Part shown: positions 1 to 64,000 of the stretch, in pieces
How the letters are laid out: every line of letters starts with the position of its first letter
Position numbering within the stretch: position 1 is the first letter of the stretch
Source: Acidimicrobiales bacterium
GTDB taxonomy: Bacteria; Actinomycetota; Acidimicrobiia; Acidimicrobiales; VFJN01
Length of the DNA: 64,000 nt
Assembly (NCBI GenBank): GCA_036563805.1
Contig: DATCLS010000058.1
Coordinates: 25,911 to 89,910, forward strand
Direction: 5' to 3'
Made by a program: the position numbers and the translations under genes
Notes under the pieces: model-generated
What the model was told of the DNA's origin: nothing
The model's input: the letters and a program-made list of their open reading frames with translations, nothing else
Databases searched by the model: none

Positions 1-522
1 CTCGTACCAGCGCGCCCCCGGCAGCAGGTCGGCGCCGGAGCCGTCATCGACCTGGAGCAGCAGCCGGACGGTGGACAGCTCGGGCAGCACCTCGGCCAGG
101 GTGGAGGCGAAGGCGCCGTGGAACACGACCGCCGCCGCCCGGCTGTCCCGCAACAGGTAGGCCAGCTCGGAGGCCACGTACCGGTAGTTGACGTTGAACG
201 GCGCGCACCGGGCCTTCCAGGCCCCGATCATCCCCTCCAGGTACTCGTTGCCGTTGTGGAGGTAGAGGGCCACGTGGTCGTGGGGCGACGCCCAGCCCGG
301 GCCGGCGACGGGGTCGGGGTCGCCCCGTAGGCCCAGGCCCGCCTCCCGGAGCACGACCGCCAGCCGGCGGGTCCGGTCCGTCACGTCGGCCCAGCTCAGG
401 CGGCGGTCGCGCCACACGATGCAGTCGCGGTCGGGGACCGCGGCGGCGATCGCCTCGTGGAGGGCGGCGACGTTGTGGTCGCCGGCTGCGGTGTCGTCGC
501 GGGTCATGTCCGATCTGCTCAT
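1..522 (-). CDS. AMP-dependent acyl-CoA synthetase/ligase, N-terminal part; the gene continues beyond the window edge
   Basis: My own minus-strand translation from ATG 522 (alternative ATG 507) gives MSRSDMTRDD..HVALYLHNGNEYLEGMIGAWKARCAPFNVNYRYVASELAYLLRDS. This is typical of FadD-like adenylating enzymes. It is absent from the ORF track because there is no stop in the window. Confidence 0.75.
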   Translation of the reverse strand, partial: MSRSDMTRDDTAAGDHNVAALHEAIAAAVPDRDCIVWRDRRLSWADVTDRTRRLAVVLREAGLGLRGDPDPVAGPGWASPHDHVALYLHNGNEYLEGMIGAWKARCAPFNVNYRYVASELAYLLRDSRAAAVVFHGAFASTLAEVLPELSTVRLLLQVDDGSGADLLPGARWYE

Positions 523-545
523 CCTCGGCTCGCGGCGTCGGGGGG

Positions 546-1355
546 TCACGTCGGTCTCGGCTCCAGGATCAGGCTCTGCGCCGCCCGGCCCAGGCGGCCG
601 GCGCGGTCGTACAGCTCGGCCTCGGCGAAGGCCGTGCCGGCGTCGCTCGGGACCGTGTGGGCGTCGAGGCAGATCCACTCGCCCTGCGCCCGCCGGGCCA
701 GGTGGACGGTGAGGTCGGGGTTCACGAACGTCCACCGCTCGTACGGGAGCACCCACGACAGCCCGTTGCAGAAGTCAGCGGCGGCCGCCGCTTGCTGCAG
801 CCCGGAGGGCTCCTCGCCGGCCACCACCGGGCGACGGAGCCGGAACCAGGCCCGGGCGGGGCCGGGGCGGCCGGGCTCCCCGCCGACGATCCGGACGTCC
901 ATGCCGGTGAGGTGGAACGCCTCGCCCTCGTCCTGGTCGCCGAAGGTGAGCGGGGCGCCGGCCTCGGGGCCCGGCTCGGGGACGGCGGTGCGGCCGTCGT
1001 CCGGGGCGTCGGCGCCGAGCGGGATGTCGGCGTGGCGGACGCCGACGGCCGCGGCCCGGACCACGGTGTCCCCGCCGGCGGCGACCGCGACGTCGACCTC
1101 GGCCCGGACGACGCGGCGGCCCGGCTTGGTCACCCGGGCGGCCACCGTGAGCGGCTCGAGCGGGACCGGCCGCTGCAGCTCGATCGTCAGCCGGGTGACC
1201 GTGAAGCCCGCACCCACCTCCGCCTCGGCGGCCCGGGCCACCAGCGCGGCGACGGGGCCGCCGTGCTGGGCCTGCGGGTCCCACGGGCCCCGGGTGTGCG
1301 CGCTGGGGACGAGCCGGCCGGCGTCGGGGGTGAACAGTGGTTCGGACTCCGGCAC
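546..1355 (-). CDS. acyl-CoA thioesterase-like protein (double hotdog, 4HBT_3-like)
   Basis: 269-aa ORF with GTG start. The sequence (HGGPVAALVARA.., FCNGLSWVLPYERWTFVNPDLTVHL) resembles the thioesterase-like superfamily. A CAAACT hexamer lies 6 nt upstream of the GTG. Confidence 0.7.
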   Translation of the reverse strand: MPESEPLFTPDAGRLVPSAHTRGPWDPQAQHGGPVAALVARAAEAEVGAGFTVTRLTIELQRPVPLEPLTVAARVTKPGRRVVRAEVDVAVAAGGDTVVRAAAVGVRHADIPLGADAPDDGRTAVPEPGPEAGAPLTFGDQDEGEAFHLTGMDVRIVGGEPGRPGPARAWFRLRRPVVAGEEPSGLQQAAAAADFCNGLSWVLPYERWTFVNPDLTVHLARRAQGEWICLDAHTVPSDAGTAFAEAELYDRAGRLGRAAQSLILEPRPT

Positions 1356-1477
1356 GGGCCGAGTTTGCGGTCTTTCCTGGCGACCACGCCAGTCCGCGTC
1401 CTGCCGGCCGCCGGCTTCCCACCGACGCGGCTCCGCCGTCCGACCGGGCCGGCCCCGCCGTCTGGCAGGATCGGGCG

Positions 1478-2272
1478 GTGGCAGGAGCGTGGTCCCGGCT
1501 GGTGACGGCGATGCGCCGCGCCCGGTCGACGGTCCGGTCGGCGGCGGGGACCGCGCCCCGGGTGACCGGGTACCCGACCTCGTCCAACCGGGCGTCGTCG
1601 CTGCATTTGGCCTGGCAGCTGCCGGCCGGGACGGGCCCGATCGTGGCCGCGTCGGTGGTCCTGACCGTCGAGGACGAGCCCCGGGTCCGCGACCTCTACT
1701 TCTGGGCGCTCCAGGCGTCGTTCACCGACGCGACCGGCACCCGCCACGGGGGCGGGCACCTGGGCCTCCAGTGGTACGACCCGCACCCGGGGGCGCGGGC
1801 GGCCAACTGGGGCGGCTACGGGCCGGGCGGCCGGGTGCTCGACGGCTCGGCGTCGCCGCTGCCGAGCGCCACCGGCAACCCCAACACCCGCGACCTGTGG
1901 TGGGAGGCGGGGGAGCCCCACACGCTCCGCATCGAGCGGGCCGCCGACGGCTGGGCGGGCACGATCGACGGCGTGCGCCTCCGCACGCTGGCGGCCGGTG
2001 GCGACCGGCTCACCGGGCTGATGGTGTGGTCGGAGGTGTTCGCGCCGTGCGACGCCCCGCCGGTGGCGGTGCGCTGGTCGGGCTTCCAGGCCACGACCGC
2101 GGACGGGCGGGTCGTGGCGCCGGAGGCCGTGCGGGTGAACTACCAGAGCCGGGCGGACGGCGGGTGCGACAACACGACCGCCCTGCCCGACGGCGACGGC
2201 GTGCGCCAGGTCACGGCCATGAATCGGGCCGTGCCCCAGGGCGCCCGCCTAACGCTCAGGCCTTCTCGGTGA
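1478..2272 (+). CDS. hypothetical protein, probably a beta-sandwich; start uncertain (1478 GTG or 1511 ATG)
   Basis: Coherent high-GC3 frame in the distal part of ORF 1337..2272 ([20 protein letters not shown]). CAGGAT, 6 nt, GTG GCA at 1478 fits the leaderless pattern seen elsewhere in the window. Confidence 0.55.
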
Positions 2273-2726
2273 TCGTCACCTTGCGCATCACGTCGCCCTG
2301 GCGGATCTTCGGCGGCACGTCGGTGCCGGCCGTCACGTACCCGAACAGGTTGTAGGCCTTGTCGAGCTTCTGGGTGCAGTCGTCGATGCAGATGAAGAAC
2401 TGCGACCCGTTCGTGTCGGGGCCGGCGTTGGCCATGGCCACGGCGCCGAACGTGTACTCGCCCTTCACGGGCTCGTCGGCGAACTGGTAACCGGGGCCGC
2501 CGCGGCCGGTGCCGTCGGGGTCGCCGCCCTGGATGACGAACTCGGGCACGACCCGGTGGAACGTGAGGCCGTCGTAGAAGCCGCGCCGGGCGAGCTCGAC
2601 GAAGTTGTTCACGGTGTTGGGGGCCAGCTTGGGATCGAGCTCGATGACGATGTCGCCCTTGTCGGTCGTGATCGTCGCCTCGTAGAGCGCATCGTCGTTG
2701 ATCTCGTGGGCCGGGGGAGTAGCCAT
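2256..2726 (-). CDS. ppiA: cyclophilin-type peptidyl-prolyl cis-trans isomerase
   Basis: 156 aa with [40 protein letters not shown]. Confidence 0.92.
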
Positions 2727-2731
2727 GTCCG

Positions 2732-2737
2732 TACCCT
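2732..2737 (+). promoter_or_regulatory. -10-like hexamer of a leaderless gene
   Basis: TACCCT, 8 nt, ATG 2746. Confidence 0.5.
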
Positions 2738-2738
2738 A
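2733..2738 (-). promoter_or_regulatory. -10-like hexamer of leaderless ppiA
   Basis: Minus strand TAGGGT, 6 nt, ATG 2726. It overlaps the plus-strand hexamer by 5 of 6 positions. Confidence 0.5.
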
Positions 2739-2745
2739 ACGGTCG

Positions 2746-3414
2746 ATGCCGGACGCCACGGACAGCCCGAGCCCGTCTCCCGACGGACAGCCCGCCGACG
2801 CCCGCGAGCGGGCCCGCCTCTGCGACCTGCTGCTCGAGCTCGGCCCCGACGCCCCGACCCTGTGCGAGGGGTGGGCGACGCTCGACCTGGCCGCCCACCT
2901 GGTCGTGCGCGAGACCGACCCGCGGGCCGGCCTGGCCATCCTCGGCGGGGGCCGGTTCGCCGGCCTGGAGTCCCGCCTCATGGACGGCGCCAAGGCCCGG
3001 GGCCTCGACGCCCTCGTCGAGCGGCTGCGCGGCGGGCCGCCGCTCGTCCCGTGGCGGCTCCCCGGGCTGCGGCGGCCGCTGAACCTCAACGAGTGGTTCG
3101 TGCACCACGAGGACGTGCGCCGGGCCAACGGCCGGGAGCCCCGCGAGGACGCCGCGCTCGACGCCGAGCTGTGGGGGCTGCTCCGCCCGTTCTCCCGGGT
3201 GATGCTGGGCCGCGTCCGGGGCGCAGCGGTCACGCTGGTGGCCCCCGGGCACGGCACGATCGGGCCCCGGGGCCGCGGGCCCGCCGCCGAGCTGACCGGC
3301 GGCCCCCAGGAGCTGGTGCTCTACCTGTTCGGCCGCCGGAACGCCGCCCGGGTCGAGCTGTCCGGCGACCCCGAGGCCGTGCGCGCCGTCTCGTCCGCCA
3401 AGCTGGGCATCTGA
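2746..3414 (+). CDS. maleylpyruvate-isomerase-family mycothiol-dependent enzyme (DinB-like, TIGR03085-type)
   Basis: 222 aa; N-terminal ERARLCDLLLELGPDAPTLCEGWATLDLAAHLV motif. Confidence 0.75.
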   Translation: MPDATDSPSPSPDGQPADARERARLCDLLLELGPDAPTLCEGWATLDLAAHLVVRETDPRAGLAILGGGRFAGLESRLMDGAKARGLDALVERLRGGPPLVPWRLPGLRRPLNLNEWFVHHEDVRRANGREPREDAALDAELWGLLRPFSRVMLGRVRGAAVTLVAPGHGTIGPRGRGPAAELTGGPQELVLYLFGRRNAARVELSGDPEAVRAVSSAKLGI

Positions 3415-3420
3415 CCCCGG

Positions 3421-3465
3421 CCGGCGGCTATCGGGCCGGCGGCTATCGGGCCGGCTGCTGCCGGG
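3421..3465. repeat. 15-bp tandem repeat (2 identical + 1 degenerate unit) in a convergent intergenic region
   Basis: ccggcggctatcggg x2, then ccggctgctgccggg. Confidence 0.7.
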
Positions 3466-3517
3466 GGGGCGTCGGGCGGGGGAGCAGGCCGGAACGCCAG
3501 AGGTCGGCGCCGAGCGG

Positions 3518-4240
3518 CTAAGAGCCGGCGCCGAGTGGGGATGAGGGCCGGGCGGCCAGGCCCGACCACAAGATGCTGGTCAGGAGCCCGGCGGCCTGCT
3601 CGGCCGGGATCTCGGGGTGGTCGAGCCAGTGGAGGACGCCGGCCTCCAGCAGCCCCAGGGCCGCCTCGGCGGCCAGCGGGCCGCCGGCCACGATGCCCGG
3701 CTCGGGGGAGGCGGGGGAGGAGGAGGACGACGTCGCCGCCGCCTCCGCCGTCGCCGCAGTCGCCGCCTCAGCCGCCGACGACGCGGTTCCCGGCGCCGCG
3801 GCGCACGCCGCCCGCCACAGCTCCGACAGGCGGGCGGCCCGGTCGGCCCGCGCCTGGCGGACGACCGGGTGCTGGCGGGCCGGGTCGCTCACCAGCAGCC
3901 GCCAGGCCTCGGGGTTGGCCTCGGCGAAGGCCATGCACCCGGCCACGACCTCGCGCACCGCCGCCTCGTCCAGCGGCAGCGTGAGCTCGAGGTGCGCGTC
4001 GAGGCGGGCCAGCATCCGGACGTAGACCTCGGCGGCCAAGCCGTCGCGGTCGCCGAAGTAGGCGTAGACGAGCGAGCGCGACACCCCGGCCGCGTCGGCC
4101 ACGTCGTCGACGCCGAGGGCGGCCAGGCCCCGCTCGTCCACGAGGCCGACCGCGGCGTCGATCAGCTGGGTCCGCCGCGTCTCCGGGTCGAGCCGCGCCC
4201 GCCGTCGCGACCGCCGCCGTCTCCCCTCGTCGACCGTCAC
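3518..4240 (-). CDS. TetR family transcriptional regulator
   Basis: N-terminal HTH RRTQLIDAAVGLVDERGLAALGVDDVADAAGVSRSLVYAYF. GTG start, 22 nt downstream of the ABC ATPase stop. Confidence 0.85.
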   Translation of the reverse strand: MTVDEGRRRRSRRRARLDPETRRTQLIDAAVGLVDERGLAALGVDDVADAAGVSRSLVYAYFGDRDGLAAEVYVRMLARLDAHLELTLPLDEAAVREVVAGCMAFAEANPEAWRLLVSDPARQHPVVRQARADRAARLSELWRAACAAAPGTASSAAEAATAATAEAAATSSSSSPASPEPGIVAGGPLAAEAALGLLEAGVLHWLDHPEIPAEQAAGLLTSILWSGLAARPSSPLGAGS

Positions 4241-4261
4241 GATGCCCGGCGACGGCCGGCG

Positions 4262-5302
4262 TCAGGCCGGAGACCCCGTGGACACGGAGACCGGGGTCCC
4301 CGGCGCGGCCGCGCCCTCGATCGGGAAGTGGCAGGCGACGTAGCGGCCGGCGGTCACCTCGCGCATCTGGGGCTCCTCGGCCTCGCACCGGGCCTCGGCC
4401 CGCGGGCAGCGGGTGCGGAACCGGCAGCCGCTCGGCGGGTTGACCGGCGACGGCAGGTCGCCGGCCAGCGCGTCGGCGGTGGTCGGCGTGACCCGGGGGT
4501 CGGGCACCGGGATCGACTGGAGCAGCGCCGCCGTGTAGGGGTGCGCCGGCCGCTCGTAGAGCGTCTCGGGCGGACCCACCTCGCACAGCTTGCCCAGGTA
4601 CATGACGGCCACACGGTCGGAGATGTTCTTGACGACCGCCAGGTCGTGGGCGATGAACACCAGCGTGAGCCCGTAGCGCTCCTTCAGGTCCTCGAGCAGG
4701 TTGAGGATCTGGGCCTGGACCGACACGTCGAGGGCGGACACCGGCTCGTCGCAGATGATGAGCTTGGGCTGGAGCATCAGTGCCCGGGCGATCGAGATAC
4801 GCTGGCACTGGCCGCCCGAGAACTGGTGGGGCCGTCGGTCGAGCGTCGTGTCGGGGTCGAGGCCGACCGTGTCGAGCACCCGCCGGGCCAGCTCGATCTG
4901 CTCGTCGCGGGTGCCCCGCTTCCAGATCTTCAGCGGCTCGGTCAGTATGTCGCGCACCTTGCGGCGCGGGTTCAGCGACGAGATCGGGTCCTGGAAGATC
5001 AGCTGCAGCTCGGTGCGCACCCGCCGCAGCTCCTGGCCCGACAGCGACGCCAGGTCGCGCCCGGCGAAGCGAACCGTGCCGCGGTTGGGCCGGGGCATCT
5101 GGATGATGGCGCGACCGGTCGTCGACTTGCCGCAGCCCGACTCGCCGACCAGCCCCAGCGTCTCGCCGGGCAGGATGTCGAGCGAGATGCCGGACACGGC
5201 ATGGACCTTGCGCCGCCCCGACCCGAACTCGACGACCAGGTCGTCGATGCGGAGCAGGGCCTCCTCGGGCCGGCGCAGGTGGGCGGTTCCGGTGCCGGCC
5301 AT
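4262..5302 (-). CDS. ABC transporter ATP-binding protein (OppF/DppF-like)
   Basis: Starts MAGTGTAHLRRPEEALLRIDDLVVEF. Walker A GESGCGKST, signature FSGGQCQRISIA, Walker B LIICDEPVSALD. The ATG overlaps the upstream stop (ATGA). The 703-aa track ORF is an upstream read-through of this frame. Confidence 0.92.
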   Translation of the reverse strand: MAGTGTAHLRRPEEALLRIDDLVVEFGSGRRKVHAVSGISLDILPGETLGLVGESGCGKSTTGRAIIQMPRPNRGTVRFAGRDLASLSGQELRRVRTELQLIFQDPISSLNPRRKVRDILTEPLKIWKRGTRDEQIELARRVLDTVGLDPDTTLDRRPHQFSGGQCQRISIARALMLQPKLIICDEPVSALDVSVQAQILNLLEDLKERYGLTLVFIAHDLAVVKNISDRVAVMYLGKLCEVGPPETLYERPAHPYTAALLQSIPVPDPRVTPTTADALAGDLPSPVNPPSGCRFRTRCPRAEARCEAEEPQMREVTAGRYVACHFPIEGAAAPGTPVSVSTGSPA

Positions 5303-6342
5303 CAGGACGCCCCCGTCCCGACCGTGACCGGCGCCGCGGTCTCGCGGCCTACCGGGTACCAGCAGCGATAGAGGTGCCCGTTGCCGCCGTCGAGCAACGG
5401 CGGCGCCTCGACCCGGCACCGCTCCTGGACGTAGCGGCAGCGGGGGGCGAACCGGCACCCCGGCGGCGGGTCGACCAGGTCCGGCGGCCGCCCGGGGATG
5501 ACCTGCAGCCGGGTGTGGCGCGGCTGGTCGAGCGTCGGGATCGACCGCAGCAGCGCCTCGGTGTAGGGCATGCGGACGTTGCTGAACAGCTCGGCCGTCG
5601 GGGCCATCTCGACGAGCTGGCCGGCGTACATGACCGCGATGTGGTCGGTGCGCCCGGCGACGACGCCCAGATCGTGGGTGACGAGGATCACCGCCATGTC
5701 GCGCTCGCGCTGCTGGCGGGCCAGCAGGTTGAGGATCTGGGCCTGGACGGTCACGTCGAGCGCGGTGGTCGGCTCGTCGGCGAACAGGAGCTTGGGGCCG
5801 CAGGCCAGGGCGACGGCGATCATGATCCGTTGGCGCATGCCGCCCGACAGCTCGTGCGGGTACTGGCGCAGGCGCCGCTCGGGCTCGGGGATGCCGACCG
5901 ACCGCAGCAGGGCGAGGGCGGTGGCCTTCGCCGTCTTGCGGTCCATGTCGAGGCGGACCCGCAGGCCCTCGGTGATCTGGGCCCCGACGCGCTGGACCGG
6001 GTTCAGCGACGTCATCGGGTCCTGGAAGATCATCGCCATCTCGGTGCCCCACAGCTCGCGGAGCTCCTCGGGCGACAGCCGGCTGATGTCGGTGCCCTCG
6101 TAGACGACCTTGCCCTCGCGCACGACGTTGCGCTTGGGCAGCAGGCCCATGATCGACCGGCTGAGCACCGACTTGCCCGAGCCCGACTCGCCCACGATGC
6201 CGAGCGTCGTGCCCCGGTCGAGGCTGAGCGACACGCCGTCGACGGCCCGGACCAGGCCGCGGGGCGTGCGGAAGTAGGTCTTGACGTCGACGACGTCGAG
6301 CAGCCGCCGGGCCGCCGGCCGGACCGCGTAGGGCTCGTTCAC
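5302..6342 (-). CDS. ABC transporter ATP-binding protein (OppD/DppD-like)
   Basis: GTG start (VNEPYAVRPAARRLLDVVDVKTYF). GESGSGKS, LSGGMRQRIMIA, LLFADEPTTALD. GTGA overlap with the upstream permease gene. Confidence 0.92.
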   Translation of the reverse strand: MNEPYAVRPAARRLLDVVDVKTYFRTPRGLVRAVDGVSLSLDRGTTLGIVGESGSGKSVLSRSIMGLLPKRNVVREGKVVYEGTDISRLSPEELRELWGTEMAMIFQDPMTSLNPVQRVGAQITEGLRVRLDMDRKTAKATALALLRSVGIPEPERRLRQYPHELSGGMRQRIMIAVALACGPKLLFADEPTTALDVTVQAQILNLLARQQRERDMAVILVTHDLGVVAGRTDHIAVMYAGQLVEMAPTAELFSNVRMPYTEALLRSIPTLDQPRHTRLQVIPGRPPDLVDPPPGCRFAPRCRYVQERCRVEAPPLLDGGNGHLYRCWYPVGRETAAPVTVGTGAS

Positions 6343-7262
6343 AGCACCGCCTCCCGGACGTCGAAGCGAGCACGGATCACGTCGCCGAGGTAGTTCAGCG
6401 ACAGCACGGTGAGGAAGATGGCGATCGACGGGATGGCCACGATGTGGGGCGCCCTGGCCAGCTCGGGCCGGCCGCTCGCGATCATGTTCCCCCACGACGG
6501 CACGTCGCTCACGCCGAGGCCCAGCAGCGAGATGGCGCCCTCGAACACGATGGCGATGCCGATGCCGAGCAGCGTGATCGACATCATCGCCGGCAGCACG
6601 TTGGGCAGCACCTCGCGGAACATGATGCGCCAGGGCCGGGCCCCGAGCACGGCCGCCGCCTTGACGAACTCGCGCTCCGACCAGGCCAGCGTGCTGGCCC
6701 GGGTGATGCGTCCGAGCAGCGGCACGCTGACGATGGCCAAGGCGACGATCAGCACGACCATGCGCCGGGCGTTGGAGGCGTTCTCGTCGCTGCTGGCGTA
6801 GATGGTGACCAGGGCCAGCAGCAGCACCAGCGACGGGATGGCCAGCAGCACGTTGAACAACGTGGACAGGATCGTGTCGATCCGGCCTCGGAAGAACCCG
6901 GCCACGAGGCCGAGGAACCCGCCGACGATCAGGCCCAGCCCCACGGCCCCGACGCTGATCGTCAGCGACGTGCGGGTGCCGTAGATCACCCGGGCCAGGA
7001 TGTCGCGCCCGTTGCCGTCGCCGCCCAGCAGGTGGCCGGGCTGGATCGGCGGCTCGCGGACGATCCGGAGGAAGCTCTCGTCGGGGTCGGACAGCGGCAG
7101 CACGGGGGCCAGGACGGCGGCCAGCGTGATGCCGACCAGCCAGATCAGCGACAGCCACCCCATCAGCCCCAGCTTGCGGGTGGGGGCGGCCTCGACGGGC
7201 TCGGCGCCGTTCCCGGCCGGGGCGGCGGCGGTCGGCACGCGGTCAGCTACGGGCTCGGGCAT
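6339..7262 (-). CDS. ABC transporter permease (OppC/DppC-like)
   Basis: 307 aa, multi-TM, BPD-transporter-type sequence. Confidence 0.9.
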   Translation of the reverse strand: MPEPVADRVPTAAAPAGNGAEPVEAAPTRKLGLMGWLSLIWLVGITLAAVLAPVLPLSDPDESFLRIVREPPIQPGHLLGGDGNGRDILARVIYGTRTSLTISVGAVGLGLIVGGFLGLVAGFFRGRIDTILSTLFNVLLAIPSLVLLLALVTIYASSDENASNARRMVVLIVALAIVSVPLLGRITRASTLAWSEREFVKAAAVLGARPWRIMFREVLPNVLPAMMSITLLGIGIAIVFEGAISLLGLGVSDVPSWGNMIASGRPELARAPHIVAIPSIAIFLTVLSLNYLGDVIRARFDVREAVL

Positions 7263-8226
7263 GGCGGATCCGGGGGTCGACGACCGTGTACAGCACGTCC
7301 ACGGCGAAGTTCACCAGGACGAAGATGATGGCGATGATGGCCACGAAGCTCTGCAGCGCCACGTACTGGCGCTCGGTGATGGCCTGGAAGATGGCGGTGC
7401 CCAGGCCGGGGATGCTGAACAGCACCTCGATGACCAGGGCGTTGCCGATGAGCGTGCCGACGTTCAGGCCGGCCACGGTGAGCAGCGTCAGGCTCGAGGG
7501 GCGCAGGGCGTGGCGCCACAGCACCCGCCGGTCCGAGATGCCCTTGGACCGGGCCATCTGCACGAAGTCCTCCTGCAGCGTCTGCATCATGTCGCTGCGC
7601 AGGAGGCGCATGTAGACGGCGATCTGGGCCGCGGCCAGCGACAAGGCCGGCAGGACCATGCGCTTGACGTGCTCGACCGCGTCCTCGCCGAACGGCACGT
7701 AGCCGGAGGGCGGCACCCAGTTGAGCCAGACGCCGATGTAGTAGGCGAGGGCCAGGCCGAGCACGAAGCTCGGCACCGACAGCAGGGCGAACGCCGTCGT
7801 GTTGGCGCCCTTGTCGAACCACGACCCGGCCCGGTAGGCGGCGACCACGCCGACCGGGATGGCGATCAGCAGCGCCAGGATCTGGGAGTAGACCATCAGC
7901 TGGAGCGACACGGGCAGGGCCTCCTTGACCGTGTCGCCCACGGGGTCCTCACCCGAGACCCGGAAGTAGTCGCCGAAGTCGCCCCGGACGAAGTCGCCGA
8001 GCCAGGCCGTGTACTGGGTCCACAGCGGCTCGTCCAGGTTGAGCCGCTCGCGCACCTCGGCCTTGCGCTGCTGGACCTCCTCCGAGTTCTCGTCCGCCAC
8101 CGGCAGCAGCGTGTCCACCGGGTCGCCCGGCGTCATGCTGAGCAGCAACGAGGTGAACAGCGTGACGAGGAACAGGACGAGGACGAGCAGCAGGAACCGC
8201 TTCCCGAGCTCGCGTGCCAGTACCAC
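7243..8226 (-). CDS. ABC transporter permease (OppB/DppB-like)
   Basis: The hydrophobic protein begins VVLARELGKRFLLLVLVLFLV. The GTG at 8226 overlaps the substrate-binding-protein (SBP) stop by 1 nt. The upstream 47 aa of the track ORF are Arg/Pro-rich and overlap the SBP gene. Confidence 0.85.
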   Translation of the reverse strand: MVLARELGKRFLLLVLVLFLVTLFTSLLLSMTPGDPVDTLLPVADENSEEVQQRKAEVRERLNLDEPLWTQYTAWLGDFVRGDFGDYFRVSGEDPVGDTVKEALPVSLQLMVYSQILALLIAIPVGVVAAYRAGSWFDKGANTTAFALLSVPSFVLGLALAYYIGVWLNWVPPSGYVPFGEDAVEHVKRMVLPALSLAAAQIAVYMRLLRSDMMQTLQEDFVQMARSKGISDRRVLWRHALRPSSLTLLTVAGLNVGTLIGNALVIEVLFSIPGLGTAIFQAITERQYVALQSFVAIIAIIFVLVNFAVDVLYTVVDPRIRHARARS

Positions 8227-9917
8227 TACTGCTCCTTCCAGACGAGGGCCATGTCGTGGCCGAGGGCGAGGCCCTCGTAGTCGGAACCGCCGTCCGGGGG
8301 CCGGGCGCCCACCACGTTGTGGAACTCGGGCTGCATGGGCACCGCCCAGATCGTCCAGGACGCCCACAGCATGTAGTTCTCACGGGCGAGCTCGCGGTTG
8401 AGCTCCTGGTAGATCTCGTTCCGCTGCGCCGGGTCGGCGGTGACGCGACCCCGGTCCAGCAGGTCGTTGACCTCGGGGTCGTTGAACCCCATGAAGTTCA
8501 CGGGGTTGGTCTCGCCGTTGTACCACCAGACGTAGAGGTTGTCGGGGTCCAGCGCCGGATAGTTGCGGAACGTCAGGGCGTCGTAGTTCTTCTCGATGGC
8601 CGTCTGGATGAGCGCCGACTGCTCGAACGTGGTCGTGCTCACGTCCATGCCCACGGCCTCGAACTGCTCGCGGGCCAGCGCCACGAGCGCCACGGTCTCG
8701 GGGTCGGGCGGGCCACCGATCTGGAACGCCAGCCGCTCGCCGGTCTCGCGCTCGTACTGCTCGACCAGCTCGCGGGCCTGCTCGGGGTCGTCGGACTCGT
8801 AGCCGGTCTCCTCGACGTAGCCGATGGACCCCGGCGGGAACGGCCCGTTGGCCAGCGTGGCGATGCCCCGGGACAGGATCTCGTTGCTCAGCTCGCGCTC
8901 GAGCGCCAGCGCCGCCGCCCGGCGGGCGATCGGGTTGTTGAACGGCGGCCGGGTCGCGTTGAGCATCAGGAAGCCGACCTCGGCGTTGGCCTCGGACTCG
9001 GCCAGGTTGACCTGCTCGGCCTCGTCCAGCGCCCGCATCTCGTCGATGGTCAGCGCCCCCGTGTTGCTCGACACGTGGAAGGCGTCGATCTCGCCCGACT
9101 TGAGGGCGTTGACCCGCTGCTGGGCCTCGACCATCGGCCGAAACTCGATCTCGTCGAGGTAGGGGAGCTGGTTCCCGTTCTCGTCGGTCCGCCAGTAGTT
9201 CTCGTTGCGGACGACGGTCAGGTGGTCGTTGACCCGCCACTCCTCGAGCTTGAACGGGCCGGTTCCGATCAGGTTGCGGCCGCAGTTCTCGGCGTCGTCC
9301 AGCTGGGCCTGGCCGGTGATGCCCAGCCGGCCGCTGCTGTAGAGGAACGACGGGAACGCCACCCAGGGCCGCGAGGTCGTGACCGTCACCTCGAGCGGGC
9401 CGGTGACCTCGACGGTCTCGATGTCCTGGAGCACGAACGAGAACAGCAGCGACGACCGGGCGGGGTACTCACCCCGGTAGGCGTCGAGGTTGTTCTTGAC
9501 CACCTCCGCCGTCAGCGGGGACCCGTCGTGGAACACGACGCCCTCCCGCAGCGTGATCGTCCACTGCGTGTAGTCGGCGTTGGGCTCGACCGACTGGGCG
9601 AGGAACGGCCGGAACCCGCCCTCGCCGTCGGGGACGGTCAGCGTGTCGTAGATGGCGCGGGCGACCTGGATGCCCGAGATGGCCAGCTGGGCCTCCTGCA
9701 GGCACCAGCCGCTGGTCGTCTCGGCCTCGAGCCCGTACACCATCCGCCCGCCGTACTGCGGGGGGCCGGCGTCGGCGTCGTCGTCGTCGCCCCCCGACGG
9801 CTGGGTCGAGCCGCTGCTCACGCTCGCGCAGGCGGTGGCCAGGACGGCGAGGGCGATGAGGACGGCCCATCTGCGGGCTCCTCCGCGGCGGCTCGAGCGC
9901 ACGGAAGCGCGTGACAC
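8226..9917 (-). CDS. ABC transporter substrate-binding lipoprotein, family 5 (peptide/nickel)
   Basis: 563 aa with a signal peptide and lipobox (LAVLATAC). SD GGGGGGAG lies 5 nt upstream of the GTG. Confidence 0.9.
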   Translation of the reverse strand: MSRASVRSSRRGGARRWAVLIALAVLATACASVSSGSTQPSGGDDDDADAGPPQYGGRMVYGLEAETTSGWCLQEAQLAISGIQVARAIYDTLTVPDGEGGFRPFLAQSVEPNADYTQWTITLREGVVFHDGSPLTAEVVKNNLDAYRGEYPARSSLLFSFVLQDIETVEVTGPLEVTVTTSRPWVAFPSFLYSSGRLGITGQAQLDDAENCGRNLIGTGPFKLEEWRVNDHLTVVRNENYWRTDENGNQLPYLDEIEFRPMVEAQQRVNALKSGEIDAFHVSSNTGALTIDEMRALDEAEQVNLAESEANAEVGFLMLNATRPPFNNPIARRAAALALERELSNEILSRGIATLANGPFPPGSIGYVEETGYESDDPEQARELVEQYERETGERLAFQIGGPPDPETVALVALAREQFEAVGMDVSTTTFEQSALIQTAIEKNYDALTFRNYPALDPDNLYVWWYNGETNPVNFMGFNDPEVNDLLDRGRVTADPAQRNEIYQELNRELARENYMLWASWTIWAVPMQPEFHNVVGARPPDGGSDYEGLALGHDMALVWKEQ

Positions 9918-10023
9918 TCGGTCTCCCCCCTTGTGTCTCCGTGGTGGCGTGGTGGGTACTGGTCGGCGTCGGCCCGGGCGTGACCGGGGTCACGGCGGGC
10001 CCAGCGGCGAGCACCGTAGAACC

Positions 10024-10046
10024 GTCGTTGGACAGCTGTCAACGAC
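10024..10046. promoter_or_regulatory. near-perfect 23-bp palindrome GTCGTT-G-GACAGCTGTC-AACGAC upstream of the ABC importer operon
   Basis: Read directly from the sequence. It lies 107-129 nt upstream of the SBP GTG and 53 nt downstream of the OMT stop. Confidence 0.35.
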
Positions 10047-10098
10047 TGTTACCGCGCGGTCACCTGACCAGGAGTAACGCGCCCCGAGCTGGGCGTTG

Positions 10099-10761
10099 TC
10101 ACCGTTTCCGGGCGAGCGTGAGGCCGTCGAAGGCGGGCAGCACGACCACGTCCACCCGGTCGTCCGCGGCCACCCGATCGTTGAAGGCGCGCAGCGCCCG
10201 GACCGACTCGTCGGTCGACCCGGCGTCGACGACCTCGCCGCCATAGAGGACGTTGTCGGCCACCAGCAGGCCGCCCGAGCGGATCCGGGGGACGAGCTCG
10301 GTCCAGTAGTCGGGGTAGCCGGTCTTGTCGGCGTCCACGAACGCCAGGTCGAACTGCTCGCCGGGCGGCAGCGCGCGGAGCGTGTCGAGGGCGGGGGCCA
10401 GGCGCAGCTCGATCCGGTCGGCGACGCCGGCCCGCTCCCAGGCCCGGCGGGCGACCGCCGTCCACTCCTCGCTCACGTCGCAGCACAGCAGCGTGCCGTC
10501 GGGCGCCAGGCCCCGGAGGATGCACAGCGCCGAGTAGCCGGTGAACGTGCCCACCTCGACGGCCCGGCGGGCGCCGACCAGCCTGGCCAGGAACGTCAGC
10601 AGCTGCCCCTCGTCGGGCCCGATCTGCATGCGCGCCGGCCCGCCCAGGGCGCGGGTCTCGCCCTGGAGGTCGTCGAGGACCTGGTCGTGGGTCCAGGTGC
10701 CGTGGGCGACGGCGTAGTCGAGCAGGTCGCGGGTGACGGAGAGCGTGCGGACGTCGGTCAT
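10099..10761 (-). CDS. class I SAM-dependent O-methyltransferase (caffeoyl-CoA OMT-like)
   Basis: 220 aa starting MTDVRTLSVTRDLLDYAV. VEVGTFTGYSALC, FDLAFVDADK motifs. Minus-strand TAGCGT, 8 nt, ATG. Confidence 0.85.
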   Translation of the reverse strand: MTDVRTLSVTRDLLDYAVAHGTWTHDQVLDDLQGETRALGGPARMQIGPDEGQLLTFLARLVGARRAVEVGTFTGYSALCILRGLAPDGTLLCCDVSEEWTAVARRAWERAGVADRIELRLAPALDTLRALPPGEQFDLAFVDADKTGYPDYWTELVPRIRSGGLLVADNVLYGGEVVDAGSTDESVRALRAFNDRVAADDRVDVVVLPAFDGLTLARKR

Positions 10762-11596
10762 GACCTGCGACGCTACCCACGTGTCTGAACGCGTCATCGT
10801 GAACGTCGAGGGCGGGGTGGCCGACGTGCGGCTCAACCGACCCGACAAGCTCAACGCCCTCGACGCCGACCTCATGGCCGGCCTGGCCGACGCGGCGGCG
10901 GGGCTGGCCGCCGACCCCTCGGTCCGGGCCGTGGTCCTCTCCGGCGAGGGCCGGTCCTTCAGCGCCGGGCTCGACTTCGCCGGCTTCATGGCCATGGCCG
11001 GGCGCCGGGAGGGCGGCCCCGGCGGCGGCATCGGCGCCATCGCCCGCACCGACGGCCGCATCACGCACCTGGGCCAGCAGGCCGCCCACTGCTGGTCGGA
11101 GGTGCCGGTGCCGGTGATCGCCGCGGTGTGGGGCCACTGCCTGGGGGGCGGCCTGCAGATCGCGCTCGGCGCCGACATCCGCATCGTCCACCCCGAGGCC
11201 CAACTCTCGGTGCTGGAGATCCGCTGGGGGCTGACGCCGGACATGACCGGCACGGCCACGCTGCCCCGCCTGGTGGGCCCCGACGTGGCCAAGGAGCTCA
11301 CGTGGACGGGCCGGACGGTGACGGGGGAGGAGGCCGTGCGCCTCGGGCTCGCCACCCGCACCAGCGACGACCCGCTGGCGGCCGCGCTCGAGCTGGCCCG
11401 CGAGATCGCCACCAAGAGCCCGCACGCCGTCCGGGGCGCCAAGCGGCTCCTCGACCGGGCGGCGGCGGCCGGCCTGGCGGACCAGTACGCGGCCGAGCGC
11501 GAGGTGATCGCCGGCCTGGTCGGCTCGCCCAACCAGGCGGAGGCGGTGGCGGCCTACTTCGAGAAGCGCGCCCCGTCGTTCGCCGACCCGGACTGA
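10760..11596 (+). CDS. enoyl-CoA hydratase/isomerase (crotonase) family protein; start uncertain (10760 ATG or 10781 GTG)
   Basis: VADVRLNRPDKLNALD..AAVWGHCLGGGLQIAL.. Confidence 0.8.
   Translation: MTCDATHVSERVIVNVEGGVADVRLNRPDKLNALDADLMAGLADAAAGLAADPSVRAVVLSGEGRSFSAGLDFAGFMAMAGRREGGPGGGIGAIARTDGRITHLGQQAAHCWSEVPVPVIAAVWGHCLGGGLQIALGADIRIVHPEAQLSVLEIRWGLTPDMTGTATLPRLVGPDVAKELTWTGRTVTGEEAVRLGLATRTSDDPLAAALELAREIATKSPHAVRGAKRLLDRAAAAGLADQYAAEREVIAGLVGSPNQAEAVAAYFEKRAPSFADPD
10770..10775 (-). promoter_or_regulatory. -10-like hexamer (OMT)
   Basis: Minus strand TAGCGT, 8 nt, ATG 10761. Confidence 0.45.
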
Positions 11597-11659
11597 GCGC
11601 CGACCTGGACCGAGCGCCGGCCGGCCACGGGCCGACACCCACGCGCCGGCGGGGGGCCG

Positions 11660-11665
11660 TAGTCT
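11660..11665 (+). promoter_or_regulatory. -10-like hexamer (ggt)
   Basis: TAGTCT, 6 nt, ATG 11672. Confidence 0.5.
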
Positions 11666-11671
11666 GCCCCC

Positions 11672-13267
11672 ATGACGGTGGAGACGTTCGCCACGGCGAC
11701 CGTGCACGCCCCCTCCGGCATGGTGGTCACGCCCGACCACCTGGCCTCATCGGCCGGCGTCGCCATCCTGCGGGCCGGCGGCTCGGCCGCGGACGCGGCC
11801 GTGGCCGCCGGCGCCGTGCTGGCCGTCACCAACCAGCACGAGTGCGGCATGGGCGGCGACCTGTTCGCGCTCGTGCACCAGCCGGGCGAGCGCCCCGCCG
11901 CCCTGTGCGCCGCCGGCCGCGCCGGCTCGGGCGCCGACCCGGTCCAGCTGCGGGCCGAGGGCCACCAGCGGATGCCGTCGCCCGGCGACGTGCGGGCCGT
12001 GACCGTCCCCGGGTGCGTCGACGGCTGGATCGAGCTGCACCGCCGCTTCGGCCGGCTGCCGCTCGCCGAGGTGCTCGAGCCGGCCATGACGTACGCGGCG
12101 GCCGGCTTCCCCGTGTCGCCGCAGCTGGCCGAGTCGGTCACCGGCCTCGTCCACCGTCCGGGCGCCGACGACTACCGCGACCCGGCCATGGCCGCCGGGG
12201 GCCGCGTGCCGGCCGGCGCGCTCATCCGCCGGCCGGGCGTCGCCGCCGCGCTCGACGCCGTGGTCACCGGCGGCCGCGCCGGCTTCTACCTGGGCGCCTT
12301 CGGTTACGGGCTGATCGCCCTGGGCGACGGCCTGTTCACGTGGGCCGACCTGGCCCGCAACCAGGCCGAGTGGATGGAGCCGCTCCACACCACCGCCTGG
12401 GGCTACGACGTGTGGGGCACGCCGCCGCCGTCGCAGGGCTACCTCACGCTGGCCGGCGTGGCGGTGGCCGAGGGTCTCGACCTGCCCGCCCCCGACGACC
12501 CGGCGTGGGCCCACCTGCTCAGCGAGGCGGCCCGTCAGGTGGGTGCCGACCGGCCCCAGGTGCTGCACGAGGGCGCCGACGGCGCCGCGCTGCTGGCCCC
12601 GGAGCGGATCGCCGCCCAGCGGGCCGCCATCGACCCCGACCGGCGCCGCGACCTGGCCCCGCTCACCGCCGGCGGCGGGACGGTCGCCTGCTGCGTCGTC
12701 GACCGCGACCGGATGGGCGTCAGCCTGCTCCAGTCCAACGCCTCGGCGTGGGGCGCGGGCCTGGCCGAGCCCGAGACCGGCATCTTCCTGCACAACCGCG
12801 GCATCGGGTTCTCGCTGGAGGCCGGCCACCCGGCCGAGTACGGCCCGGGCCGGCGGCCGCCCCACACGCTGGCGCCGGCGCTGGTCACCCGCCCCGACGG
12901 CAGCCTCCGCAGCGTGCTGGCCACGATGGGCGGCGACGCCCAGCCCCAGATCCTCGTGCAGCTGCTGGCCCGACTGCTCCACCACGGGGAGCCGGCAGGC
13001 GCCGCCGTCGACGCCGGTCGGTGGGTGCTGGCGGCCGCCCCGTTCCGGACGTGGGACGACGGCGGTCCCGGCGTGCTCGCCGTGGAGCCGCACGCCAGCG
13101 CCGCCTGGGACGACGGCCTGCGGGCCCGGGGCCACACCGTGACCCGCCACGAGGAGCCCCACCACGCCTTCGGCCACGCCCAGGTGATCGACGTCGACGC
13201 CGGCGAAGGCGTGCTCGACGCGGCCGCCGACCCCCGGGCGCTGGTCGGCGCCGCCGCCGGCTACTGA
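11672..13267 (+). CDS. ggt: gamma-glutamyltransferase family protein (no obvious signal peptide)
   Basis: 531 aa; GGSAADAAVAAGAVLAVTNQHECGMGGD. TAGTCT, 6 nt, ATG. Confidence 0.85.
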   Translation: MTVETFATATVHAPSGMVVTPDHLASSAGVAILRAGGSAADAAVAAGAVLAVTNQHECGMGGDLFALVHQPGERPAALCAAGRAGSGADPVQLRAEGHQRMPSPGDVRAVTVPGCVDGWIELHRRFGRLPLAEVLEPAMTYAAAGFPVSPQLAESVTGLVHRPGADDYRDPAMAAGGRVPAGALIRRPGVAAALDAVVTGGRAGFYLGAFGYGLIALGDGLFTWADLARNQAEWMEPLHTTAWGYDVWGTPPPSQGYLTLAGVAVAEGLDLPAPDDPAWAHLLSEAARQVGADRPQVLHEGADGAALLAPERIAAQRAAIDPDRRRDLAPLTAGGGTVACCVVDRDRMGVSLLQSNASAWGAGLAEPETGIFLHNRGIGFSLEAGHPAEYGPGRRPPHTLAPALVTRPDGSLRSVLATMGGDAQPQILVQLLARLLHHGEPAGAAVDAGRWVLAAAPFRTWDDGGPGVLAVEPHASAAWDDGLRARGHTVTRHEEPHHAFGHAQVIDVDAGEGVLDAAADPRALVGAAAGY

Positions 13268-13316
13268 CCCGGGACCGGGTCGGCCGGGCTCGCGGGGAGG
13301 GGCGGCGACCGTCCGG

Positions 13317-14213
13317 CTACCGGTCCTCGCCCGCCGCCGACGGGCCCGCCCGCCGGCCCGCCGACCGGTCGGGGTCGACCAGGGCCCCGGCCGCGGTCCA
13401 GCTCGCCTCCAGGCGCTCGAGGCGCCGGGCGGCCGAGGCGCGCAGCCGGCCCGCCACGCCCGTGACGAGCGCGTTGACCAGGGCGAGCGTGCCCACGTGG
13501 CTGTCGAACGGCCCGGCCCCCTCGGCGGCCACGGTCAGCGCCACCGTGGCCGGCGCGGCCAGCGGCGACAGCACGCTGTCGGTCAGCGCCACCACCTCGG
13601 CGCCGGCCGCGGCCGCCCGCTGGGCGTGCTCGACCACCCAGCGCTCATACCGGCGCAGGTCGAGCGCCACGACCACCGCGCCGGGCGGCAGGGGGGCCAG
13701 CTGGCGCACGACGGCGGCGTCGGAGCCCCGCACCTGGGCGACGTCGTCGCGCAGCATGGACAGCAGCGAGGCGCACATGGCGCCCACGCCGTCCTCGGCG
13801 TCGCCGGCCAGGACCCGCACCGGCCGGCGCTCGTCGGCCAGCAGGGCGACCGCCCGGTCGAAGGCGGCGGGGGACGCCCCCTCGAGCGTGCGCTGGACGT
13901 TGGTCAGCTCGGCCCGCAGGGTGCGGGACAGGGCGTCGGAGCCCCGCTCGCCCCGGATCCGCTCGACGGCCGGCGCCAGCTGCTGCCCGATTGCCGCCTG
14001 GACGGCGGCCTGGAGCTCGCTGAAGCCGCGGTAGCCGAGCCGGGTGGCCAGCCGGACGACCGACGCGCCGGACGTCTCGGCCCGGGCCGCCACCTCGGCC
14101 ACCGTGCCGAACGCCACCCCCTGGGGATCGCGCAGCACGACCTCGGCCACCCGGCGCTCGGCGGGGGACAGTGCGTCGCGCTGCCGGGCGATGCGCTCGG
14201 ACACGTCGCTCAC
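13317..14213 (-). CDS. MurR/RpiR family transcriptional regulator (HTH + SIS)
   Basis: Starts VSDVSERIARQRDALSPAERRVAEVVLRDP. Minus-strand TACCAT, 7 nt, GTG. Confidence 0.85.
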   Translation of the reverse strand: MSDVSERIARQRDALSPAERRVAEVVLRDPQGVAFGTVAEVAARAETSGASVVRLATRLGYRGFSELQAAVQAAIGQQLAPAVERIRGERGSDALSRTLRAELTNVQRTLEGASPAAFDRAVALLADERRPVRVLAGDAEDGVGAMCASLLSMLRDDVAQVRGSDAAVVRQLAPLPPGAVVVALDLRRYERWVVEHAQRAAAAGAEVVALTDSVLSPLAAPATVALTVAAEGAGPFDSHVGTLALVNALVTGVAGRLRASAARRLERLEASWTAAGALVDPDRSAGRRAGPSAAGEDR

Positions 14214-14220
14214 GGCACGG

Positions 14221-14226
14221 ATGGTA
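14221..14226 (-). promoter_or_regulatory. -10-like hexamer (RpiR)
   Basis: Minus strand TACCAT, 7 nt, GTG 14213. Confidence 0.5.
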
Positions 14227-14244
14227 CATTCACGCTTGGATCTG

Positions 14245-14260
14245 AAACGTTTGTGCCACA
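14245..14260. promoter_or_regulatory. palindromes AAACGTTT and TGTG-C-CACA between RpiR and the aldehyde dehydrogenase gene (candidate operator)
   Basis: Read directly from the sequence, in an AT-richer divergent intergenic region. Confidence 0.35.
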
Positions 14261-14325
14261 CCCGCCCGAGGGCGGCACCGGCGTCACCGCCCCCAGCCCC
14301 GTTCGAGTCGGAGGATGCGCCGCCG

Positions 14326-15807
14326 ATGGACACGTTCCGCTCCGTGAACCCCGCCCGGCCCGACGACGTGATCGGCGAGTACCCGGCGCACACGGCCGCC
14401 GACGTCGACCGGGCCGTCGCGGCCGCGGCGCAGGCCCAGCGGGCGTGGGCCCGCGTCCCGGTCCCGACGCGGGCCGAGGTCGTGGCGGCCGCCGGCCGGA
14501 TCATCGCCCGCGACAAGGAGCGCTTCACCGCCCTCGTGGCGCGGGAGGCGGGCAAGGTGCTGGTCGAGGCGGGCGGCGACGTGCAGGAGGCGATCGACAT
14601 GGCCGGCTTCGTCGCCGGCCAGGGCCGCAGCGCCTGGGGCGAGACCGTGCCGTCCGAGCTGGGCAACAAGCTGTGCTGGACCACCCGCCAGCCCGTCGGC
14701 GTGGTCGGCATGATCACGCCCTGGAACTTCCCGATCGCCATCCCGTCGTGGAAGGTGTTCCCGGCGCTGCTGGCCGGCAACGGCATCGTGATCAAGCCGT
14801 CCGAGCACGCCCCCGCTTGCTGCGAGGCGTTCGTGGCCGCCTGCGCCGAGGCCGGCGTGCCCGAGGGGCTCATCCAGGTCGTCCACGGCTTCGCCGAGCC
14901 CGGCGCCGCGCTCGCCACCCACCCGGGCGTGCGGGCGGTCAGCTTCACCGGCTCGGTGGCGACGGGGCGGACGGTGGCGGCCGCGGCGATGGAGAGCGGG
15001 CCGCGGCTGGTCTCGCTCGAGCTGGGCGGCAAGAACGCCATGGTCGTCCGGCCCGACGCCGACCTCGACCTGGCGGTGGACGGCGCCATCTTCGGGGCGT
15101 TCGGCACATCGGGCCAGCGCTGCACGTCGACGTCGCGGCTGATCGCGCACCCCGACGTGGCCGGCGAGCTGGTCGACCGGATCGTGAAGCGGGCCACCGA
15201 GCTGCGGCTCGGCGACCCGCAGGACCCGGCGGTCGACGTCGGCCCGGTCATCACCGCGGCGTCGGCCGAGCGCATCGCCGGCTTGGTCGACGCGGCGGTG
15301 GCCGAGGGCGCGACCGTGGCCTGCGGCGGCCGGGCGGTCGGCGTCGAGGGGCTGGGCGGCGCCTTCTTCGCCCCCACGGTCCTCACCGGCGTGCGGCCCG
15401 AGCACGCCCTGGCCCGCACCGAGGTGTTCGGCCCCGTCCTCGCCGTGATCGAGGTGGCCGACCTCGATGAGGCGCTCGACGTCGTCAACGCCGTCGAGTA
15501 CGGCCTGTCCGCCGCCGTCTACACGCAGGACATCAACGTCGCCCTCACCGCCGTCGAGCGCATCGACACCGGCATCGTCTACGTCAACGCCCCGACGATC
15601 GGCGCCGAGATCCCGTTGCCGTTCGGCGGCACCAAGCACACGGGCAACGGGTTCCGCGAAGCCGGCACCCGGGGCATCGAGCAGTTCAGCGAGCTCAAGA
15701 CCGTCTACGTCGACTACTCGGGCCGGCTCCAGCGGGCCCAGATCGACACGCCCGGCGTCGGCACCGCCGGCACCGCCGGCCCACCGCCGCCCGTCCCGCC
15801 CGATTAG
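14326..15807 (+). CDS. NAD(P)-dependent aldehyde dehydrogenase
   Basis: MDTFRSVNPARP.., ITPWNFP, SLELGGKNA, FGTSGQRCTS. SD GGAGGA upstream of the ATG. Confidence 0.9.
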   Translation: MDTFRSVNPARPDDVIGEYPAHTAADVDRAVAAAAQAQRAWARVPVPTRAEVVAAAGRIIARDKERFTALVAREAGKVLVEAGGDVQEAIDMAGFVAGQGRSAWGETVPSELGNKLCWTTRQPVGVVGMITPWNFPIAIPSWKVFPALLAGNGIVIKPSEHAPACCEAFVAACAEAGVPEGLIQVVHGFAEPGAALATHPGVRAVSFTGSVATGRTVAAAAMESGPRLVSLELGGKNAMVVRPDADLDLAVDGAIFGAFGTSGQRCTSTSRLIAHPDVAGELVDRIVKRATELRLGDPQDPAVDVGPVITAASAERIAGLVDAAVAEGATVACGGRAVGVEGLGGAFFAPTVLTGVRPEHALARTEVFGPVLAVIEVADLDEALDVVNAVEYGLSAAVYTQDINVALTAVERIDTGIVYVNAPTIGAEIPLPFGGTKHTGNGFREAGTRGIEQFSELKTVYVDYSGRLQRAQIDTPGVGTAGTAGPPPPVPPD

Positions 15808-15818
15808 GAGGAGCCGTC

Positions 15819-17102
15819 GTGACCGCCCTCGAGACGCACCCCACCTCGGCCACCGCCGTCTGGCTGGCCCGCGACCACGACGCCCTGGCCGGCGTCCTGC
15901 CCCGCTACTACGACGTCGTCGCCGAGCGGGGCGAGGGCTCGTGGCTGATCGACGTGGAGGGCCGCCGCTTCCTCGACCTGGGCGCCGGCATCGGCGTCAA
16001 CGCCACCGGCCACGGCCACCCCAAGGTGGTCGCCGCCATCGTCGAGCAGGCCCAGCAGCTCGTCCACACGTCGGTCGTCGTGCACCACCGGCGCAACGTC
16101 GAGCTGGCCGAGCGCCTGGGCGCACTGTGCCCGTTCCTCGACGCCCCCCAGGTGTTCTTCTGCAACTCAGGCGCCGAGGCGGTCGACGGGGCGCTCAAGC
16201 TGGCCCGGGCCGCCACCAGTCGGCCCGGCGTCGTGGCCTTCCGCCGGGGCTTCCACGGCCGGACGCTGGCCGCCACCACGCTGACCACGGCCAAGGGCCG
16301 CTACCGCGCCGGCTACCAGCCGCTGTTGCCCGGCGTCCACCACGCCGCCTACTGCGTGCCCCACGAGCACGCCGACGAGGCCGCTGCGGTCGACGCCGCG
16401 CTGGCCGACCTCGACCGGCTGCTGGCGGTCGAGCTGCCCGCGTCGGACGTGGGGGCGATGGTCGTCGAGCCGGTGCTGGGCGAGGGCGGCTACGTGCCCC
16501 CGCCCCGGGCCTGGCTGGCCGGCCTGCGCGAGCGGTGCACCGAGCACGGCATCCTGCTCGTGTTCGACGAGGTCCAGTGCGGCGTCGGCCGCACGGGCCG
16601 GCCGTTCGCGGCCGAGACCTACGACGTGGCCCCCGACGTGCTGCTGTTCGCCAAGGGGATCGCGTCGGGCCTGCCGCTCGGCGGCATCGCCGCCGGCCGG
16701 GAGCTCATGGAGCGGTGGCCGACCGGCGCCCACGGCTCGACGTTCGGCGGCAACCCGGTGGCCTGCGCCGCCGCGCTGGCCACGCTCGACGTGCTCGAGG
16801 CCGAGGGCTGCTACGAGCGGGCCGCCCGGCTCGGCGAGCGGGCGCTGGCTCGGCTGCGGGCCGAGGTCGGCGGTCACCCGCAGGTGCGCGACGTGCGGGG
16901 CCTGGGGCTGATGATCGGCGTCGAGCTGGCCGACGCGGCGGCGACCGAGGACGTGTGCCGCCGGTGCCTGGACGACGGGGTGATCGTGCTCACCTGCGGG
17001 CCCGACCAGAACGTCATCCGGCTCGTGCCGCCGCTGACCGTGACCGACGACGAGCTCGACCTGGGCCTGACCACGCTCGCCCGGGCCATCGCCGCCGCCT
17101 GA
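15819..17102 (+). CDS. class III PLP aminotransferase (4-aminobutyrate aminotransferase-like)
   Basis: 427 aa; FFCNSGAEAVDGALKLAR, LLVFDEVQCGVGRTG. SD AGGAGG upstream. Confidence 0.9.
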   Translation: MTALETHPTSATAVWLARDHDALAGVLPRYYDVVAERGEGSWLIDVEGRRFLDLGAGIGVNATGHGHPKVVAAIVEQAQQLVHTSVVVHHRRNVELAERLGALCPFLDAPQVFFCNSGAEAVDGALKLARAATSRPGVVAFRRGFHGRTLAATTLTTAKGRYRAGYQPLLPGVHHAAYCVPHEHADEAAAVDAALADLDRLLAVELPASDVGAMVVEPVLGEGGYVPPPRAWLAGLRERCTEHGILLVFDEVQCGVGRTGRPFAAETYDVAPDVLLFAKGIASGLPLGGIAAGRELMERWPTGAHGSTFGGNPVACAAALATLDVLEAEGCYERAARLGERALARLRAEVGGHPQVRDVRGLGLMIGVELADAAATEDVCRRCLDDGVIVLTCGPDQNVIRLVPPLTVTDDELDLGLTTLARAIAAA

Positions 17103-17163
17103 CGGCGCCGGCCGGCCGCGGCCGGGCGCCCGCCCGGTCCCCGTCGGGCGGCACCCGGTCCGG

Positions 17164-19167
17164 TCAGAAGGCGAGCAGGTCGCGGAGGGCGGCCTCGACG
17201 CGACCGGCCGGCGACCACACGGCCTCGAGGGTCGGGGCGAACGGGACCGGGGTGTCGAGCCCGCCCACCCGGCGGACCGGGGCGTCGAGCCAGGCGAACG
17301 CCTCGTCGCCGATCGTCGCCGCCACCTCGGCGCCGAAGCCGCCGGTCAGCGGCGCCTCGTGGACGACGAGCGCCCGCGACGTCTTCTTCACCGACGCGAT
17401 CACCGTGGTGCGGTCCCAGGGCCGGAGCGACCGCAGGTCGACGACCTCGACGTCGCCGTCGACCGCCTCGGCCGCGTCCAGCGCCCACTGGACGCCGGCG
17501 CCGTAGGTGACGACCGTGGCGTCCCGGCCCGGGCGGACCACGCGGGCCCGGCCGATCGGCACGGTCCCGTGCCCGGCCGGCACCGGCCCCCGGGCGGTGC
17601 GGTACAGCCGCTTGTGCTCGAGGACCAGCACGGGGTTGCCGTCGTCGAGGGCGGCGAGCAGGAGGCCCTTGGCGTCGGCCGGCGTGGCCGGGGCCACGAC
17701 CTTGAGCCCGGGTACGTGGCAGAACCACGCCTCGACGTTCTGGGAGTGGAACGGCCCGGCGCCCAGGCCGCCCCCGATCGGGAGCCGCACGACCACGGGG
17801 ACGGCCGCCCCCCACCGGTAGTAGGTGGTGGCCAGGTTGTTGACCAGCTGGTTGAACCCGCAGGTCACGAAGTCGCCGAACTGCATCTCGACGACCGGCC
17901 GGAAGCCGGCGAGGGCGAGGCCGAGCGCCGCGCCCAGAGCGCCGGACTCGATGATCGGCGTGTTGCGGACCCGGTCGGTCCCGAACTCGGCCGCCAGGCC
18001 CTCGGTGGCCTTGAAAACACCGCCGTAGCCGGCGATGTCCTGGCCCAGCAGCAGCACCCGGTCGTCGGCGGCCAGCGCCACCCGCAGCGCGTCGCGGACG
18101 GCGTCGACGTAGCGCAGCTCGCCCGGCGTGCCGCGGGTCCCGGCGGCCGCCGGCGCGGCCCGGCGCAGGGGAGCGGGCGGCGCGTGCACGCCCTCCAGCT
18201 CGGCTTCGGCGCTCGACGCCGGCTCGGCGTCGCCCAGGGCGTCGGCCACCAGCCGGTCGACCTCCGCCCGCAGCTCGGCCCGCAGCGCCTCCCGCTCGTC
18301 CGGGCCCGGCCCGCGCCGCTCGTCGAGCACGGCCTCGAACCGGGCGATCGGGTCGCGGGCCGCCCACGCGGCGAGCTCCTCGGCCGGCACGTAGTCGGTA
18401 CCCGACGCCTCCTCGTGGCCCCGCATCCGGTAGGTCTTCGCCTCGATCAGGCTCGGCCCCGCACCGGCCCGACCCCGGGCCGCCGCCTCGGCCACGGCCT
18501 CGCGCACGGCCAGCACGTCGTTGCCGTCGACCACCCGCCCCGGCATGCCGTAGCCGGCCGCCCGGTCGGCCAGGTCGGCGCAGGCGTACTGCTCGGCCAC
18601 CGGCGTGGACAGGCCCCACTGGTTGTTCTCGATCAGGAACACGACCGGCAGCGACCACACCGCCGCCAGGTTCATCGCCTCGTGGACGTCGCCTTCGCTG
18701 GTGGCACCGTCGCCGATCAGGACGGCCGCCACCCGGCCCTCGCCCCGCAGCCGGGCGGCCAGGGCGAGACCGTCGGCCACCGGCGCCATGGCCCCCAGGT
18801 GGCTGATCATGCCGACGACGTGGTGGTCGAGAGCGCCGAAGTGGAACGTGCGGTCGCGCCCGCCCGTGTAGCCGCCGGCCCGGCCGAGCAGCTGGCGGAA
18901 CAGCACGCCGAGGTCGAGGCCCCGGCCGCAGAACACGCCGAGGTTGCGGTGGGCCGGCAGGATCCAGTCGTCGGACCGGAGGGCGGCCACGCAGCCCACC
19001 GACACGGCCTCCTGGCCGATGCCGGAGAACCACTTGCTGAGCTGGCCCCGGCGGACGAGCGCCAGCATCTTCTCCTCGATCACCCGGGGCAGCAGCAGGC
19101 TGCGGTAGAGCGCCAGCAGCTCGCGGGTCCCGGCCCCGTGCTGCAGGTCGCTCGGCACCCCGGCCAC
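17164..19167 (-). CDS. TPP-dependent 2-oxoacid dehydrogenase E1 component, fused alpha/beta subunits
   Basis: The N-terminal half is E1-alpha-like (GDGATSEGDVHEAMNLAAVWSLPVVFLIENNQWG). The C-terminal half is E1-beta-like (RVRNTPIIESGALGAALGLALAGFRPVVEMQFGDF). The GTG lies 3 nt after the upstream stop. Confidence 0.85.
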   Translation of the reverse strand: MAGVPSDLQHGAGTRELLALYRSLLLPRVIEEKMLALVRRGQLSKWFSGIGQEAVSVGCVAALRSDDWILPAHRNLGVFCGRGLDLGVLFRQLLGRAGGYTGGRDRTFHFGALDHHVVGMISHLGAMAPVADGLALAARLRGEGRVAAVLIGDGATSEGDVHEAMNLAAVWSLPVVFLIENNQWGLSTPVAEQYACADLADRAAGYGMPGRVVDGNDVLAVREAVAEAAARGRAGAGPSLIEAKTYRMRGHEEASGTDYVPAEELAAWAARDPIARFEAVLDERRGPGPDEREALRAELRAEVDRLVADALGDAEPASSAEAELEGVHAPPAPLRRAAPAAAGTRGTPGELRYVDAVRDALRVALAADDRVLLLGQDIAGYGGVFKATEGLAAEFGTDRVRNTPIIESGALGAALGLALAGFRPVVEMQFGDFVTCGFNQLVNNLATTYYRWGAAVPVVVRLPIGGGLGAGPFHSQNVEAWFCHVPGLKVVAPATPADAKGLLLAALDDGNPVLVLEHKRLYRTARGPVPAGHGTVPIGRARVVRPGRDATVVTYGAGVQWALDAAEAVDGDVEVVDLRSLRPWDRTTVIASVKKTSRALVVHEAPLTGGFGAEVAATIGDEAFAWLDAPVRRVGGLDTPVPFAPTLEAVWSPAGRVEAALRDLLAF

Positions 19168-19169
19168 GC

Positions 19170-19934
19170 CTACTCCACCCAGGCGTCGCGCTCGACGAGC
19201 ACCTTTTTCAGCACGTCGGGCCGGTCGGTCATGATGCCGTCGACGCCCATGTCGAGCAGGCGGTGCATCTCGTCGGCCTCGTTGATCGTCCACACGTGGA
19301 CCTGGAGGCCCCGGTGGTGGGCCGCGGACAGGAAGCGGTCGGTGACCAGCGGCACCCGGCCCTTGCGCGTCGGCACCTGGACGCACGCCGCCGTGAACCG
19401 GCCGGCCGGCACGCCCCGGGAGGCGGCCATCAGCCGGGCGACCTGGCGGGGCCCCATCGACGTGCACAGGCGGGGGCCCAGCTCGGCCCGCAGGCGGGCC
19501 AGGCGGCGGTCGGAGAACGACCCGATGCACACCCGGTCGATCGTCCCGGTGCGCCGGATCAGCTCGATCAGCGGCTCGACCGCGGCGTCGTGCTTGGGGT
19601 CGATGTTGATGCGCACATCGGGCCAGGCGGTGAGCAGGTCCTCGAGCAGGGGGATCTGGTCGCGGCCCCGCACCTTGACCGCCCGCACCTCGGCCAGCGG
19701 CAGGTCACCGATGAGCCCCGAGCCGTCGGTCAGGTTGTCGAGGTGGTCGTCGTGGAAGGCGACGAGCACGCCATCGGCGGTGGCGTGGGCGTCGGTCTCG
19801 AGGTACCGGTAGCCCATCTCGACCGCGGCCTCGAACGCGCCCATCGTGTTCTCGGCCGGGCCTCCCTCCCGGTGCGCGCCCTGGTGCGAGAAAGCCAGCG
19901 GTCCGGGCCAGTCGAGGAAGGGGAAGCGAGCCAT
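19170..19934 (-). CDS. glycerophosphodiester phosphodiesterase family protein (alternative GTG start at 19943)
   Basis: LAFSHQGA..ENTMGAFEAAVEMGYRYLETDAHATADGVLVAFHDD. Confidence 0.85.
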   Translation of the reverse strand: MARFPFLDWPGPLAFSHQGAHREGGPAENTMGAFEAAVEMGYRYLETDAHATADGVLVAFHDDHLDNLTDGSGLIGDLPLAEVRAVKVRGRDQIPLLEDLLTAWPDVRINIDPKHDAAVEPLIELIRRTGTIDRVCIGSFSDRRLARLRAELGPRLCTSMGPRQVARLMAASRGVPAGRFTAACVQVPTRKGRVPLVTDRFLSAAHHRGLQVHVWTINEADEMHRLLDMGVDGIMTDRPDVLKKVLVERDAWVE

Positions 19935-19981
19935 GATGCGCACGGACGGTAGCCGGCTGGCGGCCGTTCCCCTCGAAATGC

Positions 19982-19987
19982 CAGTCT
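19982..19987 (+). promoter_or_regulatory. -10-like hexamer (DUF2203)
   Basis: CAGTCT, 7 nt, GTG 19995. Confidence 0.4.
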
Positions 19988-19994
19988 GCGCCAG

Positions 19995-20375
19995 GTGGAG
20001 GAACCTTCACGCGTCTGGACGTTGGAGGAAGCGAACGCCGCCCTCCGGTGGGTGCGCGAGGTCGTCGCCCGCGCCCAGCGCCTGTGGGAGGAGTACCGGG
20101 CCGAGGCGGGGCGCACCGCCCGGCTCGTCCGCCAGAACGGCCACGGGCTGGTGCCCGCCGACCCCACGCCCATCAAGGCCTGCATCGACGAGCTGGCGGC
20201 CGAGGCGATCGTGCTGCGCGACGTGGCCCGGGGGCTGGTCGACTTCCCGGCCCGCAGCCCCAGCGGCCGCTGGTACTGGCTGTGCTGGCTGCTGGGCGAG
20301 CGCGAGGTCGGGTGGTGGCACTGGCCGGAGGACGGGTTCGCCGGCCGGCGCCCCGCCATCGACCTGCCCGACTGA
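19995..20375 (+). CDS. DUF2203-like hypothetical protein
   Basis: 126 aa; RVWTLEEANAALRWVREVV N-terminus. CAGTCT, 7 nt, GTG. Confidence 0.65.
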   Translation: MEEPSRVWTLEEANAALRWVREVVARAQRLWEEYRAEAGRTARLVRQNGHGLVPADPTPIKACIDELAAEAIVLRDVARGLVDFPARSPSGRWYWLCWLLGEREVGWWHWPEDGFAGRRPAIDLPD

Positions 20376-20482
20376 CCGACCGGCCCGGCCGCCCTGCTGC
20401 CGACCAGCGGTGACCCGCCGGTCGGCCGATCCCGGGCGCGGCGGGCCGGCACCGCGGGCGCGCGGGCGACCGAGGCGGCCGA

Positions 20483-20488
20483 TACCGT
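20483..20488 (+). promoter_or_regulatory. -10-like hexamer (SirB1-like)
   Basis: TACCGT, 7 nt, GTG 20496. Confidence 0.5.
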
Positions 20489-20495
20489 GGCCCGC

Positions 20496-21272
20496 GTGGA
20501 CATCACCGATCGGTTCGCCGAGCTGGTGCGCGGGCCGGAGGAGGAGTGCCGGATCGACCTCGGCGCCTTCCTGATCGCCGCCCACGCCCGCCGCGATCTC
20601 GACATCGACGAGCAGCTGGCCCGGCTGGACGAGCTGGCCATGGGCTGCGCCACCCCGACGATCGACGGGCTGTGCGAGCACCTCTTCGGGAACCTGGGCT
20701 TCCAGGGCGACACCGAGGACTACAAGAACCCCCGCAACTCGCTGCTCGACGTGGTGCTCGACCGCCGCAAGGGCATCCCGATCACGTTGTCGGTGGTCGT
20801 CATCGAGGTGGGGCGCCGGCTCGGGCTCGAGCTCAAGGGCGTCGGCATGCCCGGCCACTTCCTCGTGCGCGACGCCTACGACCCCGAGGTGTTCATCGAC
20901 CCGTTCCACCGGGTCCAGCTGAACCGCAGCGACTGCGAGAAGCTGTTCACCGTGCTCCACGGGTCGTCGGCCCGATTCCAGGAGCGGTTCCTCGAGCCGG
21001 TGGGGCCGCGGGCGATCATGGCCCGCATGGTCACCAACCTGCAGCGGTCGTTCGTGGGCCAGGGCGACCGGGCCGGGGCACTGTGGGCCCAGTGCCTGCG
21101 GGTGGTCGTGCCGGGGGCGACGGTGGGCGACCGGCGCCAGCTGGCCGCCCTGCTCGCCGCCAACGGGCGCTTCGACGCCGCCGCCCAGGAGCTGGAGGCC
21201 ATCGCCGACGAGGGCTGGGGCGGCGAGCGCGACCGCATCGCGGCGACGGCGATGCGGGCCAAGCTCAACTGA
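20496..21272 (+). CDS. transglutaminase-like / SirB1-N family protein with TPR-like C-terminus
   Basis: NSLLDVVLDRRKGIPITLSVVVIEVGRRLGLELKGVGMPGHFLVR. I moved the start to GTG 20496 because TACCGT precedes it by 7 nt. Confidence 0.75.
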   Translation: MDITDRFAELVRGPEEECRIDLGAFLIAAHARRDLDIDEQLARLDELAMGCATPTIDGLCEHLFGNLGFQGDTEDYKNPRNSLLDVVLDRRKGIPITLSVVVIEVGRRLGLELKGVGMPGHFLVRDAYDPEVFIDPFHRVQLNRSDCEKLFTVLHGSSARFQERFLEPVGPRAIMARMVTNLQRSFVGQGDRAGALWAQCLRVVVPGATVGDRRQLAALLAANGRFDAAAQELEAIADEGWGGERDRIAATAMRAKLN

Positions 21273-21277
21273 GCTGG

Positions 21278-21283
21278 CAGTCT
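21278..21283 (+). promoter_or_regulatory. -10-like hexamer (flavin reductase)
   Basis: CAGTCT, 7 nt, GTG 21291. Confidence 0.4.
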
Positions 21284-21290
21284 CAGCCGC

Positions 21291-21833
21291 GTGATCGACC
21301 GCGACCTCAAGCGCAGCCTGGGCCAGATGATGAAGGGGGTCCAGGTGGTCGGCGCCAGCCACGACGGGGTCACCCGCGCCTACACGAGCCACTGGGTGTG
21401 CCAGGTGAGCTTCGAGGAGCCGGTGATCGTGGCGTCCTCGTCGCCCAAGCACGACACCCACCCGCTGATCGTGGCCAGCGGCCGGTTCTCGGTCTCGATC
21501 CTGGCCGGCGACCAGATCGAGCAGGGCCAGTACTTCTCGTACCCCGGGCACAAGATGCGCTACGTCGCCGACGAGTACCTCGACGAGGTCGACGGGCTAC
21601 CCCGGGTGCGCGACTGCATCGCCTGGTTGGCCTGCGAGGTCGAGGACCACATCTCCGGTCGCTACGACCACGACCTGTTCTTCGCCCGGGTGGTGGGCAC
21701 CCGTGAGGGCCGGCTGGGCGCGCCGCCCCTCCTGTACTCGTCCCGGCTGGGGTGGCGGGCGGCCGGGGGCCGCATCCGCGAGCCCGGGGGATCGGTCCGC
21801 GACCGGCTTTTGGCCCGGCTCGAGGGTTCCTGA
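21291..21833 (+). CDS. flavin reductase family protein
   Basis: 180 aa; VQVVGASHDGVTRAYTSHWVCQVSFEEPVIV. CAGTCT, 7 nt, GTG. Confidence 0.8.
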   Translation: MIDRDLKRSLGQMMKGVQVVGASHDGVTRAYTSHWVCQVSFEEPVIVASSSPKHDTHPLIVASGRFSVSILAGDQIEQGQYFSYPGHKMRYVADEYLDEVDGLPRVRDCIAWLACEVEDHISGRYDHDLFFARVVGTREGRLGAPPLLYSSRLGWRAAGGRIREPGGSVRDRLLARLEGS

Positions 21834-21914
21834 GCACGGACCTCCGCGCCCGGGCCCGGCCCGCAGCGCTCCGCCGCCGGCGCGGCAGTCCGATCGCGGT
21901 GCGTGACGGAGGCA

Positions 21915-21932
21915 CTTGACCGGCGGGTCAAG
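21915..21932. promoter_or_regulatory. perfect inverted repeat CTTGACC-N4-GGTCAAG abutting the -10 of the acyl-CoA dehydrogenase gene (candidate operator)
   Basis: Read directly from the sequence: cttgacc ggcg ggtcaag, then tacggt. Confidence 0.45.
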
Positions 21933-21938
21933 TACGGT
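21933..21938 (+). promoter_or_regulatory. -10-like hexamer (acyl-CoA dehydrogenase)
   Basis: TACGGT, 7 nt, ATG 21946. Confidence 0.5.
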
Positions 21939-21945
21939 GAGCGGC

Positions 21946-23187
21946 ATGACGCTCGCCGACCAACGCCCCACGGACACGACGTCGCCGGCCGCCGACGCCT
22001 CCGACGACGAGCGGGTGCTCGCTCTGTGCCGCCAGCTCCTCGACGAGCTGCCGCCGGCCGAGACCGACCGGGTCACGTTCCTCGGCCGCCAGTTCGACCT
22101 CGGGCTCGCCTGGGTCCACTTCCCCGAGGGCCACGGCGGCCTCGGCCTGTCGCCCCGCCTGCAGAAGCTCATCAACGAGACGCTGGGCGCGGCCGGGGCG
22201 CCGAGCCCGTCCTACGGCAACCCGATCGGGCACGGCATGGCCGCCCCCACGATCGTCACCCACGGCAGCGAGGAGCAGAAGCGTCGCTACGTGCGCCCGC
22301 TGTTCACGAACGAGGAGATCTGGTGCCAGCTCTTCTCCGAGCCGGGCGCCGGGTCCGACGTGGCCAGCCTGTCGACGCGGGCCGTCCGCGACGGCGACGA
22401 GTGGGTGGTCAACGGCCAGAAGGTGTGGACGACGCTGGCCCACGTCGCCCGATTCGGGATGCTCGTGGCCCGCACCGACCCCGACGTCCCCAAGCACAAG
22501 GGCCTGACCTACTTCGTGGTCGACATGCACGCCCCCGGAGTCGAGGTGCGGCCGCTGTACCAGATCACCGGCGAGGCCGAGTTCAACGAGGTCTACTTCA
22601 CCGACGTCCGGATCCCCGACGCCGAGCGCCTCGGCGAGGTGGGGGAGGGCTGGCGCGTGTCGCTCACCACGCTCATGAACGAGCGGGTGGCGATCGGCGG
22701 GCAGGTCCCGCCCAAGGGCTCGGGGATGATCGGCCAGCTGATCGCCACCTGGCGGCGCACCGGCCCTCACGCGGGGCCGACCGCAGCCGCGGACCGCGAC
22801 CGGGTCGTCCGGCTGTGGACCCGGGCCGAGGTGGCGCGCCTGACCAACATCCGGGCCGCCCAGCAGCGGGCCAAGGGCACGCCGGGCCCCGAGGGCTCGA
22901 TCGGCAAGCTGGCGATGGCCGAGCTCAACAAGGAGATCACCTCCTGCGCCATCGACCTGCTCGGCCCCGAGGGCATGCTGCACCCCGACGGCTACCCGAT
23001 GGCCCGCCCGCAGACCACCAACCTGTGGTCGAGCCCGAGCCACGCCTTCCTGCGGGCCCGGGCCAACTCGATCGAGGGCGGCACGACCGAGATCATGAAG
23101 AACATCCTCGCTGAGCGGGTGCTCGGGCTCCCCGGCGACGTCCGGGTCGACAAGGACAAGCCCTGGTCGGAGGTGCCCCGCTCCTGA
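21946..23187 (+). CDS. acyl-CoA dehydrogenase
   Basis: WCQLFSEPGAGSDVASLSTRAVRDGDEWVVNGQKVWTT..; C-terminal SIEGGTTEIMKNILAERVLGLP. TACGGT, 7 nt, ATG. Confidence 0.9.
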   Translation: MTLADQRPTDTTSPAADASDDERVLALCRQLLDELPPAETDRVTFLGRQFDLGLAWVHFPEGHGGLGLSPRLQKLINETLGAAGAPSPSYGNPIGHGMAAPTIVTHGSEEQKRRYVRPLFTNEEIWCQLFSEPGAGSDVASLSTRAVRDGDEWVVNGQKVWTTLAHVARFGMLVARTDPDVPKHKGLTYFVVDMHAPGVEVRPLYQITGEAEFNEVYFTDVRIPDAERLGEVGEGWRVSLTTLMNERVAIGGQVPPKGSGMIGQLIATWRRTGPHAGPTAAADRDRVVRLWTRAEVARLTNIRAAQQRAKGTPGPEGSIGKLAMAELNKEITSCAIDLLGPEGMLHPDGYPMARPQTTNLWSSPSHAFLRARANSIEGGTTEIMKNILAERVLGLPGDVRVDKDKPWSEVPRS

Positions 23188-23226
23188 TCGGGCTGTCACG
23201 GTGACGGCCCCCCAGCACGCGCTGCG

Positions 23227-23232
23227 TAGTGT
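23227..23232 (+). promoter_or_regulatory. -10-like hexamer (TetR)
   Basis: TAGTGT, 7 nt, GTG 23240. Confidence 0.5.
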
Positions 23233-23239
23233 TGATCCC

Positions 23240-23905
23240 GTGAGCTCGGCTGGGGAAGACGAGCGGGAGTTCGGTGCACGCAAGCGCGGACGCCCGCCGG
23301 GGCAACGCAGCGCGGAGACGCGCGACCGCATCCTGCGGGCCGCCCGCGCCCGCTTCTCGCAGTCCGGCTACGCCCGGACTTCGCTGGCCGACATCGCCCG
23401 CGAGGCCGGCATCACGCCCCGGGCGATCTACCACTACGTCGAGTCGAAACCCCAGCTGTTCCGGCGGGCCGCGGATGCCGCCTACGAGCGGTTCGCGGAC
23501 GCGGTCAGCGAGCGCGTGCTGGGTCGGGCCGACAGCCGCAGCCGGCTGCACGGCCTGGCCGACGTCTTCCGCGACCTCTACCGCGAGGACCCGACGATCG
23601 TGGCCATGCTGAGCCAGACCGTCACCGAGGTGTACCGCAACCCCGAGCTCGACCGGTCCATGCTCATGCCCGAGGGCTACGTGCCCCTCAACCGGGTGCT
23701 GGTCGACATGGCCGTTGCCGACGGCGACCTGGCCGAGGGCGTCGACCCCGCGGGGGCGGCGGCGATGATCGAGGTGCTGGGGTCGGGCCTGACGCTGCTG
23801 GCCAGCAAGGAGCGCGAGCACGAGTACATGGCCATGCTCGACGTGCTCGAGCGGCTGCTGGACGGCACGCTGTTCGTCGACCGGTCGGAGGCGACCGGGA
23901 CCTGA
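23240..23905 (+). CDS. TetR family transcriptional regulator
   Basis: ETRDRILRAARARFSQSGYARTSLADIAREAGITPRAIYHYV. I set the start at GTG 23240 because TAGTGT precedes it by 7 nt. Confidence 0.85.
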   Translation: MSSAGEDEREFGARKRGRPPGQRSAETRDRILRAARARFSQSGYARTSLADIAREAGITPRAIYHYVESKPQLFRRAADAAYERFADAVSERVLGRADSRSRLHGLADVFRDLYREDPTIVAMLSQTVTEVYRNPELDRSMLMPEGYVPLNRVLVDMAVADGDLAEGVDPAGAAAMIEVLGSGLTLLASKEREHEYMAMLDVLERLLDGTLFVDRSEATGT

Positions 23906-23994
23906 CGGGGCGGGGCCGGCGCCGGGGCGGGGCGCGGCTCGGGTCGGCCGGGCCGGTCCGGGGCCGTCGCCGTCGGGTCCGGGCCGGCCGTCGC

Positions 23995-24000
23995 TACCGT
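23995..24000 (+). promoter_or_regulatory. -10-like hexamer (pyk)
   Basis: TACCGT, 8 nt, GTG 24009. Confidence 0.5.
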
Positions 24001-24008
24001 TCTGCCTC

Positions 24009-25430
24009 GTGCGCCGAACGAAGATCGTCGCGACGCTGGGACCCGCGTCCGATCCGCCGGAGACGGTGGCCGCGCTCCTGGACGCCGGGGCCGACGTGTT
24101 CCGCCTCGGCCTGGCCCACGGCACGCCCGAGGAGCACCTGGCCCGCATCGAGCGGATCCGTTCGGTGGCCGACGAGCGCGACCGCAAGGTCGCCGTCCTG
24201 TGCGACCTGCCCGGGCCCAAGGTGCGGGCCGGGACGTTCCCCGAGGGCGGGGCCTTCCTGGCCGAGGGCGACGAGGTCGAGCTGGTGGCCGGCGACGGCC
24301 CCAGCGACGCCGACCGCATCACGGTCGACGAGGACGGGCTGACCGGCGTCGCCGGGGTCGGCGACACGGTCGTGCTGGGCGATGGCACCGTCACGCTCGA
24401 GGTCCGGGCCGTCGACGACGAGGCCGTGCGGGCCGTGGTCCGTAGCGGCGGGCGGCTCCAGGGGCGCCCGGGCGTCCACCTGCCGTCCGAGCGCTGGGCG
24501 CCGGCCGTCCCCACCGACCACGACCTGGCGCTCGTCGACCGGGTCGCCCGCCAGGCCGATTGGGTGGCCGTGTCGTTCGTCCGCCGCGCCGACGAGATCG
24601 AGCGGGTGCGGGAGGCCCTCGGCGCGGACGGCCCCAAGGTCATGGCCAAGATCGAGACCCGGGCCGCCGTCGACCACCTCGACGAGCTGCTCGACGCGGC
24701 CGACGGCGTGATGGTGGCCCGCGGCGACCTCGGGATCGACTGCGCCATCGAGGAGGTGCCGCAGCTCCAGAAGCGCATCATCCGGGCCGCCGCCCGCCGC
24801 GGTGTGCCGGTCGTGACCGCCACCCAGATGCTCGAGTCCATGGTCACCGCCCCGGCCCCCACCCGGGCCGAGGTGTCCGACGTGGCCAACGCCGTGGTCG
24901 ACGGCACCGACGCGCTGATGCTGTCGGCCGAGACCGCCATCGGCCAGCACCCGGTCGCCGCGGTGCGGACCATGGGCCGCATCGCCCTGCGGGCCGAGCA
25001 GTCCGACGAGCGGCTGATCGCCCCCGAGGACCGGGGCCGGCTGCGCCGGCGGGAGATCACCCCCGAGGCGACGGCCGTGGCCATGGCCCACGCCGCGCTG
25101 CGAGCGGCGTCCGAGCTGCACCTGTCCGCCATCGTGTGCTGCACCCGCAGCGGCACGACCGCCCGGGCCATGGCCGCCCTCCGGCCCGCCTGCCGACTCA
25201 TCGGCGCCAGCCCGTCGCCGGCCACCGCCCGGCAGCTGGCGCTGACCTGGGGCGTCGAGCCGCTGGAGGTGGGGGAGTACGGCTCCACCGACGACATGGT
25301 GTGGTGCGTCGTCGAGGCCACCGTGCGGCGGGGCCTGGTGAAGGCGGGCCAGTCCATCGCCGTGCTGGCCGGGGCGCCCGGCTCGCCGGCCCACGGCACG
25401 GACGTGCTGCGGATCGTGACCGTGCAGTAA
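24009..25430 (+). CDS. pyk: pyruvate kinase
   Basis: RRTKIVATLGPAS.., MVARGDLGI, TQMLESM. TACCGT, 8 nt, GTG. Confidence 0.95.
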   Translation: MRRTKIVATLGPASDPPETVAALLDAGADVFRLGLAHGTPEEHLARIERIRSVADERDRKVAVLCDLPGPKVRAGTFPEGGAFLAEGDEVELVAGDGPSDADRITVDEDGLTGVAGVGDTVVLGDGTVTLEVRAVDDEAVRAVVRSGGRLQGRPGVHLPSERWAPAVPTDHDLALVDRVARQADWVAVSFVRRADEIERVREALGADGPKVMAKIETRAAVDHLDELLDAADGVMVARGDLGIDCAIEEVPQLQKRIIRAAARRGVPVVTATQMLESMVTAPAPTRAEVSDVANAVVDGTDALMLSAETAIGQHPVAAVRTMGRIALRAEQSDERLIAPEDRGRLRRREITPEATAVAMAHAALRAASELHLSAIVCCTRSGTTARAMAALRPACRLIGASPSPATARQLALTWGVEPLEVGEYGSTDDMVWCVVEATVRRGLVKAGQSIAVLAGAPGSPAHGTDVLRIVTVQ

Positions 25431-25441
25431 GCACGTAGCCC

Positions 25442-26296
25442 GTGACCCACGTACCTGGCGGTGCGGGCGGTGTTCCCGGCGGGCCCGACCCGTCGCGCGG
25501 CGCGGACGGCCCCCCGAGCGGGGACGGCTCGCGGACGACGGCCCGCGGGCTGTGGCTGCACGAGTCCGGCACCGGCCCGCTGGTCGTCCTCGTGCACGGG
25601 GCCATGGACCGCTCGGGCGGCATGCTGCGCGCCCGCCGCCTCCTGTACCACGACCACCGGATCATCCGCTACGACCGGCGCGGCTACGGCCGGTCCAAGC
25701 TGGCCGCGCCGAGCGACGACTTCCGGGTCCAGGTCGACGACCTGGCCGACATCCTCGACGGGCGGCCGGCCGTCATCGCCGGGCACAGCTTCGGCGGCGT
25801 GATCGGGCTGGCGCTGGCCGAGACCCGGCCCGAGCTCGTCCGGGCCGTGCTGGCCTACGAAGCGCCGATGAGCTGGGAGCCCTGGTGGCCGCACGGATCG
25901 TCCCGGCTGCCCGACCAGAGCCCGGAGGACGCGGCCGAGTGGTTCCTGCGCCGGATGATCGGCGACCGAACCTGGGAGCGGCTGCCCCGCTCGGTGCGGG
26001 CCGAGCGGCGGTCCGAGGGACCCGCCCTGGTGGCCGACCTGCGCTCGGTCCGGGCGCCGGCCCCCGTCCCGTACCGGGCGGAGCGGGTGACGGTGCCCGT
26101 GCTGGCCGCCTTCGGGGGCGCGGCCCGTGACCACCACCGGCGGGCCGCCAAGGAGCTGGCCGAGCGGGTGCCCCACGGCACCCTGCGGGAGGTGCCGGGG
26201 GCCGACCACGGCATCCACCTGTCCATGCCCGAGGCGTTCGCCGGGCTGGTGCGGGAGGCGGTGGAGCTGGCGGACGCCGCTGCGGCGGCGGGCTGA
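25442..26296 (+). CDS. alpha/beta hydrolase
   Basis: LVVLVHG.., nucleophile elbow GHSFGG; 11 nt after the pyk stop. Confidence 0.8.
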   Translation: MTHVPGGAGGVPGGPDPSRGADGPPSGDGSRTTARGLWLHESGTGPLVVLVHGAMDRSGGMLRARRLLYHDHRIIRYDRRGYGRSKLAAPSDDFRVQVDDLADILDGRPAVIAGHSFGGVIGLALAETRPELVRAVLAYEAPMSWEPWWPHGSSRLPDQSPEDAAEWFLRRMIGDRTWERLPRSVRAERRSEGPALVADLRSVRAPAPVPYRAERVTVPVLAAFGGAARDHHRRAAKELAERVPHGTLREVPGADHGIHLSMPEAFAGLVREAVELADAAAAAG

Positions 26297-26400
26297 CGCC
26301 GGGGCTTGCGGCCGGCTGACCCGGTGCTGTCGGTCCTCTGACGCGGCGTAGCGGCGCCGGTCCGGGGCGTGGCTCGCGCCGGGCCGGTGACCTGCGGCGT

Positions 26401-26406
26401 TAGCCT
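26401..26406 (+). promoter_or_regulatory. -10-like hexamer (patatin)
   Basis: TAGCCT, 9 nt, ATG GCA 26416. Confidence 0.4.
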
Positions 26407-26415
26407 CCGGGACCG

Positions 26416-27744
26416 ATGGCAACGGCGCCACGTCCCCCCACCCCTGGTCCGCGTGCGTCCGCCGCCTCCGCGTGGGGTCGGCGGCCGATCGCCTTCGTCC
26501 TCTCCGGCGGCGGCAACCTCGGCGCCCTCCAGCTCGGCATGCTCCGGGCGCTGCTCGAGCACGGCGTGACGCCCGACCTGGTGGTCGGCTGCTCGGTGGG
26601 GGCGATCAACGGCGCCGGCTTCGCCCACGAGCCCACGCTCGAGCGCCTCGACGACCTCGAGGAGCTGTGGCTCGGGCTCGACCGCCGCGACGTGCTGCCG
26701 AGCGGGTGGTCGAACGCGGTGTCGCTGGCCCGGCGGGGCGAGGCCGTCCACGACCTCGCCGCGCTGCGGGCGATGGCCGAGGAGCACCTGCCGGCCACCA
26801 CGTTCGAGGAGCTGGCCATCCCGTTCGAGTGCGTGGCCACCGACATCGGCAACGTGCAGGAGGTGTGGTTCGACTCGGGCCCGCTGATCGAGCCGCTGCT
26901 GGCGTCGGCCGCCCTCCCGGCCATCTACCCGCCGGTGGAGATCGACGGCGTGCGGTACCTCGACGGCGGGATCGTCAACGACGTGCCCATGAGCCGGGCG
27001 GTCGAGCGGGGGGCGGCGACGATCTACATCCTCCAGGTGGGGTCGTTCCTGCGGGCCCGGCGCGACCCCCGGCGGCCGCTCGACATGGCCGTGCAGGCCT
27101 ACTGGGTGGCCCGCCACCACCGGTTCAAGCGCGAGATCGAGGCCCTGCCGCCTGACGTCGAGGTGCACGTCCTGCCGACCGGCGAGACGCCCCGGGTGCG
27201 GTTCAACGACTTCACCCACTCGGCGACGCTGATCGCCCGGGCGTACGAGGCGACCGCCGCCTACCTCGACGACCTGGCGGCCGGCCGCCAGCCCGAGTCG
27301 CCGATCGACCGGCTGCCGGCCGCGGTGACCACCCGCCGAGCGCGGACGGGCGGGTCGGCCCGGGGCGGGGCCTCGGCCCCGGGGGGCGGGGACGACCACG
27401 AGCCGCTCGACGACGATGCCGCGGCGGCGGGCAAACGCCGGTGGGCGAAGGCCACCATGCTCCGCCGCCGCATCGCCGACCTCCCCGCCATCACCACCCG
27501 CCGCACCGCCGACGACACCGGCGCCGAGCACGAGCCCGAGGCCGCCCCCGAGGCCGCGCCGGGCCCGGCGGCCGACGCGCCCACCAACGGCGACGGCCCC
27601 GCCAGCAACGGCCACGGCGCCGACGAAGGCGACGAGCCCGACGACGGGGACGATCTGGCGGCGGCCGTCCGCCGGTGGGCCCCGGCGACGCTCCGCCGTC
27701 GCATCGCCGAGCTGCCGATCCGCCGTACGTCGGCCGGGGGCTGA
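26416..27744 (+). CDS. patatin-like phospholipase with a long basic/low-complexity C-terminal extension
   Basis: SGGGNLGA, GCSVGA (GxSxG), YLDGGIV (DGG). TAGCCT, 9 nt, ATG GCA. Confidence 0.85.
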   Translation: MATAPRPPTPGPRASAASAWGRRPIAFVLSGGGNLGALQLGMLRALLEHGVTPDLVVGCSVGAINGAGFAHEPTLERLDDLEELWLGLDRRDVLPSGWSNAVSLARRGEAVHDLAALRAMAEEHLPATTFEELAIPFECVATDIGNVQEVWFDSGPLIEPLLASAALPAIYPPVEIDGVRYLDGGIVNDVPMSRAVERGAATIYILQVGSFLRARRDPRRPLDMAVQAYWVARHHRFKREIEALPPDVEVHVLPTGETPRVRFNDFTHSATLIARAYEATAAYLDDLAAGRQPESPIDRLPAAVTTRRARTGGSARGGASAPGGGDDHEPLDDDAAAAGKRRWAKATMLRRRIADLPAITTRRTADDTGAEHEPEAAPEAAPGPAADAPTNGDGPASNGHGADEGDEPDDGDDLAAAVRRWAPATLRRRIAELPIRRTSAGG

Positions 27745-27931
27745 CCGGTTCGGCCGCACCGACTGCGACGTGTTCACGTTCCGGGGCCCGCTCGTCTGCC
27801 GGGTCGGGTCGTACCTCCGTCCTCACGGGCCCGGTCGCCGACCGGCAGCCCTGACGGCGGTGGCGGCGGCCGGCGTGGCGCCGTGGTGCCACCGGGCTCG
27901 CGCGGGGCGCCGCGGGGGCGGCGGGCGGGGC

Positions 27932-27937
27932 CAGACT
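27932..27937 (+). promoter_or_regulatory. -10-like hexamer (DUF3151)
   Basis: CAGACT, 7 nt, ATG 27945. Confidence 0.4.
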
Positions 27938-27944
27938 GGGGGCG

Positions 27945-28397
27945 ATGAGTGACCACCAGCCCGTGGGCCTGTCGACGAGCGGCCCGCCCGAGACCGTCCT
28001 CGACCCCGAGCCCGCCGAGGCGATCGCCGCCCTCGAGGCCGCGGTCGCCAAGACCGACGACGCCGAGCGGCGGGCGGCCGTCGCCGACGTCGTGGCCCGC
28101 TGGCCCCGCTTCCTCGAGGCGTGGGCGGTGCTCGGCGACCTGGGCCGCGACGCCATCGAGCGGTACGCCTACCATCGGGTGGGCTACCACCGGGGCCTCG
28201 ACAAGCTCCGGGCCAGCGGCTGGCGGGGATCGGGCTACGTGCGCTGGCGGCACCCGGAGAACCGGGGCTTCCTGCACGCGCTCGACGGCCTGCGGGCCGA
28301 CGCCGCCGCCATCGGCGAGGAGGACGAGGCCGAGCGGTGCGCCCAGTTCCTGCGGCAGCTCGACCCCGACTGGCCACCGCTCGAGCGCTCGTCCTGA
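27945..28397 (+). CDS. DUF3151 family protein
   Basis: YAYHRVGYHRGLDKLRASGWRGSGYVRWRHPENRGFLHAL matches the conserved actinobacterial DUF3151 pattern. CAGACT, 7 nt, ATG. Confidence 0.8.
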   Translation: MSDHQPVGLSTSGPPETVLDPEPAEAIAALEAAVAKTDDAERRAAVADVVARWPRFLEAWAVLGDLGRDAIERYAYHRVGYHRGLDKLRASGWRGSGYVRWRHPENRGFLHALDGLRADAAAIGEEDEAERCAQFLRQLDPDWPPLERSS

Positions 28398-28427
28398 CCG
28401 CTCATAACGAGCCCGCTGGGCGCGCCC

Positions 28428-28570
28428 GCCACGGCGCCACGCGCCGCGTCACTGACCGCGCCACTCTCGTGCCACTCACCGGCCCGATCGCCCGCCCGTC
28501 GTGCTCGTTTCCAGCGTCACCCGCCGATGTCACCCTGCTGTCACGCCGCCGTGTCACCGCACGGTGTCGG
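28428..28570. repeat. two arrays of helically phased pentamers: G(C/T)CAC x5 (28428-28475) and GTCAC(C/G) x4 plus GTCGG (28516-28569)
   Basis: Copies start at 28428, 28436, 28448, 28460, 28471 and at 28516, 28529, 28540, 28553, 28565. Spacing is mostly 11-13 bp. Confidence 0.6.
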
Positions 28571-28578
28571 CCGCCCAC

Positions 28579-28656
28579 GCCGGCCCATCGCGCCGGCCCA
28601 TCGCGCCGGCTCGTCGCGCCGGCTCGTCGGCCCGGCCGGCCGCGCCGCCGCTCGTT
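28579..28656. repeat. 13-bp tandem repeat, 2 identical + 2 near-identical + 2 degenerate units
   Basis: gccggcccatcgc x2, gccggctcgtcgc, gccggctcgtcgg, cccggccggccgc, gccgccgctcgtt. Confidence 0.7.
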
Positions 28657-28734
28657 TCGGCCGCCCGCCAACCCGTCCGCCCGTCTGACCGCCGACACGG
28701 TCAGGCGAGCCCGGACGGAGGGGCCACGGGTGGG

Positions 28735-29010
28735 TCACCCCGGTCGTGCGGGCCGTCCCGGACATTCCCGGGCGTGCCGCAGGTGCGTGAGCTGCCGGTC
28801 GGCTTCGATGATCAGCCGCTGCACCGTGCGGAGGTCGCCCTGCAGCAGCACCGCGGTGTTCTCGTCACCCATCCGCAGCGACACCGTGCCCGGGTCGGAG
28901 GCCGTGGCCTGGTCTTCCACATCGACGGTCGCCTGGCCGAGGCGGGACAACACGAGGGTGGCCCGCACCGGGCCCTTGTCCTTGAGGGGAAGGACTCTAG
29001 GATCGAGCAC
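28735..29010 (-). CDS. small hypothetical protein (91 aa), predicted four beta strands plus a C-terminal helix
   Basis: The GTG at 29010 is preceded by AAGGAGG with a 7-nt spacer, the strongest SD in the window. Sequence: VLDPRVLPLKDKGPVRATLVLSRLGQATVDVEDQ..TVSLRMGDENTAVLLQGDLRTVQRLIIEADRQL. It is the distal part of track ORF 28735..29178. Confidence 0.5.
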   Translation of the reverse strand: MLDPRVLPLKDKGPVRATLVLSRLGQATVDVEDQATASDPGTVSLRMGDENTAVLLQGDLRTVQRLIIEADRQLTHLRHARECPGRPARPG

Positions 29011-29039
29011 GTCAATGCCTCCTTGGCAGGTGTTGGCCA

Positions 29040-29070
29040 GGCCCCGGGGTGCCGACACACCGCCGGGGCC
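29040..29070. promoter_or_regulatory. GC-rich 12-bp hairpin/palindrome in the small-protein/RHH divergent region
   Basis: GGCCCCGG + GGTG, loop ccgaca, CACC + (g) + CCGGGGCC. It lies 30 nt upstream of the minus-strand SD. Confidence 0.4.
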
Positions 29071-29094
29071 ACTTTCGTTCACGTTACTTCCCAA

Positions 29095-29123
29095 ACACCC
29101 AGCGCGCCCAGTCTTCTGGGTGT
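29095..29123. promoter_or_regulatory. 8-bp inverted repeat ACACCCAG-N13-CTGGGTGT bracketing the CAGTCT hexamer (candidate RHH operator)
   Basis: Read directly from the sequence. Confidence 0.4.
29109..29114 (+). promoter_or_regulatory. -10-like hexamer upstream of mini-ORF 1 / RHH gene
   Basis: CAGTCT, 7 nt, GTG 29122. It sits inside the spacer of the 8-bp inverted repeat 29095-29102 / 29116-29123. Confidence 0.35.
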
Positions 29124-29160
29124 GATCGCCGTTTCCACCCACGGGCGCGGGTTCGCCTAA
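29122..29160 (+). CDS. candidate leaderless mini-ORF (12 codons, VIAVSTHGRGFA) ending 1 nt before the RHH start
   Basis: CAGTCT (29109-29114), 7 nt, GTG 29122. The TAA at 29158-29160 is followed by GTG at 29162. Geometry is identical to bona fide leaderless genes in the window. Confidence 0.25.
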   Translation: MIAVSTHGRGFA

Positions 29161-29161
29161 T

Positions 29162-29326
29162 GTGGTGGGTATCGTCACGCTCTACTACGACATCCCGGAA
29201 GAGTTGCATCGGCGCCTCAAGGTCGAGGCCGCGACGCGCGGCACGACGCTGAAGGCGCTCGTCATCGAGGCGCTCGAGAAGATCCTCGAAGAACCCGCCG
29301 ACAAAGACGCCAACGCCCGTCGCTGA
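29162..29326 (+). CDS. ribbon-helix-helix (CopG/Arc/ParD-like) DNA-binding protein, 54 aa, no adjacent toxin
   Basis: My own translation (below the ORF-track size cut-off): VVGIVTLYYDIPEELHRRLKVEAATRGTTLKALVIEALEKILEEPADKDANARR. This is a classic beta-strand / helix / helix RHH pattern. Confidence 0.65.
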   Translation: MVGIVTLYYDIPEELHRRLKVEAATRGTTLKALVIEALEKILEEPADKDANARR

Positions 29327-29335
29327 CCGACGGGC
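29315..29335 (+). terminator. 8-bp stem hairpin spanning the RHH stop codon
   Basis: gcccgtcg ctgac cgacgggc; no U-tract follows. Confidence 0.3.
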
Positions 29336-29632
29336 CAGACTCGATCACCACCGCCTGCTCCTCTCGTAGGGTCCGCCAACGGCTCGCACCGGAGCCACAG
29401 GGAGCGATCGGCGGTCGCCCGCCAGCGGGGGCGAGCCGCTCGATTCGGCGATCCCGGGGGAGACGACCACCACCCCGGTCCCCCCAGTATTCCACCCCTC
29501 CCACCCCCACACGCGGATACCCCCGAACACATGTCCGCCATGCCCGCCGGCGCTGCGCCCACCGTGCGCCCCGCGCCCGCCGGCCGCCCCGGCGGGTGGC
29601 GCCCCTGCCGCAGCCCGGGTCCGCCGGTCTCG

Positions 29633-29638
29633 TAGCCT
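29633..29638 (+). promoter_or_regulatory. -10-like hexamer upstream of mini-ORF 2 / 3-TM protein gene
   Basis: TAGCCT, 7 nt, GTG GCA 29646. The hexamer and spacing are the same as at 33267 and 36684. Confidence 0.4.
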
Positions 29639-29645
29639 CACGGCC

Positions 29646-29681
29646 GTGGCAACGCCCGGAGGCAACGGTTCGGCGCCATGA
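29646..29681 (+). CDS. candidate leaderless mini-ORF (11 codons, VATPGGNGSAP) overlapping the start of the 3-TM protein gene (ATGA)
   Basis: TAGCCT (29633-29638), 7 nt, GTG GCA at 29646. The TGA at 29679-29681 overlaps the ATG at 29678-29680. Confidence 0.3.
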   Translation: MATPGGNGSAP

Positions 29682-30610
29682 TGTCGGCCCTGTTCACGGC
29701 GGTCGCGGCGAGTGCGGCGGCGACCGATCCGAGCTGGCTCCTGTCGACGATGGCGGAGTCGTCGGCGGCGCTCGTCGGCATCATCGGCGGCCTCCTCGTG
29801 TCGCGGGTGGTGGCGCTGTCGGCAGAGAGGTCGGCGCTCAGCCGGCAGGAGACCGAGTTGGTCCATCGGCGGGCGCAGGTCTCGGCCGAGCTCGACGCCC
29901 GGGCGCAGGCGCTGAAGAAGGACATCGAGGAGGACTTCCGGACGCTGGCGCCCCGCACGGTCTGCAACCGCCCGGACATCACGGTCGACGGCCTGCTGCG
30001 CGAGCACCTCGACGACCGGTGGCACGGCGACGGCGACCTCCGCGCCCTGGCCGAGCGGGTGATCGACACCGTGCGCCGGGCCTACGAGCGCTGCACCGAT
30101 CCCGAGGTCCAGCCGTTCGTCGACCCCGACTCCGTGTGTGAGCTGGTCGAGGTGCCGGCGGGGGAGGAGGAGGTCTACCGGGAGGTCGCCCGCCGGGTGG
30201 CCTACGACCGGCTGGAGGCCAACGGCGCCTTCGACCGGCTGCTCGATCCCCGCTCGCTGCCGGACCTCACCCGGATCACCGAGACGTGGGAGGACATGGC
30301 CGACGCCGACCGCACCCGCCGTAGCGAGGAGCTGGCCGACGAGCTGCGGGACATCGGCATCCAGCTGGTGAGCGTCCGGGGCAGCCTGCACCGCATCGGC
30401 GACGTCCGCAGCCTGCGGCCGACGTTCATCGCCCTCGGGATCTTCGCGGTGGTCGGGATCGTGCAGCCGGTCGTGATGCTGGCCATGCGCCCGGTCCCGG
30501 CCGGCACGGCCCCCCGGGTGTGGATCGTCACCTCGTTCGCGGCGGCGCTCGTCGGCCTGCTGTTCGTCCTCTACCGCGAGATCCGGATGCTGACGAGCAA
30601 CGGGTCCTGA
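29678..30610 (+). CDS. hypothetical membrane protein (N-terminal TM, about 200-aa acidic soluble region, two C-terminal TMs)
   Basis: 310 aa with a coherent high-GC3 frame. TM candidates are AALVGIIGGLLVSRVVAL, FIALGIFAVVGIVQPVVMLAM and VWIVTSFAAALVGLLFVLY. I recognise no family. Confidence 0.65.
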   Translation: MMSALFTAVAASAAATDPSWLLSTMAESSAALVGIIGGLLVSRVVALSAERSALSRQETELVHRRAQVSAELDARAQALKKDIEEDFRTLAPRTVCNRPDITVDGLLREHLDDRWHGDGDLRALAERVIDTVRRAYERCTDPEVQPFVDPDSVCELVEVPAGEEEVYREVARRVAYDRLEANGAFDRLLDPRSLPDLTRITETWEDMADADRTRRSEELADELRDIGIQLVSVRGSLHRIGDVRSLRPTFIALGIFAVVGIVQPVVMLAMRPVPAGTAPRVWIVTSFAAALVGLLFVLYREIRMLTSNGS

Positions 30611-30661
30611 CGAGCATCGGGCAGCGACGGGAGCGGCGTCCGCCGGCGAAGCCCGCCCCCT

Positions 30662-31939
30662 TCACCCCAGCCGCGCCGCCCGGGCCAGCAGGTGCCGCCG
30701 CTCCGGCAGGCTCCGCGCCCGGCGGGCCGCGGCCCGGTAGGCGGCCCGGGCCCCGTCCCGGTCGCCGCCGACCTCCAACAGGTGCCCCCGCACCGAGTCG
30801 AGGTGGTGGGACCGGGCGAGCCGCCGGTCGCCGGCCAGCGCCTCGACCACCGCCAGGCCGGCCGCCGGCCCGTCCACCATGGCGAGCGCCACCGCCTTGT
30901 TGAGCGTCACGACCGGGCTCGGGTCGAGCGTCTCGAGCACCCGGTAGAGGGCGAGGATCTGCGGCCAGTCGGTGTCGGCCGCGGTCGGCGCCTCGTCGTG
31001 GACGGCGGCGATGGCGGCCTGCACCTGGTAGGGGCCGAGCGGCTTCGACCCCAGGGCCCCGGTCACGAGGGCGACGCCCTCGGCGATGGCGTCGGCGTCC
31101 CACCGCGAGCGGTCCTGCTCGCTGAGCGTCACGAGGGCGCCGAGCTCGCCGTCCAGCCGGGCGGGGCGCCGGGCCTCGGTGAGCAGCATCAGCGCCAGCA
31201 GCCCGGCCACTTCGCCGTCGTCGGGCACGAGCCGCAGCAGCAGCCGGGCGAGCCGGATGGCCTCGGCCGTCAGCTCGTCCCGCACCAGGTCGGCGCCGGC
31301 CGTCGCCGTGTAGCCCTCGTTGAACACCAGGTAGAGCACGTGGAGGACGACCCGCAGGCGCGCCCCCTGTTCGTCGGCCGGCGGCAGGCGGAACGTGGCG
31401 CCGGCGGCGCGGATGCGGTCCTTGGCCCGCACGATCCGCTGGGTCATCGTCGCCTCGGGCACGAGGAACGCCCGGGCGATCTCGGCGGTGGTGAGGCCGC
31501 CGACCGCCCGCAGGGTCAGCGCCACCTGGGAGGCGGGGGTGAGCGCGGGGTGGCAGCACAGGAACAGCAGGGTGAGGGTGTCGTCGCCGACCGGGCCGAG
31601 GGCGTCGGGGCCGCCGGGCTCGGACCCGGACTCCTCGGCCGGCCGGCGGGGCGCGCGGGCCTGGTCCAGCTCCTCCCGCCGCCGGCGGGCCTCGTCCCGC
31701 CGCAGCTCGTCGGCCAGCCGCCGCGCCGCCACCGTGGTCAACCAGGCCTTGGGGCTGCCGGGCCACCCGTCGCCCGGCCACTGGCGGGCGGCGGCCAGCA
31801 GCGCCTCCTGCACGGCGTCCTCGCACGCGTCGAAGTGGCCGTAGCGCCGGACGAGCGCGCCGAGCACCTCCGGCGCCAGCCGCCGCACCTGCGTCCAATC
31901 GGGATCGGTCACGGCTTCGCGGTCACGGCCCGCCGCCAT
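30662..31939 (-). CDS. ECF sigma factor with a long TPR-like C-terminal extension (ECF42-type)
   Basis: 425 aa; sigma2 (FDACEDAVQEALLAAARQW), sigma4 (LTLRAVGGLTTAEIARAFLVPEATMTQRIVRAK), then an extension of about 230 aa. Confidence 0.9.
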   Translation of the reverse strand: MAAGRDREAVTDPDWTQVRRLAPEVLGALVRRYGHFDACEDAVQEALLAAARQWPGDGWPGSPKAWLTTVAARRLADELRRDEARRRREELDQARAPRRPAEESGSEPGGPDALGPVGDDTLTLLFLCCHPALTPASQVALTLRAVGGLTTAEIARAFLVPEATMTQRIVRAKDRIRAAGATFRLPPADEQGARLRVVLHVLYLVFNEGYTATAGADLVRDELTAEAIRLARLLLRLVPDDGEVAGLLALMLLTEARRPARLDGELGALVTLSEQDRSRWDADAIAEGVALVTGALGSKPLGPYQVQAAIAAVHDEAPTAADTDWPQILALYRVLETLDPSPVVTLNKAVALAMVDGPAAGLAVVEALAGDRRLARSHHLDSVRGHLLEVGGDRDGARAAYRAAARRARSLPERRHLLARAARLG

Positions 31940-31966
31940 GGCCGGGCGCCGGGACGATCACCGCCG

Positions 31967-32323
31967 TCACAGCTGGGTCTCGGCCTCGTGCACCAGCGCC
32001 CGGACCTCGACCCCGGTGTAGCGCGACGCCGGGTTCAGGGCGGCGATCTCCAGCGCCCGCTCCTCGCTGTCGCAGTCGACGATCGTGAAGCTGCCCAGGA
32101 ACTCCTTGGCCTCGGCGTAGGGGCCGTCGGTGACCGCCGGCGGGCCGTCGGCCGCCCGCACGACCTTGGCGTCGTCGGCCACGCCGTAGGCGCCGACGAG
32201 CTCGCCCGACTCGAGCAGCGCCCGGTTCAGGGCGTCGGTCTCCCGGATCACGGCAGCCAGCTCGTCGGCGCCGAGCGACTCCCACCGCTCCTGGTCGCCG
32301 TAGATCAGCAGCATGTACTTCAC
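31967..32323 (-). CDS. YCII-related (DGPF) domain protein
   Basis: VKYMLLIYGDQERWESL... SD GGAGAGGAG upstream of the GTG. The stop is 27 nt upstream of the sigma gene start. Confidence 0.85.
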   Translation of the reverse strand: MKYMLLIYGDQERWESLGADELAAVIRETDALNRALLESGELVGAYGVADDAKVVRAADGPPAVTDGPYAEAKEFLGSFTIVDCDSEERALEIAALNPASRYTGVEVRALVHEAETQL

Positions 32324-32379
32324 GGTCTCGCTCCTCTCCGAGCGTCTCTGCGGGCGTCTCCCCGAGCCTCCACGAGCCC

Positions 32380-33138
32380 CTACGGGGCGGCTGCGCCTCG
32401 GGCCTCGCGCTCGGCCACGGCCGCGAAGCGGTCGTCGTCCAGCTGGAGCCTGGCACGCCCGGCCACCGTGTACCGGACGTGGAGGACGTCGGGCGTCTCC
32501 ACGACCCGGGTCGGGGTGAGCTCGATGCCCTCGTCCGGCCCGAGGCCGAGGCCGGCGTCGAGCAGCCGCAGCCCGTCCCCGAGGATCACCGGGGCGACGT
32601 GCAGCTCCAGCTCGTCGAGCAGGCCCGCCCGCAGGACCTGGCGCACCACGGTCCCCCCGCCGGCGACGGCGACGTCCTTGCCGGCGGCGCCGGCCGCCTC
32701 CCGGGCCAGCGCGACGGCCCGCTCGACGCCGTCGGTCACGAACGTGAACGACGTGCCGCCGTCCTTCACCAGCGTCTGGCGGGGCCGGTGGGTGACCACG
32801 AACACCGGTGCCCGGAACGGCGGGGTGTCGCCCCACGGGCCCTCACCGCCGTCGAACATGCGCCGGCCCATCACGTAGGCGCCGGCGGCGGCGAACGTCT
32901 CCTCGATGATCGAGCTGTTGGCCGACCGCTCGCCCCCGCCCAGGCCCAGGCGCTCCCGCCAGGCCATGGCGTCCACCGCCCAGCGGGTGATGCGGAAGAA
33001 CCCGAGCGCCTCGGGGCTGTCGGCCCAGCCCGCCCCGCCCTCCGGGCCCGCCGCGTCCCGGGGGTGCCGCGGCCCGGCGTAGAACCCGTCCAGCGACACC
33101 GACATCTGCGCCGTCACCTTCGTCATCTCTCCGGTCAC
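32380..33138 (-). CDS. dihydrofolate reductase family protein (RibD C-terminal domain)
   Basis: MSVSLDGFYAGP.., VFVVTHRP.., LLDELELHVAPVILGDG. SD AGGAGG, 6 nt, GTG. Confidence 0.85.
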   Translation of the reverse strand: MTGEMTKVTAQMSVSLDGFYAGPRHPRDAAGPEGGAGWADSPEALGFFRITRWAVDAMAWRERLGLGGGERSANSSIIEETFAAAGAYVMGRRMFDGGEGPWGDTPPFRAPVFVVTHRPRQTLVKDGGTSFTFVTDGVERAVALAREAAGAAGKDVAVAGGGTVVRQVLRAGLLDELELHVAPVILGDGLRLLDAGLGLGPDEGIELTPTRVVETPDVLHVRYTVAGRARLQLDDDRFAAVAEREARGAAAP

Positions 33139-33266
33139 CTCCGACCTCCTGTCGTCCGGTCACCGCGGCCCGACCGGCCGCGTCACCCCTCAGTCGGAGC
33201 CGACCGCCCGATCCCGACACGCGCCCTGGGAACCTCGCGGTGCGCCGGCCCGGCGGGCGGGTCCCG

Positions 33267-33272
33267 TAGCCT
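33267..33272 (+). promoter_or_regulatory. -10-like hexamer (flavin reductase)
   Basis: TAGCCT, 7 nt, ATG GCA 33280. Confidence 0.55.
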
Positions 33273-33279
33273 CACGCGC

Positions 33280-33840
33280 ATGGCAGCACCCGGAGGCACC
33301 GGACCGATCGGACCGTTCCCGCTCGGCGTCGACACGCCCGAGCAGCAGGAGGAGTACGACAAGCTGCGACGGCGGGTCCTCTGGACGATGCCCTCTGGCC
33401 TGTACGTCGTCGGCAGCCGGCACGACGGGACGCTGAACTTCATGACCCTCAACTGGGCGACGCAGGTCAGCTTCGAGCCCAAGCTCCTCGGCATCGGCGT
33501 CGAGAAGACGGCCGTCACCCACCGGCTCATCGCCGAGGGCGGCTGCTTCACCCTGAACACGATCGCCCGCGAGGACCGGACGATCGTCCGCAAGTTCACC
33601 AAGCCCGCCGAGCACGACCCCGGGGCCCGCACGCTCAACGGCTTCCCGTACCACGAAGGCCGGACCGGCGCCCCGATCCTCGACCAGGCCGTGGCCTGGC
33701 TCGACTGCGAGGTGCGCCAACCCGTCGACTGCGGCGGCCACACGTTCTTCATCGGCGAGGTGGTCGACGCCGGCTTCCAGCGGGACGAGAACACCGAGGT
33801 CCTCCGCATGGAGGACACCCGCATGAGCTACGGCGGTTGA
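33280..33840 (+). CDS. flavin reductase family protein
   Basis: SGLYVVGSRHDGTLNFMTLNWATQVSFEPKLLGIGV. TAGCCT, 7 nt, ATG GCA. Confidence 0.85.
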   Translation: MAAPGGTGPIGPFPLGVDTPEQQEEYDKLRRRVLWTMPSGLYVVGSRHDGTLNFMTLNWATQVSFEPKLLGIGVEKTAVTHRLIAEGGCFTLNTIAREDRTIVRKFTKPAEHDPGARTLNGFPYHEGRTGAPILDQAVAWLDCEVRQPVDCGGHTFFIGEVVDAGFQRDENTEVLRMEDTRMSYGG

Positions 33841-33924
33841 GCCGGCCGGGGCAGGCAGGCGGTCGCACCCGGACCGACGCCCCGGCGACGGGCCGTGACC
33901 TGCGAGTCCGTGCCCCGGGGCCGG

Positions 33925-33930
33925 TACGGT
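33925..33930 (+). promoter_or_regulatory. -10-like hexamer (MarR)
   Basis: TACGGT, 8 nt, GTG 33939. Confidence 0.5.
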
Positions 33931-33938
33931 GAGGTCCC

Positions 33939-34589
33939 GTGAACGGCCCCCACCTCGACCCTCGGCAGCTGGGGGCCTACTTCGCCCTCACCGAGGCCAC
34001 CAGCCTCCTCCAGCACCAGGTCGAGCAGCACCTGCGCACCGAGGGCGGCCTCAGCTCCGTGCAGTTCCAGCTGCTCGCCCGCTTGGCCAACGCCCCCGAC
34101 GGCCTGACGATGACCGAGCTGGCCGACGGCGTCGTCTACAGCCGCAGCGGCCTGACCTACCAGGCCGGCCTGCTGGAGAAGGCCGGGCTCGTGGTGCGCA
34201 CGCCCAGCCCCGACGACGAGCGCGCCACGCTGGTTCGCATCACCGACGCCGGCCGCGACCTGTTCTTCCGGGTGCTGCCCGGGCACGTCGAGGTCGTCCG
34301 GCGGATGCTGTTCGACGCCCTGTCGGACGAGGACGTCGACCTGCTCGGCGACGTCATGTCCCGCCTGCGCGACCACATGCGGGCGCTGCCGCCCCGGTCG
34401 GCCGCCCCCCGGGGCCGCCGGGGCCAGGGGAGCCCGATGCGGGCCCGGGCGGCCGGCGACCGCGGCACCGACAGCCACGGCGACGGCCGTTCCGACGGCG
34501 ACGGGCACAGCGACGGCGACGGCGACGGCCGTGCCGACGGCGGGCACGGCGCGCCGCCCCGCCGGCCCCGTAGCATCCCCGACGCATGA
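33939..34589 (+). CDS. MarR family transcriptional regulator with an Asp/Gly/His-rich C-terminal tail
   Basis: LSSVQFQLLARLANAPDGLTMTELADGVVYSRSGLTYQAGLLEKAGLV. TACGGT, 8 nt, GTG. Confidence 0.85.
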   Translation: MNGPHLDPRQLGAYFALTEATSLLQHQVEQHLRTEGGLSSVQFQLLARLANAPDGLTMTELADGVVYSRSGLTYQAGLLEKAGLVVRTPSPDDERATLVRITDAGRDLFFRVLPGHVEVVRRMLFDALSDEDVDLLGDVMSRLRDHMRALPPRSAAPRGRRGQGSPMRARAAGDRGTDSHGDGRSDGDGHSDGDGDGRADGGHGAPPRRPRSIPDA

Positions 34590-35833
34590 GCGAGCAGCCC
34601 CTCCCGTCCTTCCCGGCGCGCGGCCGGCCGGTCGACGCCATCACCGCGGAGATCCGGGGCCGACGCGGCGGCGATGCCGACTGGCGCCGGGGCCGCACGT
34701 TCAGCCTCGTCTACAACCCCTCCGACCCCGAGCTCGAGCGGCTGCACGAGGCCGTCGCCCTCGAGTACCTGCACGAGAACTACCTGAACCCGTTCGCCTT
34801 CCCCAGCCTCCTGCAGATGGAGCGGGAGGTCGTGGCCATGGGCGCCGACCTGCTCCACGGCAACTCCAAGGGCGGGAAGCTCACCAGCGGCGGCACCGAG
34901 AGCCTGTTCCTCGCCGTCCAGGTGGCCCGCGACCACGCTCGCGAGGCCCGCGGCATCGCCGAACCCACGGTCGTGCTGCCGGAGACCGCCCACCCGGCGT
35001 TCGCCAAGGCCTGCCACTACCTGGACGTCGCCGAGGTCCGGGTGCCGGTGGGCCCCGAGGGCCGCGCCGATCCGGCCGCCATGGCCGACGCCGTCGACGG
35101 CCGGACCGCCCTCGTCGTCGGCTCGGCCCCCTGCTATCCGTACGGGGTCGTCGACCCGATCCCCGAGCTGGCGGCCCTTGCGGCGTCGGCCGGGGCCCTG
35201 TGTCACGTCGACGCCTGCCTGGGCGGGTGGTTGCTGCCGTTCCTCGAGCGGCTGGGCGAGCCGGTGCCACCCTGGGACTTCCGGGTCGAGGGCGTCACCT
35301 CGCTGTCCGCCGACGTGCACAAGTACGGGTGGTGCTTCAAGGGAGCGTCGCTGCTGCTCCACCGCGACGAGGACCTGCTGCGCCGCCAGTACTTCCTGTT
35401 CGACGGCTGGCCGGGCGGCCTGTACGGCTCGGCCACGACGGCCGGGACCCGCCCGGCGGCGCCCATCGCCGCGGCGTGGGCCACGATCGTCCACCTCGGC
35501 GAGGAGGGCTACCTGCGGCTGGCCGGCCAGGTGCGGGAGGCGTCCGAGCGGTTCCGGACCGGGATCGCCGCCATCGACGGCCTGCGGATCACCGGCGAGC
35601 CCGTGCCGGGGATCATGGAGATCGCCTCCGACACGGTGGACATGGCCGCGGTGGCCGACGTCATGGACGACCGCGGCTGGCACCTCGACCGCCAGCAGGG
35701 CGGGCTGCACGCCATCGTGTCGCCGTCGCATCGGGAGGCCGTCGACGCCTTCCTGGCCGACCTGGCCGACGCCGTGGCCGACCACGGCGAGAGCCGGGGC
35801 GTGGCGGCCCGCTACGGCGACGCCGGCGTGTGA
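34586..35833 (+). CDS. PLP-dependent decarboxylase/lyase (sphingosine-1-phosphate lyase / glutamate decarboxylase-like)
   Basis: 415 aa; TSGGTESLFLAV, SADVHKYG (PLP lysine motif). The ATG overlaps the MarR stop (ATGA). Confidence 0.85.
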   Translation: MSEQPLPSFPARGRPVDAITAEIRGRRGGDADWRRGRTFSLVYNPSDPELERLHEAVALEYLHENYLNPFAFPSLLQMEREVVAMGADLLHGNSKGGKLTSGGTESLFLAVQVARDHAREARGIAEPTVVLPETAHPAFAKACHYLDVAEVRVPVGPEGRADPAAMADAVDGRTALVVGSAPCYPYGVVDPIPELAALAASAGALCHVDACLGGWLLPFLERLGEPVPPWDFRVEGVTSLSADVHKYGWCFKGASLLLHRDEDLLRRQYFLFDGWPGGLYGSATTAGTRPAAPIAAAWATIVHLGEEGYLRLAGQVREASERFRTGIAAIDGLRITGEPVPGIMEIASDTVDMAAVADVMDDRGWHLDRQQGGLHAIVSPSHREAVDAFLADLADAVADHGESRGVAARYGDAGV

Positions 35834-35837
35834 GGCG

Positions 35838-36509
35838 ATGACCGGGCGTCCCGGGCGGGCCGTGCCGTTCGCCGGGGTCGTGCTGTGCGGGGGCCGGAGC
35901 CGGCGCATGGGCCGGGACAAGGCCCTCATCCAGATCGGCGGCCTGCCGCTGGCGGTGCGGGTGGCCGCCGCCCTCGCTGCGGCCGGGGCCACGGACGTGC
36001 GGGCGGTCGGCGGGGACGCCGCCGCTCTCGCCGCCCACGGGCTCCTGTCCGTGCCCGACCGGTGGCCGGGGGAGGGGCCGCTGGGCGGGATCGTCACGGC
36101 CCTGACCTCCCTGGCCGCCCCAGCCGCACCCGGCGCAGAAGGCGGCGAGGACGGCGGGGCCGACGCCGGGCCCGCCGGGGACGGGCCCGGGATCGTGGTC
36201 GTGGCCGCCTGCGACCTGGTCGCCCCGTCGCCGGCGACGCTGGCGGCCACGGTCGCCGCCCTCGCCGGGGCGCCGGACGCCGGGGTGGCGGTGCCGACGC
36301 TCGCCGGGCGCCGGCGGTGGGACCAGGCCGCCTGGGAGACCGGCGCCGCCGGCCCGCTCGAGGCGGCGTTCGCAGCGGGGGAGCGGGCGGTCCACCGGGC
36401 GGTGACGGCCGCCGGCCTCGCCGTGGTCGAGGTTCCCGGCCTCGACCCGGCGTCCCTGGCCGACGCCGACACCCCCGCCGACCTCCGGACCCCCGGCGAC
36501 ACCGCCTGA
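35838..36509 (+). CDS. mobA: molybdenum cofactor guanylyltransferase
   Basis: GVVLCGGRSRRMGRDKAL N-terminal motif; 4 nt after the upstream stop. Confidence 0.8.
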   Translation: MTGRPGRAVPFAGVVLCGGRSRRMGRDKALIQIGGLPLAVRVAAALAAAGATDVRAVGGDAAALAAHGLLSVPDRWPGEGPLGGIVTALTSLAAPAAPGAEGGEDGGADAGPAGDGPGIVVVAACDLVAPSPATLAATVAALAGAPDAGVAVPTLAGRRRWDQAAWETGAAGPLEAAFAAGERAVHRAVTAAGLAVVEVPGLDPASLADADTPADLRTPGDTA

Positions 36510-36572
36510 TCGCCGGCCCGCCGGTCCGGACGCCTGAGCGCCGGCCCGCCGGCCAGCACGCCGCGCCGCCGT

Positions 36573-36610
36573 GGCGCGCGGCCGCCGGCCCGGCCTGGTG
36601 GCCGCGCGCC
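36573..36610 (+). terminator. 11-bp perfect inverted repeat downstream of mobA
   Basis: ggcgcgcggcc N16 ggccgcgcgcc; no U-tract. Confidence 0.3.
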
Positions 36611-36683
36611 CGGGTCCGCCCCCGATCCCCGGGGCGTTCGGGGGCGTCCCGGCCCGGGGGACGGAGGGGGCGGGTCGGGGCAC

Positions 36684-36689
36684 TAGCCT
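36684..36689 (+). promoter_or_regulatory. -10-like hexamer (rhodanese)
   Basis: TAGCCT, 7 nt, ATG 36697. Confidence 0.55.
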
Positions 36690-36696
36690 CGAAGCC

Positions 36697-37017
36697 ATGG
36701 AGGTCCCCGAGATCGACGTCGCCGAGCTCGCCAAGCGGCGCAGCGAGGGTGCGCCGGTGATCGACGTGCGCGAGCCCGACGAGTACGACGCCGGCCACGT
36801 GCCCGGCGCCCGGCTCGTTCCCCTGACGACGGTCCCCGAGCGGGTCGACGAGGTACCGACCGACCAGCCGGTCTACGTCATCTGCGCCAAGGGGGGCCGC
36901 AGCTTGCGGGCGGCCGAGTTCTACCGCTCGCAGGGCATCGAGGCCATCAACGTCGCCGGCGGGACCTCGGCATGGATCGAGGCCGGTCAGCCCGTCAACA
37001 CGGGGATGGACCCGTAG
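36697..37017 (+). CDS. rhodanese-like sulfurtransferase domain protein
   Basis: IDVREPDEYDAGHVPGA.., active-site loop CAKGGRS. TAGCCT, 7 nt, ATG. Confidence 0.85.
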   Translation: MEVPEIDVAELAKRRSEGAPVIDVREPDEYDAGHVPGARLVPLTTVPERVDEVPTDQPVYVICAKGGRSLRAAEFYRSQGIEAINVAGGTSAWIEAGQPVNTGMDP

Positions 37018-38369
37018 GGTCCGCACCCGCCCCACCCCGGTTCCGCTGGGTCTCGGACCAGGGGAGCCTCGACGCCCTCGTCGAGACGCTGGCGGAGGCC
37101 GAGACCTACGCGCTCGACACCGAGTTCCACCGCGAGCGCACCTACTACGCCCAGCTGGCGCTGCTGCAGATCCGCCCGGGCCGCCCGCGGGGCCGCGCCG
37201 GCGGCGACCGGGGCGAGGTCGCGCTCGTCGACCCGCTGAAGGTCGATGTCGCCCCGCTGCGCGAGGTGCTCGCCGGGCCGGGCCTGTGCCTCATGCACGC
37301 CGCCAGCCAGGACCTCGAGATCCTCGAGCGGGCCTGCGGCACCGTGCCCAGCCGCCTGGTCGACACGCAGGTGGCGGCCGGCTTCGTGGGCCTGGGGTCG
37401 CCGGGCCTGGGCGTGCTGCTCCAGAAGCGCTTGGGCCTCAACCTGCCCAAGGCCGACCGGCTGACCGACTGGCTGCGCCGCCCGCTGCCCGACGACGCCG
37501 CCGCCTACGCGGCCGCCGACGTCGCCTACCTCGACGACCTGTGGGATTCGCTGGCCGCCGAGATCGAGGCCCGGGGCCGGATGGACTGGCTGCTCGACGA
37601 GTGCGACGAGCTGCGCCGCCGCCACGGCGAACCGCTCGACCCGGAGCGGGCCTGGTGGCGGATCAAGGAGGCCCGCCGCCTGCGGGGCAAGGCCCGGGGC
37701 GTCGCCCAGGCGGTGGCGGCCTGGCGCGAGCGGCGGGCCCGCGAGCTCGACAAGCCGGTCCGCCACGTGCTGCCCGACCTGTCGGTCGTCGCCATCGCCG
37801 AGCGCCCGCCTCGCAGCCGCAAGGACCTCGACCGGGTCCGCGGGCTCGACGGGCGCCACCTGCGCAGCGGCGCCGGCGAGAGCCTCATGGCCGCGGTCGA
37901 GGCCGGCGCCAAGCTGTCGGAGGACGACCTGAAGATCCCGCCCCGCGATGGGGTCGACACGACGTTCCGCCCCGCGGTCACCCTGGCCTCGGCCTGGGTG
38001 GGGCAGCTGGCCCGCGACGCCGAGCTCGACCCGGCCCTGGTGGCGACCCGGGCCGACATCGAGGCGCTGGTGCGGGGCGAGCCGTCGCGCCTGTCGACGG
38101 GATGGCGGGCCCGGGTCGCCGGTGGGCCGGTCCAGCGCCTGCTGGCGGGGGAGGCGGCGCTGGCGTTCGACGGCGTCGGCTCGCTGGTGCTCGAGGCCCG
38201 GTCCCACGCCCCGGTGGCGTCGGCCCACGCCGACCCGGCCGATGAGCCCGACCCCGTCGGCTCCGCCGGGTCCAGCGATGCCGACGCCGACGCCGCCGGC
38301 GAGCCCACGGACGCGGCCGATCCGGCCACCCGGGACGATCCCGCCGGCGCCGCCCGCGTCGGGGACTGA
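36972..38369 (+). CDS. rnd: ribonuclease D (DEDD 3'-5' exonuclease + HRDC) with an acidic low-complexity tail
   Basis: YALDTEFHRERTYYAQLALLQI, LMHAASQDLEIL, AAADVAYL. The only canonical in-frame start upstream of the exonuclease motif is ATG 36972. Confidence 0.8.
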   Translation: MDRGRSARQHGDGPVGSAPAPPRFRWVSDQGSLDALVETLAEAETYALDTEFHRERTYYAQLALLQIRPGRPRGRAGGDRGEVALVDPLKVDVAPLREVLAGPGLCLMHAASQDLEILERACGTVPSRLVDTQVAAGFVGLGSPGLGVLLQKRLGLNLPKADRLTDWLRRPLPDDAAAYAAADVAYLDDLWDSLAAEIEARGRMDWLLDECDELRRRHGEPLDPERAWWRIKEARRLRGKARGVAQAVAAWRERRARELDKPVRHVLPDLSVVAIAERPPRSRKDLDRVRGLDGRHLRSGAGESLMAAVEAGAKLSEDDLKIPPRDGVDTTFRPAVTLASAWVGQLARDAELDPALVATRADIEALVRGEPSRLSTGWRARVAGGPVQRLLAGEAALAFDGVGSLVLEARSHAPVASAHADPADEPDPVGSAGSSDADADAAGEPTDAADPATRDDPAGAARVGD

Positions 38370-38432
38370 GGCCCCGGCCGGGCCGGGCGGCACCGCCGGG
38401 CGGACCGCCTGGGACCCGCCAGGGACGCCCCG

Positions 38433-39992
38433 CTACGGCTCGAGCAGCACCGCCGAGTCGGGGCCGAGCGTGCCGGCGAACGGGTCGCCCTCGCCCCGGC
38501 CGTCGCTCGCCACCAGCACCCGCCCGGACACCGGCACCCGGGCCGGCGCCCCGCCCATGTTGACCGCCACCACCCGGGCGTCGCCCGAGGCCGTCCACCG
38601 CCGCCAGGCCAGCACGTCGCCGTCCCCACCCGCCGCCGCGGCCGACGCCCCCTCGCCCTCGACCCAGGCGAAGTCGCCGACCTGCAGCGCCGGCGAGTCC
38701 CGCCGGGCGGCCAGCAGCCGCCGGTACAGGTGGAGGATCGACCCCGCGTCGTCGCGCTGGGTGGCCACGTTCCGGGTCGCCGCCTCCGGCGGCCACGGCA
38801 GCCAGGCGTCGGTCACGCCCCAGCCGTGGTCGGGCTCCCCGGTCCAGGGGATGGGGGCGCGGCACGGGTCGCGACCACCGGGGTCGAGCCGCCGCTCCGG
38901 AGGCACGACGGCGTCCTCGAGCCCCAGCTCCTCACCGGCGTACAGGACCGGCGACCCCCGCAGGCCGAGAAGCAGGAACAGCGCGGCGCGGGCCCGGTCC
39001 TCGGACCCGCCGTAGCGGGTGCGGTGCCGGGAGGTGTCGTGGTTGGACAGCACCCACGTCGCCCACCCACCCCGGGCGTCGATGTGCTCGACGGTGGCGT
39101 CCACGGCCCGGCGCCACCGCCGGGCGTCCCACGGCGCCCACAGCGCCGGGAAGTTGAACGCCATGTGCAGCTCGTCGCCGGCGCCGTAGTAGGTGGCGAT
39201 CCGCTCGGTCGACAGCAGGAAGACCTCGCCCAGCAGCAGCCGGTCGCCCGGGTAGGCGTCGACCACCCGCCGCAGGCCCCGGATCAGCTCGTGGGTGCGG
39301 TCCGTGTCGTTGAGCGTGGCGTGGGGGAGGCCGGCGACGTCCGGCGGGTCGTCGGGCAGCACCGGGTCCTTGCCGATGCCGTGGACGACGTCGACGCGGA
39401 ACCCGTCGACGCCCCGGTCGAGCCAGAACCGCATGACGCCGTGCATGGCCTCGACCACCTCGGGGTTGTCCCAGTTGAGGTCGGGCTGCTGGGGCAGGAA
39501 CAGGTGGAGGTACCACTGGCCGGTGGCCTCGTCCCACGTCCACGCCGGCGCCTCGAGGTCGAACGCGGCCCGCCAGTTGTTGGGCGGGGCCTCGGGCGTG
39601 CCGTCGCGCCAGATGTACCAGTCGCGCTTGGGGTCGTCGCGGCTCGACCGGGCCGCCTGGAACCAGGGGTGCTGGTCGGACGTGTGGTTGGGGACGAGGT
39701 CGACGAGGAGCCGCAGGCCCCGCCTGTGGCAGGCGGCCAGCAGGCTGTCGAAGGCGGCGAGGTCGCCGAACAGCGGGTCGACGTCGCAGTGGTCGGCCAC
39801 GTCGTAGCCGAAGTCGGCCATCGGCGACGGGTAGAACGGGGAGAGCCACACGGCGTCGACCCCCAGCCAGGCCAGGTGGTCGAGGCGCGCCTCGATTCCG
39901 GCGAGGTCGCCGGTCGCCCGGTGGTGGGTCGTCGCAAATGATCGCGGGTAGATTTGGTAGAAGACGGCGGTTTGCCACCACGGGGCGTCCAT
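38433..39992 (-). CDS. GH13 alpha-glucosidase / oligo-1,6-glucosidase family
   Basis: WWQTAVFYQIYPRSF, VDAVWLSPFYPSPMADFGYDV, LLVDLVPNHTSDQHPWF, GFRVDVV. Confidence 0.9.
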   Translation of the reverse strand: MDAPWWQTAVFYQIYPRSFATTHHRATGDLAGIEARLDHLAWLGVDAVWLSPFYPSPMADFGYDVADHCDVDPLFGDLAAFDSLLAACHRRGLRLLVDLVPNHTSDQHPWFQAARSSRDDPKRDWYIWRDGTPEAPPNNWRAAFDLEAPAWTWDEATGQWYLHLFLPQQPDLNWDNPEVVEAMHGVMRFWLDRGVDGFRVDVVHGIGKDPVLPDDPPDVAGLPHATLNDTDRTHELIRGLRRVVDAYPGDRLLLGEVFLLSTERIATYYGAGDELHMAFNFPALWAPWDARRWRRAVDATVEHIDARGGWATWVLSNHDTSRHRTRYGGSEDRARAALFLLLGLRGSPVLYAGEELGLEDAVVPPERRLDPGGRDPCRAPIPWTGEPDHGWGVTDAWLPWPPEAATRNVATQRDDAGSILHLYRRLLAARRDSPALQVGDFAWVEGEGASAAAAGGDGDVLAWRRWTASGDARVVAVNMGGAPARVPVSGRVLVASDGRGEGDPFAGTLGPDSAVLLEP

Positions 39993-40153
39993 CGCTGGGG
40001 CAGCGTACGCGCAGTCGATGTCTGCACGGCAGTCCCCAACGTGATAGGAAAGGGGTCAGGACACCCCGGGCGGCAACCGTCGCCGGGGACCATGGCCGGC
40101 TAGAACCGGCGATACACTTCCCCGCCGAAACGCAATCACGTGGGAGCTGGCCC

Positions 40154-40339
40154 GTGAAGAAGGGTCGACATCGCCGATTTGAGGAAGCACGTGCTCTCAA
40201 GCGCAGCAGCGACCTCGACATCACTGCCATCTTTGACCCTGACGATGCCGAACCGTGTGTGGAGTGCGGTGCGGAACCCGGCGCTGAGCACGCGTCGTGG
40301 TGTATGGCAGACGTCGAAGATGACGACGGCTCGAACTAG
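40154..40339 (+). CDS. small hypothetical protein (61 aa): basic N-terminus, CxxC..HxxxC, acidic C-terminus
   Basis: SD GGGAG, 7 nt, GTG. Sequence: VKKGRHRRFEEARALKRSSDLDITAIFDPDDAEPCVECGAEPGAEHASWCMADVEDDDGSN. Many A/T-ending codons, unlike neighbouring genes. Confidence 0.45.
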   Translation: MKKGRHRRFEEARALKRSSDLDITAIFDPDDAEPCVECGAEPGAEHASWCMADVEDDDGSN

Positions 40340-40346
40340 CTAGCGC

Positions 40347-41222
40347 CTACGGTCGTCCCTGGTCGCGCGTCCGGCGCCGCCGCAGCACCGGGTGGGGCGC
40401 GAAGCGTTCGTGCCCGCGCGTCCGCCGGCCGGCCGCGACGTGGTCGACGAACCGCTCGTACGCCCAGGCGCTCGTCATCTCGACGATCTCGTCGCGGAGC
40501 GTCTCGTAGACGGGGGCCGAGGCGGTGAAGGCCTCCGGGGCGTCCGTGCACCACCAGTGGAAGTCGTCGCCGCCGGCGCCCCAGTCGCGCCGCTTCCACT
40601 CCCGCAGCGTCGACACCACCTGGCCCGAGTCGTCGACCGTGTCGATGCGCCGGAGCGGCAGCTGCCAGCACACGTCGGGCTTCCAGTCGAGCGGACGCTC
40701 GCCCGCCTCCAGCGCCGCCCGGTGCAGGGCGCAGCCGGCGCCGCCGGGGAAGCCGGGGCGGTTGAGGAAGATGCAGGCGTCGCCGACCATGCGGGTCACG
40801 GTGGCGCCGCCCGGGCCCTTGCGGAGCGGCCCGCCCCGCCGGGCGGCGACGCGCCTGTGCTGCCACTGGGCGTCGGTCAGCCGGGCGGCGGCGGCCAGCA
40901 CGTCGGCCTCGTCGGCCTCGTCGATGAGGTGGGCGCCGTAGCTGCAGCACCCCTGCTCGAGCTCGGCCGCCGGCTCGGTGAGCACGCCCGGGCAGCCGCG
41001 CCCGTACAGGCAGCGCCAGGGGCTGAGCAGGAACGTCACGTCGAAGACCCAGGTCCGCCGCTCGTGGGGGTCGTCGAACGAGACGAGCTCGTGCAGGTCC
41101 GCCGGCTCGGGACGACCCTCGGAACGGGACCCGGAGCGGGGTGCGGAGCGGGGCCCGGGACGGTCGGGACGACCCTTGGGGCGGAACCCGGGGTCGTCGC
41201 GGTGGTCACCCGGTCCGGTCAT
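40347..41222 (-). CDS. conserved-looking Cys-rich hypothetical protein
   Basis: 291 aa; WRCLYGRGCPGV, QGCCSYGAH, GDACIFLNRPGFPGGAGCALH, VCWQLP. This suggests a metal or Fe-S binding fold. Confidence 0.7.
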   Translation of the reverse strand: MTGPGDHRDDPGFRPKGRPDRPGPRSAPRSGSRSEGRPEPADLHELVSFDDPHERRTWVFDVTFLLSPWRCLYGRGCPGVLTEPAAELEQGCCSYGAHLIDEADEADVLAAAARLTDAQWQHRRVAARRGGPLRKGPGGATVTRMVGDACIFLNRPGFPGGAGCALHRAALEAGERPLDWKPDVCWQLPLRRIDTVDDSGQVVSTLREWKRRDWGAGGDDFHWWCTDAPEAFTASAPVYETLRDEIVEMTSAWAYERFVDHVAAGRRTRGHERFAPHPVLRRRRTRDQGRP

Positions 41223-41232
41223 CGCTGTGCCC

Positions 41233-41238
41233 TAGGAT
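41233..41238 (+). promoter_or_regulatory. -10-like hexamer (66-aa protein)
   Basis: TAGGAT, 8 nt, GTG 41247. Confidence 0.45.
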
Positions 41239-41246
41239 CGCGGCCC

Positions 41247-41447
41247 GTGGCCGGGGAGTTCGACGACATCCGCAGGCGGCTTGAGGCCATCTCCGAAGAG
41301 CTGGCCGACCTGGCCATGGAGCGCCTCCGCGAGTCGATCGACAACGGCGGCACCGAGCTACCGGTCGACGAGCGCCGGCTGACCCGGGCCCGGCGGGCCG
41401 TCGAGAAGGCGGTCCACCTGCTGGAGGAGCCCGACGACAACCCCTGA
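41247..41447 (+). CDS. small helical hypothetical protein (66 aa)
   Basis: TAGGAT, 8 nt, GTG. Sequence: VAGEFDDIRRRLEAISEELADLAMERLRESI..RRAVEKAVHLLEEPDDNP. Confidence 0.5.
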   Translation: MAGEFDDIRRRLEAISEELADLAMERLRESIDNGGTELPVDERRLTRARRAVEKAVHLLEEPDDNP

Positions 41448-41477
41448 GCCCGCGCTGCTGACATCCCCGAGCGCGAC

Positions 41478-42533
41478 CTAGGCCGGGCCGACGTTGCGGG
41501 CCGGCACGTCGACGTCCACCAGCGGCGGGGCGCTGTCGAGGGAGTTCAGCACCCGGATCATGTCGCGGAACCCGGCGCCCTGCCGCACCGAGAACCGCAG
41601 CACCAGCCGGGGCAGGTCGAGCTTGTCGTTGTCCGACACCTCGGGCCGCAGCGGCTCGCTCCGCTCGATGCCGCCCTCCACGCACAGGTGCCCGAACCGC
41701 TCGTTGAGCATGGCCAGCTCCTCGTCGGTGGGCTCGGCCCGGAGCCGCACGACCAGCCGTTGCCCCACCCAGCGGATCGAGTCGTAGTTGCGCCAGAACC
41801 CCCGGATCTCCCGCGCGGCGGCGTCGACGTCGTCGGTGATCGTGTACAGGTTGGTGTCGCCGGGGGAGATAAGCCCCTTCTCGACCAGCTCGCCCCGCAC
41901 GAACCGCTCCCAGGACTCCCAGTAGGTCTCGCCGGGCAGGTCGAGCAGCACGAGCGGCGCCGGGGTGGCCTTGCCGGTCTGCATGAGGGTGAGCAGCTCC
42001 AGCACCTCGTCCTGGGTGCCGAACCCGCCGGGCAGGGCCACGAAGCCGCTCGACTCCTTCATGAGCATGAGCTTGCGGGTGAAGAAGTACTTCATGCTCA
42101 CGACCCGGTCGGAGCCCTCGAGCAGCTCGTTGGCGCCCTCCTCGAACGGGAGGCGGATCGTCACGCCGAAGCTGCGATCGGCGCCGGCGCCCTCGGTGGC
42201 GGCGGCCATGATGCCGGGACCGGCGCCGGTGACGACCATCCAGCCGGCGTCGGCCAGCAGCCGGGCCAGCTCGCGGGCCCGGTCGTAGAGCGGGTCGGTG
42301 GGGTGGGTGCGGGCCGAGCCGAACACCGTGACCTTCGGGATGTGGGCGTAGGGCGCGAACATCCGGAACGCGGTCGTCATCTCCTTGACCGCGTCGCGGG
42401 TGATCTTCAGGTCGAGCCGGTCGACGTCGGCCGCGGCCAGCTCGTAGGTGTTGCGCAGGATCTCGGCCAGCACGTCGCGGTTGCGGCTGGCCCCCGCCTG
42501 GTCGAGGAGCTGGTTGATGAGGTGACGATCCAT
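41478..42533 (-). CDS. LOG family (TIGR00730) nucleotide phosphoribohydrolase, long form
   Basis: VTVFGSAR, VVTGAGPGIMAAATEGA, PGGFGTQDEVLE. Confidence 0.85.
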   Translation of the reverse strand: MDRHLINQLLDQAGASRNRDVLAEILRNTYELAAADVDRLDLKITRDAVKEMTTAFRMFAPYAHIPKVTVFGSARTHPTDPLYDRARELARLLADAGWMVVTGAGPGIMAAATEGAGADRSFGVTIRLPFEEGANELLEGSDRVVSMKYFFTRKLMLMKESSGFVALPGGFGTQDEVLELLTLMQTGKATPAPLVLLDLPGETYWESWERFVRGELVEKGLISPGDTNLYTITDDVDAAAREIRGFWRNYDSIRWVGQRLVVRLRAEPTDEELAMLNERFGHLCVEGGIERSEPLRPEVSDNDKLDLPRLVLRFSVRQGAGFRDMIRVLNSLDSAPPLVDVDVPARNVGPA

Positions 42534-42572
42534 CGTGGTGTCAGCCTGGCACGCCGGCGGCCGGGTCCGGCG

Positions 42573-42597
42573 CGGCGGGGCCGATCGGGCCCCGCCG
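42573..42597 (-). terminator. 10-bp stem hairpin downstream of fbiC
   Basis: cggcggggcc gatcg ggccccgccg; no U-tract. Confidence 0.3.
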
Positions 42598-42680
42598 GCC
42601 CCCTCAGGGCCCCGGCCACGCCGGTCGGGGCACCGGCAGGCGGTCGCCCCGGGCGTCAGCGCCGCCCGGGCCCGCGCCCG

Positions 42681-45047
42681 TCAGGGCACGGCGACCGGCT
42701 CGATGGGCTCGACCGGCTCGTAGAGCGTGGTCCGCTGGCGCAGGGGCCGGCCCAGCGGCGCAACCAGCTCCTCGAAGTCGTCGTGGCCCATGGCCTGGCC
42801 GTGGGCGGCGCCAGCGGCCCGGGAGATGTTCTCGTCCATGAGCGTGCCTCCCAGGTCGTTGCACCCGGCCTGGAGGAGCTGGCGGGCGGCGTCGCGGCCC
42901 AGCTTCACCCACGACAGCTGGATGTTGTCGATGAAGCCGGCGTACGCGATGCGGGCCACGGCGTGGACGAGCAGCGCCTCGCGGAACGTCGGGCCCCGCC
43001 GGGCCTTGCGCTGCAGGTAGATGGGCGAGGCCATGTGCACGAACGGCAGCCCGACGAACTCCGTGAACCCGCCGGTCTCGGCCTGGAGGTCGCGGGTGAG
43101 CAGCAGGTGCCGGGCCCACGACCGGGGCGACTCGACCGCCCCGAACATGATCGTCACGTTGGAGCGGAGGCCGACCTGGTGGGCGACGCGGTGGCACTCC
43201 AGCCACTCCTCGGTGCTGATCTTGTCGGGGCAGAGGACGGCCCGGACCTCGTCGTCGAGGATCTCGGCCGCGGTGCCGGGCAGGGTCCGCAGACCGGCGT
43301 CCATGAGCCGCCGCAGGTAGACGTCGAGGGGCTCGCCCAAGCGCCGGGCGCCCTCGGTGACCTCCAGCGCCGTGAACCCGTGCACGTGGATGTCGGGCGC
43401 GGCCTGCTTCACCGCCCGGGTGACGTCGATGTAGTACTCGCCGTCGAAGTCGGGGTGGATGCCGCCCTGGAGGCACACCTCGGTCGCCCCCAGCTCGTAG
43501 GCCTCGCGGGCCCGCTCGGCGATGTCGTCGAGGGTCAGCAGGTAGGGCGTGCCCCGCAGGTTGAGCGACAGCGGGCCCTTGGAGAACCCGCAGAACCGGC
43601 ACTTGAACGTGCAGACGTTCGTGTAGTTGATGTTGCGGTTCTGGACGTAGGTGACCGTGTCGCCCACGATCCGTCGGCGCAGCTCGTCGGCCAGCTCGGC
43701 CACCGCCGCCACCTCGGCGCCCCGCGCCGAGAACAGCGTGACCAGCTCGTCCTCGCCGGGCACCTGGCCGGCCCGCACGCCGTCGAGCACCTCGGCCACC
43801 GCGCCCCGCACGGCTCGCGGCGCCCCGGCCGGGCGGGGCACCAGCGTCGGCGGGGTGGCGGGCGCCCCCGAGTACCACGCGGTGGAGCGCACGCCGGTCA
43901 GCACGACGTCGGCCCCGGTGCCGGCCTTGGCGTTGGCGAGCGTCCGCTCGGGGAACACCGAGCCGGGGTCGTCGCGGCCCAGACCCTCGGCGTCGCTGCG
44001 GTCGAGGACCGGGAAGCGCAGGCCCTCGTCCAGCCAACGCTCGGGGTCGGCGGCGATGTGCGGGTAGACGGTCAGGCGGGGCGCCAGGGCGAACCCCCGG
44101 GCCTCGGTCACCTCCCGCAGGCGGTCGAGGGCGGGCCAGGGCCGCTCGGGGTTCACGTGGTCGGCCGTGATCGGCGACACGCCGCCCCAGTCGTCGATGC
44201 CTGCGTCGAGCAGCACGCCGAAGTCGTCGGCCAGGTTGGGCGGCGCCTGGACGTGGACGTCGTCGGGCAGCACCAGGCGGGCCAGCGCGATGGCCTCGAG
44301 GTGGACCTCCATCGGGCAGGGCTCGGCCCGGTGCATGGCGGTGCCCGGCTTGGGCAGGAAGTTCTGGACGATCACCTCCTGCACGTGGCCCCACCGCCGG
44401 TGGGAGGCGGCGATGGCCTCCAGCGCCGCCAGCCGGTCGGCGCGGGTCTCGCCGATCCCGACCAGGATGCCGGTGGTGAACGGAATGGCCAGCCGGCCGG
44501 CGGCCTCGAGCGTGGCCAGGCGCCGCTCGGGCGTCTTGTCGGGCGAGCCCCGGTGGGCGTCGAGGTCGGCGCGCAACGTCTCGAGCATCATCCCCTGGCT
44601 GGGCGCGACCGGCCGCAGGAGGGCGAGCTCGTCCTCCTCCAGGGCGCCGGCGTTGGCGTGGGGGAGAAGGCCCGTCTCCTCGACCACCAGCCGGCACATC
44701 TCCGCCAGGTAGTGGACGGTCGAGTCGTAGCCCCGGGCCGCCAGCCACTCGGCGGCCGCCGGATACCGCAGCTCGGGCCGCTCGCCGAGCGTGAACAGGG
44801 CCTCGTGGCAGCCCGCCTGGGCGCCCGCCCGGGCGATGGCCAGCACGTCGTCGGGCTCGAGGTAGGGCTTTTCGAGCCGGGCGGGAGGCTGGGCGAAGGT
44901 GCAGTAGCCGCAGCGGTCGCGGCACAACATCGTGAGCGGGATGAAGACCTTGGGGGAGTAGGTCACCCGGGTGCCGGTGGCACGGTCACGACGGTCGCTG
45001 GCCCGAGCGAGCAGGTCGTCGAGCGGCAGGTCGAGCAGACTCGGCAT
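42681..45047 (-). CDS. fbiC: FO synthase, fused CofG/CofH (7,8-didemethyl-8-hydroxy-5-deazariboflavin synthase)
   Basis: 788 aa with two radical-SAM motifs (CRDRCGYCTF and CTFKCRFCGF). Minus-strand TAGCCT, 8 nt, ATG. Confidence 0.95.
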   Translation of the reverse strand: MPSLLDLPLDDLLARASDRRDRATGTRVTYSPKVFIPLTMLCRDRCGYCTFAQPPARLEKPYLEPDDVLAIARAGAQAGCHEALFTLGERPELRYPAAAEWLAARGYDSTVHYLAEMCRLVVEETGLLPHANAGALEEDELALLRPVAPSQGMMLETLRADLDAHRGSPDKTPERRLATLEAAGRLAIPFTTGILVGIGETRADRLAALEAIAASHRRWGHVQEVIVQNFLPKPGTAMHRAEPCPMEVHLEAIALARLVLPDDVHVQAPPNLADDFGVLLDAGIDDWGGVSPITADHVNPERPWPALDRLREVTEARGFALAPRLTVYPHIAADPERWLDEGLRFPVLDRSDAEGLGRDDPGSVFPERTLANAKAGTGADVVLTGVRSTAWYSGAPATPPTLVPRPAGAPRAVRGAVAEVLDGVRAGQVPGEDELVTLFSARGAEVAAVAELADELRRRIVGDTVTYVQNRNINYTNVCTFKCRFCGFSKGPLSLNLRGTPYLLTLDDIAERAREAYELGATEVCLQGGIHPDFDGEYYIDVTRAVKQAAPDIHVHGFTALEVTEGARRLGEPLDVYLRRLMDAGLRTLPGTAAEILDDEVRAVLCPDKISTEEWLECHRVAHQVGLRSNVTIMFGAVESPRSWARHLLLTRDLQAETGGFTEFVGLPFVHMASPIYLQRKARRGPTFREALLVHAVARIAYAGFIDNIQLSWVKLGRDAARQLLQAGCNDLGGTLMDENISRAAGAAHGQAMGHDDFEELVAPLGRPLRQRTTLYEPVEPIEPVAVP

Positions 45048-45055
45048 CGCCGGGC

Positions 45056-45061
45056 AGGCTA
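45056..45061 (-). promoter_or_regulatory. -10-like hexamer (fbiC)
   Basis: Minus strand TAGCCT, 8 nt, ATG 45047. Confidence 0.5.
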
Positions 45062-45163
45062 TCGGCGGCGGGGCTCGTGCGGTCAGCCCGGCCCGGCGGC
45101 CGGTCCGGCCCGCCGCCGGGCCCCGGTCTCCGGCGCCGCCGCCGGGCGGGGACCCGGCGGCCG

Positions 45164-46666
45164 TCAGTCCCGGGCGGCCCGGTCGGGCACCACCGGCTCG
45201 TAGATCGGGGTGGGGGCCCGCTGACCCCGGAGGCCCACCGTCCCCACGTCCCGCCAGCGGCGGGCCTCGCGGCCGCCCCGGCGCACCACCGCGCCCGATG
45301 CCAGCACCTTGGTCCGCCGCCCCTTGGCCACCTCGGTGAGCCGGGCCGCCTCGTTCACCGCCGGTCCGATCACCGTGTACTCGTAGCGGGCCTCGGTGCC
45401 GACGTTGCCGGCCACGACCTGGCCCGACGACACGCCGATGCCGGCCTCGAGGCCCGGGTGCCGGGCGCGCAGCGCTCCGATCGCCTGGTGCAGCAGCCGG
45501 GCCGCCCGCAGGGCCCGCTCGGGGTGGTCGGGCTGCGTGGCCGGCACGCCGAACACGCACAGCGCCCCGTCACCCTCGAACTTGTTGACCCAGCCGCCTT
45601 GGCCGTCGACCGTGCGGACGACCACGCCGAAGAAGTCGTTGAGCGTGTCCACCACCTCGTCGGGCGGCAGGACCTCGGCCATGGCCGTCGAGCCGACCAG
45701 GTCGACGAACACGATGCTGGCCTCGGCCTGCTCGCCGCCCAGCCCCGTGCCCTTGGCCAGCGCCTGGGCGGCCACCTCCTGGCCCACGTGCCGGCCGAAC
45801 AGGTCGCGCAACTGCCGGCGCTCCCGCAGGCCCTCGACCATCTGGTTGAACCCGGCCTGGACCTCGCCGACCTCGCCGCCGTCGTCGACCACCAACCCCA
45901 CCGACAGGTCGTCGTCGCGGACCCTGGCCAGGGCGTCGCGGACGTTGTCGAGCGGCTCGGCCAGGCTCCAGGCCGAGGTGAGCGTGGCCAGCAGCCCGGC
46001 CGCGAGGCCAGCGAAGGCCACGCACGCCAGCGCCGGGCGGGTCAGGTCCTGGCCGCCGAACGTCACGTCGACGGCGATGGCCAGGAGCGGGATGCCCGAG
46101 CCGGCGGCCCACCCGACGAACAGGCGCATGCGGATGCCCATCGTCCGGGGCCGCCCGTGCCGGCTGGGAACCTGGTCGAGCACGTGGACGAGCAGCGGCC
46201 GGAACGACCGCTCGATCAGCAGGTAGCTGAGCGCGCTGGTGGTGAGCCCGCCGAGCACGCTGGCCTCGACCACGGCGATCACCAGGTCGGCCTCGGCGCC
46301 GCCCAGGGCGGAGAGCGCGGCGTACAGGGCGGCGCCCACCAGCCAGAACACGAGGGGGCCGAGGGCCTGGCGCCAGGGCTGGCGCAGCATCTCGCCCCGC
46401 TCGGCTTCGGTCGGCGGCCGCTCCTCGAGCGCCCACTGGACCGACCGGGTGAACGACCGGTGCCCCCAGGCGTAGGCGGCCACGAACAGCCCCAGCATGG
46501 GCACGAACCAGGTGAGCACCTCGAGCGCCACGGGCAGCTCGGGCGCCAGCCGGCCCGAGGAGAGGAAGATGATCGTCATGACCGCCAGGCCGCCCGCCAG
46601 GTTGGCGAACAGCAGGCGGAGCCGGACGCTCCACCGGACCCGCTGGACCGCCCGGGTGAGCGTCAC
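45164..46666 (-). CDS. membrane-anchored class III adenylate/guanylate cyclase with a HAMP domain
   Basis: Multi-TM N-terminus, HAMP (LAEPLDNVRDALARV..), catalytic IVFVDLVGSTAM..KFEGDGALCVFG. Starts 18 nt after the pgl stop. Confidence 0.9.
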   Translation of the reverse strand: MTLTRAVQRVRWSVRLRLLFANLAGGLAVMTIIFLSSGRLAPELPVALEVLTWFVPMLGLFVAAYAWGHRSFTRSVQWALEERPPTEAERGEMLRQPWRQALGPLVFWLVGAALYAALSALGGAEADLVIAVVEASVLGGLTTSALSYLLIERSFRPLLVHVLDQVPSRHGRPRTMGIRMRLFVGWAAGSGIPLLAIAVDVTFGGQDLTRPALACVAFAGLAAGLLATLTSAWSLAEPLDNVRDALARVRDDDLSVGLVVDDGGEVGEVQAGFNQMVEGLRERRQLRDLFGRHVGQEVAAQALAKGTGLGGEQAEASIVFVDLVGSTAMAEVLPPDEVVDTLNDFFGVVVRTVDGQGGWVNKFEGDGALCVFGVPATQPDHPERALRAARLLHQAIGALRARHPGLEAGIGVSSGQVVAGNVGTEARYEYTVIGPAVNEAARLTEVAKGRRTKVLASGAVVRRGGREARRWRDVGTVGLRGQRAPTPIYEPVVPDRAARD

Positions 46667-46684
46667 GGGGCCCTCGCCTCGGGG

Positions 46685-47359
46685 TCAGGCCAGGTCGCCG
46701 GCGGCGGCCGGGTCGACGAGCCACAGGACCCGGTCGGCCCGGATCTGGGCGGCGGGCACGCCGGGGTCGCCGGCCGCCACCTTGGCCAGCGCCTCACGCT
46801 TCTCCTCGCCCGACACCGTGACCAGCACGAGCCGGGCCCGGGCGATGCCGGCGTAGGTGAGCGTCATGCGCCGGTGGGGGTTGCGGCCGCTCGGGTCCTC
46901 GTTCATGACCACGAGCCGGCCCGGGTCGGCGTCGAGCGCCGGCGAGCCGGGGAACAGCGAGGCCGTGTGGCCGTCGACGCCGAGCCCGAGGTGGATGACG
47001 TCGACGCGCCCGAGCTCGCCCAGGCGCAGCTGGTAGGGGTCGGGGCCCTCCTCGCACCGCATCGGGTAGTTGGCGTTGACCGCCCCGACCCGCTCGAGGA
47101 GCGCTTCCCGCCCGAGCCGGTAGTTGGACTCGGGGTGGTCGAGCGGCACGCAGCGCTCGTCGCCCCAGTAGACGTCGACCTTCCACCAGTCGACCTGGCT
47201 GCCGGCGTCGTCGGCCAGCCGCTCGTAGCAGCGCCGGGCCGTCTCCCCGCCGCTCAGGGCCAGCGAGAAGCTGTCGTGCGGCCGGCTGTGGAACGCCTCG
47301 ATGACGCGCTCGGCGAACTCGCCGGGAACGTCATCGACCACTACGAGTTCGCCGTGCAC
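46685..47359 (-). CDS. pgl: 6-phosphogluconolactonase
   Basis: LALSGGETA.., WWKVDVYWGDERCVP, LGLGVDGHTASLFP. SD GGGGAGG upstream of the GTG. Confidence 0.85.
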   Translation of the reverse strand: MHGELVVVDDVPGEFAERVIEAFHSRPHDSFSLALSGGETARRCYERLADDAGSQVDWWKVDVYWGDERCVPLDHPESNYRLGREALLERVGAVNANYPMRCEEGPDPYQLRLGELGRVDVIHLGLGVDGHTASLFPGSPALDADPGRLVVMNEDPSGRNPHRRMTLTYAGIARARLVLVTVSGEEKREALAKVAAGDPGVPAAQIRADRVLWLVDPAAAGDLA

Positions 47360-47444
47360 ACTGCCTCCCCATGGTGGCGCCGGGCGGCGTCGGCGTCGTG
47401 CGTCCGGGGGACCGGCCCCCTGCCGGCCGGTCGGCTCCCCGTCT

Positions 47445-48548
47445 TCAGGCCGACCGTCCCGACAGATCTGCCGCCTTGCTGGACAATGTCGTGATGAGCT
47501 CGTCGAAGCTCTTCGCGAACGATGCCACACCTTGGTCCTCGAGGACACGGCTCACGTCGTCGAGGTCGACACCGACCGTACCGATGGCGTCGAGCGTGGC
47601 CCGGGCCGCGTCGGGGTCGGCGTCGACCGTGCGGGCGAGCGTGCCGTGGTCCTCGAAGGCCTCGAGGGTGCCCTCGGGCATCGTGTTGACCGTGTCGGGC
47701 CCGATGAGCGGGTCGACGTAGAGCGTGTCGGGATAGGCGGGGTTTTTCGTCGACGTCGAGGCCCACAGCGGGCGCTGGACCCGGGCGCCCCGGGCCGCCA
47801 GCGCCTCCCACCGGGGGCCCTGGAACCGCTCGCGGAACAGGGCGTAGGCACACTGGGCCTGGGCCACGGCGGCCTTGCCCCGCAGCGCCAGCGCCTCGGG
47901 CGTGCCGATCTCCTCGAGCCGGCGGTCGACCTCGGTGTCGACCCGGCTGACGAAGAACGACGCCACGCTGGCCACGCCGGACAGGTCGCCGGCGCGGGCC
48001 TCGAGCCCGGACAGGTAGGCCTCGATCACCTCGGCGTAGCGGTCGAGCCCGAAGATGAGCGTGACGTTGATGCTCCGGCCGTCCGCGATCAGCTCGCGGA
48101 TCGCCTCGACGCCCTCGGCCGTGGCCGGGACCTTGACGAACAGGTTGGGCTCGGCGATGCGGTCGTGCAGCTCCTTGGCCGAGGCGACGGTGCGATCGCG
48201 GTCGCGGGCCAGGTCGGGCGCGACCTCCAGCGACACGTAGCCGTCGACGCCGCCGCTCTCGTCGTGGACCGGCCGCAGGACGCGCAGGGCGTCGCGGATG
48301 TCGTCGATGACCATCGCCCAGTAGGCGTCCTCGACCGACGTGCCCCGGCCGGCCAGGTCGCCGAACTGCTCGTCGTAGCGGTCGGAGCTCGAGATCGCCT
48401 TCTGGAAGATCGTGGGGTTGGACGTGATGCCCCGGACGCCGCGCTCGACCCACCGCTCCAGCTCGCCGTCGACCAGCCAGCCCCGGTGGAGGTTGTCGAG
48501 CCACGGGCTTTGGCCGTGCTCGCGGTAGAGATCCTGGAGCCGTGTCAT
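47445..48548 (-). CDS. tal: transaldolase
   Basis: GQSPWLDNL.., GITSNPTIF, NLFVKVPAT. The ATG overlaps the tkt stop (ATGA). Confidence 0.95.
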   Translation of the reverse strand: MTRLQDLYREHGQSPWLDNLHRGWLVDGELERWVERGVRGITSNPTIFQKAISSSDRYDEQFGDLAGRGTSVEDAYWAMVIDDIRDALRVLRPVHDESGGVDGYVSLEVAPDLARDRDRTVASAKELHDRIAEPNLFVKVPATAEGVEAIRELIADGRSINVTLIFGLDRYAEVIEAYLSGLEARAGDLSGVASVASFFVSRVDTEVDRRLEEIGTPEALALRGKAAVAQAQCAYALFRERFQGPRWEALAARGARVQRPLWASTSTKNPAYPDTLYVDPLIGPDTVNTMPEGTLEAFEDHGTLARTVDADPDAARATLDAIGTVGVDLDDVSRVLEDQGVASFAKSFDELITTLSSKAADLSGRSA

Positions 48549-50527
48549 GCGGAGGCCTCCTCCCGCAGGTCGTCGATCAGCCGGCGGGCCCGCTCGGCCA
48601 CGTTGTCGGGCGTGTAGCCGAAGTTGGCGAGCGCCACCGCCCCGGGGGCCGAGGCACCGAACCGGTCGATGCTCACGCTGTCGTCGGCCCACCGGTCCCA
48701 GCCGAGGCTGGCGGCGGCCTCGACGGCCAGCGTGGGGACCGGCGGCGGCAGCACCGAGTCCTGATAGTCGTCGGGCTGGGCCGCGAACAGGTCCCACGAC
48801 GGCATGGACACGACCCGGGCCCGCGTGCCCTCGGCGCCGAGCAGCCCGGCGGCCTCGACGCACACGGCCACCTCGCTGCCGGTGCCGATGAGCACGACGT
48901 CGGGGTCGGCCACGTCGACGAGCACGTAGGCCCCCCGCTCGACCGGGGCGCCGGCCGTCCCGGCCAGGACCGGCACGTTCTGGCGGGTGAGGACGAGCGC
49001 GGTGGGGCCGTCGGACGTCACGGCGATGCGCCAGGCGGCCGCCGTCTCGTTGGCGTCGGCCGGACGGATGAGCCGGAGCCCGGGGAGCGCCCGGAGGGCG
49101 GCGAGGTGCTCGATGGGCTGGTGGGTCGGCCCGTCCTCGCCGAGGGCGACCGAGTCGTGGGTGAACACGAACACGGCTTTGGCCTCGGACATTGCGGCCA
49201 GGCGCACGGCCGGCTTCATGTAGTCGCTGAACACGAAGAACGTGCCCCCGACCGGGATCACGCCGCCGTGCAACGCCATGCCGTTGAGCGCCGCGCCCAT
49301 GGCGTGCTCGCGGACGCCGAAGTAGATCTGCCGGCCGCCCGGGTCCTCGCGGGACTGCACGCCCAGGCCCTTGATCGCCGTGCCGGTGTTGCCGGTGAGG
49401 TCGCCGCCGCCGCCGATCAGGCCCGGCACCTTCTCGCTCAGGGCCTGGAGGCAGGCGCCGCTGGCCTTGCGGGTGGCGACCTTCTCGCCCGGCTCCCAGC
49501 TCGGGAGCGTGTCCTCCCAACCGGGGAGACCGGTGCCGGCCATGCAGGCCTCGTAGGCGGCCCGGTCGCCGTCGTAGGCGGCCAGGCGCTTCTCCCACTG
49601 CTCGCGGGCGTCGCGGCCCCGGCGCCCGGCGGCCCGGTACAGCTCGGCGACGTCGTCGGGCACCCAGAACGTCTCGTCGGGCGGGAGGCCGAGGATCTCC
49701 TTGGTGCGGGCGACCTCCTCCTCGCCGAGCGGGCTGCCGTGGGCCTCGGCCGTGTCGGTGAACTGCGGCGACGGCCAGCCGATGTGGCTACGCAGCACGA
49801 GCAGCGACGGCCGGTCCTCGACCTCGACGGCCCGGCGCAGCGCCGCTTCGAGGGCGTCGGTATCGTTGGCCACCTCGCCCAGCTTCTCGACGTGCCAGCC
49901 GTAGCTCTCGAACCGGCCGGCGGCGTCGTCGGAGTAGGCCAGCTCGGTCTCGCCGTCGATCGTGATGTGGTTGTCGTCGTAGACGACGATCAGGCGGCCG
50001 AGGCCGAGGTGGCCGGCCAGCGAGGCGGCCTCGTGGCTGATGCCCTCCATGAGGTCGCCGTCGCTGCAGATCACGTAGGTGCGGTGGTCGCACAGCTCGG
50101 GCCCGAACCGGGCCCGCAGCCACCGCTCGGCCAGCGCCAGACCCACGGAGTTGCCGATGCCCTGGCCCAGCGGGCCCGTCGTGACCTCGACGCCCGGGGT
50201 GTGGTGGACCTCGGGGTGGCCCGGCGTGTGCGAGCCCCACTGCCGGAACGCCCGCAGGTCGTCACGGGTCAGCCCGTAGCCGGTCAGGTGGAGCATCGAG
50301 TAGAGGAGGATCGACGCGTGGCCGGCCGACAGGACGAATCGGTCGCGGTCGGGCCAGTGGGGGGCCTCGGCGTCGTAGTCGAGGATCCGGGTCCACAGCA
50401 CGTGGGCCAGCGGGGCGAGCGCCATCGCAGTGCCGGGGTGACCGCTGTTGGCCGCCTGGGGCGCGTCCATGGCCAGGCCGCGGATGACGTTGATCGCTCG
50501 CTGCTCGAGGGCGGGGTCGGCGCTCAT
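48545..50527 (-). CDS. tkt: transketolase
   Basis: 660 aa; SGHPGTAMALAP, RDRFVLSAGHAS, GEDGPTHQPIEH. Confidence 0.95.
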   Translation of the reverse strand: MSADPALEQRAINVIRGLAMDAPQAANSGHPGTAMALAPLAHVLWTRILDYDAEAPHWPDRDRFVLSAGHASILLYSMLHLTGYGLTRDDLRAFRQWGSHTPGHPEVHHTPGVEVTTGPLGQGIGNSVGLALAERWLRARFGPELCDHRTYVICSDGDLMEGISHEAASLAGHLGLGRLIVVYDDNHITIDGETELAYSDDAAGRFESYGWHVEKLGEVANDTDALEAALRRAVEVEDRPSLLVLRSHIGWPSPQFTDTAEAHGSPLGEEEVARTKEILGLPPDETFWVPDDVAELYRAAGRRGRDAREQWEKRLAAYDGDRAAYEACMAGTGLPGWEDTLPSWEPGEKVATRKASGACLQALSEKVPGLIGGGGDLTGNTGTAIKGLGVQSREDPGGRQIYFGVREHAMGAALNGMALHGGVIPVGGTFFVFSDYMKPAVRLAAMSEAKAVFVFTHDSVALGEDGPTHQPIEHLAALRALPGLRLIRPADANETAAAWRIAVTSDGPTALVLTRQNVPVLAGTAGAPVERGAYVLVDVADPDVVLIGTGSEVAVCVEAAGLLGAEGTRARVVSMPSWDLFAAQPDDYQDSVLPPPVPTLAVEAAASLGWDRWADDSVSIDRFGASAPGAVALANFGYTPDNVAERARRLIDDLREEASA

Positions 50528-50646
50528 GCGCTCACAACCCTACTGACCGGCCCGGGGACCTCCGATCGCCCTGGTCGATGGCCGGTGGCGCCTGGTCCCC
50601 GGCCGGTGCCGACTGGGGGAAAGGGCCGGTCAACCCGAAGGCGCCG

Positions 50647-51795
50647 TCAGGTGGCGGGAAACAGCACGACGCTGGCGGTGAAGCCGTGCGTGTAGCTGCG
50701 CCCACCGACCGGGCCCAGCTCGCCGGCGCACGACATGCCGGCCACCGCGTCGGAGCCGATGGCGTCGGCCACCGCCCGGGCGTCGTGGTCGGGCCCGTCG
50801 AACATGTTCGTGCCCCGCCCGTTGCACGTGAACAGCAGGGCGCCGTCGCCCAGGCCCGGGGCGAGCAGGGCGTGCAGGTCCTCGTCGGCGGCGGCCGCGT
50901 CGCGGACCTGGAACTGGACGGTCCGGCCCACAGGGATCGTGTCGCCCACGACCAGGGCCTTGGTCGCCCGGTCCGCGCCGAGCACGGCCCGGATCAGGAA
51001 ATCGCCCCGGCCGAACGTCTCCTTGTGCTCGTCGACCGCGACGCCGATGTGGAGGCCGGTGGCCAGCAGTGCCCGGTCCTCGGGGCCGACGCCCTCGGCC
51101 AGCTCGGCCACCCGCTCCAGCGCCGGCTTGCCGGCCAGCTCGGCCAGCACGTTGCCGTCGGCGCGGGTCACGATCATCGGGTCGCCCACCGGCCGGCACC
51201 CCTGGGACACGACGGTGGTGGTGGCGACCGACCGGTCGAGCAGCACGCCGACGGCCCCGTGGCTGACCACCTCGTCGTCGAGCACCAGACGGTTGCCGCC
51301 GGCGCCCGCCGCCGCCGAGGCCAGGCCGCCCACGACGCGCACGCCGGAGCCGGTGGCGTCCACGGCGTCCAGCACCTCGTCGACCGGCAGCGAGTAGGGG
51401 TCGACCAGCAGGATCAGCGTCCCGCCCTCGGGCAGGTCGGCGACCGGCAGGCCCTGGATGGCCACGCCCGAGGGGGTGCGGACCGCCGTCACCCGGACCG
51501 GCCGGGGCACGGCCGGCAGGGTGGCGGCCCACAGGCTGACGGCCGGGCCGTCCTCGACCTCGCGGGGCCCGCCGATGACGGCCCCGGCGGCCGCGCCGAT
51601 CAGCACCCGGGGCGACACGAGCGCCCGCACGGTGCCGGCCATGTCGCCGATCGCGTCGCGGTGGCCCGGCGAGCAGAACAGCACGGCCAGGTCGGGCACG
51701 CGCCCGTCGCCCAGCTGGTCGAGCACCCGCCCGACCACCTCGCCGGTGGCCTCGGCGGGTTCGGGGTGTTGGGACAGCGCGGTGGCGAACGGCAT
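50647..51795 (-). CDS. FIST N/C domain signal-transduction protein
   Basis: 382 aa. N-terminus PDLAVLFCSPGH.., C-terminus FTCNGRGTNMF..; typical FIST architecture. Confidence 0.8.
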   Translation of the reverse strand: MPFATALSQHPEPAEATGEVVGRVLDQLGDGRVPDLAVLFCSPGHRDAIGDMAGTVRALVSPRVLIGAAAGAVIGGPREVEDGPAVSLWAATLPAVPRPVRVTAVRTPSGVAIQGLPVADLPEGGTLILLVDPYSLPVDEVLDAVDATGSGVRVVGGLASAAAGAGGNRLVLDDEVVSHGAVGVLLDRSVATTTVVSQGCRPVGDPMIVTRADGNVLAELAGKPALERVAELAEGVGPEDRALLATGLHIGVAVDEHKETFGRGDFLIRAVLGADRATKALVVGDTIPVGRTVQFQVRDAAAADEDLHALLAPGLGDGALLFTCNGRGTNMFDGPDHDARAVADAIGSDAVAGMSCAGELGPVGGRSYTHGFTASVVLFPAT

Positions 51796-51805
51796 CGTCG
51801 GCGGA

Positions 51806-52198
51806 CTACCCGGTGGGGGCGGGGACCAGCGTGTACGGCACGACGGTGACCGGGCCGGTGCCGATGCGGCAGTGGGCCTCGACCGTGCCGTAGTCGGGCA
51901 GGTCGAGCTCGGCCCGGACCAGGCGGTAGGTGAACTTGCCCGGCTCCACTTGCAGCGGCTGGACGTTGCGGGCGATCTGCTCGCCGTCGCGGCGGAACAC
52001 GACCTCGAGCACGCCGGTCCCGGGGTCGTCGGGCGGGCAGCGGACCAGCACGACGAGGTGCGGCGCCATGGTCACCGGCGGCGGCGACGGCGCCGCCGCG
52101 GAGAAGTGCACGCCGGTGAGGTCGATCAGGGTCGGACCGCCGTCGAACGCCTGGCGGAGGTCGATCCCCTCGACGAACACGGACGCGACGATGTCCAT
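51806..52198 (-). CDS. hypothetical protein (130 aa), apparently co-transcribed with the FIST gene
   Basis: Minus-strand TAGGGT, 7 nt, ATG. The stop is 10 nt upstream of the FIST start. I recognise no family. Confidence 0.55.
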   Translation of the reverse strand: MDIVASVFVEGIDLRQAFDGGPTLIDLTGVHFSAAAPSPPPVTMAPHLVVLVRCPPDDPGTGVLEVVFRRDGEQIARNVQPLQVEPGKFTYRLVRAELDLPDYGTVEAHCRIGTGPVTVVPYTLVPAPTG

Positions 52199-52205
52199 GC
52201 GGGCG

Positions 52206-52211
52206 ACCCTA
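52206..52211 (-). promoter_or_regulatory. -10-like hexamer (130-aa protein / FIST operon)
   Basis: Minus strand TAGGGT, 7 nt, ATG 52198. Confidence 0.5.
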
Positions 52212-52371
52212 TCCCGCGCCACGTCCCGCCCCGCACCGACGCGGCGGGCCGGGCGGACGGGACGGGGGCGGGGCCGGAGACCCGCTGACGGGTCACCGCG
52301 ACGGGCGCCGCGAAGGGACCCACGGCGGGCCACCACGGCGTGCTCGCCGGAGGCTTGCCGACGAGCGCCGG

Positions 52372-53133
52372 TCAGGCGGCGCGGGCCGGCTGGCGGGGCT
52401 TGCGGACCGGCGGCCGCTCGTGGCGCACGGTGGCGTGGCCGAGCCTCCGCAGCAGGCGGACGACCGGCCAGGCCGGGTCGATCTCACCCCGGCGGTGGGC
52501 CAGCCGGCCCACGGTCGGCGCCGCGTGGTGGTTGTTGTGGAGGCCCTCGCCGGCGGTCAGCCAGGCGAGCCACTGCAGGTTGGTGGCCGTGTTGTCGTAG
52601 GGCCGGCGACCGAACGTGTGGGCCATGGCGTTCACGGCGGCGTTGGTCGCCAGGTAGGCCACGATGTGGAACAGGCCGGCGACCACGCCCCACACGGGCC
52701 CGAGCAGCAGGATCAGCACGGTGAACGTGATGCCGAGGCCGAGCCAGGCCCGGTCGAACAGCACCCGGTCCCACCGGTCGCGGCGGACGTCGCGGGCGTA
52801 GCGGGGGACGGTGACCCCGTCGCGGGCGCAGCGCCGGTACAGCGCGGCGTTGGTGAGCTGGACGCGCACCCAGCCGAGCAGGCGGGGGGAGTGCGGGTCG
52901 CCCTCGACGTCGGTGAAGGCGTGGTGCCGGCGGTGGACGGCGGCCCACTCGCGGGGCTTGATGCCCGTCGTGAGCCAGATCACCACCCGGCTCGCGAACG
53001 TCACGGTCGGCGAGAGGCTGATGGCCCGGTGGGCCAGCGCTCGGTGCAGGTAGAGGGTGGTGGCCAGGTTGGCCAACTGGCTGAGGGCGAAGCCCACGAC
53101 CAGTGCGAGGAATGCGTGATAGATGATGAACAC
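52372..53133 (-). CDS. membrane acyl-CoA (delta-9-type) fatty acid desaturase
   Basis: His boxes HRALAH, HRRHHAFTD, GEGLHNNHH. Confidence 0.85.
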   Translation of the reverse strand: MFIIYHAFLALVVGFALSQLANLATTLYLHRALAHRAISLSPTVTFASRVVIWLTTGIKPREWAAVHRRHHAFTDVEGDPHSPRLLGWVRVQLTNAALYRRCARDGVTVPRYARDVRRDRWDRVLFDRAWLGLGITFTVLILLLGPVWGVVAGLFHIVAYLATNAAVNAMAHTFGRRPYDNTATNLQWLAWLTAGEGLHNNHHAAPTVGRLAHRRGEIDPAWPVVRLLRRLGHATVRHERPPVRKPRQPARAA

Positions 53134-53144
53134 CAGACTACCTA

Positions 53145-53160
53145 CCTACCTGTCGGTAGG
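53145..53160. promoter_or_regulatory. inverted repeat CCTACC-N4-GGTAGG in the desaturase/TetR divergent region (candidate TetR operator)
   Basis: cctacc tgtc ggtagg, within a local AT-richer patch and preceded by tandem ACCT repeats (actacctacctacc). Confidence 0.4.
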
Positions 53161-53226
53161 CACGGGATCCGCGCTGTGACCTTGTGCACGCGTACATATG
53201 TCTGCGTACGGCGCGCAGAACACCGA

Positions 53227-53232
53227 TACCCT
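53227..53232 (+). promoter_or_regulatory. -10-like hexamer (TetR)
   Basis: TACCCT, 8 nt, GTG GCA 53241. Confidence 0.5.
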
Positions 53233-53240
53233 GCCGGGCG

Positions 53241-53867
53241 GTGGCAACCGTCAGTGGCGAAACTGGTTCGACACGCGCGTTGATCCTGGCCGAGGCGCGT
53301 CATTGCTTTGCCGAGCATGGCTACGAGGGCACCTCCCTCAACGACATCGCGGCCGGCGTCGGGATCCGTCGGGCCAGCCTGCTGCATCACTTCCCCAGCA
53401 AGGAGGCCGTCTACCGGGCAGTCTTCGAGCGGGCGCTGTCCGACTGGGCCGAGACGATGGAGCAGGCCATCCGCCAGGGCGAGTCGCCCGAGGGTGAGGG
53501 GTGGACGCACGTCGATCGCATCCTCACCGCCACCGTGCGGTGGTTCGCCGAGAACCCCGACTTCGTGCGGCTCGTGCGCCGCGAGGCGCTGGACGACGGT
53601 GCCCACCTCGGCTTCGACCTCGGCGCCGCGCTCCGACCCTGGTTCCAGCGGGCCATCGCCTACTTCGAGCGCGAGATGGGGGCGGGGCGGCTGCGCAAGC
53701 ACGACCCCGAGCAGCTCGTGATCAGCGGGTACGGGGCCATCCTCAACTACTTCAGCGACGTCCACTTCCTCCGCGGCCTGCTCGACCGCGACCCGATGGC
53801 CGAGGAGGCGCTCGAGGCCCGGATCCACTCGATCCGCGAGTTCTTCCGGGCGGCGCTCGAGCCCTAG
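53241..53867 (+). CDS. TetR family transcriptional regulator
   Basis: [47 protein letters not shown], 8 nt, GTG GCA at 53241. Confidence 0.85.
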
Positions 53868-53878
53868 ATTCCCCGGGC

Positions 53879-54520
53879 ATGCCGACCCTGTCCGAGGCCG
53901 CGTCCAAGGAGTTGCTGGGGGCGTTCGGGGTGCCGTTCCCGGACGAGCGGGTGGTGAGCACCGCCGAGGAGGCGACACGGGCGGCCGACGAGATCGGCTA
54001 CCCCGTGGTCGTCAAACTCGGGGGCGACGCCATCGCCCACAAGACGGAGCGGGGCCTCGTCCGGCTCGGGCTGGGCTCGGCCGACGCCGTGCGCGACGCC
54101 GCCACCGCCCTGCTCGCCGCCGCCCGCCCCGAGGACGGCGAGGTCCACCTGCTGGTGGCGCCGATGCTACGGGCCACCCGGGAGCTGATCGCCGGCCTGG
54201 CCGACGACCCCCAGTTCGGCATGACCGTGATGCTCGGCGTCGGGGGCGTCCTCGCCGAGGCGGTCGCCGACGTGAGCTTCCGGCTGGTGCCGATCGACCG
54301 GGTCGACGCCGAGGAGATGGTCGACGACCTGCGGCTCCAGGCGCTGCTCGCGCCGTTCCGGGGCGAGCCGGCCGTCGACCGGGCCGCGGTGGCCGACGTG
54401 CTGGTGGCGCTGTCCGAGGCTGCCGGACAGCGGCCCGACATCGCCTCGGCCGACCTCAACCCCCTGCTGATCGTCGACGGGCGGCCGGTGGCGGTCGACG
54501 CCCTCGTGGAGGTGCGGTGA
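53879..54520 (+). CDS. ADP-forming acetate--CoA ligase, ATP-grasp (beta-like) subunit
   Basis: MPTLSEAASKELLGAFGVPFP..GYPVVVKL..; 11 nt after the TetR stop. Confidence 0.8.
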   Translation: MPTLSEAASKELLGAFGVPFPDERVVSTAEEATRAADEIGYPVVVKLGGDAIAHKTERGLVRLGLGSADAVRDAATALLAAARPEDGEVHLLVAPMLRATRELIAGLADDPQFGMTVMLGVGGVLAEAVADVSFRLVPIDRVDAEEMVDDLRLQALLAPFRGEPAVDRAAVADVLVALSEAAGQRPDIASADLNPLLIVDGRPVAVDALVEVR

Positions 54521-56049
54521 TGGCGAGCACGACCGACGCGGCGGGCACGGCCCGGAACGCCGGCGCCACCGGCGCTGCCGGGATCGACACCGCCCGGTTC
54601 CGGGCCCTGTTCGAGCCCCGGGGCGTGCTCGTGGCCGGCGCCTCGACCCACCCGGGCAAGTTCGGCTTCGTCAGCCTCCACAACATCCTGGCCTGCGGCT
54701 ATCCGGGCAAGGTGTTCGCCACCAACCGCGACGGCGCCGAGGTGCTGGGCGTCCGGACGGTGACCGACGTCGAGCAGCTACCCGAGGGCGAGATCGACCT
54801 CGTGTTCGTGTGCACGCCGGCCAGCGCCAACATCGAGCTGCTCCGGGCGTGCGCCAGGAAGGGCATCACCGCCGCCTTCGTCGCCTCGGCCGGCTACGGC
54901 GAGGCGGGGGAGGAGGGCCGCCGCGCCCAGGACGAGCTGGTGGCGGTGGCCAACGAGCTCGGCATCCTGCTGGCCGGCCCCAACGGCCAGGGCGTGGTGT
55001 CGCCGCCGGCCGGGCTGTGCGCCCAGATCGTCGCCCCCTACCCGCCGGCCGGCCACATCGCCATCGCCAGCCAGTCGGGCAACTTCGTCTCGTCGTTCGA
55101 GAACTACGCCCAGCTCACCGGCGTCGGGGTCAGCCGGGCCGTGTCGGCCGGCAACGCCGCCGCCGTCACCGTCCCCGACTACCTGGCCTACTTCGCCGAC
55201 GACCCGGAGACCAAGGTGTCGCTCGCCTACGTCGAGAGCGTGGGCGACGGCCGGGCCTTCTACGAGCGGCTGCGGCGGCTGGCCGAGCGCAAGCCGATCG
55301 TGCTGGTCAAGGGCGGCGCCACGGCCGGGGGCCAGCGGGCCGCAGCCAGCCACACGGGCGCCCTGGCGGCCGACGACACGGTGTTCGACGGCGTGTGCCG
55401 CCAGGCCGGCGTCACGCGCGTCGCCACGGTCGAGCAGGCCTACGAGGTGGCCGCGACGTTCGCCACCCAGCCCCTGCCGCGCGGCAACCGGGTGGCGGTC
55501 GTGACGACCGCCGGCGGGTGGGGCGTGGTCACCGCGGATGCCCTCGCCGACTCGAGCCTCGAGCTGATCCCGTTGCCCGACGACCTGCGGACCGCCATCG
55601 ACGCCGAGCTGCCGCCCCGGTGGAGCCGCAACAACCCCATCGACATGGCCGGGGGCGAGACCCGCGACACGGTGCCCAAGGTCCTCGACCTGGTGGCCTC
55701 GCACGAGGCGGTCGACGCCGTCATCTTCCTCGGGATGGGCATCCAGTCGAACCAGGCCCGCCTGATGCGGGAGGGGCCGTTCTACCCCGACCACGGGCTG
55801 GAGCGGATCGTCGCCTACCACGAGCGCCAGGACGCCCGGTTCGCCGAGGCCGCGGTCGAGGTCAGCGAGCGGACCGGCAAGCCGGTCCTGGTGGCCACCG
55901 AGCTGGCCGTGACGTCGCCCGGCAACCCGGGCCCGGCCGCGACCCGGGCCGCCGGCCGGCTGTGCTATCCATCCGCCAACCGGGCCGTGGCCGCACTCGA
56001 CCACCTGTGGCGCCGGGCACGGTGGCTGCAACGCCGCCACCTTCTGTAG
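54517..56049 (+). CDS. ADP-forming acetate--CoA ligase, CoA-binding / ligase-CoA (alpha-like) subunit
   Basis: GVLVAGASTHPGKFG.., phosphohistidine loop AASHTGALA. The ATG overlaps the upstream stop. Confidence 0.85.
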   Translation: MMASTTDAAGTARNAGATGAAGIDTARFRALFEPRGVLVAGASTHPGKFGFVSLHNILACGYPGKVFATNRDGAEVLGVRTVTDVEQLPEGEIDLVFVCTPASANIELLRACARKGITAAFVASAGYGEAGEEGRRAQDELVAVANELGILLAGPNGQGVVSPPAGLCAQIVAPYPPAGHIAIASQSGNFVSSFENYAQLTGVGVSRAVSAGNAAAVTVPDYLAYFADDPETKVSLAYVESVGDGRAFYERLRRLAERKPIVLVKGGATAGGQRAAASHTGALAADDTVFDGVCRQAGVTRVATVEQAYEVAATFATQPLPRGNRVAVVTTAGGWGVVTADALADSSLELIPLPDDLRTAIDAELPPRWSRNNPIDMAGGETRDTVPKVLDLVASHEAVDAVIFLGMGIQSNQARLMREGPFYPDHGLERIVAYHERQDARFAEAAVEVSERTGKPVLVATELAVTSPGNPGPAATRAAGRLCYPSANRAVAALDHLWRRARWLQRRHLL

Positions 56050-56104
56050 CGCGGGCCCGCCGACGCCGCGGGACCTCGGGGACCAGGGATCGAACGACGG
56101 AGAG

Positions 56105-57760
56105 ATGAGCGGGCACGACGACCGGCCGCGGCACATGGCGCCCAAGCCCTCTCGGCTCGCCGCGCTGCGGGGGGTGGGCCGTCAGCGGGGAGCGCGGGCG
56201 GCGGGCGGCGCCCGCCGCGCCGGCGGGGCGCGGGGTGGCGCGGGCTCACCGGACGGCCCGGGCGACGCCGGCGCCACCCGGCTGCCGGACGTGCGGCGGT
56301 GGCTGCTGCCGGCCGGGCTGGCGCTCGCCGGCCTGGTGACGGGCGGAGCGGCGTTCGCCCTCGACGGCGACGCCACCGCGAGCGCGGTGGGCAGCGACGA
56401 CGCCGCGGTGGCCACGCCCGTCCTGTCCGCCCGGCGGGTGCCCGAGCTCATCGCCGAGCCCATCTCCCAGCGCCGGCTGGCCGCCGACCTCGACGCCTGG
56501 CTGGCCCAGTCGCCGCCCGACAGCTGCCTGGTCGTCGACGACCGGGGCCAATCGGTCTACGCGCACAACGCCGACACGCCGCTGACCGGCGCCTCCACCC
56601 AGAAGCTGATCACGTCGACGGCGCTGCTGCTCGCTCTCGGGCCCGACGCCCGGCTCGAGACCCGGGTCGTCGCCGCTCAGGCTCCGCGCGACGGCGTGGT
56701 GGCCGGCGACCTGTACCTGGTCGGCGGCGGCGACGCGCTGCTGTCGACGGCCGCCTGGCGCGACCACTTCCGGCGCCAGCCCCGCACGATCGACGACATC
56801 GACCAGCTGGCCCGCGCCATCGCGGACGCCGGGGTCCGGCGCGTCGAGGGCAGCGTCGTTGGCGACGGCGACCGCTACGACGATGTGACCTACCACCCCG
56901 ACTGGCCCCGCCGGTTCTACGACGACCGCGAGATCGGCCCCATCGGCGGGCTCATGGTCAACGACGGGTTCGCCTCGTTCCCGAGCCCGGCCAGCCCCGG
57001 GGCGCCCACCCTGCCGGCCGAGGAGCCGGCCACCGACGCCGCCGCGGTGCTGACCCGCCTGCTGCGGCAGCACGGCGTCGAGGTCGTCGGCTCGCCCCGC
57101 TCGGGCGACGCCCCGGAGGACGCCACCGAGATCGCGGCGCTGCCCTCCATCCCGGTGCGCGAGATCGTGGCCGAGATGCTCACCGAGAGCGACAACGAGA
57201 CGGCCGAGGCCGCGCTCAAGGAGATCGGGCACGCCGAGGCCGGCGAGGGGTCGTGGAGCGCCGGCGCCGCAGCCGCCACCGAGCTGCTGGCGGAGGCCGG
57301 CGTGCCGCTGGACGGCGTGGAGATCGTCGACGGCTCGGGGCTCTCGATCGACAACCGGCTCACCTGCTCCACCCTGGTCGACGTGCTCACCCGCCCCGAG
57401 ACCGGGCCGGTGCTGCGCGAGGGCCTGGCGGTGGCCGGCGAGACCGGCACGCTGGCCGAGCGGTGGGACGGCACGGCGGCCGAGGGGCGCATGCGGGCCA
57501 AGACCGGGACGCTGCGCAACGTGACCGCGCTGGCCGGCGACATCGAGGTGCGCGACGGCGACCGGGTGACGTTCGCCTACATCGCCAACGTGCCCGACCC
57601 CAACCAGGTCACGGCCGAGCAGGTCGGCCTCACCCGGCTGGCCGAGATCCTCATGGCCTACCCGCAGGGCGTCGACGTGGCCCAGCTCGAGCCGGCCGCG
57701 CCCGTGACCGACGCGGACGGGGCGGCCGAGGCCGCGACCGGCGCGCCGGCGCCCGGCTGA
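56105..57760 (+). CDS. dacB: D-alanyl-D-alanine carboxypeptidase/endopeptidase (PBP4, peptidase S13)
   Basis: SxxK (ASTQK), SxN (ESDNE), KTG (AKTGT). Confidence 0.85.
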   Translation: MSGHDDRPRHMAPKPSRLAALRGVGRQRGARAAGGARRAGGARGGAGSPDGPGDAGATRLPDVRRWLLPAGLALAGLVTGGAAFALDGDATASAVGSDDAAVATPVLSARRVPELIAEPISQRRLAADLDAWLAQSPPDSCLVVDDRGQSVYAHNADTPLTGASTQKLITSTALLLALGPDARLETRVVAAQAPRDGVVAGDLYLVGGGDALLSTAAWRDHFRRQPRTIDDIDQLARAIADAGVRRVEGSVVGDGDRYDDVTYHPDWPRRFYDDREIGPIGGLMVNDGFASFPSPASPGAPTLPAEEPATDAAAVLTRLLRQHGVEVVGSPRSGDAPEDATEIAALPSIPVREIVAEMLTESDNETAEAALKEIGHAEAGEGSWSAGAAAATELLAEAGVPLDGVEIVDGSGLSIDNRLTCSTLVDVLTRPETGPVLREGLAVAGETGTLAERWDGTAAEGRMRAKTGTLRNVTALAGDIEVRDGDRVTFAYIANVPDPNQVTAEQVGLTRLAEILMAYPQGVDVAQLEPAAPVTDADGAAEAATGAPAPG

Positions 57761-57802
57761 CCCCGCCGCCGCGCCTCGGCCGCCGCAGGACGTCAGCTGC
57801 CC

Positions 57803-58249
57803 TCAGGCGCTGACGGTCAGCACCACGACGGCCAGGATGCCGATGACCCAGACGACGAGCAGGATCGTCCCGATGATCCCGCACACCTGGCCGGCCTTGA
57901 TCATCTCCTCGCCGGACATGGTCCCGTTGCTGGCGCGGATCTCCTCGAGGGCCCGGTTGCCCTTGGCCCAGGCGATCGGGGCCAGCGGCAGCAGCAGGCC
58001 GCACAGCGCCACCACCGACACGAGCGAGCCGATGCCGAAGCCGGCGATGAGGGCCGTGTCGGGGTGCTCGCGCCTGGGCGGTGGCGGTGGCCCGTAGCCC
58101 CACTGCGGCGGCGGGGGCGGTGGCGGACCCGAGGCCCCCGGGGACGGCGGCGGGCCCCACCCGCCCTGCGGGGCCCCGTACCCGCCCGGCGGCGGCCCGT
58201 ACCCCCCTGGCGGCGGCCCGTACGCTCCCGGCGGCGGCTGGTCGCTCAT
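57803..58249 (-). CDS. DUF4190-like membrane protein with a Pro/Gly-rich N-terminus
   Basis: PPGGYGPPPGGYG repeats followed by two TM helices. Minus-strand TACACT, 8 nt, ATG. Confidence 0.7.
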   Translation of the reverse strand: MSDQPPPGAYGPPPGGYGPPPGGYGAPQGGWGPPPSPGASGPPPPPPPQWGYGPPPPPRREHPDTALIAGFGIGSLVSVVALCGLLLPLAPIAWAKGNRALEEIRASNGTMSGEEMIKAGQVCGIIGTILLVVWVIGILAVVVLTVSA

Positions 58250-58257
58250 GGGGCCCG

Positions 58258-58263
58258 AGTGTA
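58258..58263 (-). promoter_or_regulatory. -10-like hexamer (DUF4190)
   Basis: Minus strand TACACT, 8 nt, ATG 58249. Confidence 0.45.
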
Positions 58264-58278
58264 GGGACGGTGCCGTGC

Positions 58279-58284
58279 CAGGCT
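58279..58284 (+). promoter_or_regulatory. -10-like hexamer (LON-domain protein)
   Basis: CAGGCT, 6 nt, ATG 58291. Confidence 0.35.
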
Positions 58285-58290
58285 GGGCGC

Positions 58291-58914
58291 ATGCCGGTCC
58301 TGCCCATGTTCCCGCTCGGCACCGTGCTGCTGCCCGGCATGGTGCTGCCGCTGCACGTGTTCGAGCCCCGCTACCGCCAGCTGGTGGCCGACTGCCGGGC
58401 CGGCGCCGGCGAGTTCGGCGTCGTGCTGATCGAGCGCGGCCACGAGGTGGGCGGGGGCGACGTCCGGACCGACGTGGGGACGGTGGCCCGCATCGTGCAG
58501 AGCCGCGACCTGCCCGACGGCCGCCACATCCTGGCCACGGTCGGGACGCGGCGGGTGCGGGTCGAGCGGTGGCTGCCGGACGACCCCTATCCCCGGGCCG
58601 AGGTCACCGACTGGCCCGACGAGCCCCCGCCCGCCGGCGCCGAGCGGGACGAGCAGCGGGCGCGCCTCCAGGCGCTGGTCCGCCGGGCCGCGGCGCTGCG
58701 CACCGAGCTGGGGGAGCCGGCGCCGCCGGTCGACCTGACGCTGGTCGACGACCCGGTGATGGCCGTGTACCAGGCGGCCCTGGCCGCCGCCCTCGGGCCG
58801 GCCGACCTCTACGACCTGCTGACCGCGTCGACGGTGGCGGAGCGGGCCCGGCAGCTCGAGGAGCTGCTGCGCGACCAGATCGCCGTGTCGGAGGCGCGGC
58901 TCACCGGGCCGTGA
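58291..58914 (+). CDS. LON substrate-binding (Lon N-terminal) domain protein
   Basis: MPVLPMFPLGTVLLPGMVLPLHVFEPRYRQLV. CAGGCT, 6 nt, ATG. Confidence 0.8.
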   Translation: MPVLPMFPLGTVLLPGMVLPLHVFEPRYRQLVADCRAGAGEFGVVLIERGHEVGGGDVRTDVGTVARIVQSRDLPDGRHILATVGTRRVRVERWLPDDPYPRAEVTDWPDEPPPAGAERDEQRARLQALVRRAAALRTELGEPAPPVDLTLVDDPVMAVYQAALAAALGPADLYDLLTASTVAERARQLEELLRDQIAVSEARLTGP

Positions 58915-58939
58915 CCGCGGTGACGGCCGCGACCGGGGT

Positions 58940-58962
58940 CCCGGGACGGGCCGGGTCCCGGG
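58940..58962 (+). terminator. 8-bp stem hairpin downstream of the LON-domain gene
   Basis: cccgggac gggccgg gtcccggg. Confidence 0.3.
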
Positions 58963-59092
58963 CCGGGCGGCGCCGGGGCGCGAGGATGTGTCCCCGGGGG
59001 CTCACCCAGGAGCGGTACCGTCCCGTGCTACAACGAACCATTCCGTTCGCCACCAGCCCGTTCGAAGACGAACGACGAGGGAGCTGATCGAG

Positions 59093-59419
59093 GTGCCCGA
59101 GGCGTCAGCGAAGTCCGTGCCCGAGGTCGCCAGCGAGCTGTTCGAGCTCACCAAGTCCTACGCCCGGCAGGAGACGATCGATCCGCTCAAGGGGGTCGGG
59201 CGCTACCTGGCCTACGGCGTGCTCGGCGCGGTGTCTCTCGGCCTGGGCGTGATCCTGCTCCTGCTGTCCGGCCTGCGGGCGCTGCAGACCGAGACCGGGT
59301 CCACGTTCCAGGGCAACCTGTCGTGGATCCCGTACCTCATCGTGCTGGTGGTCGGCGCCGCGCTCATCGCCCTGGCGCTGTCCCGCATCTCCCAGAAGAA
59401 GCAGAAGGGAAGTCGATGA
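59093..59419 (+). CDS. two-TM membrane protein resembling the actinobacterial Holin-X / phage-holin-3_6 family
   Basis: ELFELTKSYARQETIDPLKGVGRYLAYGVLGAVSLGLGVILLLLSG..WIPYLIVLVVGAALIALAL. SD GAGGGAG upstream. Confidence 0.6.
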   Translation: MPEASAKSVPEVASELFELTKSYARQETIDPLKGVGRYLAYGVLGAVSLGLGVILLLLSGLRALQTETGSTFQGNLSWIPYLIVLVVGAALIALALSRISQKKQKGSR

Positions 59420-59640
59420 CGTCGACGACTACGGCGCCGGGCGACCGGGTCACCCGCGACGACCTCGAGGCCAAGATCCGCGAGCTGCAGGGCGGCGCCC
59501 AGGACCAGGTGTCCTCGGCGCGCGGCACGCTGCTCGCCGCGGGCGGCGTCATCGCCGCCATCCTGCTCGTGATCGTGTTCCTGCTGGGCCGCCGGGCCGG
59601 CAAGCAGCGGACGACCATCGTCGAGATCAAGCGGGTCTGA
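59416..59640 (+). CDS. small single-TM protein (74 aa)
   Basis: ATGA overlap with the upstream gene. Helical N-terminus, then TM LLAAGGVIAAILLVIVFLLG. Confidence 0.5.
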   Translation: MTSTTTAPGDRVTRDDLEAKIRELQGGAQDQVSSARGTLLAAGGVIAAILLVIVFLLGRRAGKQRTTIVEIKRV

Positions 59641-59656
59641 GGGGCGGGCGGCCGCG

Positions 59657-59929
59657 GTGGCGAAGGTCAAGCAGGGCAAGGTGTCGCGCATCGAGCGGGG
59701 GCTGCAGTTCCTCCAGCGCAACGGCGTGCGCAAGGGAGTGCTCGGCGGCTCGCGCGGCTGGTTCTGGGTGGCGGTGGGCACCTACGGCGTCCGCCGCCTC
59801 CGCCGGGCGATCGGCAGCGAGCCCGAGCTCGTCTTCCGGGGCGAGCTCAAGCCGGGCGAGACGTTCCAGATCGGCCACCTCGCGGAGACCTACGGCGGCA
59901 AGAAGCTGCGCCGCCGCGCCCGCACGTAG
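59657..59929 (+). CDS. hypothetical basic protein (90 aa)
   Basis: Track ORF with GTG start, 16 nt after the upstream stop. I recognise no family. Confidence 0.5.
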   Translation: MAKVKQGKVSRIERGLQFLQRNGVRKGVLGGSRGWFWVAVGTYGVRRLRRAIGSEPELVFRGELKPGETFQIGHLAETYGGKKLRRRART

Positions 59930-59945
59930 GAGCAGGTCGCGCCGC

Positions 59946-60716
59946 GTGAGCCGCCCGTTCGCCGCCGGTGAGCACGTTCTCCTCGTCGACGCCAAGCGGC
60001 GGCGTTACCTCGTGACGCTCGAGCACGGCGGGGAGTTCCACACCCACGCCGGGGTCCTGCCCCACGACGACCTGATCGGGGCGAGCGAGGGCTCGACGTT
60101 CCGCTCGACCCAGGGGGCCACGTTCCTGGCCATCCGGCCGACGCTGGCCGAGTTCGTGCTGAAGATGCCGCGGGGCGCCCAGGTCATCTACCCCAAGGAC
60201 CTCGGGCCGATCCTGATGCTGGCCGACGTGTTCCCCGGGGCCCGGGTGCTCGAGTCGGGCGTGGGCTCGGGGGCGCTCTCGATGACGCTGGTGCGGGCCG
60301 GGGCCGACGTGGTCGGCTACGAGCTGCGCGAGGACTTCGCCAACCGGGCGACGCGTAACGTCCGGGCGTTCCTCGGGCCGAAGGCGCTCGACTCGTACCG
60401 CGTCGAGGTGCGCGACGTGTACGAGGGCATCGACGAGACCGACCTCGACCGGGTCGTCCTCGACCTGCCCGAGCCGTGGCGGGCCGTGAAGCACGCGGCC
60501 GGCGCGCTGCACCGGGGCGGGGTGCTCGTCGCCTACACGCCCCAGATCACCCAGGTCATGGCGCTGCGGCGCGAGCTGGCGGCCCAGGGCTTCGGCATGG
60601 CCGAGACGATCGAGGTGCTCAACCGCGGTTGGCACATCGAGGGCCAAGCGGTGCGGCCCGACCACCGGATGGTGGCCCACACCGGCTTCCTGACGAGCGC
60701 CCGGCTGCTGGGCTAG
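59946..60716 (+). CDS. trmI: tRNA (adenine58-N1)-methyltransferase
   Basis: FAAGEHVLLVDAKRRRYLVTL.., RGAQVIYPKD, VLESGVGSGALS. Confidence 0.9.
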   Translation: MSRPFAAGEHVLLVDAKRRRYLVTLEHGGEFHTHAGVLPHDDLIGASEGSTFRSTQGATFLAIRPTLAEFVLKMPRGAQVIYPKDLGPILMLADVFPGARVLESGVGSGALSMTLVRAGADVVGYELREDFANRATRNVRAFLGPKALDSYRVEVRDVYEGIDETDLDRVVLDLPEPWRAVKHAAGALHRGGVLVAYTPQITQVMALRRELAAQGFGMAETIEVLNRGWHIEGQAVRPDHRMVAHTGFLTSARLLG

Positions 60717-60774
60717 GGCGACAGGCTGGGGACGGGAGGGAGACGACGGCGGGCGCGGGGAGAACGAAGAGATC

Positions 60775-61932
60775 ATGATGCTCGATCTGCTGCTCGTCGC
60801 CGCCGGCATCGGGGCGGCCGTCGGCGGCTACCGGCTGGGCTTCCTCGCCCGTGTGACGTCGTGGCTGGGGCTGGCCCTCGGCGTGCTCGTCGGCACGCTG
60901 CTGCTGCCCGAGATCCTGGAGCGGCTCGAGGACGCCAGCGACGCCACCATCGCGTTCGTCGCCATCTGTGCGCTGGCCGGCACCGCGCTGATCGGGCAGG
61001 CGGCGGGCCTGGTGCTCGGGTCCCGCATGCACATCGCGCTGCCGGCCGGGCCGGCCCGCACCACCGACCGGGTGGCGGGCGGCGTCGCCGGCGTGCTCGG
61101 CATGCTCGTCGGCCTGTGGCTGCTGCTGCCCACGCTGGGCGACATCCCCGGCTGGACGTCCGAGCAGGCCCGCAGCTCGGTCATCGCCCGGGCCGTGAGC
61201 CACCGGTTCCCACCGGCGCCCGACACGATCCAGGCACTGCGCCGGCTGGTGGGCGACGACCCGTTCCCGACCGTGTTCGACCGCCTGACCCCCGCCCCCG
61301 AGGTGGGGGCGCCGCCGGTGTCGACCGGGCTGTCGCAGGCCACGGTCGACGCCGTGATGCCGTCGATCGTCAAGGTCGAGGGCGAGGCGTGCGGCCGCAT
61401 CCAGGAGGGGAGCGGCTTCTTCGTGACCGAGACCCTGGTCGTCACCAACGCCCACGTCGTCGCCGGCGAGGACGACACCGACATCGAGCTGTCCGACGGA
61501 CGCGACGCGGACGCCACCGTGGTGGCGTTCGACCCGGTGCGCGACCTGGCCATCTTGCGCAGCGAGGTGGCGGGGCCGCCCCTGCCGCTCGATGGGGCCG
61601 AGGTCGGCGACACCGGGGGCGTGTTCGGCCACCCGGGCGGCGGGCCGCTCGAGATCAGCCCGTTCCAGGTGGGCGACCAGATCACGGCCCAAGGCCGCGA
61701 CATCTACGACCGGGGAGCGAGCGAGCGCGAGGTGCTGGTGCTGGCGGCCAACCTGGCACCGGGCGACTCGGGCTCGGCGCTGATCGACCCCGACGGCGAG
61801 GTGATCGGCGTGGCGTTCGCCATCGCCCCCGACGAGCCGGGGGTGGCCTACGCGCTGGCCATCGAGGAGCTCCAAGCCGTGCTGGCCGGCGACCTCAGCG
61901 TCGAGCGCGACACGGGGGAGTGCCTGATCTGA
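60775..61932 (+). CDS. MarP-like membrane serine protease (CvpA-type TM domain + trypsin-like S1 domain)
   Basis: Four TM helices, then TNAHVV (His), DLAIL (Asp), GDSGSAL (Ser). Confidence 0.85.
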   Translation: MMLDLLLVAAGIGAAVGGYRLGFLARVTSWLGLALGVLVGTLLLPEILERLEDASDATIAFVAICALAGTALIGQAAGLVLGSRMHIALPAGPARTTDRVAGGVAGVLGMLVGLWLLLPTLGDIPGWTSEQARSSVIARAVSHRFPPAPDTIQALRRLVGDDPFPTVFDRLTPAPEVGAPPVSTGLSQATVDAVMPSIVKVEGEACGRIQEGSGFFVTETLVVTNAHVVAGEDDTDIELSDGRDADATVVAFDPVRDLAILRSEVAGPPLPLDGAEVGDTGGVFGHPGGGPLEISPFQVGDQITAQGRDIYDRGASEREVLVLAANLAPGDSGSALIDPDGEVIGVAFAIAPDEPGVAYALAIEELQAVLAGDLSVERDTGECLI

Positions 61933-62039
61933 TCTGAGCCCCGCCGGGAGGTCCGGCGGCGCGGCCCGCGCATCCCGTGGGCCGGCGCGGCCGGGGCGGA
62001 CGCGGCCGCCGCGCCGGGCGGCCGGTGCCCGGACGCGCG

Positions 62040-62077
62040 ACGGGCGACTGCCCGTCGCGAGGCAGTCGCCCGTGTTT
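62040..62077. terminator. 13-bp perfect-stem hairpin between the convergent marP-like and ferredoxin genes
   Basis: acgggcgactgcc cgtcgcga ggcagtcgcccgt, followed by gttt on the plus strand. Confidence 0.55.
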
Positions 62078-62093
62078 CGGCGGCCTTACAGGC

Positions 62094-62330
62094 TCATTCG
62101 ACCTCGATGAAGATGCACTCGCCGGGGCACTCCTCGGCGGCCTCGATCACCGCCTCTTCCTGGCCACTGGGGACGTTCGCGAGGCCCTCGGCGCCGCCTG
62201 GATCGGAGAAGACCTTGTCGCCTTCCTTGACGTAGGCAAGGCCGTCGTCCAGCAGGGTGAACACATCGGGCGCGATCTCCTCGCACAGCCCGTCGCCCGT
62301 GCAGAGATCCTGGTCGATCCAGACCTTCAT
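62094..62330 (-). CDS. small ferredoxin
   Basis: 78 aa; MKVWIDQDLCTGDGLCEEIAPDVF...CPGECIF. Confidence 0.85.
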   Translation of the reverse strand: MKVWIDQDLCTGDGLCEEIAPDVFTLLDDGLAYVKEGDKVFSDPGGAEGLANVPSGQEEAVIEAAEECPGECIFIEVE

Positions 62331-62566
62331 GGCTGTGCTCGCTCCTGGCTCGAGAAGACGTAGACCGTGGGGGTGCGGCGGCGGTCCGTGTCAACCACCG
62401 ACGTTGGCCGTAGCCTAGCCAACCCGCCGATAAACACGGCAAGTTCGGGGGAAACTCCCGGATGCCGCACGGGGATCAGCTCCGCCGGACGGCGCCCGGG
62501 CCGGTGTAGGGTCCGAACAAGGACACGAGCGAGCGACGGATCGAGCAGATCGAGGAGGTGGTCACC

Positions 62567-64000
62567 GTGGGCGAGCGAAGCGACGAGGGTTCGGAAGTCG
62601 AGCGTGACGTCGACGAGGCGGCCCTGAGGGACCAGGTCCGCGCCCTCGAGGAGGAGGTGCTCTCCCTCCGCCAACGCCTCCAGGACGCCCCCAAGCGCGT
62701 GCGCGCGCTGGAGGAGCGGCTGCTCGAGACCAAGGGACAGCTCGCCCAGGCGGTGGCCCAGAACGAGAAGCTCAGCTACACGCTGCGCGAGGCGCGCGAG
62801 CACATCGCCGCCCTCCGCGAAGAGGTCGACAAGCTGACCCAGCCGCCCTCGGCCTACGGCACGCTGCTCGGCGTCAACGAGGACGGCACGGTCGACGTGT
62901 TCTCCGGCGGGCGCAAGATGCGCGTCGCCGTCCACCCGGCGCTCGACACCGAGGAGCTGATCCGCGGCTCCGAGGTCGTCCTCAACGAGTCGCTCAACGT
63001 CGTGCTCGCTCGCTCGCCCGAGACCCACGGCGAGGTCGTCACCATCAAGGAGCTGCTCGACGACAACCGGGCCATCATCGTGGGCCGGGCTGACGAGGAG
63101 CGGGTGACCGAGATGTCCGACCGGCTGGCCAACGAGCGGCTCCGGTCGGGCGACTCCGTGCTGATGGACTCGCGCTCGGGCCTGCTGCTCGAGAAGCTGC
63201 CCCGTCCCGAGGTCGAGGAGCTCGTGCTCGAGGAGGTGCCCGACATCTCCTACGAGGACATCGGCGGCCTCGACGAGCAGATCGAACAGATCGCCGACGC
63301 GGTCGAGCTGCCGTTCCTCCACCAGGAGCTGTTCGCCGAGCACAAGCTGCCGGCGCCCAAGGGCATCCTGCTCTACGGCCCGCCCGGCTGTGGCAAGACG
63401 CTCATCGCCAAGGCCGTGGCCAACAGCCTGGCCAAGAAGGTGGCGGCGGCCAACGGCGGCAAGACGGCCAAGAGCTACTTCCTCAACATCAAGGGCCCCG
63501 AGCTGCTCAACAAGTACGTGGGCGAGACCGAGCGGCAGATCCGCCTCGTGTTCCAGCGGGCCCGGGAGAAGTCCGAGGAAGGCTGGCCGGTCATCGTCTT
63601 CTTCGACGAGATGGACTCGATGTTCCGCACCCGGGGGTCGGGCATCAGCTCCGACGTCGAGTCGACGATCGTGCCGCAGCTGCTCGCCGAGATCGACGGC
63701 GTCGAGTCGCTGCGCAACGTGATCGTGATCGGCGCCTCCAACCGCGAGGACCTGATCGACCCGGCCATCCTCCGGCCCGGGCGCCTCGACGTGAAGATCA
63801 AGATCGAGCGGCCCAACGAGGCGGCCGCCGCCCAGATCTTCGCCCGGTACCTCACGCCCGACCTGCCGCTCGACCCCGACGCCGTGCGCGAGCTGGGCGG
63901 GGGCGACCCGGCCAAGTGCGTGCAGGCGATCATCGAGCGGACGGTCGAGGAGATGTACCGGACCGACCGCGACAACGAGTTCCTCGAGGTCACCTACCAG
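62567..64000 (+). CDS. arc: proteasome-associated AAA ATPase ARC/Mpa, N-terminal 478 aa; continues beyond the window
   Basis: My own translation from the GTG at 62567 (SD GAGGAGG 8 nt upstream). Coiled coil, OB domains, Walker A GPPGCGKT, Walker [10 protein letters not shown]. Absent from the ORF track because there is no stop in the window. Confidence 0.95.

Follow-up and report, generated by a model that had tools for sequence, protein, structure and literature searches.

A conserved RHH cassette with a structured RNA-like element beside a putative insertion hot spot in uncultured Acidimicrobiales

The 28.4–30.6 kb stretch of the analyzed DNA (64,000 nucleotides from an Acidimicrobiales bacterium, hereafter the window) is not one unit, but an inherited cassette and an adjoining spot where each relative carries different acquired genes. 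In the joint explanation that we favor, and to which we give somewhat better than an even chance, two unrelated things lie side by side: a cassette at ~28735–29541, comprising a gene for a 91-aa protein, a divergent RHH gene and an RNA-like element, and an insertion hot spot immediately downstream (Table 1). The preliminary description of this DNA had listed six features and read them as a single module. All six are present and the stretch is as unusual as it had been called, but the single-module reading did not survive comparison with related genomes.

Table 1 Features of the cassette, the inserted segment and their flanks in the window.
Feature	Coordinates	Strand	Basis
DUF3151 gene, conserved left flank	27945–28397	+	Pfam PF11349, E 6.7e-34
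Convergent spacer, lineage-specific, 337 bp	28398–28734		Repeats confirmed, no conservation
91-aa protein gene	28735–29010	-	19 homologues, 63–79% identity
5' leader of 91-aa gene: ribosome-binding site and invariant 43-nt block with GC hairpin	29018–29072	-	
Candidate RHH operators IR-1 and IR-2	29095–29170		Half-sites nearly invariant across relatives
RHH gene, 53 aa, without C-terminal extension	29165–29326	+	Sub-threshold Pfam matches, orthologues
Structured RNA-like element, ~200 nt	29343–29541	+	Alignment, covariance model, pairing test
Left direct-repeat copy and mini-ORF, putative flavin-reductase relic	29609–29681	+	Repeat search, blastn
Cargo gene, 310-aa membrane-anchored coiled-coil protein	29678–30610	+	Absent from related loci
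ECF42-type sigma factor gene	30662–31939	-	Pfam; between repeat copies
YCII gene	31967–32323	-	Pfam; between repeat copies
RibD_C gene	32380–33138	-	Pfam; between repeat copies
Right repeat copy (33243–33302) and intact flavin-reductase gene	33243–33840	+	Conserved right flank

The cassette was present in all 11 related contigs of uncultured Acidimicrobiales that made up the comparison set, its two genes being divergent in 11/11 and syntenic in every locus. When the loci were compared, the small protein (71–75% identity) and the RHH protein (76–83%) had diverged like the neighboring pyruvate kinase (77–80%) and DUF3151 (78–86%, the range also found against its L002 and L006 homologues); the pair is therefore regarded as vertically inherited core DNA, and the cassette is confined to a single lineage of uncultured Acidimicrobiales. 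The segment from ~29669 onwards differs in every related lineage, and the term variable islet is thus apt for that segment but not for the fixed 91-aa/RHH part. The 310-aa gene was found in 0/10 related contigs, and the three proteins were never found together outside this genome.

It is because of this absence that the islet fails as a single mobile or accessory unit, in which the repeat arrays, small protein, RHH protein and membrane protein would together resemble a partition, toxin-antitoxin or abortive-infection module. The idea draws on an RHH fold such as antitoxins and ParG or omega-type centromere binders typically have, on a hypervariable position just downstream of the cassette, and on relatives of the 310-aa protein that sit in mobile contexts (next to recombinases, next to a transposase, on a plasmid). 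It is nevertheless highly improbable, as the repeat arrays lack conservation, the pair is syntenic and diverges like core genes, the RHH protein has no partner-binding tail and the two genes diverge rather than form an operon. No ParA/ParF, toxin or defense profile matched, and PADLOC, Pfam, NCBIfam and PHROGs returned no toxin, ParA or abortive-infection signature. The boundaries of the insertion, ~29669–33242, moreover take in the ECF42 block previously treated as flank and leave out the 91-aa and RHH genes.

At the left edge, the convergent spacer contains the repeats attributed to it. GTCAC/GCCAC pentamers occur 11 times, whereas 337-bp windows across the 64 kb have a mean of 1.5 and a maximum of 11 (top 0.05%); a GTCAC array with a 13-nt period spans 28516–28558 and a 13-bp tandem array 28578–28647 (5.4 copies, TRF score 84). 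Short tandem repeats are common here (45 TRF rows in the 64-kb window, 76% GC). The equivalent spacers of relatives measure 13, 17, 57, 158, 180, 324 or 352 bp, and none of them contained the GTCAC or 13-bp arrays or showed alignable similarity to the window spacer; that of L013 has one 14-bp tandem with two GTGAC, and that of L002 its own unrelated short repeats. Local tandem duplication has shaped this lineage-specific DNA, which is free of constraint. Inside the spacer, just 3' of the 91-aa gene, lies a terminator-like hairpin (28679–28710).

The minus-strand gene for a small beta-rich protein was confirmed, as was its start, since 19/19 homologues begin MLDPRVLP; the N-terminus MLDPRVLPxxDKGP is invariant. 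Its AlphaFold2 model (pLDDT 74) has four beta strands and then, at the C-terminus, a long helix. No match was found in Pfam, NCBIfam, PADLOC, PHROGs, PDB sequences, PDB folds or BFVD, and the protein constitutes a new, narrowly distributed family. Its ribosome-binding site, AAGGAGG (29018–29024), had been called the strongest of the window, where this motif in fact occurs four times. Behind it, a 43-nt leader block (29030–29072) is the same in 10/10 distinct sequences apart from two loop nucleotides and one stem-adjacent nucleotide, and encloses a 13-bp GC hairpin (29040–29070) that dominates all single-sequence folds and the consensus fold. The stems show no variation at all among the 10 distinct sequences, which fits an RNA role or a DNA role alike.

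For the divergent gene, the assignment to the RHH fold stands, and the reported length of 54 aa corresponds to a GTG at 29162; the start is probably the second GTG (29165), giving 53 aa as in relatives. FitA-like_RHH, ParD, Antitox_RHH, HicB and RHH_10 all match just under the Pfam gathering thresholds, PHROGs yields Arc-like repressors, and a CopG-family PDB chain matches with E 0.009. With RHH signatures in only 53 aa, the protein looks like a bare DNA-binding domain. It had been considered an orphan, but its partner is conserved: RHH orthologues (72–81% identical, MAFFT column identity) adjoin the 91-aa gene in every locus.

The nearest counterparts of the protein are RHH repressors of the Arc/Mnt/CopG type, such as Arc of phage P22 (53 aa) and CopG of plasmid pMV158 (45 aa). 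Like these, the minimal RHH protein of the window consists of the beta-alpha-alpha DNA-binding core only, matches both Arc-like repressors and the CopG-family chain, and adjoins a compact control region with short inverted repeats over promoter elements and its own start. Unlike them, its locus is chromosomal and vertically inherited without phage or plasmid context, its Pfam scores all lie just under the gathering thresholds, its DNA binding is a prediction, its putative regulated partner has no family match, and a conserved structured 3' region follows it.

The control region between the two genes contains the GC hairpin and the inverted repeat bracketing a -10-like box that had been described, and is strongly conserved in its ACCCA(G/C) inverted repeats, the 13-bp GC hairpin and an AGGAGG ribosome-binding site. 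IR-1 reads ACACCCAG-N13-CTGGGTGT (29095–29123, with an inner CCCAG at 29107–29111), and IR-2 reads ACCCAC-N22-GTGGGT (29137–29170), brackets TAATGT (29158–29163) and extends over the start codon of the RHH gene. A stretch of 165 bp contains four ACCCA[CG] sites, against 0.19 on average in the window, and ranks in the top 0.16% of windows. Intergenic diversity was 0.164 versus 0.28 and 0.43 at third codon positions, and synonymous variation was suppressed in the first 11 RHH codons (third-position diversity only 0.097). The low diversity and long invariant blocks show that the region is under constraint. A canonical sigma-70-type promoter was not found, and the 91-aa gene has a degenerate -10-like box in the window sequence, in which 9 nt are inserted at that point. 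The layout is that expected of an autorepressor binding as a dimer of dimers. Solely by analogy with Arc/CopG-type repressors, the RHH protein would bind both inverted repeats in this manner through their ACCCA(G/C) half-sites.

The same evidence bears on whether the pair could be a non-canonical divergent toxin-antitoxin or effector-immunity system, the RHH protein acting as a transcriptional or direct neutralizer of a toxic 91-aa protein. Much about the locus recalls type II systems with RHH antitoxins (FitAB, ParDE, RelBE, CcdAB, AtaRT): a small RHH gene is tightly linked to another small gene, strictly coupled to it in every locus; the best Pfam and NCBIfam matches are antitoxin RHH families (FitA, ParD, RelB-like, HicB); and a true toxin-antitoxin cargo (MNT/HepT) occupies the neighboring hot spot in L002. 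A very strong ribosome-binding site under a tight control region would suit a product whose synthesis is held off, and the small protein could use its invariant, disordered N-terminal peptide as an interaction motif. We nonetheless judge this quite unlikely, as the genes point away from each other instead of forming an operon, the RHH protein extends only ~10 residues past its DNA-binding core and lacks a C-terminal toxin-binding extension, and its partner matches no toxin family or fold. Furthermore, the pair is vertically inherited at one chromosomal site while toxin-antitoxin modules are typically patchy and mobile, and it is the putative toxin that has the stronger ribosome-binding site, the reverse of the usual stoichiometry.

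The 351-bp spacer after the RHH gene is C-rich (46% C) as described, but far from being a featureless untranslated tract it holds a conserved element of ~200 nt. The element aligns in 9/9 distinct lineages regardless of the following gene, and the covariance model R1 found exactly one copy per locus (142 bits for the window copy). It is composed of an invariant GCUCCUCUCG, a GCUC/GAGC hairpin, a long variable hairpin, a CCGG/CCGG hairpin and a GCGGAUA[CCCCCGAACACA]UGUCCGC hairpin. Paired cells amounted to 82.6% versus 35–45% in slid controls, 12 pairs had changed on both sides, and 0/500 shuffles reached the observed values, a statistic inflated by an alignment fitted to the structure and by only 9 related sequences. 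The long hairpin forms in 9/9 sequences, each time with a different sequence, and 9/15 of its pairs change on both sides with pairing kept. Indels are not multiples of three, and overall diversity (0.356) is not below that of third codon positions. The element thus looks like a structured RNA whose hairpins are kept through compensatory changes, with alternative pairings in the CU-rich segment.

An action of the block as DNA, for instance as an attB-like landing pad or a protein-binding region defining the hot spot, is unlikely. Differing cargo does follow it in at least 8 lineages, the predicted structure favors the RHH-sense strand only weakly (82.6% paired, versus 78.7% on the opposite strand), and several conserved blocks are invariant and hence silent on pairing. 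The two-sided changes in the long hairpin, however, are hard to reconcile with a DNA site, the direct repeat begins 68 nt past the block, in the promoter and 5' end of the flavin-reductase gene, and no integrase is nearby. Very unlikely is that the element is, or originally was, a riboswitch-like cis-regulatory leader of the flavin-reductase operon and does not belong to the RHH transcript. In L013, an uninterrupted arrangement, the flavin-reductase gene does lie 62 nt after it on the same strand, and a co-directional gene follows it in 6/9 lineages; yet the element is retained before a convergent gene in L006 and L015 and where kilobases part it from the flavin-reductase gene, and no Rfam riboswitch matches. 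In four lineages the flavin-reductase gene also retains a -10-like TAG(C/G)(C/G)T box of its own, 7 nt ahead of the ATG and irrespective of the upstream sequence, which suggests a separate transcript without a leader.

A structured 3' region of the RHH transcript thus remains our preferred reading, for which 3'UTR-derived regulatory RNAs and actinobacterial C-rich-loop sRNAs such as 6C form the comparison class. The window element shares with them a position directly downstream of a small ORF, without room for a conserved promoter of its own, and a single-stranded pyrimidine-rich invariant segment and loop, but the predicted RNA matches no Rfam family, 6C included. As it could pair with the ribosome-binding site of the 91-aa gene over only ~5 bp, no target can be named for it.

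Approximately 125 nt past the element, ~3.6 kb carrying the 310-aa, ECF42 sigma, YCII and RibD_C genes appear to be inserted into the 5' end of the flavin-reductase gene. The segment is bordered by an imperfect 60-nt direct repeat (29609–29668 and 33243–33302), 77% identical in a GC-rich background that gives many weak matches. The right copy is the best non-self blastn match of the left one in the window; among the loci the best match of the left copy is the flavin-reductase start of L002, and the left copy also aligns with those of L013, L002 and L006. The mini-ORF at 29646–29681 encodes VATPGGNGSAP, its VATPGGNG corresponding to the MAAPGGTG of the intact gene (ATG at 33280). It is best read as a duplicated relic of the promoter (-10-like TAGCCT) and first 8 codons of the flavin-reductase gene. 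In other lineages the element is followed by different cargo, such as a MNT/HepT toxin-antitoxin pair in L002 and a GNAT gene in L003/L004.

Elements such as e14 and phage 21 in E. coli icd, and tRNA/tmRNA-linked islands, insert into a gene and carry a replacement end. The window resembles these in that cargo lies between direct repeats duplicating the target end, the target is intact, and cargo at the one site differs across lineages. It differs in that the duplicated part is the 5' end (promoter and eight codons) instead of the 3' end, the repeat copies share only 77% identity, a search in and near the inserted segment found no integrase, recombinase or transposase, and the cargo genes are ordinary regulatory and metabolic ones.

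Although the 310-aa protein was said to match no family, and indeed has no Pfam family or PDB fold match, 491 cluster representatives were retrieved at E ≤ 1e-3, most of them full-length (~300 aa) and with conserved motifs, which points to a widespread unnamed family. The three transmembrane segments agree with its model (pLDDT 81), which is all-helical with three membrane-like helices and a long antiparallel coiled coil. The ATG of its gene shares bases with the TGA that ends the 11-codon mini-ORF, as described; of the two mini-ORF-coupled starts reported, this one was identified and the second could not be. The assignment of the neighboring sigma factor to ECF42 is sound: it has sigma regions 2 and 4, a long C-terminal DUF6596 extension with TPR-like repeats, and a YCII-domain gene next to it, the neighborhood described for ECF42 (PMC8999054). 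No difference from ECF42 modules was found; it is an ordinary member, and inserted cargo rather than a fixed flank.

Taken together, the RHH protein most likely represses both divergent promoters: the inverted repeats lie over the presumed core promoters and the RHH start codon, and occupancy would silence the RHH gene itself together with the 91-aa gene. With a ~100-nt leader that combines the invariant GC hairpin and a very strong ribosome-binding site, the 91-aa mRNA would yield abundant protein once de-repressed. The RHH transcript would most likely continue into the structured ~200-nt 3' region, which could stabilize the transcript, give rise to a small RNA by processing or serve as a protein-binding site. 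Downstream, we infer a hot spot at the 5' end of the flavin-reductase gene, which appears to be leaderless, and an order of events in which insertion would have duplicated the target promoter and first eight codons, so that the relic would now provide the 310-aa gene with a promoter and a translationally coupled start.

The stretch 28398-30610 was proposed in the preliminary description to be a single islet reminiscent of partition, toxin-antitoxin or abortive-infection modules. All of the features listed there are present, but the single-module interpretation did not hold when the region was compared to related loci. DNA was recovered around 8 of the 19 homologues of the 91-aa protein, giving 11 contigs of uncultured Acidimicrobiales that represent nine distinct lineages (handles beginning with L). 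The relatives were all obtained by exact-protein look-up, as the GTDB genome and JGI metagenome collections, each scanned twice, gave no matches to the 91-aa alignment or to a DNA pattern made from the invariant hairpin. The window has a GC content of ~76% (ENA ERZ4232226), and the NCBI locus tags are VIL48_14040 to 14050.

Features of the region in window coordinates (RHH, ribbon-helix-helix)
Feature	Position	Strand	Remark
Pyruvate kinase, alpha/beta hydrolase and patatin-like protein genes			Ahead of DUF3151
DUF3151 gene	27945-28397	+	
GTCAC array	28516-28558		13-nt period
13-bp tandem array	28578-28647		5.4 copies
Spacer hairpin	28679-28710		Possible terminator
91-aa gene	28735-29010	-	GTG start
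GC hairpin, 13 bp	29040-29070		Within invariant 43-nt block
Candidate RHH operators	29095-29170		
Inverted repeat 1			Divergent region; ACACCCAG-N13-CTGGGTGT
Inverted repeat 2			Divergent region; ACCCAC-N22-GTGGGT, brackets TAATGT
RHH gene	29162/29165-29326	+	
RNA-like element (candidate)	29343-29541		
GC hairpin after element	29576-29596		CCGCCGG-N5-CCGGCGG
Direct repeat, left copy	29609-29668		60 nt, imperfect
Box and GTG in left copy	29631-29648		
310-aa gene	29678-30610	+	
ECF sigma factor gene with DUF6596	30662-31939	-	Then YCII and RibD_C
Direct repeat, right copy	33243-33302		60 nt, imperfect
Box and ATG in right copy	33263-33282		
Flavin-reductase gene	33280-33840	+	Then MarR and further genes

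The RHH gene was found adjoining and divergent from the 91-aa gene in 11 of 11 contigs, with a gap of 133-151 bp, and the genes for DUF3151, patatin, hydrolase and pyruvate kinase lie on the same side of the pair wherever the contig extends far enough. The small protein is 71-75% and RHH 76-83% identical to the window counterpart, and the corresponding ranges are 77-80% (pyruvate kinase) and 78-86% (DUF3151); the pair thus evolves like its housekeeping neighbors and not as a mobile unit, and is conserved and vertically inherited. Another small presence/absence difference in the neighborhood is a gene encoding an XRE-type HTH protein between DUF3151 and patatin in L006 (6491-6859), L007 (1380-1754) and L015 (2349-2636), which the window lacks.

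The 19 homologues of the 91-aa protein are 63-79% identical to it, have lengths of 81-90 aa, and all carry an invariant N-terminus, MLDPRVLPxxDKGP. In an AlphaFold2 model (pLDDT 74), a disordered peptide at the N-terminus precedes four beta strands and a C-terminal helix of 23 residues. No match to the protein was found in Pfam, NCBIfam, PADLOC, PHROGs, PDB sequences, PDB folds or viral folds (BFVD), and tblastn against plasmids and phages returned chance matches only; it would represent a new small-protein family. In one lineage (L019 1131-1433; L021 435-737), the small-protein gene and a 100-aa helical ORF without a Pfam family share 4 nt at the stop codon of the former, an overlap suggestive of translational coupling. 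The ORF occupies the place of the repeat-rich spacer of the window, to which it has no similarity.

The RHH protein matches five Pfam RHH families with E-values of 1e-5 to 1e-3, each 1-7 bits under the gathering score, as well as Arc-like repressors in PHROGs and a CopG-family PDB chain (E 0.009); these matches are mutually consistent, although each is below threshold. Read from the sequence, the layout is a strand (VTLYYDI), a first helix (PEELHRRLKVEAATRG), a G-T-T turn and a second helix (LKALVIEALEKIL); all of these residues are invariant among the orthologues. The predicted order of an N-terminal beta strand and two helices within ~45 residues, with a G-x-T/S turn, is that of the family fold. 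Past helix 2 only ~10 poorly conserved residues follow, with no toxin-neutralising extension. A type II toxin-antitoxin module, with adjacent and co-directional genes, is disfavored by this and by the 91-aa partner, which has no known toxin family or fold; moreover, the two genes point away from each other at each of the 11 loci, and the gene downstream of RHH differs in every lineage. In L015 (1181-1387), L019 (413-757) and L020 (502-846), an ORF antisense to an intact RHH gene has been called in its place, and public annotations thus under-report the RHH family.

The region between the divergent genes contains the GC hairpin and the inverted repeat bracketing a -10-like box, as previously noted. 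The Shine-Dalgarno sequence AAGGAGG, located 7 nt upstream of the GTG of the 91-aa gene and earlier called the strongest in the window, is indeed strong but not unique, the heptamer occurring four times in the window. Among eight non-redundant sequences, pairwise diversity of the intergenic region is 0.164, versus 0.28 and 0.43 at third positions of the RHH and small genes, respectively, and third-position diversity in the first 11 RHH codons is 0.097 versus 0.33 in the remainder of the gene. The control region is under strong constraint. The blocks that do not vary comprise the ACCCA(G/C) half-sites in the two inverted repeats, the 43-nt hairpin block, AGGAGG and codons 1-5 of the small gene; the occurrence of four ACCCA[CG] in 165 bp lies in the top 0.16% of the window. 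The candidate RHH operators are conserved, and from the layout of the control region we infer that RHH is a minimal Arc/CopG-type repressor of both divergent promoters. Variation in the leader GC hairpin among relatives is confined to loop positions, making it compatible with action as RNA or as DNA. A long-range leader helix in the window (GGGUGUU/AACACC) was dismissed, as it is not kept in relatives. A scan of the region for sigma-70 consensus promoters found no match, a null result to be expected in a high-GC actinobacterium. The pentamer GTCAC, the unit of the window-specific spacer array, also occurs at two conserved sites: at RHH codons 4-6 (29172-29176; ATCGTCACG), where synonymous sites are invariant, and in most relatives at the 5' end of the RNA-like element (GTCACCGTC; alignment columns 3-9). 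This recurrence could reflect coincidence or a shared binding motif.

About 215 nt on the 3' side of the RHH stop codon could be aligned in every lineage, though a different gene comes next in each case, a convergent one in L006 and L015. What had been described as an untranslated C-tract spacer is present in this place, but it is not featureless and contains a conserved, apparently structured element. On the RHH-sense strand its motifs are CACCGUCGCC-AGCUCCUCUCG, GCUC-N6-GAGC-GAUAGG, GCGAUCCCGG, CCCCGG and GCGCGGAUACCCCCGAACACAUGUCCG. A covariance model of nine sequences detected exactly one copy per locus, and the window copy scored 142 bits, with no second copy in the window. In the model-based alignment, which is fitted to the structure, 82.6% of cells were paired, versus 35-45% with the partners slid by 1-3 columns. 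Double-sided pair changes numbered 12, versus 2-8 in the slid controls, and none of 500 shuffles reached the observed values, the alignment being one of nine related sequences fitted to the structure. The strongest support comes from a long hairpin with covariation at 9 of its 15 pairs, which forms in all nine sequences, each time with a different sequence. Indels in the element are not multiples of three. Cross-lineage conservation, compensatory pairs and the lack of a conserved ORF, which are generic properties of structured RNAs, were thus all found, in a model-fitted alignment of nine related lineages. The overall diversity of the element (0.356) is no lower than that of third codon positions, and G-U pairs favor the RHH-sense strand only weakly (82.6% versus 78.7% on the opposite one).

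Rfam searches gave nothing at gathering score in the whole window, nothing at E <= 5 at 29327-29677 and in the leader, and nothing at E <= 1 in five related loci; no tRNA or tmRNA was detected in the region, and no copy of the element in the viral contigs scanned. We consider the element a candidate new structured RNA. The pairing of its CU-rich 5' segment is ambiguous, as the CUCC/GGAG pairing predicted by RNAalifold clashes with a CCGG/CCGG hairpin that covaries, so that the 5' third admits alternative pairings. The CU-rich motif was also considered as an anti-Shine-Dalgarno seed against the 91-aa mRNA, but the complementarity spans only ~5 bp without covariation, and the idea is speculation. 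Since no conserved promoter was found ahead of the element, the simplest reading is that it forms the 3' part of the RHH transcript. After the element, the window has a perfect 7-bp GC hairpin without a U-tract, and relatives have different GC hairpins there, all of them possible U-less terminators for the RHH transcript.

On the other side of the pair, the 337-bp convergent spacer is, as described, dense in GTCAC/GCCAC pentamers and contains a 13-bp tandem repeat. Its 11 pentamers are the maximum of any 337-bp stretch in the window, where the mean is 1.5. The equivalent spacer in relatives is 13-352 bp long with no alignable similarity to the window, and both arrays are absent from the relatives, with L013 and L002 having their own unrelated short repeats. 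In L002, a 324-bp convergent spacer (8250-8573) holds several copies each of GCCGTGCGGC and CGTGCGGTCGGCCGT. Short tandem repeats are frequent in the window's genome, and convergent spacers seem to gather lineage-specific repeats independently; the 337-bp spacer is best read as unconstrained DNA, probably shaped by local duplication. The hairpin at its end may terminate the 91-aa transcript. A protein-coding or decayed gene was rejected, as the translations are Arg/Gly/Ala-rich, of low complexity, and unlike relatives and the 100-aa ORF of L019. A CRISPR array was rejected as well (CRISPR-DR20 match of 18.6 bits versus a cut-off of 42), and so were iterons or a centromere, the arrays not being conserved and the 13-bp period not matching the helical repeat. 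The partition-like reading, in which the repeats would be the centromere, is further contradicted by the restriction of the arrays to the window, the dissimilarity of the relatives' spacers, and the lack of a Walker-type ATPase gene in the window segment and in every related locus.

The 310-aa gene appears to have a separate history. The 60-nt direct repeat has 77% identity between its copies. In the right copy, a -10-like TAGCCT and a 7-nt spacer precede the ATG and the opening eight codons of the flavin-reductase gene (MAAPGGTG); in the left copy the TAGCCT box is retained and is followed by GTG-VATPGGNGSAP-stop. By blastn, the left copy has its best non-self match within the window at the start of the flavin-reductase gene, and its best match among the other loci at the corresponding start in L002; the starts in L013 and L006 align with it as well. 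This relic lies ahead of the 310-aa gene, the ATG of which sits on the TGA of the 11-codon ORF (ATGA). The mini-ORF-coupled start noted earlier is thus correct with respect to the overlap, while the mini-ORF itself is a relic of flavin reductase. The 3.6 kb between the repeats hold the 310-aa, ECF42 sigma, YCII and RibD_C genes, and this position of the cargo points to an insertion into the flavin-reductase 5' end with duplication of the promoter and start of that gene. Only 62 nt separate the RNA-like element from the flavin-reductase gene in L013, which represents the uninterrupted state (empty site). The same position carries MNT/HepT in L002, an alcohol dehydrogenase block in L006, an amidase in L015, a GNAT gene in L003/L004, and unknown ORFs in L014, L016 and L019; the site is an insertion hot spot. 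Flanking direct repeats and presence/absence among relatives, both features of integrase-mediated genomic islands, are found here. No integrase or recombinase gene was found between 29669 and 33242 or in the flanks, consistent with the earlier remark that no integrase or transposase is nearby.

In four lineages (the window, L013, L002 and L006) a TAG(C/G)(C/G)T box lies exactly 7 nt before the flavin-reductase ATG, without a Shine-Dalgarno sequence, which suggests a leaderless mRNA. The relic has the same geometry of box and start, ahead of a GTG. In L002 (7400-7490, RHH-sense), the inserted MNT gene starts at a GTG after CGTAGGCT and 7 nt, resembling the flavin-reductase promoter and start, and this independent insertion may thus also have duplicated the target promoter. 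Genes acquired at the site appear to inherit the duplicated, putatively leaderless promoter. The sigma factor of the cargo matches Sigma70_r2, Sigma70_r4_2 and, in a long C-terminal extension, DUF6596 above threshold and has an adjacent YCII gene, in line with the ECF42 group, for which a neighborhood with a YCII-domain gene has been described (PMC8999054).

A word-indexed search had returned the 310-aa protein alone, but its apparent orphan status was overturned by an exhaustive HMMER search, which gave 491 cluster representatives at E <= 1e-3, mostly full-length and ~300 aa long. The family shares an N-terminal helix, DPNWLLSTxAQSxAALVAIVGGFLVSR, and a C-terminal hydrophobic helix pair around the motif RPVP, and has no counterpart in Pfam or PADLOC. 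The model (pLDDT 81) is all-helical; its first membrane helix runs on into an 80-residue helix that pairs with a second long helix, with a small helical head between them, and a PDB fold search gave no match. Relatives adjoin a serine recombinase, a transposase and, on the mobilisable Pseudarthrobacter plasmid pMK-1, a resolvase, and the gene looks like accessory cargo. A distant 354-aa relative is convergent with an ECF sigma factor, there paired with a zf-HC2 anti-sigma factor, in L009 (3624-5984) and L010 (3584-5959), mirroring the convergent 310-aa/ECF42 pairing of the window; this repeated convergence may be chance. An abortive-infection-like module finds no backing in PADLOC, which was empty for the 91-aa protein and RHH and gave only a spurious Csm3 match (E 0.05) for the 310-aa protein.

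What remains, besides the insertion site, is probably a new regulatory cassette confined to one lineage and belonging to a familiar type, in which an RHH repressor faces a divergent target gene; its two novel parts are a new small-protein family and a candidate new structured RNA. A bolder reading, which we consider improbable, is that the 91-aa protein, RHH and the 200-nt RNA form an undescribed three-component switch. The RNA, made at the 3' end of the RHH transcript, would then act on RHH, the small protein or the mRNA of the small protein through its invariant CU-rich and C-rich single-stranded motifs. Along with the duplicated leaderless promoter next to it, the cassette would serve as a landing pad in the chromosome at which foreign genes are captured and expressed.

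A handful of relatives was sufficient to sort the oddities of a single genome, here repeats, a mini-ORF and a low-complexity spacer, into those that are conserved and probably functional and those that are lineage-specific filler. The locus also offers a clean example of gene capture, in which an acquired gene appears to gain its expression signals from a duplicate of the promoter and initial codons of a leaderless target gene, with independent insertions at the same spot in several lineages. If confirmed, the element would establish a new class of structured RNA linked to a minimal transcription factor; together with the new 91-aa family it would come from a poorly studied, uncultured actinobacterial lineage.
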